From contig CAKPPF010000001.1 of assembly GCA_934177485.1 (NCBI GenBank), positions 256,618 to 320,617 of the forward strand: a stretch of DNA of 64,000 nt, given 5' to 3'. The translations under genes were made by a program, and so were the position numbers. Below, piece by piece: positions 1 to 64,000 of the stretch. The notes beneath the pieces were generated by a model. That model worked only from the letters and a program-made list of their open reading frames with translations, searched no databases and was not told the origin of the DNA. This stretch comes from an uncultured Clostridia bacterium. Its GTDB lineage: Bacteria; Bacillota; Clostridia; TANB77; CAG-508. Position 1 is the stretch's first letter. The number at the start of each line of letters is the position of its first letter.

Positions 1-84
1 CAATAAGTTTTACTGTTGTTCTAAAATTTAAGTTGCAGAATATATTTTATAGTGATATAATACGATTATTGTTAATTAGAAAGG

Positions 85-678
85 ATGATTAAACTTATGA
101 AAATATGCGTATATGGAGCTGCAAGCAGTGAAATAGATAAAAGCTTTGTTGAAGCAGGAGAAGAACTGGGAAGGAAAATGGCTCAAAGAAATATTGGGCT
201 TGTATTTGGTGGCGGACGTAATGGAATGATGGGATCTGTTGCAAGAGGTATCGCTCAAAATGGTGGAGATATTTTGGGAATTTCACCTAAATTCTTTGTG
301 GAAAATAATGCAGAAATTTCTTTTCCAGGGTGTACAGAATTTATACATACAGATACTATGAGGGAAAGAAAAAGATTATTAGATGAAAAATCAGATGCAT
401 TTATAATTACACCAGGAGGAATAGGAACATTTGATGAATTTTTTGAAATATTAACATTAAAACAATTAGGAAGACACAATAAAGCAATAGTTATATATAA
501 TATAAATGGCTATTTTGAAAATATGCTAAAAATGATGCAAATATCAATTGAAAAAAAATTTATAACAGAAGATTGTATAGAACTATATAAAGTAACAACT
601 TCAGCAGATGAAACATTAGATTATATAGAAAATTATGACCCTACAGACGTTGATATAAGCAAAGTTAAAATAAGATAA
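85..678 (+). CDS. LOG family protein (TIGR00730-type Rossmann fold, 'lysine decarboxylase-like' nucleotide phosphoribohydrolase)
   Basis: 'VFGGGRNGMMG' and 'ITPGGIGTFDEF' match the LOG GGGxxGxMG and PGGxGTxDE signatures. The ATG at 97 is an alternative start, better spaced from the AAAGGA RBS. Confidence 0.8.
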   Translation: MIKLMKICVYGAASSEIDKSFVEAGEELGRKMAQRNIGLVFGGGRNGMMGSVARGIAQNGGDILGISPKFFVENNAEISFPGCTEFIHTDTMRERKRLLDEKSDAFIITPGGIGTFDEFFEILTLKQLGRHNKAIVIYNINGYFENMLKMMQISIEKKFITEDCIELYKVTTSADETLDYIENYDPTDVDISKVKIR

Positions 679-683
679 AAACT

Positions 684-715
684 AGGAAAGAATTTTAAAA
701 AATTCTTCCTTTTTT
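684..715 (+). terminator. Rho-independent terminator after the LOG gene
   Basis: Hairpin aggaaagaatttt/aattcttcct followed by a T-run. Confidence 0.5.
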
Positions 716-853
716 ATATAGTAGGAAATTTCTCATTTCCTACTATATAAAAATAGCTAAACGCATGCCCTTTGAGATTTTCTCCTTTCAGTCGAAAACT
801 CAAATCGGGCGAGAACAAATCAAAGAAAAATTTTAAATTTTTCTTATTTGTTC

Positions 854-882
854 TTGACATATTAAAATTTTAAGAATACAAT
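854..882 (+). promoter_or_regulatory. Sigma-A-type promoter of the arsR-like/P1B-ATPase operon
   Basis: TTGACA (854-859), 17-nt spacer, TACAAT (877-882). The -35 hexamer lies at the end of a dispersed repeat copy. Confidence 0.5.
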
Positions 883-912
883 AAAACATATGAACAATTA
901 TTCATATGTTTT
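883..912. promoter_or_regulatory. Inverted-repeat operator, probable ArsR/SmtB (CadC-like) binding site
   Basis: Perfect 12-bp arms aaaacatatgaa / ttcatatgtttt separated by 6 nt. It sits immediately downstream of the -10 and upstream of the regulator gene. Confidence 0.5.
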
Positions 913-933
913 ATTAATTTTTTAGGGGGAATT

Positions 934-1284
934 ATGGAAGATATATGTGAAATAAATATTATACATCAAGATATAGTAGAAAATGTTAAAAATGTTATGC
1001 CACAAGATGATTTAATATATGATCTGGCAGAGTTTTATAAAGTTTTTGCAGATTCAACAAGAATGAAAATCATATATGCATTAATGGAAAATGAGTTATG
1101 TGTATGTGATATAGCAGCAATTGTTGGAACTACACAGTCAGCAATATCGCATCAACTAAGAATACTAAAACAAGCTAAACTTGTAAAGTATAAAAAAGAT
1201 GGAAAAGTAGTATATTATAGTTTAGATGATGAACATATTGCAGAAATAGTTAAGAAAGGTCGTGAACATATTGAAGAGTTATAA
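934..1284 (+). CDS. ArsR/SmtB-family metalloregulator (CadC-like)
   Basis: 'ELCVCDIA' metal-sensing motif and the winged-HTH 'SAISHQLRILKQAKLV'. AGGGGGA RBS. Confidence 0.85.
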   Translation: MEDICEINIIHQDIVENVKNVMPQDDLIYDLAEFYKVFADSTRMKIIYALMENELCVCDIAAIVGTTQSAISHQLRILKQAKLVKYKKDGKVVYYSLDDEHIAEIVKKGREHIEEL

Positions 1285-3337
1285 ATTTTTATTACAAAAC
1301 TTAGATTGCGCAAACTGTGCAAAGAAAATTGAAGACAAAATTGCTTCAAAACCAGAATACAAAGAAGTATTGGTTAATTTTTCTACTTTAACATTATCAT
1401 TTAAAACAGATAAAGAAAAAGGCGTAGAAGAAGATATTAAAAAAATAGTAAAGGCCATAGAACCAGACACAGTGGTTATATCAAAAGATAAAAAACAAAT
1501 AGAACAGGTTCAAAGAAATAATAAAGATATATTTAGACTATTCGCTGGTTTAGCAATATATGGATTAAGTGTATTATTAAAACAACAAATAATAATAAGT
1601 TATATCTTATTGGTAATTTCAGCAATAACTCTTCTATATAGAACAGCAATAAAAGCATACAAACAATTAAAAGGTAAAATATTAGATGAAAACACTCTAA
1701 TAATTGTATCTGTAATTGGTGCTTGCTTAGTTGGAAAAACTATGGAAGGAATTATGGTTATAACCTTATATGAAATAGGAAAAATCTTAGAGGCAAGAGC
1801 TGTAAACAAAACAAGAAAATCAATTTCAAGTTTAATGGATATAAAACCTGAATATGCAAACTTAAAAATAAATGAAGAAATAAAGCAAGTTAGACCAGAA
1901 GAAGTAAAAATAGGAGATTTAATAGTTATTAAAACTGGAGAAAAAATTCCATTAGACGGAGAAATAGTATCTGGAAATGCTAAAATAAATAATTCAGCTT
2001 TAACTGGTGAAAGTAGATTAATAGATTTGGTTGTAGGGGATAAAGTTTTATCAGGAGGAATTGTTTCAGAAGGATTAATTGAAATAAAAGTTGAAAAAAC
2101 TTATGAAAATAGTACTGTAGCTCAAATTCTAAATTTAGTAGAAAATGCAACAGATAAAAAAGCAAAAACAGAAACAACAGTAAGTAAATTAGCTAAAATT
2201 TATACGCCAGTAGTATTTGTTTTAGCAATACTAGTAGCAGCATTTATGCCATTAGTTGTAAAAAACGTAACATATTCAGATAGCATATATAAAGCACTAA
2301 CATTTTTAGTAATTTCTTGCCCTTGCTCAATTGCAATATCTGTACCACTTAGTTACTTTAGTGGAATAGGAAAAGCATCTAAAAGCGGAATACTAGTAAA
2401 GGGAAGTGATTATTTAGATGGCTTTAAGGACATTGGTGAAGTAATATTTGATAAAACAGGTACAATTACAACAGGTAACTTCAGTGTAAGTAAAATCCAA
2501 ACTTTTAATGACGAATACTCAGAAAATGATGTTTTAGAATTATTTGCAATTGGAGAGAGCTTTTCAAATCATCCAATAGCAAAATCTATAATAAATAAAT
2601 TTGAAAAAGAAATAGATGCAAGTAAAGTTAAAGAATATAAAGAAATTTCTGGAAAAGGAATTGAGTATCAAATAGACGATAGAAAAATAAAAATAGGAAA
2701 TAAAAATTTTGCAGGAGAACAAACAGTAAATGAAGATAAAACAGGTACAAACTTATATTTAAATGTAGACGGGAAAACAGTTGGTAGCATAATTTTATCA
2801 GACGAAATAAAACCAGATGCAAAAACAGCAATAGATAAATTAAATAAATTAGGAATAATTACAAAAATGTTTACAGGCGACTCAAAAGAAATTGCCTTAG
2901 AAATTGCAAAACAAGTTGGAATAGCAAAAGTTGAATATGAAATGCTTCCACAAGATAAATACTCAAAATTAGAAGAAGAAATAAATAGTAATAAAACAAA
3001 CAAAAAAATATCATTTGTTGGAGACGGAATAAACGACAGCCCAGTTTTAGCAAGAGCAGACATAGGAATATCAATGGGAGGAATAGGATCAAGCTCTGCG
3101 ATAGAAGCATCAGATGTAGTAATAATGACAGATGAATTATTAAAAATAACAGAAGGAATACAAATTTCTAAAAAAACAAATAGAATAATAAAACAAAACT
3201 TAATATTTGCAATTGGAGTTAAAATACTTGTTTTGGTATTAAGTATTTTAGGAGTAGCAACAATGTGGCAAGCTGTATTTGCAGATGTTGGAACAACATT
3301 AATTACTATATTAAATACAATTAGAATATTGAAATAA
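1262..3337 (+). CDS. Heavy-metal translocating P1B-type ATPase (CadA/ZntA-like)
   Basis: N-terminal HMA 'LDCANCAKKIE', transmembrane 'CPC', 'DKTGTIT' phosphorylation site and 'GDGINDSP' hinge. It overlaps the regulator gene by 23 nt, so the start is uncertain. Confidence 0.9.
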   Translation: MNILKSYKFLLQNLDCANCAKKIEDKIASKPEYKEVLVNFSTLTLSFKTDKEKGVEEDIKKIVKAIEPDTVVISKDKKQIEQVQRNNKDIFRLFAGLAIYGLSVLLKQQIIISYILLVISAITLLYRTAIKAYKQLKGKILDENTLIIVSVIGACLVGKTMEGIMVITLYEIGKILEARAVNKTRKSISSLMDIKPEYANLKINEEIKQVRPEEVKIGDLIVIKTGEKIPLDGEIVSGNAKINNSALTGESRLIDLVVGDKVLSGGIVSEGLIEIKVEKTYENSTVAQILNLVENATDKKAKTETTVSKLAKIYTPVVFVLAILVAAFMPLVVKNVTYSDSIYKALTFLVISCPCSIAISVPLSYFSGIGKASKSGILVKGSDYLDGFKDIGEVIFDKTGTITTGNFSVSKIQTFNDEYSENDVLELFAIGESFSNHPIAKSIINKFEKEIDASKVKEYKEISGKGIEYQIDDRKIKIGNKNFAGEQTVNEDKTGTNLYLNVDGKTVGSIILSDEIKPDAKTAIDKLNKLGIITKMFTGDSKEIALEIAKQVGIAKVEYEMLPQDKYSKLEEEINSNKTNKKISFVGDGINDSPVLARADIGISMGGIGSSSAIEASDVVIMTDELLKITEGIQISKKTNRIIKQNLIFAIGVKILVLVLSILGVATMWQAVFADVGTTLITILNTIRILK

Positions 3338-3374
3338 TTGAGCTATAAATTTAAAATGTATAAAAGAGGTAAAA

Positions 3375-4112
3375 ATGACACGAAAGAAAAGTAGTAAAAA
3401 TTTTGAAAGAAAAGTTATATACATAATTATTTTATTATTATTTAGTATAGTTACTTACTATTTTACTAATAATCAAACACATAATAATAGTAGTAGAAAT
3501 GAAATAATTCAAACCACATCGGATTTATTTAATATTCCAGAGTATTTTGGCTCACCATATATTACTATAAATAACAATGAACCACTCTTTACAAAAGAAG
3601 ATGAGAATATTGATCCTGTTGAACAATATGGAGATTTAGATTATTTAGGAAGATGCACAAAAGCTTTTGCAAAAGTTGGAACAGACACAATGCCAACTAA
3701 AGAAAGAGAATCAATAAGTAATGTAAAACCTAGTGGATGGAAAAGTGTTAAATATGATATAGTAGATGGAAAATATTTATATAATAGATGCCATTTAATA
3801 GGCTACCAACTTACAGCAGAAAATGCTAATAAAGAAAATTTAATAACAGGCACTAGATACTTAAATGTAGAAGGAATGCTTCCATTCGAAAATCAGGTTG
3901 CAGAATATGTTAGAGAAACAAAAAATCATGTACTTTATAGAGTAACACCAATTTTTAAAGGAGAAAATTTAGTTGCAAGCGGAGTGAATATAGAAGCTAA
4001 ATCTGTGGAAGATGATGGCAAAGGCGTGTGTTTTAATGTTTATGTATATAATGTTCAACCCGGAATAGAAATAGATTATAAAACTGGGGCAAGTAAATTA
4101 CAAGATAGTTAA
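3375..4112 (+). CDS. Membrane-anchored or secreted DNA/RNA non-specific endonuclease (DNA-entry nuclease type)
   Basis: N-terminal hydrophobic anchor and 'YNRCHLIGYQLTAENANKENLITGTRYLN', typical of the NucA/EndA-like sugar-non-specific nuclease family. Confidence 0.7.
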   Translation: MTRKKSSKNFERKVIYIIILLLFSIVTYYFTNNQTHNNSSRNEIIQTTSDLFNIPEYFGSPYITINNNEPLFTKEDENIDPVEQYGDLDYLGRCTKAFAKVGTDTMPTKERESISNVKPSGWKSVKYDIVDGKYLYNRCHLIGYQLTAENANKENLITGTRYLNVEGMLPFENQVAEYVRETKNHVLYRVTPIFKGENLVASGVNIEAKSVEDDGKGVCFNVYVYNVQPGIEIDYKTGASKLQDS

Positions 4113-4121
4113 GGAGAAAAA

Positions 4122-4712
4122 ATGGATTTTAATAAATTAGATAATGAATTACTTAAAAGAGATACTATAAAAAGCGCGAGAGATGAAGAAGTTGAACAAT
4201 TTATAAATATGTTAGAAGAACACATAAATAATAAAGAAAATATTAAAGAGCAAAATATTTGTGTTGTAAAAGATAGAAACGATGAAAAACTTACATTAGT
4301 AAATATTTCTAATGGAGTAGAATATGATATTTTTATTGTAAAATCGAATGCTGAAATAGCAAAACTAAATTTTCGCAATATTTTTGATAATATATATATA
4401 ACTTCTGAAAAATCATTTTACAATATAGACCTAGGAACAAATGTGATTTTTAGAGGAAATAGCTGCGAAATATATGATGCTAGCGTAGAAATAAAAAATG
4501 AGAAAGCAAAAGCTAATTTAGAAGAATTATTTTTTAATTTAAATGAAGAAGAAGGCACACAATATATTGTAGATAAAATAAAGGATGACAAAGTATATTT
4601 AAAAGGCGAAGATGGTGGATATTTTAGCATATATAAACAAGCATATCCAGACTTTAAACAAGGAGATAAGATAATAAGAGAAAATAGAAGATATAAAAAA
4701 TATTTTATATAA
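4122..4712 (+). CDS. Hypothetical cytoplasmic protein, translationally coupled to the nuclease gene
   Basis: 196-aa ORF starting 10 nt after the nuclease stop, with an AAGGAG RBS. No motif recognised. Confidence 0.55.
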   Translation: MDFNKLDNELLKRDTIKSARDEEVEQFINMLEEHINNKENIKEQNICVVKDRNDEKLTLVNISNGVEYDIFIVKSNAEIAKLNFRNIFDNIYITSEKSFYNIDLGTNVIFRGNSCEIYDASVEIKNEKAKANLEELFFNLNEEEGTQYIVDKIKDDKVYLKGEDGGYFSIYKQAYPDFKQGDKIIRENRRYKKYFI

Positions 4713-4759
4713 AGAACTAGTGCGTTATCATATATAGTAGCATTAAACCCAACATTGTC

Positions 4760-4792
4760 TTGACAATAAATAACAATTTGATATAATATCAA
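4760..4792 (+). promoter_or_regulatory. Rubrerythrin promoter with an overlapping Fur/PerR-type 7-1-7 inverted repeat
   Basis: TTGACA (4760-4765), 16 nt, TATAAT (4782-4787). A perfect TTGATAT-A-ATATCAA repeat (4778-4792) overlaps the -10. Confidence 0.4.
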
Positions 4793-4824
4793 TTGTAATA
4801 TAAAAGATACTAGGAGGTAATTTA

Positions 4825-5364
4825 ATGGAATTAAAAGGAACAAAAACAGAGAAGAATTTAATGGAGGCTTTTGCAGGAGAATCTCAAGCTAGAAATAAAT
4901 ATACATATTTTGCAAGTAAAGCAAAAAAAGAAGGATATGAACAAATTGCTGCAATTTTTCAAGAAACTGCAGATAATGAAAAAGAACATGCCAAAATGTG
5001 GTTTAAATTATTAAATGGTGGAGAAGTACCTAGCACTGTTGAAAACCTAAAAGCTGCAGCTGAAGGTGAAAATTTTGAATGGACAGATATGTATGATAAG
5101 ATGGCAAAAGAAGCCAAAGAAGAAGGATTTGACCATATAGCATATTTATTTACAGAAGTTGCAAAAATAGAAAAAGAACATGAAGCAAGATATAAAAAAT
5201 TGCTAGAAAACATTGAAGGAGACTTAGTATTCTCTAAAGATGGAGATAGAATTTGGAAATGTAGAAATTGTGGACATATAGTAATAGGAAAATCAGCTCC
5301 AGAGGTATGCCCAGTTTGCAATCATCCAAAGGCATATTTTGAGATAAAAGCAGAAAATTATTAA
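4825..5364 (+). CDS. rbr: Rubrerythrin
   Basis: Ferritin-like di-iron ExxH motifs ('EKEHAKMW', 'EKEHEARY') plus a C-terminal rubredoxin-like CRNC...CPVC. Confidence 0.9.
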
Positions 5365-5386
5365 GATTAATAAGAAAAATTTAAAG

Positions 5387-5550
5387 ATGTAGGAGCAGGT
5401 CTTGTGCCTGCCCGCAGAAAGTGAAACGAAGTTTCACTTTTTTTATTATATAGAAAAAATGCTATAATCGCTATTGCCTTTGAGATTTCCTCATTTAATT
5501 CGGAAACTCAAATCGGCGAGAAGAAAAGTGTGGCGAAGCCACTTTTCTTA
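5387..5550. repeat. Composite intergenic repeat (palindrome module A plus hairpin module D)
   Basis: atgtaggaGCAGGtcttgtgCCTGCcc, then gctataatcgctattgcctttgagatttcc...ggaaactcaaatcggcgagaagaaaagtgtggcgaagccacttttctta. Near-identical copies occur at 15637-15730, 25333-25425 and 42030-42122. Confidence 0.85.
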
Positions 5551-5620
5551 AATTTTTTCATAAATTAAAAGTACAAGCATATTATTTATTATACTTTATA
5601 AACAAAAGGAGATAAAAAAT

Positions 5621-8287
5621 ATGTGGGGTACTTTAGATGTTAAAGAAGTTCAAAGAAAACTTAGGACAAATATATATGGAGGGTTAACTGAAGAAGAGGT
5701 TCAAAATAGAAAAAAGCAGTTTGGAGCAAATAAACTAGAAGAAGGAAAAAAAGAAAGCTTATTCATTAAATTTATAAAACAGTTTAATGATTTTATGATT
5801 ATTACTCTAATTATTGCTTCTGGGATTTCTGCTGCTATATCATATATTCAAAAAACAAATGATTATATTGATTCAATAATAATAGTTGCAATAGTAATTT
5901 TAAATGCAACTGTTGGAGTTATACAAGAAAATAAAGCAGAAAAATCAATTGAGGCACTAAATAAACTTACAGCTCCAAAAGCAAAGGTTAAAAGAAATAA
6001 TATATTAAAAACAATAGATAGTAAAGAATTAGTACCAGGAGATGTTATTGTAGTAGAAACAGGAGATTATGTTCCTGCAGATTGTAGGCTAATTAATTCA
6101 TATAATTTAAAGGCAGAAGAATCGGCTTTAACTGGAGAAAATTTACCAGTATCAAAAGATGCTAATTGTATTATAGGCGAAAATGTGGCTGTTGGAGATA
6201 TGCAGAATTTAATTTTTGCAACAACAATGATTGTAAATGGACATGCAGAAGCAATTGTAACTGAAACAGGAATGAATACTAAAGTTGGAAAAATAGCCGG
6301 TATGATAATAAAAGATGAAGCGCCAGAAACTCCTCTTCAAAAAAGACTAGGGGATGTTGGAAAGAAACTTGGAATAGTTGCTTTATTAATTTGTGTGCTA
6401 ATATTTTTTATAGGAATAATAAAGAAAATACCTGTAATGGAGATTTTTATGACCTCTGTTGGACTTGCTGTTGCAGCTATACCAGAAGGCTTGCCAGCTG
6501 TTGTAACAATAATGTTATCTATTGGTGTTACAAAAATGGCTAAAAAGAATAGCATAATTAGAAAACTGCCAGCTGTTGAAACTTTAGGAAGTAGTAATGT
6601 TATATGTTCAGATAAAACAGGTACATTAACTCAAAATAAAATGAGAGTGGTAGAAATAATAGGATTAGATAGCAATCCACTTAGAAAAAAAGAAATATTA
6701 GAAATGGCATGCATGTGTACAGATTGCAGTATTAATTCTAGCACAAAAGAAGTGGATGGAGAAGCAACTGAAAAAGCAATTGTAGAAGCTGCTATGGAAG
6801 TTGGAATAGACAAAAATGAATTATATAGTAGAATGCATAGAATAAATGATATTCCATTTGATTCTGAAAGAAAAATGATGACAACAATACATAAAGTTGG
6901 AAATAAATATAGAGTTATAACTAAAGGGGCTCCTGAAGTTTTACTTAAAAGATGCGATAAATATTTAGAGAAAAATAGAGAATTGAATATTACAAGTACC
7001 AATATTCAAAAGGCTAGTCTATTTAATGAACAGATGGCAGAGAAAGCATTAAGAGTTATTGCTGTGGCTTATAAGGATTTGGAAGAATTGCCAGACAATA
7101 TAAATACTAATATAGAAAAAAATTTAACATTTGTTGGGTTAATAGGAATGATAGATCCTCCAAGAGATGGTGTAAAAGAAGCAATAAGTATTTGCAAGCA
7201 TGCAGGAATAAAAACAGTTATGATAACGGGTGACCATATTTTAACAGCTAAGGCTATAGCAGGTAAATTAGGCATATTAAAAACAGGAGATTTAGCAATT
7301 ACAGGAAAAGATCTTGACGAAATACCAAATGAAGAATTTGAAAAAAACATAATGAGATATTCTGTATTTGCAAGAGTATCCCCAGAACATAAAGTAAAAA
7401 TTGTAAAAGCTTTTAGAAAAAATGGAAATGTTGTTGCAATGACCGGTGATGGGGTAAATGATGCACCTGCATTGAAAAATGCAGATATAGGAATTGCAAT
7501 GGGAAAAACAGGCACAGATGTTGCAAAAAATGCATCAGATATGATTTTGGCAGATGATAATTTTGTAACAATAGTTGAAGCTGTAAAAGAAGGAAGACAC
7601 ATTTATGATAACATAAAAAAAGCTGTGCACTTTTTACTTGCAACTAATATAGGAGAAATTGTTGCAATATTTGTAGGTCTACTTATGGGATTAGATACTC
7701 CACTTTTGGCAATACAACTATTATGGATAAATTTAGTTACAGACTCTTTGCCTGCAATTGCCTTAGGATTAGAACCAATAGATAAAAATATTATGAATAA
7801 AAAACCTAAAAAATCAAATGAAAGTTTTTTTGCAGGCGGATTATGGGGAAGCATTTTTGTTGAGGGAATGATGATAGGAATATTAACCTTGTTTGCATTT
7901 GCAATAGGAAATAATAAATATGGAATTGAAGTTGGCAGAACAATGGCTTTCTTTACTTTAAGTGCATTAGAATTAGTTCACAGTATTAATGTTAGAAGTG
8001 ATGAATCAATATTTAAAATAGGTATATTTAGTAATATATATCTTGTTGGAGCATTTATTATAGGGATAATGTTACAATTTTTAGTAATTGCTATACCAGG
8101 CTTAGCAACAATATTTGAATCAGTTCCATTAAATTTAACTCAGTGGTTATATGTTGCAATAATTTCAATTTTACCATTTATAATAATTGAAATTCAGAAG
8201 AAAATAAATGAATTTAAATTTGGAAAAGTGGTATATTCAACTAGAGAACTGTTTGATGCTAAGCAAAAGACTTCTAATAAATGTTGA
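5621..8287 (+). CDS. Cation-translocating P2-type ATPase (SERCA/PMCA-like Ca2+ ATPase)
   Basis: 'CSDKTGTLTQN', 'TGDH', 'MTGDGVNDAPALK', a 'PEGLP' TM4 motif and 10 predicted TM segments. Confidence 0.85.
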   Translation: MWGTLDVKEVQRKLRTNIYGGLTEEEVQNRKKQFGANKLEEGKKESLFIKFIKQFNDFMIITLIIASGISAAISYIQKTNDYIDSIIIVAIVILNATVGVIQENKAEKSIEALNKLTAPKAKVKRNNILKTIDSKELVPGDVIVVETGDYVPADCRLINSYNLKAEESALTGENLPVSKDANCIIGENVAVGDMQNLIFATTMIVNGHAEAIVTETGMNTKVGKIAGMIIKDEAPETPLQKRLGDVGKKLGIVALLICVLIFFIGIIKKIPVMEIFMTSVGLAVAAIPEGLPAVVTIMLSIGVTKMAKKNSIIRKLPAVETLGSSNVICSDKTGTLTQNKMRVVEIIGLDSNPLRKKEILEMACMCTDCSINSSTKEVDGEATEKAIVEAAMEVGIDKNELYSRMHRINDIPFDSERKMMTTIHKVGNKYRVITKGAPEVLLKRCDKYLEKNRELNITSTNIQKASLFNEQMAEKALRVIAVAYKDLEELPDNINTNIEKNLTFVGLIGMIDPPRDGVKEAISICKHAGIKTVMITGDHILTAKAIAGKLGILKTGDLAITGKDLDEIPNEEFEKNIMRYSVFARVSPEHKVKIVKAFRKNGNVVAMTGDGVNDAPALKNADIGIAMGKTGTDVAKNASDMILADDNFVTIVEAVKEGRHIYDNIKKAVHFLLATNIGEIVAIFVGLLMGLDTPLLAIQLLWINLVTDSLPAIALGLEPIDKNIMNKKPKKSNESFFAGGLWGSIFVEGMMIGILTLFAFAIGNNKYGIEVGRTMAFFTLSALELVHSINVRSDESIFKIGIFSNIYLVGAFIIGIMLQFLVIAIPGLATIFESVPLNLTQWLYVAIISILPFIIIEIQKKINEFKFGKVVYSTRELFDAKQKTSNKC

Positions 8288-8319
8288 TTTATATTAACAT
8301 AAATGCTAAAATATATTGT

Positions 8320-9159
8320 ATGAAAATAAAAGAATTAAGAAAATATGGAAATATAAATTTAATAAATGAAGATGCATGTAAAATATCTAAACTGCTTTTA
8401 ATGAGTATTCTAAATGTAAATGAGACTTATTTAATTATAAATGACGAAAATGATGTTCCAATTGGGAAAGAACAAGAATTTATTAAAGCGGTAGAAAAAA
8501 TAAACATTGGATACCCAGTTCAATATATAACTAATAGTCAGCAGTTTTATGGAATAAATTTCTATGTAGATGAAAATGTTTTAATACCACAACCAGACAC
8601 AGAGGTACTTGTGGAAAACGTTATAAAAATTGCAAACCAAAACGAAAATATAAAAAGTATTTTGGATATATGTACAGGAAGCGGAGCTGTTGGAATTTCA
8701 CTTGCAAAATTCATAAAGAATGTGCAAGTTGATTTAACAGATATTTCTACAGATGCTTTAGCTATAGCAAATAAAAATGCTATAGCTAATTGTGTTTCGA
8801 AAAAATGCAGTTTTATTAAGTCAGATATGTTTGATAATTTAAATAAAAAATATGATATAATAGTTTCAAATCCGCCATATATAGAAACTGATGTTATAAA
8901 GCAACTTTCTAAAGAGGTACAAAATGAGCCTTTAATTGCATTAGATGGTGGAAAGGATGGATTATATTTTTATAAAAAAATAGCTAATGAAGCTTATAAA
9001 TTTTTAAATTCAAATGGATTTTTAGCTTTAGAAATTGGATTTAACCAAAAAGATGCTGTTATAAGAATTTTGGAACAAACTGGTGAGTATAAAGATATAT
9101 ACTGCTTAAAAGATTTTGGAAAAAATGATAGAGTAATTATAGCTCAAAAAATGGACTAG
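8320..9159 (+). CDS. prmC: Release-factor glutamine N5-methyltransferase
   Basis: SAM-binding 'DICTGSGAVG' and catalytic 'NPPY'. The start is placed at the internal ATG (MKIKELRKYG). Confidence 0.85.
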   Translation: MKIKELRKYGNINLINEDACKISKLLLMSILNVNETYLIINDENDVPIGKEQEFIKAVEKINIGYPVQYITNSQQFYGINFYVDENVLIPQPDTEVLVENVIKIANQNENIKSILDICTGSGAVGISLAKFIKNVQVDLTDISTDALAIANKNAIANCVSKKCSFIKSDMFDNLNKKYDIIVSNPPYIETDVIKQLSKEVQNEPLIALDGGKDGLYFYKKIANEAYKFLNSNGFLALEIGFNQKDAVIRILEQTGEYKDIYCLKDFGKNDRVIIAQKMD

Positions 9160-9172
9160 AGGTGAGAGATAA

Positions 9173-9811
9173 ATGTCTTTTGCAAGTGATGTAAAAAATG
9201 AATTATTAGAACTAAAAATGTGGGATGTAAATAGTAATATGAAACAAGATGAACAATTGGCTAGAGTATATATTAGAGAAGCCTTTATTAAAAGTGGTTC
9301 AATAAATGATCCAACCAAAAAGTATCATTTACAAATAATGTTTAAAACAAATAAAAAGGCAGAGCAAATGCAACAACTATTATTAAACTTTAATATTCAT
9401 GCTAAAATCATAAAAAAAGATACAAGTTATATGCTATATATTAAAGATGGAGAAGAAATATCAGAGTTTTTAGCCTTAGTTGGAGCAAACAAAAGCGTTA
9501 TTAAATATGAAGAGGTAAGAGTATTAAAGGAAAAGAGAAATGACATAAACAGACTTGTAAATTGTGAAACTGCTAATTTAAATAAAACTATAAGTGCCGC
9601 TGTAAAGCAAATTGAAGATATTAAATATATAAAAGACAAAGGAAAATTCTTATCTATGCCGGAAAACTTAATAGAAATTGCAAACCTAAGAGTTGAAAAT
9701 CCAGACATATCACTTGCAGAGTTAGGAAAACTTTTAAAAGAACCAATTGGAAAGTCAGGAGTAAATCATAGATTAAAGAAAATTTCAGAAATAGCTAAGG
9801 AATTAAGATGA
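9173..9811 (+). CDS. whiA: WhiA-like DNA-binding sporulation/cell-division regulator, short form
   Basis: 'NRLVNCETANLNKT' and the C-terminal HTH 'KSGVNHRLKKI' are WhiA hallmarks. At 212 aa it is shorter than the ~315 aa I recall for WhiA. Confidence 0.7.
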   Translation: MSFASDVKNELLELKMWDVNSNMKQDEQLARVYIREAFIKSGSINDPTKKYHLQIMFKTNKKAEQMQQLLLNFNIHAKIIKKDTSYMLYIKDGEEISEFLALVGANKSVIKYEEVRVLKEKRNDINRLVNCETANLNKTISAAVKQIEDIKYIKDKGKFLSMPENLIEIANLRVENPDISLAELGKLLKEPIGKSGVNHRLKKISEIAKELR

Positions 9812-10926
9812 GAGATATAGGAATATATGTACATATACCATTTTGTGTAAAAAAATGTGATTATTGTGATTTTACATCGTTTGGCAATGTGAAAGAAGAA
9901 ATTATTTATAATTATATTAAGGAATTAAATAATAATATAAAAGAGGAATTAACCAAAGAAAAATATGATGCAAAGACTGTATATTTTGGTGGTGGAACAC
10001 CTTCATATATTAATTCAAATTATATTGTGGAAATACTAAATACAATAAAACAAAATAGTATTATTGATAAAAATGCTGAAATAACAATAGAAGTAAATCC
10101 AGGAACTGTTACAAAAGAAAAATTACAACAATACAAAAATGCAGGAATTAATAGGTTAAGCATAGGACTACAGGAAACACATAATAATTTATTAAAAAGC
10201 ATAGGAAGAATACATAGTTATGAAGACTTTTTAAGTACATATAATTTAGCTAGAGAAACAGGTTTTAACAACATTAATGTGGATTTAATTATTGGTTTGC
10301 CTAAGCAAAGTATACAAGATATAAAGGAAAATTTAGAAAAAATTATAAATTTAAAACCAGAACACATAAGTGTATACTCACTTATTTTAGAAGAAAACAC
10401 GGTTTTATATAATAAGTATCAAAATGGTGGAATAGAACTTCCAAGTGATATACAAGAAAGAAACATGTACTGGTATGTAAAAAACACTTTAGAAAATAAT
10501 GGATTCAAACACTATGAAATTTCTAATTTTTCAAGACCTGGACTTGAATCAAAGCATAATACAGATTGTTGGAAACAAAAAGAATATTTGGGATTTGGAT
10601 TGTCTGCTCATTCATATATAGATGGAAAAAGATATTCAAATGAAATGGATGAAAAAAATATAATATATAAATTTAAAAAAGTAATTCATGAAGAACAAGA
10701 TACAGAGAGTATGAAAAAAGAATATATGCTTCTTGGATTAAGAATGATAGATGGAGTGAGTATTAGAGAATTTAAAAATAAATTTAGTGATAATCCAATT
10801 TTTATATTTAGAAAAGAACTAGAAAAATTGGTAAATGAACAACTTCTAAAAATAGATGGAGATAGAATAAAATTAACTAATAAGGGATTGGACTTGGCAA
10901 ATATAGTATGGGAAGAATTTATATAA
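9808..10926 (+). CDS. hemW: Radical-SAM heme chaperone HemW (coproporphyrinogen III oxidase-like)
   Basis: 'CVKKCDYCDF' CxxxCxxC cluster motif, 'GGGTPS', and the HemN_C-like tail. Confidence 0.85.
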   Translation: MRDIGIYVHIPFCVKKCDYCDFTSFGNVKEEIIYNYIKELNNNIKEELTKEKYDAKTVYFGGGTPSYINSNYIVEILNTIKQNSIIDKNAEITIEVNPGTVTKEKLQQYKNAGINRLSIGLQETHNNLLKSIGRIHSYEDFLSTYNLARETGFNNINVDLIIGLPKQSIQDIKENLEKIINLKPEHISVYSLILEENTVLYNKYQNGGIELPSDIQERNMYWYVKNTLENNGFKHYEISNFSRPGLESKHNTDCWKQKEYLGFGLSAHSYIDGKRYSNEMDEKNIIYKFKKVIHEEQDTESMKKEYMLLGLRMIDGVSIREFKNKFSDNPIFIFRKELEKLVNEQLLKIDGDRIKLTNKGLDLANIVWEEFI

Positions 10927-11065
10927 AAGAGAAAGAAATATACTTGAAAATGGCATGTGAAAGATAAGCTAAATTTATTGACATTTTACTTAAATAAATA
11001 TATACTAATTACGAAATATATACGGAAGAAAAAGTTATAGGATTAATAATAAAATAGGAGTAATT

Positions 11066-12466
11066 ATGAAAATAAAAAATAAAATAGTAACTATATCAAT
11101 AATATCATTTATAATAACCGTAATATTTGGAATAAAAACATTTGCAACTACTGGAACAATTACAGAAATTACTGTTAATGTAAGGCAAAAGCCATCAACA
11201 GATTCTAAAAGAATAATGTATGTAACTCAAGATGAAAAAGTTGAAGTTCTAGAAAAAGATGGCGATTGGTATAAAATAGAGGCAAAGGGAAAAACAGGCT
11301 ATGTATTTGGAGAATATGTAAATGTTGATGATTCAGAACTTACTGACAAATCTGAAGAAGATGATGAAAATGAGGAAACTTCTAATAATGAGGAAGTAGT
11401 AAATGAAACAAGCAATAATGATGTAAATGAGAGTAATGCAACAAATAATGAACTAAATCCTAACTCAAAATTATATTTAGAATCTGAAACAGATGTTAAA
11501 ATAATACCTAATATCTCATCATCAAGTGTAAATAAAACAAATGAAAAAACAGAAATACAACTATTTGAACAACTAGGAAATTGGTCATATATTATGATTA
11601 ATGGTAGAAATGGATGGGTAAGAACAGATAAAATAATAGAGGAAAAAGAACAAACAGATAATAGAGAAAACAATGAAAAAAGCGAAGAAGATACAACGCA
11701 AAAAGATAATCAAGCAGAAAAAAATGATGACTCAAAAGCAGAAAATAAAAAAGCATATATTAAATACAATACAGTTAACTTAAGGAAGAAAGCATCTGCT
11801 ACTTCTACTGTTCTTGCAAAACTAAAAATAAATGATGAAGTAACAATTCTAGAAAAAACTAATTCAGTATGGACCAAAGTAGAAATAGACGGAAAAACAG
11901 GATATGTTTCTAATGACTTATTATCTACGGAAAAACAAAATGTTGCAGAAGAAAAGGAAGAAACAGCTACTTCAAGAAGTGGTGAATCAACTTCAAGAGA
12001 ATCAGATGACGAAGAAGAACAAGTTGAAGAAAAAGAAGAGGAAAAAAGTAGCGTAGAAGAGAAGAGTTCTTCAAATACTTCAATTACAGGTACAAGTGTA
12101 GTTGAGTATGCTAAAAAGTTTTTAGGATATAAATATGTATATGGTGGAACATCACCAGAAAAAGGTTTTGATTGCTCAGGTTTTACAAGCTATGTGTATA
12201 AAAACTTTGGCTATAATTTATCAAGATCATCTAGTGCACAAGCAAATAATGGAACTAAAGTTGAAAAAAGTGATATAAAACCTGGTGATATACTTATTTT
12301 TAAAAATCAAGCATTAACAAGAATTGGGCATGTAGGAATTTATATAGGAAATAATAAAATGATTCATGCTTCTGAACCTGGTGTTGGAGTTACAATTACA
12401 GATTTAGATGCAAAAGGTTATAATTATAATAAAAGATATGTTATGGCAAGAAGAATAATTAAATAA
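11066..12466 (+). CDS. Secreted SH3b-repeat / NlpC-P60 (C40) cell-wall peptidase
   Basis: Signal or anchor sequence, three 'VNVR..PS..S..' SH3b-like modules separated by acidic linkers, and C-terminal 'FDCSGFTSYVY...GHVGIY'. Confidence 0.85.
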   Translation: MKIKNKIVTISIISFIITVIFGIKTFATTGTITEITVNVRQKPSTDSKRIMYVTQDEKVEVLEKDGDWYKIEAKGKTGYVFGEYVNVDDSELTDKSEEDDENEETSNNEEVVNETSNNDVNESNATNNELNPNSKLYLESETDVKIIPNISSSSVNKTNEKTEIQLFEQLGNWSYIMINGRNGWVRTDKIIEEKEQTDNRENNEKSEEDTTQKDNQAEKNDDSKAENKKAYIKYNTVNLRKKASATSTVLAKLKINDEVTILEKTNSVWTKVEIDGKTGYVSNDLLSTEKQNVAEEKEETATSRSGESTSRESDDEEEQVEEKEEEKSSVEEKSSSNTSITGTSVVEYAKKFLGYKYVYGGTSPEKGFDCSGFTSYVYKNFGYNLSRSSSAQANNGTKVEKSDIKPGDILIFKNQALTRIGHVGIYIGNNKMIHASEPGVGVTITDLDAKGYNYNKRYVMARRIIK

Positions 12467-12495
12467 AAATGGGGAGCTAGAATAGGAGTAACAAA

Positions 12496-14883
12496 GTGAA
12501 AAGACCAGTATTTATAATTACTTTGGGATTTGTATCTGGCATAGTAGGGGGACTATATTTAAAAATAGTTTCTCTTTTTATTTGTTTGTTATTATTCTTA
12601 ACTTTTATAATTGTATATACCAAAAGCAATATAATTAATATATTTAAGAGAAATAAATCCATATACGTATTTTTAATTTCTATTATAATATCAGGTATTT
12701 GGATAAATTTTTATGAATTTAGATATGAACAAATATACAAAAAATTAAATAGTGAAACACTACTGGCAACTGTAATTAGTGATGTACAGGAAAAGGAATA
12801 TTTTAATAAATATATAATAAAAGTAGGAAAAAGCAAAAACAAAATTGTACAAAATAAGTGCTTTATTTTACAGACACCTAAAAGTATAAAATTAGAATTT
12901 GGAAATGAGATTAAAATTCAAGCGGAATATATTGAACCTGAACAATCAAGAAATTATAAAGGATTTGATTATAAAAAATATTTAAAAACACAGAAAATAT
13001 ATGGGACTTTTAAAACCAATAATATTTATATAATAAAAGAAGAAAACATAAGTACTATAGAAAAGATATTACATAAAATAAAAACTAGAATAATTAATAA
13101 TATGGAAATAGTATTTAACAAAGATACAAAAGATTTATTTTTAGGTATGCTTATTGGATATAAAGATAATATTTCTGATGATTTAAAAGAAGATTTTAGA
13201 AAGAGTAGTTTATCACATATATTAGCTATTTCTGGAGATCATATATCATATGTCATTTTAACTTTAACTATATTAGGAGAGCTCTTTAAAATACCTAAAA
13301 GAATTAATAATGTCTTAATCTCAATATTTCTAATATTATTTATATATATAACTGGTTATACATCTTCTGTTATTAGAGCAGCTATAATGGGAAGTATTAT
13401 AATTGGACAAATACTAATTTACAGAAAACAAGATACAATAACCACAATTAGTTTATCTATATTAATTATGCTATGTGAAAACCCATATAGACTATTTGAT
13501 TTAGGCTTTATATTATCGTATTTAGCTACAATGGGAATTGTATATTATACTAAAATATTAAAAGAGCATAAAAAAAGTAGAACGAAAATTTTAGATTCAA
13601 TATTAATTACTTTAGTAGCCAATCTTTTTATAATTCCTATTGTACTTTTTAATTTTAATACATTATCACTTAATTTTATTATTTCCAATTTAATTGCAAG
13701 TGTTCTTATGAAACCGATTATTGTCGGTGGAATTATTATTATAATTATTTCTTTTTTATCTATAAAAATTTCTAAAATTTGTGGATTTATTTATAATTAT
13801 TTATTAAAAATTTTGATTCTAAATGCAAAGATAACATCTAAAATTCCGTTTTCAAATTTAATAGTTACTACTCCAAGTATTTTACTAATAATAATTTATT
13901 ACATTTTGCTAATAATTATTATGTTTTTAATTTACCTAAAAAACATGGCATCTAACAGGTACCTTGCAAAAAGTTTTTTGGGCAAGATAGGCAAAATGAG
14001 AAAATATATTATTCATAATTTCAAAAAAATAATTATATTTATTGCTGTAATTATAATAATAATTAACCAATTTAAATATATTTCAAATGAGTTGAAGTTA
14101 TATTTTATAGATGTTGGACAAGGAGACTCAACTCTTGTTATAACACCAAAAGGTAAAAAAATTTTAATAGATGGAGGAGGAAATGAAGGATATTCAATTG
14201 GCAAAAAAATATTGTTGCCTTATTTATTAGACAGAAAAATTAAAGAAATTGATTATATGATTATTTCACATTTTGATACAGACCATTGTGATGGACTACT
14301 ATATTTAATAGAACAAATTAATGTGAAAAATATAATAATTGGTAATCAATATGAACAAAACGATAATTACAGAAAATTTTTAAACTTAATAAAGAAAAAT
14401 AAAAATAATATTATAATTGCAAAAATGAAAGAAAGAATCTTCATAGAAGAAAATGTATATATTGATATATTATGGCCATCTTTGAATAATACAATTTATG
14501 AAAATTCAATTAATAATAATTCAATTGTGTGTAAGTTATCTTATAAAAATTTTTCTATATTGTTTACTGGTGATATAGAAGAAGTAGCAGAAAAAGAGCT
14601 GATTCATGAGATTGGAGATCTAAATATATTAAAATCAACAGTACTAAAGGTTGCACACCATGGTTCTAAAACATCATCAACAAAAGAATTCTTAAATGCT
14701 GTAAATGCCAAATATGCATTAATTGGTGTAGGAAAAAATAATAAATTTGGACACCCATCAGATACTACAATAGAAAATTTAAATAAAACAAATACTAAAA
14801 TCTTTAGAACAGATGAAATGGGGGAAATAGAAATAAAAACAAATGGCAAAAAAATAAAATTTAGAACTCATATACACCTTTAA
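12496..14883 (+). CDS. comEC: DNA internalization competence protein ComEC/Rec2 with a C-terminal metallo-beta-lactamase domain
   Basis: Polytopic competence domain ('SHILAISGDHISY'), 'YFIDVGQGDSTLV' and 'HFDTDHCDG'. GTG start. Confidence 0.85.
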   Translation: MKRPVFIITLGFVSGIVGGLYLKIVSLFICLLLFLTFIIVYTKSNIINIFKRNKSIYVFLISIIISGIWINFYEFRYEQIYKKLNSETLLATVISDVQEKEYFNKYIIKVGKSKNKIVQNKCFILQTPKSIKLEFGNEIKIQAEYIEPEQSRNYKGFDYKKYLKTQKIYGTFKTNNIYIIKEENISTIEKILHKIKTRIINNMEIVFNKDTKDLFLGMLIGYKDNISDDLKEDFRKSSLSHILAISGDHISYVILTLTILGELFKIPKRINNVLISIFLILFIYITGYTSSVIRAAIMGSIIIGQILIYRKQDTITTISLSILIMLCENPYRLFDLGFILSYLATMGIVYYTKILKEHKKSRTKILDSILITLVANLFIIPIVLFNFNTLSLNFIISNLIASVLMKPIIVGGIIIIIISFLSIKISKICGFIYNYLLKILILNAKITSKIPFSNLIVTTPSILLIIIYYILLIIIMFLIYLKNMASNRYLAKSFLGKIGKMRKYIIHNFKKIIIFIAVIIIIINQFKYISNELKLYFIDVGQGDSTLVITPKGKKILIDGGGNEGYSIGKKILLPYLLDRKIKEIDYMIISHFDTDHCDGLLYLIEQINVKNIIIGNQYEQNDNYRKFLNLIKKNKNNIIIAKMKERIFIEENVYIDILWPSLNNTIYENSINNNSIVCKLSYKNFSILFTGDIEEVAEKELIHEIGDLNILKSTVLKVAHHGSKTSSTKEFLNAVNAKYALIGVGKNNKFGHPSDTTIENLNKTNTKIFRTDEMGEIEIKTNGKKIKFRTHIHL

Positions 14884-14943
14884 AATTGTATAAAATCATT
14901 TTTTATTGGAAATAATAGTTAAAAAGCAAAGGAATGATTTTTT

Positions 14944-15516
14944 ATGAAAAAAGTTGTAATTATAATAAGTGCAATTATAATTATTCTATTAGGAATATTT
15001 ATAGGAGTAAAAATTAATAATAAAGAACCACAAAGTAATACTTTAAATAATAATATTAAAACAACAGAAATAAACCAGAATATGAATACTTTAGTTACTG
15101 AAGTATCAAAGCCAGAAGAAAAAACTACACCTAATACTTTATTAATTTATAAAATATATTACACTAAGTGTAAACATTATATAAAAAATTACAATGAAAT
15201 AGATGCATCTTTAGTTAATTTAACTCAAAAAGAATTTAAGGATAAGTTTAAAGGCTGGAAAATAGAGAGATTTTCGCCAGAAGAGGTTGAAATTTCAAAA
15301 GAAGAAGAGAGATTTTGTAATGAACATTATAAATTGAAACTTGAAGATAATATTATTGTAATTTATAATATAAATGAAAATGGAAGAGAAACAGAATATG
15401 AGAGGACAGATATTACAACAGAATACTTAACACAAGAAGATATTTTAAAATTAAGAAATGGAATAATAGTCTTTGGAAAAGAAAACTTGACAAGTACAAT
15501 TGAAGATTATGAATAA
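14944..15516 (+). CDS. Membrane-anchored hypothetical protein (possibly a BofC-like C-terminal domain)
   Basis: N-terminal TM segment. The C-terminal 'IIVIYNINENG...LRNGIIVFGKENL' weakly resembles BofC_C. Confidence 0.4.
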   Translation: MKKVVIIISAIIIILLGIFIGVKINNKEPQSNTLNNNIKTTEINQNMNTLVTEVSKPEEKTTPNTLLIYKIYYTKCKHYIKNYNEIDASLVNLTQKEFKDKFKGWKIERFSPEEVEISKEEERFCNEHYKLKLEDNIIVIYNINENGRETEYERTDITTEYLTQEDILKLRNGIIVFGKENLTSTIEDYE

Positions 15517-15543
15517 TAAAAAGAATATAAATTGAAAAAATTT

Positions 15544-15730
15544 ACGGGCAGGTTTTATACCTGCCCGTAAAAAGTGAAACTGCGTTTTACTTTTGTTCTT
15601 GAATAGGAAAAATCGAAGATTTTTCTATTCAACAAAATATGCTATAATCGCTATTGCCTTTGAGATTTCCTCATTTAATTCGGAAACTCAAATCGGCGAG
15701 AAGAAAAGTGTGGCGAAGCCACTTTTCTTA
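15544..15730. repeat. Composite intergenic repeat (modules A-variant, E and D)
   Basis: acGGGCAGGttttataCCTGCCCgt, then ttgaataggaaaaatcgaagatttttctattcaa, then the module D string identical to 5458-5550. It ends on the pgsA stop codon. Confidence 0.85.
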
Positions 15731-16294
15731 TTTATTTATTATTTCATTCATTTTTAAAGTTTCTTTTTTAAAATAGCCTTTTACATAGAATTCTCTAAAA
15801 TACATTACAAGAGAAAATAGTGTCATTACTAATGCCATGTAATATATTATCATACCAATTGAATTATTAATTTCTAGAGCTTTAAAAAGCATTGAAATGA
15901 TTATTGCAAGGTAAAACAACACTGTAGCAGCTTTACCATACCATTTACTAGATACAACTAATTCTTTTCCATAAAGAAATGATGCACCAGCTACCATAGC
16001 AGCTTCTTTTATTAAAACAACAACTAAAATCCATAAAGGAATAATATTTTTTACAGTTAATGTCCCTAAAATAGATATTTGTGTTACCTTATCTGCTAAG
16101 GGGTCAATTAGTTTTCCAAAGTTTGTAATAAAATTATATTTTCTTGCAATTGCTCCATCTAGTACATCTGTTAAACCTGAAAGTGCTATTATAACTATTG
16201 CAGCTAAATATTCATCAGTTACTAAAAAGTAAATTGCAAAAGGTATTAAGAAAAATCTTAAAACCGTAAGAATATTTGGAATGTATTTTGCCAT
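15728..16294 (-). CDS. pgsA: CDP-diacylglycerol--glycerol-3-phosphate 3-phosphatidyltransferase
   Basis: CDP-alcohol phosphotransferase motif 'DGAIARKYNFITNFGKLIDPLADK'. The start is moved to the ATG preceded by GGAGG. Confidence 0.85.
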   Translation of the reverse strand: MAKYIPNILTVLRFFLIPFAIYFLVTDEYLAAIVIIALSGLTDVLDGAIARKYNFITNFGKLIDPLADKVTQISILGTLTVKNIIPLWILVVVLIKEAAMVAGASFLYGKELVVSSKWYGKAATVLFYLAIIISMLFKALEINNSIGMIIYYMALVMTLFSLVMYFREFYVKGYFKKETLKMNEIINK

Positions 16295-16305
16295 AATTTC
16301 CTCCA

Positions 16306-18600
16306 CTATTTTATAGAAAATACAAAATTATTATTTTCTACATCTATTTCTACGTTTTGACCATCAAGAAGTTCTTTTCTAAGAATTTTTTCAGAAAGTT
16401 CATCTTCAATGTATCTTTGAATAGCTCTTCTAAGAGGTCTTGCTCCATATTTTAAATCAGTTCCTTTTTCCAATAAAGCTTTTTTTGCATTTAATGTAAT
16501 ATCTAAGGTAATATTCTTATCTGCTAAAGCTTTTTTAGTATCATTTAGCATTAAATTTACTATTTGTAATAATTCTTCTGTATTTAAGCTGTTAAATATA
16601 ACTATCTCATCAACTCTATTTAAAAACTCTGGTCTAAACACATCTTTTAAACTATCTAAAATTTTATTTGAATTTACAGTGGAAACATTGCCAAAGCCAA
16701 TAGAGTTATTATTTAGGTTAGAACCTGCATTTGAAGTCATAATAATTATTGTGTTTTCAAAGCTAACTGTATTTCCTTGAGAATCCGTAAGTTTTCCATC
16801 GTCTAAAACTTGTAATAAAATATTAAATACATCTGGGTGTGCTTTTTCTATTTCGTCTAAAAGAATAATTGAATAAGGTTTTCTTTTAACTTTTTCAGTA
16901 AGTTGGCCAGCATCATCATATCCAACATATCCTGGAGGTGAACCTATAAGTTTAGATGTTGAATGTTTTTCCATATATTCAGACATGTCAATTCTTATTA
17001 TTGCATCTTCATTTCCAAACATTTCATATGCTAAAGTTTTTGCAAGATATGTTTTTCCAACACCTGTAGGACCTACAAATATAAAAGATGGTGGTCTTTT
17101 TGTGGATTTTAAACCTGCTCTATTTCTTCTTATTGCACGACTAACAGCTTCTATTGCACTATTTTGCCCAATAATTCTTTTATGAAGATTTTGCTCTAAG
17201 TTTAGAAGTTTTTCTGTTTCAGTTTCTGTGATTTTATTTACAGGAATTTTTGTCCAATTTTCAATGACATTTGCAATATCATCTATTGTAATACTTGGGT
17301 AAACAAGTTTCTTATTTAGTGCATCTATATCTTCAATTAATTGACATTCTTTTGTTTTTAAATCTGCGGCTTTTTGATAATCCTCTGTTGAGTCAGCTTG
17401 AGCTGCTTCTTCCTTTTGAGCTTGTACTTTGGCTAATTCATTTTTTAGAACTTCAAGCCTAAACAAGTTAACATTGTCTAAATTTTTTCTTGAGCATGCT
17501 TCATCTAAAATATCTATAGCTTTATCAGGTAAAAATCTATCATGTATATATTTTTCAGACATTATTACTGTCTTCTTTATAACATCATTTGATATTTTTA
17601 CTTTGTGATAATCTTCGTAGTATTTTTTAATTCCTTGTAAAATAGATATAGAATCATCAATTGAAGGTTCTTCTACTAGTACACTTTGAAATCTTCTTTC
17701 TAAAGCAGAATCTTTTTCAATATATTTTCTATACTCTCTTAAAGTAGTAGTACCAATAATTTGTATTTCTCCATTTGCAAGAGATGGTTTTAAAATATTT
17801 GCAGCACTCATAGAGTTTTCAGAATCTCCAGCGCCTATAATATTATGAATTTCATCAATTACTAAAATTATATTTCCAAAGTTTTTGCACTCATCAATAA
17901 TTGACTTCATTCTGCTTTCGAATTGACCTCTGAACTGAGTACCTGCAACAACTGCTGTCATATCTAATAAATATACTTCTTTATTTAATAATTTAGCAGG
18001 AACATTTTGAGATGCTATTTTTAGAGCTAAACCTTGAGCTATGGCTGTTTTTCCAACACCAGGCTCACCAATTAAACAAGGGTTATTTTTAGTTCTTCTA
18101 TTTAGTATTTGAATAACTCTATCTATTTCTTTTTCTCTGCCAATTACTGTATCTAGTTGATTATTCTTTGCTTTTAATGTTAGGTTAGTACCAAAAACAT
18201 CTAAGACTCTTTTCTTTTTTTCTTTTGGTCTTTTTTCAACTTTTACTTTTTTGTTGCCAGATGCAGTTTCGTCTTGAGAGTCTGATGCTTGATTTTGTTG
18301 ACCACTAAACATTCCAAATATGGAACCAAGAGGAATAGCACCATCTTCGATATCCTCTAAATTTATATTCTCTGGATTTATACTGTTACCTAAATCTTTA
18401 AAAAATAGTCCGAATTGAGATGCCATTTGATCTAGATTAAGATTTTTATTATTATTATTTTCTGATGCAGTATTTTCTACTGAAATTCCTTTTTCTTTTG
18501 CACAATTATTACAATATCCAACTAAACGATTAGGATCATTTTCTGTTGGTTCATTTATAAAAATTGTTGCGACATTTTTTTTACATTTTGAACATAACAT
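16306..18600 (-). CDS. clpE: Class I Clp/Hsp100 AAA+ ATPase with an N-terminal zinc ribbon (ClpE-like)
   Basis: Two Walker A sites ('GEPGVGKT', 'GPTGVGKT'), a UVR-like middle motif, and N-terminal CSKC...CNNC in place of Clp_N repeats. Confidence 0.75.
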   Translation of the reverse strand: MLCSKCKKNVATIFINEPTENDPNRLVGYCNNCAKEKGISVENTASENNNNKNLNLDQMASQFGLFFKDLGNSINPENINLEDIEDGAIPLGSIFGMFSGQQNQASDSQDETASGNKKVKVEKRPKEKKKRVLDVFGTNLTLKAKNNQLDTVIGREKEIDRVIQILNRRTKNNPCLIGEPGVGKTAIAQGLALKIASQNVPAKLLNKEVYLLDMTAVVAGTQFRGQFESRMKSIIDECKNFGNIILVIDEIHNIIGAGDSENSMSAANILKPSLANGEIQIIGTTTLREYRKYIEKDSALERRFQSVLVEEPSIDDSISILQGIKKYYEDYHKVKISNDVIKKTVIMSEKYIHDRFLPDKAIDILDEACSRKNLDNVNLFRLEVLKNELAKVQAQKEEAAQADSTEDYQKAADLKTKECQLIEDIDALNKKLVYPSITIDDIANVIENWTKIPVNKITETETEKLLNLEQNLHKRIIGQNSAIEAVSRAIRRNRAGLKSTKRPPSFIFVGPTGVGKTYLAKTLAYEMFGNEDAIIRIDMSEYMEKHSTSKLIGSPPGYVGYDDAGQLTEKVKRKPYSIILLDEIEKAHPDVFNILLQVLDDGKLTDSQGNTVSFENTIIIMTSNAGSNLNNNSIGFGNVSTVNSNKILDSLKDVFRPEFLNRVDEIVIFNSLNTEELLQIVNLMLNDTKKALADKNITLDITLNAKKALLEKGTDLKYGARPLRRAIQRYIEDELSEKILRKELLDGQNVEIDVENNNFVFSIK

Positions 18601-18770
18601 AAAGTTTTTCTCTCCTTATTTTTCTATAAGTATAACATTAATATAATACAATAAAATGCTTAAATAGTCAATAGTTTAAAATGTTACACAAGGATAATAC
18701 AAATAAAAATTTGAAAAAAAATTATAACCATGTTATAATAAAAATAATTTGTGAAATATGGGAGAAATAA

Positions 18771-19577
18771 ATGAATACAAATTATAGAAAAATATTTATA
18801 ATTAGTGTATTAATTATATGTATTGTTGCTATTAATATGGCTGTGTTTTCTCAGATAACTAAAAAACCTAAAAAAAGTAAAGATGAGAAAGAAACTGTAG
18901 ATACAACTAAATTAGTAGAAGAGTTTGAAGCTATTTTTAATAATAAAATAGATATTCAAGAAAATAAAATACAAGTCCAAAAGATTGATTCAAATAAAGA
19001 ATTGGTATATACATCATATCTAAAAAAAGAGAACGAAAATGGATTATACGATTTTGATATTAATATACCTTATATAAATATAGACAATGCTAATGCAAAA
19101 AACATAAATAGTGAAATAGAAAATGTTTTTTATAAAAAGATAAGCAATATACAGAGTCTAGGACAAACTGCAATATATAGTGTCAAATATCAAGCTTATG
19201 TGAATGACAATATTCTGTCAATAATAATTAGCTCAAAACTTAAAGAAGGTAGTAATTCACAAAGAGTAATAATAAAAACATATAATTATAATTTATTATC
19301 AAATAAAGTATGTACTTTACCTGAATTACTTAGTTACAAAGGATTACAAAAGCAAGACACACAAGATAAAATAAACGAAACAATTCAAAAGTCAATAAAT
19401 GATGTTAATCAATATAAAGCATTGGGATATGAGAGATATTTAAGAAATATAAATGATAGTATGTATAAAATAGAAAACACTACGACATTCTTTTTAGGTT
19501 CAAATAAAACTTTCTATATTATATATCCGTATGGCAATTCAAATTATACATCAGAATTTGATTTGATAGTTTTATAA
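18771..19577 (+). CDS. Membrane-anchored hypothetical protein
   Basis: 268-aa ORF with GGGAGA RBS and one N-terminal TM segment. No motif recognised. Confidence 0.5.
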   Translation: MNTNYRKIFIISVLIICIVAINMAVFSQITKKPKKSKDEKETVDTTKLVEEFEAIFNNKIDIQENKIQVQKIDSNKELVYTSYLKKENENGLYDFDINIPYINIDNANAKNINSEIENVFYKKISNIQSLGQTAIYSVKYQAYVNDNILSIIISSKLKEGSNSQRVIIKTYNYNLLSNKVCTLPELLSYKGLQKQDTQDKINETIQKSINDVNQYKALGYERYLRNINDSMYKIENTTTFFLGSNKTFYIIYPYGNSNYTSEFDLIVL

Positions 19578-19613
19578 AAGAATTATTTATAATAAAAGGA
19601 AATGGGAGAGAAT

Positions 19614-20741
19614 ATGAACAAAAAAATTATAGCAATAGTTTTATTAATATTAATTATAAGTGCACAATTTATGACTTTGTATGCTAAAGATGAATTTGCC
19701 AATATAAAAGCAAAGGTAGTAAAATTAGACAAAATTGAAGATGTAACTCAGGACGAAGAAGCTTCTACAACAAAAAGAATACAAAAAGTAACAATTAACA
19801 TATTAGAAGGAGAATACGAAAACGAAGAATATGAACTTGATTATACAATATCTGAAAATATAAACAATAAAAATAGCAAAGCACAATTAAAAGATAATCA
19901 AGTAATATTTGTAACCATAGAATCAAATGATGGTGAAATAAGTAATGTTAAAGTTATAGAAAGCTCAAAACAAAATTACTTTATTTATATGATTGTTTTT
20001 TCTTGTTTACTAATATTGCTAATTGGAAAAAAGAAAGCAATTAAACCGATTGTTTTATTTAGCTTTTTAATATTGTATGTATTTTTATATGTTATTAGTG
20101 TAAAAAATAACAGCAATATAATTTTCATGACTTTTGTTTTTTCAGCTTTAATAAATATTACAATTTCAATTTCAATGAATGGATTTAGCAGTAAAACAAT
20201 TTCTTCAATGTTTTCATGTCTTGTTGGAAGTTTCTTATCTGGAATAATAATATTTACATTATATAATGTTACTGGCTTAAATGGAAATATAATGAATGTG
20301 GAAATTGGTAATGTTTCTATAGGTTTAAAAGAATTAATTGCTTCTGGAGCAATATTAACGAGCACAGGAATATGTTCAATATCAGCTAGTGTATTAACAA
20401 AAGAGTTAGAGGGACTAAAGGTATTAAATCCTGAAATTAAAGTTAAAGAACTATATAAAAAAGGAAATGAAAAAGGAATTGAGCATATAACTAAAATCTT
20501 TAGTTTTATTATATTAATATATTTGTGTAATTCAATGCTATTAGTATCGTATATACAAAATTATACAATAAACAACGAAAATATATTTATAACTATATTG
20601 TATTTATTTAGCATATTTATTAGTTCATTATTAATAATACCAATAGTATCATTTACATATGTAGAGTTGAATAAATATAAAATATACTATAAAACAAAAT
20701 CATCTAACATAATAGATGGACAAAGAAGTTTGAAGTTATAA
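19614..20741 (+). CDS. Polytopic membrane protein, possibly YibE/F family
   Basis: Signal or anchor sequence, an extracytoplasmic beta-rich N-domain, then about six TM segments. The family assignment comes from overall layout only. Confidence 0.4.
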   Translation: MNKKIIAIVLLILIISAQFMTLYAKDEFANIKAKVVKLDKIEDVTQDEEASTTKRIQKVTINILEGEYENEEYELDYTISENINNKNSKAQLKDNQVIFVTIESNDGEISNVKVIESSKQNYFIYMIVFSCLLILLIGKKKAIKPIVLFSFLILYVFLYVISVKNNSNIIFMTFVFSALINITISISMNGFSSKTISSMFSCLVGSFLSGIIIFTLYNVTGLNGNIMNVEIGNVSIGLKELIASGAILTSTGICSISASVLTKELEGLKVLNPEIKVKELYKKGNEKGIEHITKIFSFIILIYLCNSMLLVSYIQNYTINNENIFITILYLFSIFISSLLIIPIVSFTYVELNKYKIYYKTKSSNIIDGQRSLKL

Positions 20742-20810
20742 TTAAGCAAAGTGATTTTATGCTACTATAGAAAAAATCGAAAAATTTTTTGAGCATACTA
20801 AGTATTGTAA

Positions 20811-20871
20811 GTGCAGGTCTTGTGCCTGCCAGAAATATAAGATAGATAAATAATAATAAAATTATCTATCT
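20811..20871. repeat. Repeat modules A and B
   Basis: gtGCAGGtcttgtgCCTGCc (20811-20830), then hairpin agatagataaat...attatctatct (20840-20871). Confidence 0.7.
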
Positions 20872-21115
20872 ATTTTTATATAATAGAAGAAAATGAGAAA
20901 TATTAAAAAGCTAGAATTTTATTCTAGCTTTAAAAATAAAAGGGGATGTTTGTAGCAAATAGATTTTACTATCATATTTACTATGCTATTAATATACCAA
21001 CTAAATATGACTATTGTGTGAACAAAAAGAGTTTTTATAATGAAAAAATAGCAACTTGGAGTTGCTATTTTTTACAGACTGTTGACAAAGTATATAAAAA
21101 TATTTTGTTCAAGTA

Positions 21116-21144
21116 TTGCAGATGCAGGTCTTGTACCTGCCCGA
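21116..21144. repeat. Repeat module A just 3' of the htrA stop
   Basis: attgcagatGCAGGtcttgtaCCTGCcc. Confidence 0.75.
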
Positions 21145-21153
21145 AATAATTCA

Positions 21154-22356
21154 TTACTGTTCTTGTAAAGTTAAAGATACTTCTTTTTCTTTACCATCTC
21201 TATTAATTTTTAAAGTTATTTTATCACCAATTTTTAAATTGTTCTTTATATTATTTAGCTCATCAACGGTTTTTACTTTAGTTCCGTTTGCTTCTAATAT
21301 TATATCTCCTATTTTTAAACCAGCCTTTTCAGCTGCAGAAAAGTTATCTATAGATTTAACGTATATTCCTTCAACTAAATTATATTGTTTAGCTTTAGCT
21401 TCATCTATATCGATTCCAGTAATTCCAATATATGGTCTTGAAATTTTACCATTTGATTTTAGTTCATTATATACAGAAAGAGTTGAATTTATAGGAATTG
21501 CAAATCCGATTCCTTCTACACCGGTTCCAGATAATTTTAATGTATTAATTCCAATTACTTTTCCATCTGCATTAACTAAAGCACCACCACTGTTACCAGA
21601 ATTAATTGCAGCATCTGTTTGAATCAATTTATAAGTTGTTTTTGTATCTGAATCTTGAACTTCACGATCTTTTGCACTTATTATTCCACAAGATATACTA
21701 CTTTGTAAACCTAATGGATTTCCTATGGCCATTGCAAATTCGCCTACTTGAACAGAGTCAGAATCTCCAAGTTCGGCAGCAGTTAAACCATCTTTATTTA
21801 TTTTTATAACAGCAAGATCAGTTTGCACATCACTACCAACTACAGTAGCATCATATTCAGTTTCATCATTATATAATTTGACTTTTACACTTGTTGCTTC
21901 TGTAATTTGATAATAAGAAGACGAACTTGAACTATTAACAACATGGTTATTTGTTAAAATATAGCCATCTGAGCTAACAATTATTCCAGAACCAGAGCCA
22001 CTAGTAGATCCGCTACCACCAAATACAGAGTTAACTTTGTATTCAACTGTAATACCAACTATTGATGGTAACACTTTATTTGCAACAGCTATTGAAGTGT
22101 TAGAATAATCTGTTAATGAAACTGTATTTGCTACGGCACCTTTTGTAATATTTAAATTTGTATCTGAATTTTTAGTACTTTCATTTAAAATTTTGTTCCT
22201 AATATTTGGCATTCCAAAACATATTCCAATTATTAAAAAAGTACCAATTGCACTTGAACAGAATGGGACAAATGCATTTTTAAAGAAACTTGATTTTTTT
22301 ACATTTTCAGTATTTGAATAAACTTTATATGTAGTTTCATTTGAATTATCATCCAT
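21154..22356 (-). CDS. htrA: HtrA/DegP-family serine protease with a PDZ domain
   Basis: Catalytic triad contexts 'TNNHVV', 'DLAVIK' and 'GNSGGALVN', an N-terminal TM segment and a C-terminal PDZ domain. Confidence 0.9.
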   Translation of the reverse strand: MDDNSNETTYKVYSNTENVKKSSFFKNAFVPFCSSAIGTFLIIGICFGMPNIRNKILNESTKNSDTNLNITKGAVANTVSLTDYSNTSIAVANKVLPSIVGITVEYKVNSVFGGSGSTSGSGSGIIVSSDGYILTNNHVVNSSSSSSYYQITEATSVKVKLYNDETEYDATVVGSDVQTDLAVIKINKDGLTAAELGDSDSVQVGEFAMAIGNPLGLQSSISCGIISAKDREVQDSDTKTTYKLIQTDAAINSGNSGGALVNADGKVIGINTLKLSGTGVEGIGFAIPINSTLSVYNELKSNGKISRPYIGITGIDIDEAKAKQYNLVEGIYVKSIDNFSAAEKAGLKIGDIILEANGTKVKTVDELNNIKNNLKIGDKITLKINRDGKEKEVSLTLQEQ

Positions 22357-22569
22357 TTTTATTCCTCCTTATTATGTATGATATTAATATAACCTAATTT
22401 ATATAAATGATACAATACAATTGTGAAAAAAATGTGAAAATAAATGAAAGAAATTGTAATCTTGAAAATAAGAGATTATATATAAATAAGTTCTTGCAAA
22501 AAACATATTTACAAATGAACAAATTATACTATATAATTAATGTATGAAGTATAACAAAAGAGGAGTTTT

Positions 22570-23874
22570 ATGAATAAAAATAGTGTTAAAAAAAGTAAAA
22601 TAAGTAAAAAAAGAAGAAATAATGCTATACTTTATCCAATATATAAAATGTTTTCTTGGGATTTGCTCTGCTTTTATTCAGTTGAGTTTTTGTTCTATAC
22701 AATTACAAAGGGAGTAACAGCAAGTCAAGTGTTGTTAATTACGGCTTCATATATGCTAGGAAAACTTTTTTTTCAAATTCCATCTGTCGCTATTGCTGAT
22801 TACCTAGGAAAAAGGAAAAGCTTAATAATTGGGAATGCAATTTTGGTATTATATATGATATTAATTATTTATTCACCAGGTTTACTTGGTATATTAATTG
22901 CCACAGCATTATCAGGATTTGGGTATGATATAAAAGCAATCACAGAGGGAAATTTGTTATATGATTCAGTAGCTACAAGAGGAGGAGATGGAATCTATAC
23001 TAAAATTGATTCTAAAGGAGCAAGCGCATATTACGTAATAGACACTGCATTATCAATCATCGCAGGATATTTATTTGTAATCAATAATTATATTCCTATA
23101 TACATTTGCTTATTTTTCTTAATAGTATCATTTGTCCTATCATTTAAGTTTGAAGATATACACAGAAGTAAAAAAGAAAAAACGGGCATTAACTTAAAGG
23201 AATTTTTAAGTGGATATTCAAAAGATATAAAAAGTTCATTTAATTTTATAAAACAATCAAATAGAATGAAATCATATGTATTATTTGCAACAGTATTTTA
23301 TGGCGTAATAAAAATAATGTCTACATGTAAAAATGATTTGCTAATAGACATGAAAATTAGTGAAGAACAATTTTCATTAATATATGCAGCACTTAGCTTA
23401 ATCGCAGCAATATCTGCAATGTTTAGCAAAAAAGTACAGAGAAAATTTAAAAATAAAACATTAAAACTAATCTCATTATCTTACATATTTTCAATAATTG
23501 GTGTAGGAATAATTTCAATAAAATTAACTAATGAAATTGCAATACCTTTAGTTTTAATGTTATGTTGTGTAATGAGAATTTCGGATTCACAGTGGTATGT
23601 AACAGAATATACATATTTAAAGAATTTTACAAACTATGACACAAGAGTTAAGATAACATTTACATTTGAACTAATTGTTGTTGGAGTTACTAGTTTAATA
23701 GCGGCTTTGGGCTCATTATTATTAAAATATATAGAAATACGATATGCTATATTATTTTTAGGACTTTTGGCATTAGCATTAATTACAATTGTTTTAGACT
23801 ATATGAGAACAAGAATTGGTTTGAAACCAAAAGAGTACAAAAAAGAAGATATTGAATTTATTTTAAATAAGTAG
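22570..23874 (+). CDS. MFS-type transporter
   Basis: About 12 hydrophobic segments in a 6+6 arrangement with a basic central loop. Confidence 0.65.
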   Translation: MNKNSVKKSKISKKRRNNAILYPIYKMFSWDLLCFYSVEFLFYTITKGVTASQVLLITASYMLGKLFFQIPSVAIADYLGKRKSLIIGNAILVLYMILIIYSPGLLGILIATALSGFGYDIKAITEGNLLYDSVATRGGDGIYTKIDSKGASAYYVIDTALSIIAGYLFVINNYIPIYICLFFLIVSFVLSFKFEDIHRSKKEKTGINLKEFLSGYSKDIKSSFNFIKQSNRMKSYVLFATVFYGVIKIMSTCKNDLLIDMKISEEQFSLIYAALSLIAAISAMFSKKVQRKFKNKTLKLISLSYIFSIIGVGIISIKLTNEIAIPLVLMLCCVMRISDSQWYVTEYTYLKNFTNYDTRVKITFTFELIVVGVTSLIAALGSLLLKYIEIRYAILFLGLLALALITIVLDYMRTRIGLKPKEYKKEDIEFILNK

Positions 23875-23883
23875 GGAGAAAAA

Positions 23884-24276
23884 ATGTTAAAACATAGAAA
23901 AGAAAATTTAGGAGCAATTAAATACACTAAAGCACATAGGAAGGCATATAAAGAAGTAGAAAAAGAGTTGCTTGGACACAACACATGGAGAAGTTTAGTA
24001 CATGATTTAGATAAAGTTATATTGTATAATTTTTTACCATTTGAAAAAGTAAAAAAATTTCATAGAAATACAGCTAGACATCATGAAAATAACATAAAAA
24101 AGAAAAGAAACGATTACATAGATATGATTATAGATTGGGAATGTGCACGTAGAACTAAACCAGATAAACCATTAAATGCATATGATACAATGTATAAATT
24201 TTATCCTCATTTAGAAAAAGAAATATTACCAATATTAAAGGAATTTGGACTAGACCATAAAACAGAAAAATTGTAA
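23884..24276 (+). CDS. Hypothetical protein with an HD...HH histidine-rich pattern
   Basis: 130-aa ORF with GGGAGA RBS, 'VHDLDK' and 'ARHHEN'. Family not confidently recognised. Confidence 0.45.
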   Translation: MLKHRKENLGAIKYTKAHRKAYKEVEKELLGHNTWRSLVHDLDKVILYNFLPFEKVKKFHRNTARHHENNIKKKRNDYIDMIIDWECARRTKPDKPLNAYDTMYKFYPHLEKEILPILKEFGLDHKTEKL

Positions 24277-24289
24277 TTTACAAAATTAA

Positions 24290-24570
24290 TCCGCTCCCAG
24301 CTATTTGTTTTTATTTTTTACGAAACGCCCCAACTTCGTATAGAATGTAATAAAATTTATTTTAATAAATTTTAAACATTCTATAAACTCGCCGGTCCCC
24401 ACCCGTAACTTTCTAAAAAAATAAAAACAAATAGCTTCGCGCTACTATATATCAATTTGTTTTGAGACTTTTTTGAAAAATTACGGCCTGACAGCCCTTT
24501 GAGGCGGGGAATACCCGTTAGCCTGGAAGGCCTAATTTTGAAAAAATGCTCTCAAAAATAAATTGATTGC
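24290..24570. repeat. Cluster of long nested inverted repeats with GC-rich cores
   Basis: agctatttgtttttatttttt (24299-24319) pairs with aaaaaaataaaaacaaatagct (24415-24436). It encloses tatagaatgt...acattctata. A second long imperfect hairpin spans 24451-24567. Confidence 0.6.
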
Positions 24571-24615
24571 AATTATATTTGTCATATAAATTACAATTTA
24601 TAAAAGGAGAGAAAA

Positions 24616-25185
24616 ATGAGTAAAATTACTTGGAAACCTGGAACATTTGAATATCCTATACCAGCTGTAATGGTGAGCTGTGGAACAATGGAGAAATCTA
24701 ATATAGTAACAGTTGCATGGACTGGCATTATAAATACTAATCCTGCAATGGTGTATATATCTGTCAGACCTGAAAGGTATTCATATGATATTATAAAAAA
24801 ATCAAAAGAATTTGTTATAAATTTAACGAATGCACAGCTAGCTTATGCTACAGATTGGTGTGGAGTTAAATCTGGAAAGAATGTAGATAAGTTTGAAAAA
24901 ATGCATTTGACAAAAGAAAAAGGAAAGTTTGTTAAATGCCCTATGATATTAGAGGCACCTGTTTCAATTGAATGTAAAGTAAAAGAAATAAAAAAGCTAG
25001 GAAGTCATGATATGTTTATTGCAGATGTACTAGCTGTAAATGCAGATGAAAAGTATTTTGATAAAAAAGGTGCATTTGATATATCTAAGTGTAATTTAAT
25101 AGCATATGCAAATGGCGGATATTATATGTTAGGTAAAAAAGTTGGAAAGTTTGGATATTCGGTGCAGAAAAAGAAGAAAAAATAA
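24616..25185 (+). CDS. Flavin reductase-like (FMN-binding split-barrel) protein
   Basis: 'PAVMVSCGT...NIVTVAWTG' N-terminal pattern typical of the Flavin_Reduct family. AAGGAG RBS. Confidence 0.75.
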   Translation: MSKITWKPGTFEYPIPAVMVSCGTMEKSNIVTVAWTGIINTNPAMVYISVRPERYSYDIIKKSKEFVINLTNAQLAYATDWCGVKSGKNVDKFEKMHLTKEKGKFVKCPMILEAPVSIECKVKEIKKLGSHDMFIADVLAVNADEKYFDKKGAFDISKCNLIAYANGGYYMLGKKVGKFGYSVQKKKKK

Positions 25186-25190
25186 TTAAT

Positions 25191-25531
25191 GTGATGTGTA
25201 TGGACAGGTCTTGTGCCTGACTAAAAGAAAAATTGGAAATTTTTCTTAGTTATTCTATAGTATGAAAAAGCAAGGAAACCTTGCTTTTTTTTGTTGAATA
25301 GGAAAAATCAAAGATTTTTCTATTCAACAAAAAATGCTATAATCGCTATTGCCTTTGAGATTTCCTCATTTCATTCGGAAACTCAAATCGGCAAGAAGAA
25401 AAGTGTGGCGAAGCCACTTTTCTTATTATATAGTAAAAATCGAAGATTTTTACTATATAACAAGGTTAAGTTACCTTAGGCAGTGCATATTTGCGAAGCA
25501 AAATGCACATGTGGCGAAGCCACTTTTCTTA
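25191..25531. repeat. Composite intergenic repeat (modules A, E and D, plus an extra D-tail)
   Basis: ggACAGGtcttgtgCCTGac, then ttgttgaataggaaaaatcaaagatttttctattcaacaa, then module D (25333-25425), then a second gtggcgaagccacttttctta (25511-25531). Confidence 0.8.
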
Positions 25532-25739
25532 CCTAATAAAAAAATCTAGAATTTTTTTAAAGCAAATTTTAGTATTGGAAATGCAGAAGATGGGGGACAA
25601 GATATACCTACATACATTCTTGCTCAAAAGATTAATATTATTTTAAATCATTATCTAGTAACAATAGGTTATCAAAAAAGTGATTTAAGTTTTTATTAAA
25701 AAATTTCATAAAATCGTTATTTAATGAATAAAAATTAAT

Positions 25740-26003
25740 GTGGTGATGAGTATGAGAAATGTAGGAAACATTTGTAACTTGTCCGAACTTAAGATAGGAC
25801 AAGTCGCAAAAATAATAGAGAATAAAGTTACTAATAAAAATATAAGAAGGCATTTATTTGATATGGGTTTTATTGTTGGGACAGAAGTTAAAGTTAAAAA
25901 AATTGCTCCGATGGGTGATCCAATAGATATTGAACTTAGAGGATATGAAATCGCTGTAAAAAAAGCTGATTTAAAACAAATAGAAGTAGAGGTGATTAGA
26001 TAA
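25740..26003 (+). CDS. feoA: Ferrous iron transport protein A
   Basis: 'LSELKIGQVAKII' SH3-like FeoA pattern. The start is ambiguous (GTG 25740, ATG 25746 or ATG 25752). Confidence 0.85.
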   Translation: MVMSMRNVGNICNLSELKIGQVAKIIENKVTNKNIRRHLFDMGFIVGTEVKVKKIAPMGDPIDIELRGYEIAVKKADLKQIEVEVIR

Positions 26004-26005
26004 TA

Positions 26006-28114
26006 ATGAAAATTGGATTAGTGGGAAACCAAAATAGTGGAAAAACTACACTTTTCAATTGTTTAACGGGAATGAATGCTAAAATAGGAAATTGGCCTGG
26101 AGTAACAATTGAAAAAAAAGAAGGAACAATAAAAGGGACAAGTTACACTTTAATAGATTTGCCAGGAATTTATTCATTAAATCCATATAGCATAGAAGAA
26201 GACGTTTCAAGAAAATTTATTTTAAATGAAAATCCAGATATTATTATAAATATAATTGATGCTACTTGTATAGAAAGAAGTTTATACCTAACAACGCAAT
26301 TATTGGAACTAGATTGCAAAGTTATAGTTGCCTTAAATATGTCTGATATTTTAGAAAAAAAGGGATTTGAGATTAGTATTAATAAACTTGAGAAATTATT
26401 AGGGACAAAAGTAATAAAAATTTCTGCATTAAATGGAACAGGTATAGAAAAATTAATAAAAGAAATAGAATTTCCAAGTAAATCATATAAAATTAAAATT
26501 TTCAACAATAGTATTGAAGAAGCTATTAAAAATATAGAAAGTAATTTGAATTATAAACAAAAGAATAAAAGGTTTGTTTCAATAAATCTTTTAAGTGATA
26601 ATGATGACATTAAGTCGTTTAGTACAAATGACATAGAACTAATAAAAAATAAAATAGAAAAGCAAAATCAAATGGAAATAGATGAATTGATTGCTATGCA
26701 AAGATATAGTTTTATTGAACAAGTAAAAAAAGAATGTATAAGTAGAAGAAATATGCCAGAAAGCATAACAGACAAGCTAGACAAAATATTCTTGAACAAA
26801 TGGATTGCATTTCCAATATTTATAATAATTATGCTACTTGTTTATTATTTGTCAGTTGGAATTGTTGGAAATTTTACTGTAGACTCTGTGAAAAAAATTA
26901 TTTTAGAACTTGAAATAATAGTGAAAAAAACATTAAATGAAGTTGGAGTTTCTAATTGGTTAAATAGTTTAATTGTTGATGGAATAATAGCTGGAGTTGG
27001 TTCTGTATTAAATTTTTTACCACAACTTGCAATATTATTCTTATGCATATCAATCTTAGAAACAACAGGATATATGTCAAGAGTTGCCTTATTATTTGAT
27101 AAAATATTTAGAAAAATTGGATTAAGTGGAAAAAGCATAATACCATTTATAGTTGGATCAGGATGTAGTGTACCAGGTATAATGGGAACAAGAATAATAG
27201 AAAATGAAGATGAAAGAAAAATGACATCGATTCTTACACCATTTGTTCCATGCAGTGCAAAGCTACCAATAATAACATTGTTTACAAGTTACTTTTTCCC
27301 GCAAAATTCTGGTTTAATTTCTGCTATGTTATATTTTCTTGCTATATTAATAATTATAGTAAGTGCATTATTAATGAAAAAATTTGTATTTAGAGGTACA
27401 TCAAGTACATATATTTCCGAGCTTCCGGAGTACAAATTACCAAGTTTAAAATATGTATTAAAGGATACTACAAATAAAGTTTTAGCTTTTATAAAAAGAG
27501 CAGGTACAACTATTTTCTTATGCTCTATAATTGTGTGGTTTTTGTTGTCGTTTTCGCCCAAAATGGAATATGGCATAGAAATTAAAAAAAGCATATTGGC
27601 AAACTTGGGAAATAAAATATCTTGGATATTTAAACCAATTGTGGGTGTAAATAGTTGGGAGGTAACAGTTTCAGCAATACAGGGGTTAATTGCAAAGGAA
27701 CAAGTTGTGTCATCAATGGCTGTAATTAATGGTTTAGCAGATAATACTAATTCAATAGATATTTTGAGTAAGACAGGTACTTTTGGATTTTTTACACCGG
27801 CTTCTGCATTAGCATTTACGATATTTAATTTATTTTCAGCTCCGTGTTTTGGAGCAATTGCAGCAATGAAAAAGGAATTAGGTAGCACTAAAAATGTTTT
27901 AAAAGCAGTATGTTTTCAAACTGGATTAGCGTGGCTTTTATCTAGCTTCATATATAAAATTGGAAATATAATTGAAAATAAAAAACAAATTATTAATGAT
28001 TTGCTAATAGCACTAATAATCGTTATTATTTGTGCTATTATTAAGAATATAATACAAGAACTAAAAAAAACTTGTAAAGAGTGTCCATACAGCGATAACT
28101 GTAATAAATATTAA
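26006..28114 (+). CDS. feoB: Ferrous iron transport protein B
   Basis: N-terminal G-domain 'GNQNSGKTTLFN' and 'DLPG', a polytopic gate domain and a Cys-rich C-terminal tail 'CKECPYSDNC'. Confidence 0.95.
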   Translation: MKIGLVGNQNSGKTTLFNCLTGMNAKIGNWPGVTIEKKEGTIKGTSYTLIDLPGIYSLNPYSIEEDVSRKFILNENPDIIINIIDATCIERSLYLTTQLLELDCKVIVALNMSDILEKKGFEISINKLEKLLGTKVIKISALNGTGIEKLIKEIEFPSKSYKIKIFNNSIEEAIKNIESNLNYKQKNKRFVSINLLSDNDDIKSFSTNDIELIKNKIEKQNQMEIDELIAMQRYSFIEQVKKECISRRNMPESITDKLDKIFLNKWIAFPIFIIIMLLVYYLSVGIVGNFTVDSVKKIILELEIIVKKTLNEVGVSNWLNSLIVDGIIAGVGSVLNFLPQLAILFLCISILETTGYMSRVALLFDKIFRKIGLSGKSIIPFIVGSGCSVPGIMGTRIIENEDERKMTSILTPFVPCSAKLPIITLFTSYFFPQNSGLISAMLYFLAILIIIVSALLMKKFVFRGTSSTYISELPEYKLPSLKYVLKDTTNKVLAFIKRAGTTIFLCSIIVWFLLSFSPKMEYGIEIKKSILANLGNKISWIFKPIVGVNSWEVTVSAIQGLIAKEQVVSSMAVINGLADNTNSIDILSKTGTFGFFTPASALAFTIFNLFSAPCFGAIAAMKKELGSTKNVLKAVCFQTGLAWLLSSFIYKIGNIIENKKQIINDLLIALIIVIICAIIKNIIQELKKTCKECPYSDNCNKY

Positions 28115-28167
28115 AAGATATTGCAAAAAATCTATACAAATGATAAGATATTTTTGAGGTGAAAAAA

Positions 28168-29262
28168 ATGTCAAATATTATAGATTATATAAAATGGAGA
28201 GGTGACTTAAGTTTTAATCAGGCACCAATAAATGAAATAGATAACATAATTCTTGCGAGGTTTTCTTATTTACCATTTAAAGATATAGAATTAAGCGATA
28301 TGGAAACAATAGAAAGTATTTCATACAAAATGCAAAACTTTGGAATAGAGAAGTTTTTATGGGATGATGACAAAGAATTCATACAAATTTTAGGACAAGT
28401 AAATAGATATAAAGATTTAAAAACATCGAATTATATAGAAATATTTGATACAGCAGCTGAAAAACAGTTCGCAGCAATTACAATATTACTTCCAAATAAA
28501 ATAAGCTATATTTCTTTTAGAGGAACAGATTCTTCATTAGTTGGTTGGAAAGAGGATTTAAATATGGGCTTTATGGAAAATGTTCCATCACAAAAAGAAG
28601 CAGTAAATTATTTAAATAACATAGCTAAAAAAAACAGAGATAAATTAATAATAGGAGGACACTCAAAGGGAGGAAATTTAGCCGTATATTCAGCAGTATT
28701 TTGTAATGACAAAATAAAAAGCAGAATAGAAAAAGTTATAAATGCAGATGGACCTGGTTTTGATAAAAGTGTAATTCAAACAGAAAATTATAAAAAGATT
28801 TTGAGTAAAATAGAAACATATATTCCACAATCTTCAATAGTTGGAAGACTTCTTGAACACGAAGAGGAATACCAAGTAGTAAAAAGCATACAAAAGGGAG
28901 TAATGCAACATGACATATACTCTTGGCAAGTTGAGCCACTAAGATTAGTAAGAATACCAACTTTGACAAACAATAGTGAGATATTTAATGGAATAGTTAG
29001 AGACTGGGTAAAAAATACAACGCCAGAGCAAAGAAAAAACTTTATAAACCTAATATATGAAATAATAACAACAACAGATGCAAAAAGTTTAAGTGATTTT
29101 TCAAAAAATACAGCAAAAAAAATAGGAATAATATTAAACAGTTACAGAAATGTAAATGAAGAAGATAGAAAAGAAATGGAAAGAATGGTAAAACTTATAT
29201 TAGAAAGTGCTGTAAAAGTAGTAAAAGATAATATGGGTGTGATGTATGAAAAAAATAAGTAA
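28168..29262 (+). CDS. Alpha/beta-hydrolase-like protein (DUF2974/Mbeg1-like)
   Basis: Nucleophile elbow 'GGHSKGG'. The start is placed at the ATG after the GAGGTG RBS. Confidence 0.6.
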   Translation: MSNIIDYIKWRGDLSFNQAPINEIDNIILARFSYLPFKDIELSDMETIESISYKMQNFGIEKFLWDDDKEFIQILGQVNRYKDLKTSNYIEIFDTAAEKQFAAITILLPNKISYISFRGTDSSLVGWKEDLNMGFMENVPSQKEAVNYLNNIAKKNRDKLIIGGHSKGGNLAVYSAVFCNDKIKSRIEKVINADGPGFDKSVIQTENYKKILSKIETYIPQSSIVGRLLEHEEEYQVVKSIQKGVMQHDIYSWQVEPLRLVRIPTLTNNSEIFNGIVRDWVKNTTPEQRKNFINLIYEIITTTDAKSLSDFSKNTAKKIGIILNSYRNVNEEDRKEMERMVKLILESAVKVVKDNMGVMYEKNK

Positions 29263-29867
29263 ATAAAAAGTATGGATGGTGTATGTTTTGAATTTGAAGA
29301 TGTATTAAAACAAGTCAAAAAGATGAGCATGGCGAAACACACTAACAACTAAAGTGTAATTTTATATTATCAAAACTTATAACTTTAATATATTCAAAAA
29401 TAATAATGAAAACGTTTTTGAATTAATGTTAACGAGAAAATAAAGAAAGTTCTTTAACAAATTTACATAATTTTTACATTGCAAAAGAAAAATGTTATAA
29501 TAGTATATAGCCATATTTGGAAAAGAATAATAAAAATTCATACATTCTGGCAAAATGTATTTTATAATATAGTGAAAATTAGCAAATAAACATTATTAGT
29601 ATTAGGAAGTATGGAGAAAAATTATTCTTTATCGACTTTTTACATTATCCTATGGAGTTTCCAAAAGATAATTAAAAATCAGAGAGTAGAGGACTTTTAT
29701 ACTGCTCTAATATCACATTTTATAATTACAAATGGAGAAGTACATGCACATTGAAATCTTAAAATATTATATATAGGTTATCTAATTATTGATATTATAA
29801 TTGCGTTTTGGACCAAGCTCACCAAATCAAATTCTGACAAGATAAAAGAGAAAGAGGTAATGTAGAA

Positions 29868-30158
29868 ATGACAATTCTTATATATGCAGCACTTTTCTTC
29901 ATGATCGCAGTATTATTTAACCCTGTATATAATTTTCAGAAAAAAAACAAAGCCATAACAATTATTATTTGGGTAATAAGCTCTATTTTAAGTGGAGCAA
30001 GCTTCAGTATCAGACAATATCAGTATTTAATACCTGAATGTCAAACACTAAAAGTTTATATTCCTTTAGTATTTTTTTTGATAGGATTAGCTTTATCGGG
30101 AAGCATGACCATTGGCATGATAGCACAATACCTTAAAGAGGCCAGAAATAAAATGTGA
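29868..30158 (+). CDS. Small membrane protein (3 TM), hypothetical
   Basis: 96-aa hydrophobic ORF with a GAGGTAA RBS, followed by a strong terminator. Confidence 0.45.
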   Translation: MTILIYAALFFMIAVLFNPVYNFQKKNKAITIIIWVISSILSGASFSIRQYQYLIPECQTLKVYIPLVFFLIGLALSGSMTIGMIAQYLKEARNKM

Positions 30159-30170
30159 TAATTAAAAAAA

Positions 30171-30202
30171 GAAGTATTCAAAAATGAATACTTCTTTTTT
30201 TG
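30171..30202 (+). terminator. Rho-independent terminator
   Basis: agaagtattc-aaaaat-gaatacttct followed by TTTTTT. Confidence 0.7.
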
Positions 30203-30350
30203 TTAAGTTATTTTATGAAAACAACAGAAAAAATATTATTAAGAACAATGGCACTTTAGTAGAATATGAAGAATATATATTAAGAAGATTATAAATAATT
30301 AGATATTTCGCATATTATGTGAGTTTTATTATTAATATAAAAAATAGATA

Positions 30351-30467
30351 AAAAGATGCGTTCTAATACAATTATCATACGAATACGATTAAACAAATGT
30401 AATCATATTGAGGCTTTGCTTTATGCCCAAAGTCTCAATAGAAGAACGTGCAATGGAACTTGAATAG
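30351..30467 (+). repeat. Left direct repeat of the island: duplicated spoIIID leader plus a truncated 14-codon 5' fragment
   Basis: The 112 nt at 30351-30462 align without gaps to 41632-41743 with 10 mismatches by hand count. ATG 30423 reads MPKVSIEERAMELE and then TAG. Confidence 0.85.
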
Positions 30468-48446: not shown

Positions 48447-49288
48447 ATGGAGAAAATAAAAGTACGGAGATGTAGTTGCAAGAAAGTCTCACGGATTTGA
48501 TATATTATTTACAGTAGAAAAGATATTTAAGAATAAAAATGGATTAGAAATGTGTATTCTAAGAGGTATAACGGTTAGAATTATGGCAGATGCATATTTA
48601 GAAGATATTGTTAAAATTGAAGCAGAAGAGGCAGATAATTGTTTAAGAAGTTTAGATACACAAATTGAAAATAGAGTAAACAGATTTTTACAAAAATATA
48701 ATAAAATAATTAAACATAATGAACGAAATGCAGAAAATGAAAAGTCAGGACTTATTTTACATCTTGATGGAGATAAATTATATTCAGAAAAAACAAGTAG
48801 ATACTATAAAAAAATGGGTATAAATGCTGTTGTAAAAAATGTTCCTGAAAATAAGCAGCCATTGCTAGTAAAAAAGTATCTTCAAAAGTATAGTCCAGAT
48901 GTATTAATATTAACACGGACATGATGCGATGATTAAAACTGGAATAAGGTATGGAGATTTATCAAATTATAGAAATTCAAAGTATTTTATAAGAGGTGTG
49001 CTGGAAGCTAGGAAAATTAATCCATCTAGTAATAAGCTTGCAATTTATGCAGGTGCATGTCAAAGCTTTTTTGAAGCAATTATGGCATCAGGAGCGAATT
49101 TTGCATCGTCACCTGGAAGAATTCTAATAGATTTTATGGATCCGCTTATTGTTGCGGAGAAAATAGCTACTACAGATAGAACAAAATTTGTTACAATAAA
49201 TGACATTGCATCTGAGCTAAGAGATGGAAAAAAAGGCATAGATGGAAGCGGAGTAATGGGAAAAAATAAGACAGTAATAAAAATGTAA
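48447..49288 (+). pseudogene. yabG: Sporulation-specific protease YabG gene interrupted by two +1 frameshifts
   Basis: Three consecutive frames give MEKIKV / GDVVARKSHGFDILF...LHLDGD...DVLILT / GHDAMIKTG...YRNSKYF...YAGACQSFFEA...ANFASSPGR. An extra C lies at 48465 and another at 48916. Confidence 0.8.
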
Positions 49289-49441
49289 CAAACTTGTAAT
49301 ATAAATGTAAAAAATAACAAAAAAAGACTGAAAACAGTATTTAAATGTATAGTTATAGACGTTATTGCAAAATAATGTTATTTTGACTTTTTATGTTGAG
49401 AATGATATAATGTGCTCATCTTGAAAAAGTAGGTGGTCGAA

Positions 49442-49735
49442 ATGATATTACCAAATGATATCACAAATTTAAAAACTGATATTACAGACAAAATTGGACA
49501 AAAGATAATAGTCAAGGGAGCACTTGGGAGAAGTAAATTTTTTGAGAAAGAAGCTACAATAGAGAAAACATACCCTAATTTATTTATAGTTAAATATGAT
49601 GACGAAGAAAGAAACGTTACATATAGCTATAAAGATGTTTTAACTAGAACTGTTGAAGTTGAAGTTTATGATGGAGAAGGATATAGTCCTTTAATTCCAC
49701 CTATTGTAGAAACTAAAAAAGTAAAAAATTTTTAA
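49442..49735 (+). CDS. veg: Veg protein (DUF1021, biofilm/sporulation-associated)
   Basis: 'GRSKFFEKEATIEKTYPNLFIV...VTYSYKDVLTRTVEV' closely follows the Veg pattern, and yabG-veg synteny matches Bacillus. Confidence 0.85.
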   Translation: MILPNDITNLKTDITDKIGQKIIVKGALGRSKFFEKEATIEKTYPNLFIVKYDDEERNVTYSYKDVLTRTVEVEVYDGEGYSPLIPPIVETKKVKNF

Positions 49736-49841
49736 GTAGAAATTATAAAAAATTCCTAGAATATAGGAATTTTTTTTTGTTCCTATAATATATTTTACTA
49801 TATAATTTATAAATTATATATACATAGCAAGGAGGTTTAAT

Positions 49842-51395
49842 ATGGAAGTAGAAGCAACAAGACAAACCATAACTGTAAATAAATTAGTAAGCACTAAAAA
49901 AGAAACAATAATAATTGAAGGAGATACGATAGTACCAGATGTAAAGCCAGATATACTTAATACAATAGATACAGCTGGAAACGTTTGTATATACAAAAAA
50001 GAAACGTTAGATGGAAAAGTTAGATTTGACGGTTGTATAAATTTAAATATTGTTTATTTAGCTGACAGTGATAGTGATTCAGTAAGAGGTTTAACAACTA
50101 CTTTAGATTTTACACAAATGATAGATGTAGATAATTGTATGAATGGAATGAGCTTGAAGAGTAATATATCAATAAAAAATATTGATTGTAAAGTATTAAA
50201 TGGAAGAAAGGTTAATACTAAGGTTACATTAGAAGTTGAAGTAAGTGTATTCTCAAATGAAAATGTGGAAATTTTAAAACAAATTAATAATATAAAAGAA
50301 ATACAAACATTAAACTCTAATATGCAAATAAATAATTTAGTTGGGCAAGCAAGTTGCAGAGCTAGTGCGAAAGATAATATTTCAATTGATGAAGAAAGCA
50401 GTTTGGCTGAGATTTTAAAAACTGAGATAAAATTATTAAATTGTGAAATGAAAACAAGCTACAATAAGGTATTGCTGAAAGCAGATGTAAATGTTAAGAT
50501 TATGTATTTAACAGAAAACGGAGAAATAAAGCTTATTGCAGCTAATATTCCTGTTATGGGATTTGCAGATATAAATGATGTATCTGAAAATAATATATTA
50601 AATTGTAATTATGACATTAAAAATATGATAATTAAGCCAAATTCACCAGAGCAACATTCAATATATGTGGAAATAGAATTTGAAATTAATTGTGATGCTG
50701 TTGACACATTAGATATAACTTTAATTCAAGATATGTATTGCCCATGTATGAATCTAAAATATAATCAAAAAGAAGTAACAACAATGACTAATAAACAAAT
50801 AACTAATAATACACTTAATATTAGAGAAAAAATATCAGTTCCAGAAATATCAAATAATAAAATATATGATGTAGAAATAACGCCTACAATAAATAATGCA
50901 AATGTTTTAAATGGAAGAATTGTATATGAGGGAGAATTAAAGTTAAACTTTATATTTTCATCTAATGACAATAAAAGAATTGATACTAAAATGTACACAT
51001 TACCATTCACATTTAATTTAGATAATAATGATATAAATTCAAACAAAGTTGTAAATACTAAAGTTAACTGCATTAATGATGAATTTGTTATAGCATCTGA
51101 TGGAATGATAGAGTGTAAAGTTGACTTAATGTTTGAACTTGAAATGTATAATAATACTAATATTAATATAATGAATGAAATAGATATAGAAGAAAATAAT
51201 GTTAATTCTAGTCCTAGTATGATAGTACATATAGTAAAACAAGGAGACACATTATGGAATATAGCTAAACAACATAACACAACAGTTGAAGAGATTGTAA
51301 ATGTAAATAAAATTGAAGATCCAAATAATATTAGTATAGGACAGAAATTGTTTATACCGCGTTTTAATAGAACAAAAATAGGAAATATTGCATAA
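49842..51395 (+). CDS. Spore-coat morphogenesis-type protein with a C-terminal LysM (SipL/SpoVID-like, DUF3794-type repeats)
   Basis: Repeated beta-rich N-terminal modules and C-terminal LysM 'HIVKQGDTLWNIAKQHNTTVEEIVNVN'. Its 517-aa length and architecture resemble C. difficile SipL. Confidence 0.55.
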   Translation: MEVEATRQTITVNKLVSTKKETIIIEGDTIVPDVKPDILNTIDTAGNVCIYKKETLDGKVRFDGCINLNIVYLADSDSDSVRGLTTTLDFTQMIDVDNCMNGMSLKSNISIKNIDCKVLNGRKVNTKVTLEVEVSVFSNENVEILKQINNIKEIQTLNSNMQINNLVGQASCRASAKDNISIDEESSLAEILKTEIKLLNCEMKTSYNKVLLKADVNVKIMYLTENGEIKLIAANIPVMGFADINDVSENNILNCNYDIKNMIIKPNSPEQHSIYVEIEFEINCDAVDTLDITLIQDMYCPCMNLKYNQKEVTTMTNKQITNNTLNIREKISVPEISNNKIYDVEITPTINNANVLNGRIVYEGELKLNFIFSSNDNKRIDTKMYTLPFTFNLDNNDINSNKVVNTKVNCINDEFVIASDGMIECKVDLMFELEMYNNTNINIMNEIDIEENNVNSSPSMIVHIVKQGDTLWNIAKQHNTTVEEIVNVNKIEDPNNISIGQKLFIPRFNRTKIGNIA

Positions 51396-51423
51396 AATGT
51401 AAAGAGCAAACAATTAAGTTTGC

Positions 51424-51556
51424 TCTTTAATATAGTAAGAAATTTCTCATTTTTACTATATTAAAATTAGCCAAACGCATGTCCTTTGAGTTCTTTAACT
51501 GTAAAGAGAAAATCTTAGAAACAATAGCGATTATAGCATTTTTTTGAATAGAAAAT
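51424..51556. repeat. Composite or partial repeat (module C, partial D', inverted D head, partial E)
   Basis: atatagtaagaaatttctcatttttactatatt, then ttagccaaacgcatgtcctttgag, then aacaatagcgattatagcatt (reverse of the module D head). Confidence 0.6.
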
Positions 51557-51573
51557 TATGCAAGAGGTGGTAT

Positions 51574-52290
51574 ATGTCACTAATATATTCAAGACCAAGA
51601 ATAAAATTTCCTAAATTTTTAATGTTTAATTATAAAAGGAAAGACAATAATGTTAATATAAAAAAGAAACGATTTATATTTTGTTTACTAATTATATTTA
51701 TAATTTTTTATATAGTATTAAGAGCTGTAACACCAATATTTAATGAATTATGTGTTGATAAAGCTATAAGTATAGCAACACTAATTACAAATAATGAAAC
51801 AACAAAAGCAGTAGAAGGATATGAGTACTCAGACTTTATAAAAATACATAAAGATGATAACAATAACATTATTATGTTAGAATCAAACATGATAAATATA
51901 AACAATGTAATGTCCGATGTGGCAAGTAGAATACAAGTTAGTATAGATAATATTAAAGATGAAGATATAACAATAAGTTTAGGTAGTTTTACAGGAATAA
52001 GTATATTAGCAGGAAGAGGGTATCCTGTACCAATAAGAATATCTACAATTGGCAATGTTAAGACTGATGTTAAGAGTGAGTTTATAGAAAAGGGAATAAA
52101 TCAAACTTTACATAGACTTTATTTAGAGATTGAATGTGAAGCAAGTATATTAACTCCTTTTAATACAATAAAAGAGAAAATTAATAATCAGTTTATTATA
52201 GCTGAAAATGTTATAATTGGAAATATTCCAAATTCATATTATAATTTAAACGGAATAAAACAAAGCGATGCATTAGAAGTTATAGAATAA
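51574..52290 (+). CDS. yunB: Sporulation protein YunB
   Basis: N-terminal TM segment and 'ITISLGSFTGISILAGRGYPVPIRISTIGNVKTDV...INQTLHRLYLEIE', typical of YunB. The start is at the ATG after AAGAGGTGG. Confidence 0.75.
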   Translation: MSLIYSRPRIKFPKFLMFNYKRKDNNVNIKKKRFIFCLLIIFIIFYIVLRAVTPIFNELCVDKAISIATLITNNETTKAVEGYEYSDFIKIHKDDNNNIIMLESNMININNVMSDVASRIQVSIDNIKDEDITISLGSFTGISILAGRGYPVPIRISTIGNVKTDVKSEFIEKGINQTLHRLYLEIECEASILTPFNTIKEKINNQFIIAENVIIGNIPNSYYNLNGIKQSDALEVIE

Positions 52291-52456
52291 ATTATGTATG
52301 TGCAGAAATAACTGTATACTATTAACAAATAAAAATTGCTAAAAAAACAAAAAAATTTCAAGAGAACTATTGACTTTTTGAAAAATATATATTAAACTTG
52401 GTTCATACAAGGTAGGAAAATTGGGGAGCTAAAATTTTAAGAAAGGAGGTTCCCAT

Positions 52457-52867
52457 ATGGACAATTTAGAACAAAAAGTTGATAAAATTCTTGAAAAGCA
52501 AAACATAATGCAAAAAAACATGCTTGGTATTCAAAACAGTGAAATTAATATAATATCAACTCAAAAAGATATGTTAAAGACACAATTTGAAATGCAAAAC
52601 AATATTAATAAGATGCAAAATAATATATGTGAAATGCAAAACAATATTAATAAAATGCAACATAGTATAAAAAAATTAGACACTAAAATAGATGCTCAGT
52701 ATAAAGAATTGAATAGCAAAATTGATACTCAATACAGCAAAATTGATAAAAAGCTGGAGGCTAACATATATGATATTTCGGAAATGTTTAGAGACTTATA
52801 TAAGCATATTGATAAAGATACATATAAAGAAAATGACAGAAACCTAAAACTTTTAAAGAAAAAATAA
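52457..52867 (+). CDS. Hypothetical coiled-coil protein with MQNNINK repeats
   Basis: 136-aa ORF with an AAGGAGG RBS and the degenerate heptad-like repeats 'EMQNNINKMQNNICEMQNNINKMQH'. Confidence 0.5.
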   Translation: MDNLEQKVDKILEKQNIMQKNMLGIQNSEINIISTQKDMLKTQFEMQNNINKMQNNICEMQNNINKMQHSIKKLDTKIDAQYKELNSKIDTQYSKIDKKLEANIYDISEMFRDLYKHIDKDTYKENDRNLKLLKKK

Positions 52868-52916
52868 TATTGGAAGTACTTCAGGGTATAAGCTATACCT
52901 AATAATATATAACCTT

Positions 52917-52951
52917 AAAATACTTATTAAGCGCTTAATAAGTATTTTTTT
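52917..52951 (+). terminator. Rho-independent terminator
   Basis: aaaatacttattaagc/gcttaataagtatttt palindrome followed by a T-run. Confidence 0.65.
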
Positions 52952-52974
52952 ATTATATAGGAAAGTAATACTTC

Positions 52975-53004
52975 CCTGTTGTAGGGCAGGTCTTGTGCCT
53001 GCCC
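52975..53004. repeat. Repeat module A
   Basis: cctgttgtagGGCAGGtcttgtgCCTGCCc. Confidence 0.8.
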
Positions 53005-53118
53005 AATATTACAAAACATTACCTAATAACAAGCTACTTTTATTCTTTTGTTACATTTATTGACATATAATTACAATATGGTATAATTGTAGAGAAAATA
53101 ACATATAATGGTGAAAAA

Positions 53119-54075
53119 ATGAACGAAGAAACAAAAGAAAAAACGAAATCAGGAACAGGAATAAAAGTATTTGCAGTAATTCTTATAATTGTAATTTTAA
53201 TACTAGTAACAATTTATGCATTAAATATTCAAAGAAATAATACATCTATAAAGATTGTTGGAGAAGATGAAGTGACTATAGAAGTAGGAAATGAATATAT
53301 TGATGCAGGTTTTATAGCACAATCAAATGGAAGAAATGTTAACAATAAAGTTAAGATTTCAACTAATTTGAATAAAAATAAATTGGGTAAGTATAAAATT
53401 TATTATAATTTAAAAATACTTGGACTACTTGTTGATCAGACTGCTTATAGAACTGTAATAGTACAAGATACAACAAAACCAGAGTTAAAAATAGATAGTG
53501 AGAAAGAAATAACTATTGAAGAGGGAGAAAATTTTGAGTATCCAACATATACTGCAGTAGATAATTATGATGGAGATATTAGTAAAAAAGTAGAAGTAGA
53601 TTCAAATATAAATACAGAAGAAAATGGAACGTATGAAATAAATTATTCTGTAAAAGATTCAAGTGGAAATGAAACAACAGACGAAATAATAGTAAATGTA
53701 AAGAAAAAAAAGAATCCATATATAATTGTTTCTATTTCAAAACAAACATTGGAATATTATGAATATGATAAACTTGTTTTATTTTCGAATATAGTAACAG
53801 GAATAAATAATAAAACACCTGTGGGCAACTTTAAAGTATTAAATAAAGCAACAAAGATTATTTTAAAAGGAGAAGATTACGAAAGTTTTGTTAACTTTTG
53901 GATAGCGTTTAAGGGACACTCTTTTGGCTTCCATGATGCGTCATGGAGAAGTAAGTTTGGAGGAACAATATATAAAACAAATGGAAGCCATGGTTGTGTT
54001 AATATGCCATATAGTAAAGTAAAACAGCTATATAATATGGTAGCAATTGGTACACCGGTATATATAAAAAAATAA
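53119..54075 (+). CDS. L,D-transpeptidase (YkuD domain) with an N-terminal anchor and Ig-like domains
   Basis: Catalytic 'GSHGCVNM', preceded by 'FHDASWR'. It has one TM segment and 'DNYDGDIS' Ig-like repeats. Confidence 0.85.
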   Translation: MNEETKEKTKSGTGIKVFAVILIIVILILVTIYALNIQRNNTSIKIVGEDEVTIEVGNEYIDAGFIAQSNGRNVNNKVKISTNLNKNKLGKYKIYYNLKILGLLVDQTAYRTVIVQDTTKPELKIDSEKEITIEEGENFEYPTYTAVDNYDGDISKKVEVDSNINTEENGTYEINYSVKDSSGNETTDEIIVNVKKKKNPYIIVSISKQTLEYYEYDKLVLFSNIVTGINNKTPVGNFKVLNKATKIILKGEDYESFVNFWIAFKGHSFGFHDASWRSKFGGTIYKTNGSHGCVNMPYSKVKQLYNMVAIGTPVYIKK

Positions 54076-54089
54076 AATATATTTAAATA

Positions 54090-54120
54090 AAAAGGTAAGA
54101 AAAAATTCTTACCTTTTAAC
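54090..54120 (+). terminator. Rho-independent terminator
   Basis: aaaaggtaagaa-aaaa-ttcttacctttt. Confidence 0.6.
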
Positions 54121-54125
54121 ATTTT

Positions 54126-54203
54126 TTAGCAAAATGACTTGACAAGTGCTAAAAATATTGTATAATAATATATGTGTTAGCAAATAATACAAAAGAGTGC
54201 TAA
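54126..54203 (+). promoter_or_regulatory. hrcA operon promoter with two CIRCE-like operators
   Basis: TTGACA (54139-54144), 16 nt, TATAAT (54161-54166). CIRCE-like TTAGCAaaa-N9-aAGTGCTAA at 54126-54152 and TTAGCAaat-N9-GAGTGCTAA at 54177-54203. Confidence 0.7.
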
Positions 54204-54232
54204 CTAAATCAACATTAAGAGAGGAATAAAAA

Positions 54233-55267
54233 ATGTTGAATGATAGGAAAAAAGAAATTTTACAAGCTATCATAGAAGAGTACATTCAAACTGCCGAGCC
54301 CGTAAGTTCAAACGCAATTGTACAAAAGTATAATTTAGATTATAGTAGTGCAACTGTTAGAAATGAAATGGCAGAATTAGAAAGATTAGGTTATTTAGAT
54401 AAACCTCATACTTCGGCAGGAAGAGTGCCATCAGCTAAAGGATATAGATTCTACGTTGATGAACTACTAAAAGATGATGATATTAGCTTAGAAGAAGTTA
54501 TATATATTCAATCTAAACTTCAAACTAAAGTTAATCAAATAGAGGATTTAACTAAAATCGCAACAAATACATTATCAGAAATAACTCATTATCCAGCAGT
54601 TAGTATTGGACCTAATAAGCATAATCAAATAATCGAAGACATAAAATTCGTGCTTCTTGGAACAAGAACAATGATGGCAATTATACTTACGGATTCAGGA
54701 ATAATAAAAGAATCTATTATAAAGTTTAATGAAGATGTAACAGAGGAACAAATATCTACATTGTCATATATGTTCAATAATAAACTAAAGGGAAAATTAT
54801 TAGAAGAAATAGATGAACCAATAGAAAAATATATAGCAGCAGAAATGAATACAAGTATAAATGTTATTAAACCAATACTTGATGAAATGAAAAAAGCTGT
54901 AGATGAACAAGGAACTCTATATTATGAAGGAGCAAATAAAGCTTTCGAGTTACCTGAATTTAAGAGTATGGAATTAGCAAAGAACTTTGTAAATATGCTT
55001 GATGCTAAAGATATGGTAATAGATACATTAAATTCTGGAATAGCAGATGATATTAATGTGTATATTGGCGATGAGAATGAAAATGAAGAATTAAAGGATT
55101 TCAGTATTATAACATTTAATCATAGAGTACATGGAAAATCGTTAGGGACAATTGGAATAATAGGACCTAAAAGAATGGATTATTCAAAAGTTATATCTGT
55201 CTTGAAATATATAAATAGAAAAATGAATCAAGGTGGATTACTTGGTGAAGGAAAAAAGGAGGAATGA
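54233..55267 (+). CDS. hrcA: Heat-inducible transcription repressor HrcA
   Basis: 'RKKEILQAIIEEYIQTAEPVSS', its position upstream of grpE-dnaK-dnaJ, and the CIRCE sites upstream. Confidence 0.95.
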   Translation: MLNDRKKEILQAIIEEYIQTAEPVSSNAIVQKYNLDYSSATVRNEMAELERLGYLDKPHTSAGRVPSAKGYRFYVDELLKDDDISLEEVIYIQSKLQTKVNQIEDLTKIATNTLSEITHYPAVSIGPNKHNQIIEDIKFVLLGTRTMMAIILTDSGIIKESIIKFNEDVTEEQISTLSYMFNNKLKGKLLEEIDEPIEKYIAAEMNTSINVIKPILDEMKKAVDEQGTLYYEGANKAFELPEFKSMELAKNFVNMLDAKDMVIDTLNSGIADDINVYIGDENENEELKDFSIITFNHRVHGKSLGTIGIIGPKRMDYSKVISVLKYINRKMNQGGLLGEGKKEE

Positions 55268-55785
55268 AGTTGAAAGAAGATAATGAAGAAGTAGAGAAAA
55301 AAAATGAAGCTATTGAAGAGACAAACAAAGAGTGCGAAACCTGTAAAGCAGATAACGAATTAAATAAAATACAAGCAGACTTAGATGAAACAACTGATAG
55401 ACTAAAAAGACTTATGGCAGAATTTGATAATTTCAAAAAAAGAAGTGCAAAAGAAAGAGAAGGTCTATACAATTCACTACTTGCGGACATAATTTCAAGT
55501 TTCTTACCAGTAGTAGATAATTTAGAAAAAGCAGTAAATAGTAAAACAGAAGATGAAGGATATAAACAAGGAGTTGAATTAGTTTTAAAACAATTTACAG
55601 ATGTTCTTTCATCATTAGGCGTAAAAGAAATAGAAACAACAACTTTTAATCCAGAATATCATGAAGCAGTAAGTATGGTACAAGACGAAAGTAAACAACC
55701 TCAAGAAATTGTAGAAGTCTTTAGAAAAGGATATCAAATTGGGGATAAGGTCATTAGGCATGCTATGGTTGTTGTAGCCAATTAA
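55264..55785 (+). CDS. grpE: Nucleotide exchange factor GrpE
   Basis: 'RLMAEFDNFKKR' and 'FNPEYHEAV'. ATGA overlap with hrcA. Confidence 0.9.
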   Translation: MKLKEDNEEVEKKNEAIEETNKECETCKADNELNKIQADLDETTDRLKRLMAEFDNFKKRSAKEREGLYNSLLADIISSFLPVVDNLEKAVNSKTEDEGYKQGVELVLKQFTDVLSSLGVKEIETTTFNPEYHEAVSMVQDESKQPQEIVEVFRKGYQIGDKVIRHAMVVVAN

Positions 55786-55888
55786 ATAAAAAGTATTGTA
55801 TTACTTGCTTTTGTTTTAATTTGCAATAACTAAAAAATATGTTATTAATTTTAAATTTTATAAATTTTACAAAAGAATAAAAAACTAA

Positions 55889-57775
<1,887 letters not shown>

Positions 57776-57782
57776 TTAAGTT

Positions 57783-57804
57783 GGGGCGGATCTTGTGTCC
57801 GCCC
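57783..57804. repeat. Repeat module A variant in the dnaK-dnaJ spacer
   Basis: GGGGCGGAtcttgtgTCCGCCC. Confidence 0.7.
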
Positions 57805-57825
57805 ACATACATATTGGAGGAAAAA

Positions 57826-58977
57826 ATGGCTGAAAAAAGAGATTATTATGAGGTTTTGGGTGTAGATAAAAATGTAACAGATGAAGAACTAAAAAAGGCA
57901 TATAGAAAACTTGCTAAAAAATATCATCCAGATGCTAACCCAGACAATAAAAAAGAAGCAGAAGCTAAATTTAAAGAAGTTAATGAAGCATATGAAACTC
58001 TTTCTGATCCACAAAAAAGGCAAATGTATGATAGATTTGGAGCAGATGGGCCACAAGGATTTGGCGGAAATGGAGGAGGCTTCTATTCAAGTGGATTTGA
58101 TGGATTTAGTGGTATGGGAGACTTTGGAGATTTAGGCGATATCTTTTCATCTTTTTTTGGCGGAGGATTTGGTAGTAGCTCAAGATCTTCAAGAGCAAAA
58201 ACAGGACCAGTAAAAGGAGCAAGCTTAAGATACGACATCGAAATAACTTATGAAGAAGCATTTTCAGGTGTAGAAAAAGAAATAAGTTTTAACAGACAAG
58301 AAACATGTGATACATGTCATGGAACAGGTGCTAAACCTGGAACAAGTAGTACAACATGTTCTATGTGTGGAGGTTCAGGACAAATAACTCAAATGCAAAC
58401 TACCATACTTGGACAAATGCAAACAACAAGAACCTGTCCTAATTGCCATGGAGAAGGAAAAATTATAAAAGAACCATGCGAAACATGTAAAGGAAAAGGA
58501 CAAATCAAAAAGCCAGTAAAATTAAGAGTTAAAATACCAGAAGGAATAGATGATAACCAAACAGTTGTAATTAGAGGACAAGGAGCTGCAGGACAAAGAG
58601 GTGGAGCTCAAGGAGATTTGTTTATAACTGTTCATTTAAAACGTCATAGTATCTTTACGAGAAAAGGAAGCAACGTTTACTGCGATGTACCAGTTACTAT
58701 CACTCAAGCAACACTAGGAGCTGAAATAGAAGTACCTATGGTGAACGGAAAAATAGAAAAATTTAAAATACCAGAGGGAACTCAAACAGATACCAAATTT
58801 AGAATAAGAGGAAAAGGATTTAAAAATGGTAATAGCTCTACATATGGAGATTTCATATTTAATGTAATTGTAAAAACACCAAAACGTTTAACAAAAGACC
58901 AAAGAGCTTTACTTGAAAAGTTAGCAATAACAATGAATGAACAACCACCAATAAAGAAAAAAGGAATTTTTGGATAA
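57826..58977 (+). CDS. dnaJ: Co-chaperone DnaJ (Hsp40)
   Basis: J-domain 'DYYEVLGV...KYHPD', a G/F-rich region and four CxxCxGxG zinc motifs. Confidence 0.97.
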
Positions 58978-59040
58978 CATTTATTGCTTTAAAATACAAT
59001 TTTGTAAGGAATATAAATTAAAAATGTATGGGCCAGAAAG

Positions 59041-59241
59041 GGTAGGCACAAGACCTATCACTACATGCCTGCCCAAAAGATAGATGAATTTATTATTATT
59101 CATCTATCTTTTTAATATAATAGGAAATTTCTTATTTCCTATTATATTAAAATGGCTAAACGCATGACCTTTGAGATTTTTTCCTTTTAGTCGAAAACTC
59201 AAACCGGGCAAGAACAAAGAGCGACATGAAGTCACTTGTTC
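59041..59241. repeat. Composite intergenic repeat (inverted module A, then B, C and D')
   Basis: ggtaggcacaagacctatcactacatgcctgccc, then agatagatgaat...attcatctatct, then ataataggaaatttcttatttcctattat, then module D'. Confidence 0.8.
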
Positions 59242-59520
59242 ATAAAAATAAAAAGTTAAATATTTAGTTTAAAAATTATTGACAACAATTATAATTGTAT
59301 GTAAAATAGTTATAGTTCAAAACAAAAGAAAAAAATAAATGCCCAAAATGCTTGATACAGTATACACACGACGATTTAATTAATAAAAATATAAATGCAC
59401 AATATATATGTGCACTTAATAATAATATGATTTTATATTTGGCAACAAAAACAAATTAAGATAGATAAATTATACATACAAATTTAACTATATTTTTTGC
59501 GTTAAAAAATAATTAATAGA

Positions 59521-59550
59521 GATGTATGGGACAGGTCTTGTGCCTACACA
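59521..59550. repeat. Repeat module A
   Basis: gatgtatggGACAGGtcttgtgCCTacaca. Confidence 0.7.
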
Positions 59551-59603
59551 GATAAATATGTTATTAATATTTAAATATAAATAAAAAAACTAAGGAGGAA
59601 AAA

Positions 59604-60875
59604 ATGAAACTAAAATTTAAAACAAAAAATTCAAATCAACCTATATGTTTTAAAAATAAAAACGAACATGTAGGGGCAGGTCTTGTGCCCGCCCACAATA
59701 GAGGTATAACTCTAGTTGCTTTAATAATAACAATAATTTTATTATTGATATTAGCAGTAGTAGCAATAACATCAATAAGTAACAACAATATAATAAAACA
59801 CGCACAAAATGCAGGAAAAACTTACACTGAGGAAAAAGAAAAAGAAAAAATATCATTAGCAATGCAAGAAGCCCTATTAGAAGAAAATGGAACAGTTACT
59901 CAAGAGGGAATAACAAAAGTAATGAATACGTACTTTACAAACAGTGGCTGGAAAATAATATCATCAGATGATAAAATTATGACAATACAAATAACATCAT
60001 CAGGAAGACAATATAAAATAACATTAGGTTCAGGAAAAATAGAAACTGTAACAGAAGGAAAAAACACAGGAAGTTGGGTAAATAATGGAAATGGAACCTT
60101 TACAAAAGATGGTACAACAGTAGAAATAGGAAAAACAACATACACAAACGAAGAAGTGCAAAAAAAATTAGGAGGAACAGGAGGAACATATAAAGGAACA
60201 TGGACAGTAATAGGGGTAGAAGAAGATAAATTAAAACTAGTCTCAACAAAAACAGTAGGAAGTGTTATACTTGGATGCAATGACCCAGGAGCAATTGCAG
60301 CAATTACAGTTGCAAATGAAGATTCGATTACAGATGAAGAAAAGGCAGAAAGAAGTATATGGTCATATAAAAATGCAATTACTACATTAAATACCAATGC
60401 ACAAGAAGAAACAGGAATTGCAAGTGCAAGAAGTATGGCATTGGAAGATATATACGGAATAATAGGTGAGGATGGAGTAACTAAAAAATCATGGGCTGGA
60501 ACATACGGAGCAGAATATACTTTTAATTATTCAAATGCCAAAGACAAAATACTTATAGATGAAAATGGAGAAACAGTAAAAATAGATACAGCCGAAAAAG
60601 AGGTAACATTGAAAAATACATACTTTGAATATGAACTTACAACTGAACAAAAAGAAGTAATAGAAAGTTTTTTATCTGATAGCCTTTATTGGTTGGCTTC
60701 ATGTGCAGTTGTTTGTGGTATTTCATCAAACCCGGGAGATGCAGTGTATCATGTTCTACAAATGAACCATGGTGAAATTAGTGGATACCCAAAAACTTTG
60801 GGAATATATAATACGTTTGGAAGCCAATATGAATGGACGGCTGGTGTGGCAGTACGTGCTGTGATATACATGTAG
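59604..60875 (+). CDS. Pilin/pseudopilin-like secreted protein with an N-terminal hydrophobic helix
   Basis: AAGGAGG RBS. 'RGITLVALIITIILLLILAVVAITSI' resembles a prepilin-type leader and helix (Ala rather than Glu at +5), followed by a Thr/Gly-rich globular domain. Confidence 0.5.
   Translation: MKLKFKTKNSNQPICFKNKNEHVGAGLVPAHNRGITLVALIITIILLLILAVVAITSISNNNIIKHAQNAGKTYTEEKEKEKISLAMQEALLEENGTVTQEGITKVMNTYFTNSGWKIISSDDKIMTIQITSSGRQYKITLGSGKIETVTEGKNTGSWVNNGNGTFTKDGTTVEIGKTTYTNEEVQKKLGGTGGTYKGTWTVIGVEEDKLKLVSTKTVGSVILGCNDPGAIAAITVANEDSITDEEKAERSIWSYKNAITTLNTNAQEETGIASARSMALEDIYGIIGEDGVTKKSWAGTYGAEYTFNYSNAKDKILIDENGETVKIDTAEKEVTLKNTYFEYELTTEQKEVIESFLSDSLYWLASCAVVCGISSNPGDAVYHVLQMNHGEISGYPKTLGIYNTFGSQYEWTAGVAVRAVIYM
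59667..59696 (+). repeat. Repeat module A embedded in frame inside the 59604-60875 CDS
   Basis: catgtagGGGCAGGtcttgtgCCCGCCCac, translated as HVGAGLVPAH. Confidence 0.85.
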
Positions 60876-60975
60876 AAAACAAAAAAATAACCGACTTTTA
60901 AAATATATTTAAAATAAGTCCTAAAGAGGAAAAACAAAAAAGTATATGCGAAAATTACTCAAAAAAATAAGTATA

Positions 60976-61057
60976 AGATAGATGAATAATAATAAATTCA
61001 TCTATCTTTTATTATATGGGCTGAACGGGTCACAAGACCTACCCCTACATGCCTGCC
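60976..61057. repeat. Repeat modules B and inverted A
   Basis: agatagatgaataataataaattcatctatct (60976-61007), then gaacgggtcacaagacctacccctacatgcctgcc (61023-61057). Confidence 0.75.
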
Positions 61058-61168
61058 ATCAAAAACAAAGTTTTATATATGTAAATTTTCAACTTCCACC
61101 ATTCATATTGATTTATATTTTGCATAATGATATAATAACAACAAATTAAAAGTTAAGGAGTGGTTTTA

Positions 61169-62614
61169 ATGAACAAATACGATATTGTTGTAATTGGAGC
61201 TGGACCAAGTGCTGCTTTTTTAGCTTATGAGGCTATACAATTAAATAAAAATAAAAAGATATTATTAATAGAACAAGGAAAAAGAGTTGAAGACAGAAAT
61301 TGCCCTATAGAAAAATTAGGAAAGTGTGTTCATTGTAAACCAATGTGCAATATAACATGTGGTTTTTCAGGTGCGGGAGCATTTTCTGATGGGAAATTAT
61401 CTTTATACAATAAAGAAGATGATGATATATACATAGGTGGAGTTTTACATGAATATGTTGGAATTGAAAAAACTAAAGAATTAATAGATTATGCAGATAA
61501 AGTATATTTGAAGTTTGGCGCAGATACTAAACTAGAAGGCGTTGACTATAAAGATGAAGTAAAGAAAATATACGATAAAGCTAAAAAGGAAGATATAAAT
61601 TTAGTAAATATTCCAATAAGACATTTAGGAACAGAAAAAAGTCATGAACTTTATGGAAGAATAGAAAAATATTTATTAGATAATGGAATAGATATATTAT
61701 TTGAAACTACTGTAAGTGATTTAGTAGTAGAAAACAATAAAATAAAAGGTGTAAAAATTAGACCAGCTAAATATGCAGAAGTTGAAGATTATAACCAAGA
61801 TGAAGAAATAGATGCAGAAAATGTTGTGTTAGCTGTTGGGAGAAAAGGCGCAAACTGGCTTGTAAAAATGTGTGATAAACATGAAATAAAAACTACAGCT
61901 GGAACGGTTGATATAGGTGTAAGGTATGAATTACCAGATACAGTTATGAAAGATGTTAATAAGTATATGTATGAAGGTAAATTTATATCAAGACCATACC
62001 CATTTAGAGATAAAGTAAGAACATTTTGCCAAAATCCAAGTGGTTTTGTATCAACAGAAGTGTATGATAATAATATAACTTTAGTTAATGGACATTCATA
62101 TAAGGAAAGAAAAAGTACAAATACGAATTTAGCAATATTAGTATCACATAATTTTAATTATCCATTTAACAGACCTATTGAATATGGAAGAAATGTTGCA
62201 AAAAATTTAAATGCATTAGGAAATGGAAATATAGTAGTACAAAGATTAGGAGACATATATAGAGGAAAAAGAACATGGGAAGAAGAATTAGAGAATAATT
62301 CAGTAGTACCAACACTAAAGTCAGCTGTAGCAGGAGATATAACTTTTGCTTTAGGCTATAGAACTATGACAGACATACTTCAATTTATTTCATCTTTAGA
62401 TAAAGTTGTAGAAGGATTTGCACATCCAGATAATCTTTTGTATGGACCAGAAATTAAATTCTACAGTAACAAAATTGATATTAATGACAAGTTTGAAACA
62501 AGCATAAAAGGCTTGTACTCAATTGGAGATGGTGGAGGATTAACAAGAGGATTAATGATGGCTTCAGCATCTGGAGTGCAAACAGCAAGGAATATATTAG
62601 ATATAAAAATGTAA
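61169..62614 (+). CDS. FAD-dependent oxidoreductase (uncharacterised dehydrogenase family)
   Basis: N-terminal dinucleotide fold 'DIVVIGAGPSAAF' and C-terminal 'YSIGDGGG'. The start is at the ATG after AAGGAG. Confidence 0.75.
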   Translation: MNKYDIVVIGAGPSAAFLAYEAIQLNKNKKILLIEQGKRVEDRNCPIEKLGKCVHCKPMCNITCGFSGAGAFSDGKLSLYNKEDDDIYIGGVLHEYVGIEKTKELIDYADKVYLKFGADTKLEGVDYKDEVKKIYDKAKKEDINLVNIPIRHLGTEKSHELYGRIEKYLLDNGIDILFETTVSDLVVENNKIKGVKIRPAKYAEVEDYNQDEEIDAENVVLAVGRKGANWLVKMCDKHEIKTTAGTVDIGVRYELPDTVMKDVNKYMYEGKFISRPYPFRDKVRTFCQNPSGFVSTEVYDNNITLVNGHSYKERKSTNTNLAILVSHNFNYPFNRPIEYGRNVAKNLNALGNGNIVVQRLGDIYRGKRTWEEELENNSVVPTLKSAVAGDITFALGYRTMTDILQFISSLDKVVEGFAHPDNLLYGPEIKFYSNKIDINDKFETSIKGLYSIGDGGGLTRGLMMASASGVQTARNILDIKM

Positions 62615-62685
62615 AATGACTTATAAAAAATATGTAAGAATAAAGGCTAGAAAGTTAGAATTAATAATGTAAATAGTTATATAGT

Positions 62686-62705
62686 GGCAGGCCTTTGTGC
62701 CTGCC
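62686..62705. repeat. Repeat module A variant
   Basis: GGCAGGcctttgtgCCTGCC. Confidence 0.6.
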
Positions 62706-62729
62706 TTTTAAATAAAATGGAGAAAAAAT

Positions 62730-64000
62730 ATGAGCAAAGTTAAATGGACAACAGAACAATTACAAGCAATAGAATGTAAAAATAATAATATATTAGTTGC
62801 AGCAGCTGCCGGAAGTGGTAAAACAGCTGTTTTAGTTGAGAGAATTATAAATAAAATAATTAATGAAAAAATAGATATAGATCAAATTTTAGTTGTTACA
62901 TTTACAAATGCTGCTGCATCTGAAATGAGAGAAAGAATTTTAGAAGCTATTTATAAAAAAATAGAAGAAGAACCACAAAATGTTCACTTGCAAAAACAAA
63001 TTAATTTAATTGGTCGAGCAAGCATATGTACAATAGATTCCTTTTGCTTAGAAGTGGTAAAAAACAATTTTTATGAAATTGATATTTCTCCTAATTTTAG
63101 AATTGCAGACTCTGCAGAATTGGAACTTATAAAACAAGAAGCACTTGAAGAATTGTTTAATGAAAAATATGAGAATGAAGATAAAGAATTTTTAAAATTG
63201 CTTGATACTTATACTACATATTCAAGTGATGAGCCATTAAGAAATATTGTACTAAATATATATAGTTTTATACAGAGTCATCCATTTCCATTTGAATGGC
63301 TAGATGAACAAATACAGAAGTATAATCTAGAGAATAAATTAGAACTTGATTTTTCAGAAACTGAGTGGGGAAAAATAATATTAAATAATATAAAAGAAAG
63401 TCTAGAAAACGCAAAGTTAAAGCTAGAAAAATTAAAAGCACAACTTGATATGTTTGATGAGTTAAAAAAATATTCAATTGTAATAACACAAGATATTGAC
63501 AATTTGAATAGAATTTTAAATTTTCAAAAATGGGATGAAATATTTAATTATATATCAGATATGACATTTGAAAAATGGCCAATTGATAGAAAAATTAAAT
63601 TAGACGAAAAAGAAATTGCAAAGGAAAAAAGAAATGAAATAAAAAAAGAAATAACCAAAAGTTTAGGAGTTATAGATTGTAATTCATTACAGGCTAATAA
63701 AGATATATATTATATGTATCCAACATTAGAAAATATAAAAAAACTAGTAGTTCAATTTAGTGAAATATTAACTATAAGTAAAAAAGATAAAAATGTTGTG
63801 GATTTTAGCGATATTGAACATATGGCTCTTAATATATTGTTAAATAAAAAAGATGATTCAAATTATGAACCATCAGATGTTGCAACTAAATATAGAAAAA
63901 AATTTACAGAAATTGCAATAGATGAGTACCAGGACTCTAATCTTGTACAAGAAAGTATATTAACTTCAATATCTAATGGAAATAACATGTTTATGGTTGG
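62730..64000 (+). CDS. addA: AddA-type ATP-dependent helicase/nuclease subunit A (5' part; it runs off the window)
   Basis: 'WTTEQLQAIECKNNNILVAAAAGSGKTAVLVERII...VVTFTNAAASEMRERI...DEYQDSN'. The reading frame is open to the window end and is not in the ORF track because it has no stop. Confidence 0.8.
   Translation, partial: MSKVKWTTEQLQAIECKNNNILVAAAAGSGKTAVLVERIINKIINEKIDIDQILVVTFTNAAASEMRERILEAIYKKIEEEPQNVHLQKQINLIGRASICTIDSFCLEVVKNNFYEIDISPNFRIADSAELELIKQEALEELFNEKYENEDKEFLKLLDTYTTYSSDEPLRNIVLNIYSFIQSHPFPFEWLDEQIQKYNLENKLELDFSETEWGKIILNNIKESLENAKLKLEKLKAQLDMFDELKKYSIVITQDIDNLNRILNFQKWDEIFNYISDMTFEKWPIDRKIKLDEKEIAKEKRNEIKKEITKSLGVIDCNSLQANKDIYYMYPTLENIKKLVVQFSEILTISKKDKNVVDFSDIEHMALNILLNKKDDSNYEPSDVATKYRKKFTEIAIDEYQDSNLVQESILTSISNGNNMFMV

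Follow-up and report, generated by a model that had tools for sequence, protein, structure and literature searches.

The repeat at positions 15599 to 15730 of the window, by which we mean the whole 64,000-nucleotide stretch of DNA that was analyzed, is one copy of an insertion unit of ~132-137 nt. The recurring hairpin modules that a first-pass annotation had named E or C and D or D' are, respectively, the left and right parts of this one unit. We hold it to be highly probable that the family is a mobile interspersed element at all. The reading that we favor, and that we consider probable rather than firm, is that the unit is a new non-autonomous, terminator-docking mobile element of low-GC gut Clostridia, which probably docks via single-stranded hairpins. 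The unit may, in addition, carry a small RNA gene, as modeled from its promoter-like and structural features.

Architecture of the unit at 15.6 kb

Comparison of filled alleles (L002-L005) with empty ones (L006-L008) places the complete plus-strand unit, consisting of E and D, at 15599..15730 (132 nt), with a 'TT' ambiguity at the junction that allows the alternative frame 15601-15732. Module E had been reported to start at 15595, but that copy begins gttcttgaatagg, the first four bases of which belong to the host. The unit opens with hairpin 1 (module E, 15599..15632, plus strand, ttgaataggaaaaatc-gaa-gatttttctattcaa), an AT-rich palindrome that is long and nearly perfect and has an A-run behind it. 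At its head, the conserved core carries TGcTATAAT, an extended -10-like box (15640..15648, plus strand), after which comes hairpin 2 with its base extension (15655..15698, plus strand; 90.6 bits with covariance model R1). Hairpin 2 reads TGCC-TTTGAG-a-TTTCC / loop tcatttaattc / GGAAA-CTCAAA-tc-GGCG and carries CCUC in its loop region. Hairpin 3 (15701..15729, plus strand, AAGAAAA-gt-GTGGC gaa GCCAC TTTTCTT), which a terminator scan recognized on both strands, ends in a T-rich tail that forms the right end of the unit, with the boundary at 15730. At 15.7 kb, this hairpin coincides with the new stop codon of a convergent gene. The 204-nt region folds much better than its own shuffles, with z = -7.6 on the plus strand and -8.2 on the minus strand. 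Two short resemblances should also be mentioned. The 3' arm of hairpin 1, ACTTCCTAGTATATA, is similar to the XerC half-site of Bacillus dif, the other dif half being absent by eye, and AGGAAAT is similar to a sigma-H -35 box, with the matching -10 absent by eye.

Immediately to the left of the unit lies a host terminator-like hairpin with a T-rich tail (aaagtgaaactgcgttttacttttgttc, 15572..15598, plus strand), which is the docking site and is kept in the empty alleles. Next to it, the module A palindrome (tttacgggcaggttttatacctgcccgtaaa, 15541..15571, to which strand does not apply) is a REP-like repeat that is also found in the empty alleles and is outside the unit. Module A corresponds to family D4 of our repeat search, carries a GTAG-like 5' tag and varies between strains by itself. 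Modules A and B look like separate repeats that gather in the same gaps, although this is established for A only. Module B is a terminator-like AT-rich hairpin repeat found on the plus strand at 59078..59109 and also at 20840-20871 and 60976-61007.

Conservation of structure among copies

From left to right, a unit comprises hairpin 1, which is long and AT-rich, the conserved core of 70 nt and hairpin 3, which resembles a terminator. The core is composed of a GCTAyAAT box and a covarying stem-loop with CCUC or CUCC in the loop. The interior is conserved far above the ends. In hairpin 1, the sequence is variable while pairing is kept, with the A-run behind it. Among 34 distinct copies, outer stem positions 1-7 are Watson-Crick paired in 91-100% and the T-run:A-run positions 8-10 in 82-94%; three to four pair types are seen at several positions, such that AT, CG and GC interchange with mismatches being nearly nil. 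Paired cells make up 95.7% of hairpin 2, vs 89.4% in shuffles. The invariance of its outer stem is in part imposed by the pattern with which copies were gathered. Both the base and the top of hairpin 2 covary, with three pairs altered on both sides (UA/CG 45:43, GC/CG 50:28 and UG/GC/UA), and one strain allele presents a G:C flip. The analysis of covariation that the first-pass annotation had proposed thus gives a positive answer. Hairpin 3 varies in sequence yet is always terminator-like, with both strands qualifying in the terminator scan.

The strand on which these structures operate was also considered. Hairpin 3 folds better on the plus strand by 1.3 kcal/mol, hairpin 1 is symmetric and for the core the minus strand has a slight advantage. 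The wobble count in hairpin 2 (29 G-U vs 24 A-C) does not differ clearly between strands. As there is no clear wobble asymmetry and the core is slightly better on the minus strand, an RNA structure and a DNA structure are indistinguishable here.

Copies in the window

A census of the window with the covariance model revealed seven plus-strand cores (748, 5455, 15635, 25330, 42027, 44811 and 59147; 62-95 bits, E 1e-14 to 7e-24) and one on the minus strand (51474-51543, 39 bits), the next-best matches reaching at most 17.5 bits. An independent repeat search yielded the same families, namely D2 (5411/15591/25286/41983) and D3 (704/51418/59103). All of the module copies that had been listed earlier are present, within a few bases of where they had been placed. 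The D copies at 5458 and 15637, described as identical by eye, agree at 93 of 94 aligned positions, the one gap lying at the 5' edge. Identity with these two is 97-98% for the D copy at 25333 and 88-89% for that at 42030. Pairwise identities are 67-76% among D' copies, 86-95% among E copies, 73-86% among C copies and 79-91% among B copies. What had been described as a grammar of reusable modules results mostly from nesting and is to that extent an artefact, since E or C on the left and D or D' on the right make up the one ~135-nt unit.

The copies differ in completeness and context. The plus-strand unit at 717..853 (C and D', 137 nt; empty alleles L123, L129 and L130; ambiguity of 1 nt, 'T') has the T-tract of the upstream gene's terminator on one side and, on the other, the -35 TTGACA of an arsR-type gene. 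The plus-strand unit at 5444..5549 (106 nt; empty allele L126) contains only D, hairpin 1 having been mostly deleted, and its site holds two other mosaics, one in L123/L129 and one in L130. The E and D unit at 25293..25425 (plus strand, 94.5 bits) lies directly 3' of the terminator gcaaggaaaccttgc and T8, and is adjoined at 25426..25530 (plus strand) by an element that resembles a unit, in which hairpin 3 is the same and hairpin 1 is a variant, but the interior is unrelated. This interior was considered as a second family and rejected, being confined to this single locus in the sequences compared. Another E and D unit (41990..42122, plus strand) is found directly 3' of the spoIIID terminator in all strains sampled, in a decayed form in L143 and partly deleted in L142. 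A degenerate D' unit (44776..44918, plus strand, 62 bits) lies downstream of a ParE-type toxin gene. At 51418..51545, a head-to-head chimera, to which strand does not apply, combines a plus-strand hairpin 1 and D' head with an inverted D head, the two heads being joined via hairpin 2; the inverted head noted earlier at 51520-51545 is hence confirmed by the minus-strand match given above. Finally, the unit at 59112..59241 (plus strand, 65 bits), made of C, a D' head and a third type of tail, lies directly 3' of the module B hairpin at 59078..59109, which is its docking hairpin.

Mobility, junctions and target choice

Exact empty sites were found in sister strains for three window copies (15599-15730, 717-853 and about 5444-5549), and one site, that of rubrerythrin, presents three different mosaics and one empty allele across strains, such that the suggested presence or absence polymorphism is indeed seen. 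At 25.2 kb and 59.6 kb, no polymorphism was found in the strains compared. One precise insertion next to a terminator removed three codons from a gene. Copies recombine with one another, which yields mosaics, and units are also found at rearrangement breakpoints (e.g., L001).

At the three exactly mapped insertions, comparison of filled and empty alleles revealed no terminal inverted repeats and no target-site duplication, with only a 1-2 nt T ambiguity. The exact unit ends, ttgaatagg...cacttttctta and tatagtagg...cttatttgttc, show no mutual complementarity. Units are positioned right 3' of a host hairpin and T-tract or of the tail of another unit, and in tandems the second unit begins directly past the GTTC or TCTT tail of the first. 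Left flanks differ among units (TTTTTT, GTTC and TCTTG). The 46 nt found 5' of units have a median folding energy of -7.5 kcal/mol vs -2.6 in controls. In the copies listed, the hairpin and T-run directly abut hairpin 1, and the T-run can pair with the A-run of the unit, the T-run:A-run positions being paired in 82-94% of copies.

Enzyme-free spread, in which replication switches template between terminators and the tail of the unit mimics the target, could produce several of these features. A stalled nascent strand would realign on the T-tract of a donor, copy the unit up to its hairpin-plus-T tail and return. Indeed, the left junction is always at the end of a T-tract, the right end is itself a hairpin with a T-rich tail, junction microhomology is limited to T or TT, units follow each other's tails, mosaics and a strand-switch chimera through hairpin 2 exist, and no transposase was found nearby. 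By eye, the host tails ACTTTTGTTC and CACTTTTTT (sites 1 and 3) also resemble the unit tail CACTTTTCTT. However, the idea that the tail is a copy of the target terminator, or is selected through homology with it, suggested by eye at three sites, was rejected, as 77 units show no excess similarity between the upstream terminator and their own tail (7.68 vs 7.43 +/- 0.22 when permuted). Moreover, 5-8 nt of T is generally scant homology for switching between distant loci, and neither the extreme conservation of the core nor the structure of hairpin 1 is explained. We thus regard template switching as quite unlikely.

Host range, neighboring genes and the search for a parent element

Covariance-model matches number 120 in 766 kb, all of them intergenic, including the eight core copies in the 64 kb of the window. 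Unit sizes are 106-137 nt and no ORF contains any copy. In a genome scan, the family was found in ~50 low-GC "uncultured Clostridia" gut MAGs and also in Clostridium sp. CAG:452, so that a placement in Fusobacterium, which the GC content of 26% had suggested, was rejected. The core in one of the loci (L035) scores 94 bits, while the PrmC, WhiA and HemN proteins are only 51-59% identical to those of the window.

Searches for a mobilizing parent were negative within the sequences covered. No transposase or recurrent gene was found within ~4 kb of units and no TnpA/TnpB was seen near them, the recurring families among 690 clustered ORFs from the loci were housekeeping only, and neither a Pfam transposase nor a RAYT gene was found among the window ORFs tested. 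No parent IS with the same ends was seen, whether in the ~4 kb around units, elsewhere in the window, or among phages and plasmids. A blastn search against 50,697 phage records and 72,556 plasmid records gave no match, and of seven pattern matches in IMG/VR only one is real, with a context like an ordinary chromosome. An origin as a classical MITE (MITEs had been suggested), or as pieces of a single known phage, plasmid or insertion sequence, would be in line with the small size, non-coding nature, many copies and intergenic location of the units. With neither inverted repeats nor target duplication at the three mapped insertions, no phage or plasmid match apart from the one true IMG/VR hit and no transposase in the two sets just given (~4 kb surroundings and tested window ORFs), this explanation is extremely unlikely. 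The first-pass annotation had held that its proposal would fall if there were no additional copies elsewhere in the genome or if the copies proved to be fragments of one known IS. Neither was observed, additional copies being numerous and none of them, in the sequences searched, turning out to be a piece of a known IS.

The neighborhood of the units also bears on the suggestion that they are portable cis-regulatory cassettes, acting as a promoter, leader, attenuator or insulator that controls the downstream gene or ends the flanking genes. In 78 of 107 cases, unit and downstream gene point the same way. Hairpin 3 resembles a terminator on either strand and at 15.7 kb sits at the stop codon of the convergent gene, and the L110 core precedes a hairpin, a GGGAGGAG ribosome-binding site and ATG. 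Nonetheless, co-orientation is no more frequent than expected from ordinary gene-strand bias, and no gene family is enriched beside units, with 105 Pfam families represented downstream and 114 on the upstream side. Between the unit and the arsR-type gene, a TTGACA-17-TACAAT promoter belonging to that gene is retained, which the empty allele has as well, and the 15.6-kb copy lacks a co-oriented downstream gene. A cassette of this kind is therefore very unlikely.

Promoter-like box and small-RNA features

TAnnnT is found in 90 of 107 distinct cores (84%) and TGn in 45 of 107, with TG missing in 58%. No -35 accompanies the -10-like box, and a consensus promoter scan leaves the box uncalled. Subfamilies in which the box is degraded (GCTAAA, TGAAAT) multiplied regardless, indicating that a promoter is dispensable for spread. 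The loop region contains CCTC or CTCC in 66% of cores, and UUUUCUCCUUUU, the loop of D', complements AAAAGGAGAAAA exactly. Rfam gave no match at gathering thresholds over the whole window, permissive matches being at chance level, and the best sub-threshold match at 15500-15760 scored 24.7 bits vs a threshold of 50.

Such features could be understood if the units were a host-beneficial, multicopy small-RNA gene family, the copy number of which is changed by ordinary recombination and not by a mobility mechanism of its own. Every unit would then be a functional gene with a -10 box, a 5' stem-loop and an intrinsic terminator. The anti-Shine-Dalgarno-like loop would pair with ribosome-binding sites, and the RNA would be kept by purifying selection. 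The interior is more conserved than the ends, which is the reverse of what is expected for a transposase-bound element, and the core hardly changes between hosts the proteins of which share 51-59% identity. The frequent box and loop motifs described above, the compensatory changes in hairpin 2 and a terminator located exactly at the 3' end, somewhat stabler on the plus strand, all point in the same direction. On the other hand, this explanation does not account for hairpin 1, the pairing of which is under strong selection although it lies 5' of the putative start. Precise terminator-adjacent insertions at unrelated loci resemble transposition, subfamilies with a spoiled -10 box multiplied, and neither a -35 nor an Rfam match was found. 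We hence consider a small-RNA gene family of this kind rather unlikely.

Proposed mechanism

Returning to the favored reading of a terminator-docking mobile element, its movement can be modeled by analogy with the HUH/Y1 enzymes of IS200/IS605 and REP-RAYT. A trans-acting HUH/Y1-like enzyme would recognize folded single-stranded DNA hairpins and move the unit, while the A-run beside hairpin 1 would select T-tracts through pairing. This is offered tentatively, as a mechanism distinctly short of probable. Several observations weigh against the favored reading and should be kept in mind: the mobilizing enzyme and an autonomous parent were not found in the searches described above, hairpins 1 and 3 are dissimilar, unlike the left and right hairpins of IS200/IS605, and the left flank is a T-run or T-rich tail rather than a fixed tetra- or pentanucleotide.

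After insertion, the core would be transcribed from the -10-like box, yielding a ~75-nt product with a 5' stem-loop that presents the anti-Shine-Dalgarno-like loop, followed by the terminator, and hairpin 3 would double as a bidirectional terminator for adjacent genes. That both of these predictions hold jointly is, in our view, somewhat short of probable. In a stronger version, which we deem unlikely, the unit would be a self-contained mobile small-RNA gene that docks 3' of terminators and is resident in a deep clade. It would combine the -10 box, a 5' stem-loop mimicking the 16S anti-Shine-Dalgarno and a terminator, and would copy itself 3' of intrinsic terminators through hairpin-guided docking and pairing of the A-run with the T-tract, needing neither inverted repeats nor target duplication. 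If true, this would be a long-term 'resident' RNA-encoding mobile element, similar to the REPIN-RAYT partnership but with an RNA payload, with a nearly unchanged core kept through a deep clade of reduced-genome gut Clostridia.

Small interspersed repeats are widespread in bacteria, and the features of the unit make both their mode of movement and their effect testable. Exact boundaries, a target at the end of a T-tract, the lack of inverted repeats and of target duplication, and an interior that is better conserved than the ends among hosts with proteins only about half identical together point either to an unrecognized hairpin-reading mobilization system in these Clostridia or to a mobile RNA gene. 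By extrapolation, units take up roughly 1-2% of these intergenic-poor genomes of ~1.6 Mb. They shift the stop codons and terminators of neighboring genes and mark rearrangement breakpoints. Several contigs end inside units, which thus break metagenome assemblies, and units could be used as strain markers for a clade without cultured members.

Comparison with known systems

REP, BIME and REPIN sequences are palindromes outside genes, often near gene 3' ends, without inverted terminal repeats or target duplication. REPs are single palindromes of 20-40 nt that are species-specific and co-evolve with RAYT, and they probably move as folded single-stranded DNA through the action of the single-copy, domesticated RAYT (Y1 HUH). 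The mosaic clusters formed by units are similar to BIMEs. A conserved 5' tetranucleotide and a length of 20-40 nt, as in REPs, fit module A, REP-like with its GTAG-like 5' tag, and do not fit the 132-137-nt unit, which at ~135 nt comprises three different hairpins and a core conserved at ~50% host protein identity. IS200/IS605 elements also have no terminal inverted repeats or target duplication. They have a hairpin at or near each end, and their strand-specific insertion takes place 3' of a T-rich target, which is short and is selected through pairing with the bases beside the hairpin. The pairing of A-run and T-run in the unit is analogous and the end features are shared with IS200/IS605 and PATE elements, whereas the end hairpins of the unit are dissimilar, any T-tract that follows a hairpin serves as the target instead of one fixed 4-5-nt word, and it is the interior that is conserved rather than the ends.

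Class C group II introns home just 3' of the stem-loops of intrinsic terminators, with the DNA hairpin being recognized. They are, however, ribozymes that measure ~700-2000 nt or more and encode a reverse transcriptase, such that only the choice of target is shared; as the unit is only 132 nt long and no Rfam intron was matched in the window, it is not a group II intron. The streptococcal csRNAs, an example of the multicopy anti-Shine-Dalgarno small RNAs of Firmicutes, have their motif between stems and a CiaR-dependent promoter, and are not known to be mobile or terminator-docked. The core, as a predicted RNA, shares with them several copies, a length of 70-100 nt, two stem-loops, an anti-Shine-Dalgarno motif and a terminator, but differs in having the motif in a loop and in being terminator-docked and mobile.

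Correia elements (NEMIS) of Neisseria are proteobacterial intergenic repeats of ~100-150 bp that can provide promoters, terminators and RNase III sites to neighbors and have 26-bp terminal inverted repeats and a TA duplication. Units are likewise abundant and intergenic but lack both end features. The proposed BOX/RUP/Correia-style mosaic holds in the broad sense of a dispersed and recently active repeat, while the family is not a classical MITE. [quoted passage not shown] 2011, PMC3049150). Units share with these repeats their small size, AT-richness, multicopy and non-coding nature, intergenic location, stem-loops, clustering and strand bias, but not the inverted repeats or the target duplication of BOX and RUP. 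SPRITE is one duplex of ~18 bp that has AAAA/TTTT at its termini and a long U-rich tract behind it, and is enriched by gene 3' ends (PMC3049150). Compared by description only, hairpin 1 with its T- and A-run flanks and hairpin 3 are similar to SPRITE, as is the location of units 3' of genes. Nonetheless, a unit comprises three hairpins, with a deeply conserved middle part, as opposed to one hairpin, and empty sites are known for units and not for SPRITE. From all of these pneumococcal repeats, the units differ in both host clade and sequence.

Repeat copies and anatomy of the unit

The window has a GC content of about 26%, with nearly all genes on the plus strand. All of the repeats listed in the first-pass annotation are present to within a few bases, and a de novo repeat search of the window recovered the same families independently. 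The D copies at 5458 and 15637 are identical at 93 of 94 aligned positions, the copy at 25333 is 97–98% identical to these two and the copy at 42030 is 88–89% identical. Among the other modules, pairwise identities are 67–76% for D', 86–95% for E, 73–86% for C and 79–91% for the terminator-like hairpin B. No Rfam match was obtained in the whole window at gathering thresholds, nor in 15500–15760 at permissive thresholds.

The kind of system proposed in that annotation, an interspersed repeat with structured modules, holds up, while its freely combined module grammar collapses to one unit plus unrelated neighbours. The unit starts at its 5' end with hairpin 1 (module E or C), a 15–20 bp stem built around TAGGAAA...TTTCCTA. 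This is followed by an A-run, the box GCTAyAATCGCTA and hairpin 2, which has TGCC/GCCC, TTTGAG, a bulged A and TTTyC on its 5' side, an 11-nt loop, TC(C/A)TTnnA(G/T)TC, and GrAAA, CTCAAA, tc and GGCG/GGGC on its 3' side. A short linker (GAGAAC or GAGAAG) leads to hairpin 3, of which there are at least three sequence types. In all of them the 5' arm is A-rich, the top is rich in G+C and the 3' arm, where the unit ends, is T-rich. A terminator scan scored hairpin 3 as terminator-like on both strands.

Two further hairpins should be mentioned here. A small terminator hairpin, AAAGTGAAAC-nnn-GTTTCACTTTT, repeatedly adjoins module A palindromes on their 3' side (5417–5444, 15572–15598) and is also found in the YqeY to LDcluster4 spacer of two sister-strain loci (L126, L130). 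Its outer stem and GAA loop are similar to hairpin 3 of the D unit, AAAAGTGTGGC-GAA-GCCACTTTT, and together with module A it may form a further composite repeat. A lone palindrome resembling hairpin 1 (atataggaa-tttttttttg-ttcctataat) lies at 49764–49785, upstream of a SipL-like gene and with no core nearby, and could be either a relic or a separate hairpin.

Filled and empty alleles

The exact protein encoded just upstream of the main copy (14944–15516) was looked up in public assemblies, yielding sister strains with and without the element. At 15599–15730, four loci (L002–L005) are the same as the window, while three (L006–L008) lack exactly 132 nt, with a two-base 'TT' ambiguity at the junction. 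The empty allele still has palindrome A and the small hairpin at 15572–15594, which thus belong to the host or to other repeats. As the 132 nt are missing as one block while these two stay, E and D are one insertion and not two modules. The unit was inserted in the last codons of a convergent CDP-alcohol phosphatidyltransferase gene, the product of which has 188 residues with the unit and 191 without. The last three bases of the unit (15728–15730; compare L006 3644–3646), read on the opposite strand, supply the new stop, and hairpin 3 directly follows this stop on the minus strand.

A C + D' unit at 717–853 (137 nt, one 'T' ambiguous) is absent in three sister strains (L123, L129, L130), where the terminator T-tract abuts the TTGACA-17-TACAAT promoter of an arsR-type gene. 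Downstream of the rubrerythrin gene, L126 has an empty site and L124 the window's truncated D (about 5444–5549, 106 nt). The unit at this site in L123 and L129 is complete, combining a C-type hairpin 1 and a D head with a different tail; in L130, a C hairpin and a D' head are combined with a D tail. Presence/absence polymorphism in close relatives, one of the checks proposed at first pass, was thus found at three window sites. Neither terminal inverted repeats nor a target duplication was seen at any of the three mapped insertions, and the MITE option that had been raised therefore fails in the strict sense. The family is a non-autonomous element that is now or was recently mobile, docks at terminators and lacks DDE-type MITE hallmarks. 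No transposase was found among the window ORFs tested.

Copies also decay and recombine. In L142, 66 nt were lost between two ATAAT words, thereby removing hairpin 1, and in L143 hairpin 2 is unpaired. Most of hairpin 1 is missing from the window copy at 5444, 51418–51545 is a head-to-head chimera joined through hairpin 2, and at 25426–25530 hairpins 1 and 3 enclose an unrelated interior. In L001, the start of another hairpin 1 follows from the unit's last base onward (L001 3785–3860) and the next gene is a DUF1836 gene in place of the phosphatidyltransferase gene; this locus is a rearrangement breakpoint exactly at the unit boundary.

Other variable features

Module A, the palindrome GGGCAGGTCTTGTGCCTGCCC, often preceded by GTAG or GTAA, is strain-polymorphic independently of the unit. 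It is found at 5384–5416, 15537–15569, 20802–20834, 21113–21145, 25193–25225, 52975–53007, 57775–57807 and 59665–59697, and in L130 at 7426–7520 and 2428–2668. L130 has a 33-nt copy with AATAA on both sides, none being found at the same place in L123, and an inverted doublet inside a 157-nt insertion. Module A is REP/REPIN-like, and a RAYT-type gene would thus be predicted somewhere in the genome.

The segment 29235–41644 (about 12.4 kb) is absent in L142, L143, L146 and L149, where an Mbeg1-like gene lies directly upstream of spoIIID. It carries a TrbL-like ORF and a 2112-aa ORF (32281–38619) and, near its left end (30327–30476), an 87–88% identical copy of the spoIIID upstream region and first codons; it looks like an integrated conjugative-type element just upstream of spoIIID. 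Within the 2112-aa ORF, five tandem repeats at 36282–37943 (312-nt period, one spacing of 426 nt, 71–90% identical) suggest a repetitive surface-type protein. Between the HemN-like and SH3/NlpC-P60 genes, where the window has only a 139-nt spacer (10907–11070 versus L123 16107–16896), L123 and L129 carry one more gene, which encodes a 229-aa protein of the purine/uridine phosphorylase family (PNP_UDP_1). A tandem 42-nt duplication (52585–52668, 90% identical) lies in a 136-aa ORF (52457–52867) with weak Pfam matches of coiled-coil type only.

Distribution and target site

A pattern scan of a species-representative genome collection yielded at least 114 loci. About 85% of the matches listed are low-GC gut MAGs named "uncultured Clostridia bacterium" or "Clostridium sp.", plus Clostridium sp. 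CAG:452; among the matches listed, MAG sources include Hadza and Nepali people, rabbits and mice, and there are complete chromosomes of 1.55–1.70 Mb. The remaining matches listed (Nitrospira, Chryseobacterium, Acidobacteriota and others) are presumed to be chance, as conserved flanks are missing. The phage (50,697) and plasmid (72,556) records gave no match, and in IMG/VR only one of seven pattern matches was a true copy. PrmC, WhiA and HemN of the window are 51–59% identical to those of L035, a locus from another genome, the core of which nonetheless scores 94 bits with R1, our covariance model of the 70-nt core. AspRS is 73–87% identical among other loci.

R1 detected 8 copies in the window (64 kb); with the loci added, 766 kb in total, the count is 120, and all of these are intergenic. 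By extrapolation, the window's species would have about 100–200 copies per genome if the window density held genome-wide; the other genomes sampled have a lower density. Several metagenome and Logan contigs end inside the unit after spoIIID (L146–L149, locus positions 844–863; ...gctataatcgctatt, ...cctttgaga, ...cctcattt), as would happen if short-read assemblies break at the repeat.

Neighbouring genes run in the direction of the unit in 82 of 102 cases on the upstream side and in 78 of 107 on the downstream side, about as predicted from gene-strand bias alone. Neighbours (105 downstream and 114 upstream Pfam families) showed no enrichment that would point to a regulon, the functions being ordinary housekeeping or sporulation ones throughout, and a search for a partner gene by clustering 690 ORFs from the loci gave housekeeping families only (P-type ATPases, AspRS and ParA among them). 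Sequence upstream of hairpin 1 (46 nt) has a median folding energy of -7.5 kcal/mol, versus -2.6 for randomly placed controls. The copies listed show a host hairpin and T-run that stop where hairpin 1 starts, and this T-run can pair with the A-run of the unit in 82–94% of copies. Units also directly follow another unit's tail (...ctttgttc/tatagtagg... in L048, L052 and L015; ...cttttctta/ttgaatagg... in L138). Taken together, the host hairpins and these tail-to-head units define the target as a hairpin followed by a T-rich run, which is also what the unit has at its own 3' end.

Conserved structure

Folding and covariation of the modules, also proposed at first pass, bore out the expected structure. 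The 204 nt of 15537–15740 fold far better than shuffles (z = -7.6 and -8.2 on the two strands), and hairpins 1 and 2 show compensatory pair changes. In hairpin 2, the outer stem of which was set by the search pattern used to collect copies, 95.7% of cells are paired, compared with 89.4% in column shuffles and at most 59% with partners slid. Three pairs are altered on both sides (UA/CG 45:43, GC/CG 50:28, UG/GC/UA), and the L123 allele has an additional C:G to G:C flip. As the two pair states follow the D and D' subfamilies, few independent events are represented.

In 34 distinct copies, seven outer-stem positions of hairpin 1 outside TAGGAAA are 91–100% Watson-Crick and three T-run:A-run positions are 82–94%, with G-T or A-C pairs almost absent. 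Several positions have three or four pair types (e.g., AT 17, CG 10, GC 5), and the stem top varies with compensation (GTTC/GAAC, GTCC/GGAC, AATC/GATT). Since pairing is kept while the sequence varies, hairpin 1 is a structure that a single strand forms, not a fixed protein operator. Its location upstream of the sole promoter-like box speaks for a function as single-stranded DNA or within an RNA that starts elsewhere. Strand comparisons meant to tell RNA from DNA point in no single direction: wobble counts in hairpin 2 are 29 for G-U and 24 for A-C, and folding energies are alike on the two strands for hairpin 1, slightly favour the minus strand for the core and favour the plus strand by 1.3 kcal/mol for hairpin 3.

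Possible mode of spread and possible transcript

IS200/IS605 and REP-RAYT elements are thought to move as folded single-stranded DNA via HUH/Y1 enzymes. Compensated hairpins, pairing of T-run with A-run, strand-specific placement and insertions with neither inverted repeats nor duplications make such mobilisation the best fit here, and we tentatively suggest, at clearly less than even confidence, that folded single-stranded unit DNA may have been moved by a putative trans-acting enzyme of HUH/Y1 type. Enzyme-free spread by template switching between terminators would account for the unit boundaries and mosaics, but it does not explain the conserved core and a permutation test of tail-target homology was not in its favour; we regard it as unlikely.

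As to a possible RNA function, the conserved core may act as a small transcription unit for a putative RNA, a reading that we hold at somewhat below even. Its transcript might start near the base of hairpin 2: 84% of distinct cores have a TAnnnT box and 42% have TG in front of it, the loop region has CCUC or CUCC in 66% (that of D' is the exact complement of AAAAGGAGAAAA) and a terminator lies downstream. However, no -35 was found, and the box is spoiled in subfamilies that nevertheless multiplied.

Comparison with known elements

A description of the family was found neither in Rfam 15 nor by full-text literature search. It appears to be a new variant among bacterial small interspersed repeats, with a putative mobilising activity and RNA product; its interest lies in precise terminator docking combined with an interior that stays conserved although the hosts are far apart. 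Some traits of the unit recur in REP/BIME/REPIN, IS200/IS605 derivatives, Correia elements and class C group II introns, yet none of these groups agrees with it in every defining feature. Among described elements, the pneumococcal BOX, RUP and SPRITE repeats come nearest. Inverted repeats and target duplications are described for BOX and RUP (PMC3049150), whereas the unit has neither at the three mapped insertions. SPRITE consists of one terminator-like hairpin, and an empty site was not available for it (PMC3049150), whereas the unit has three hairpins and empty alleles in sister strains.
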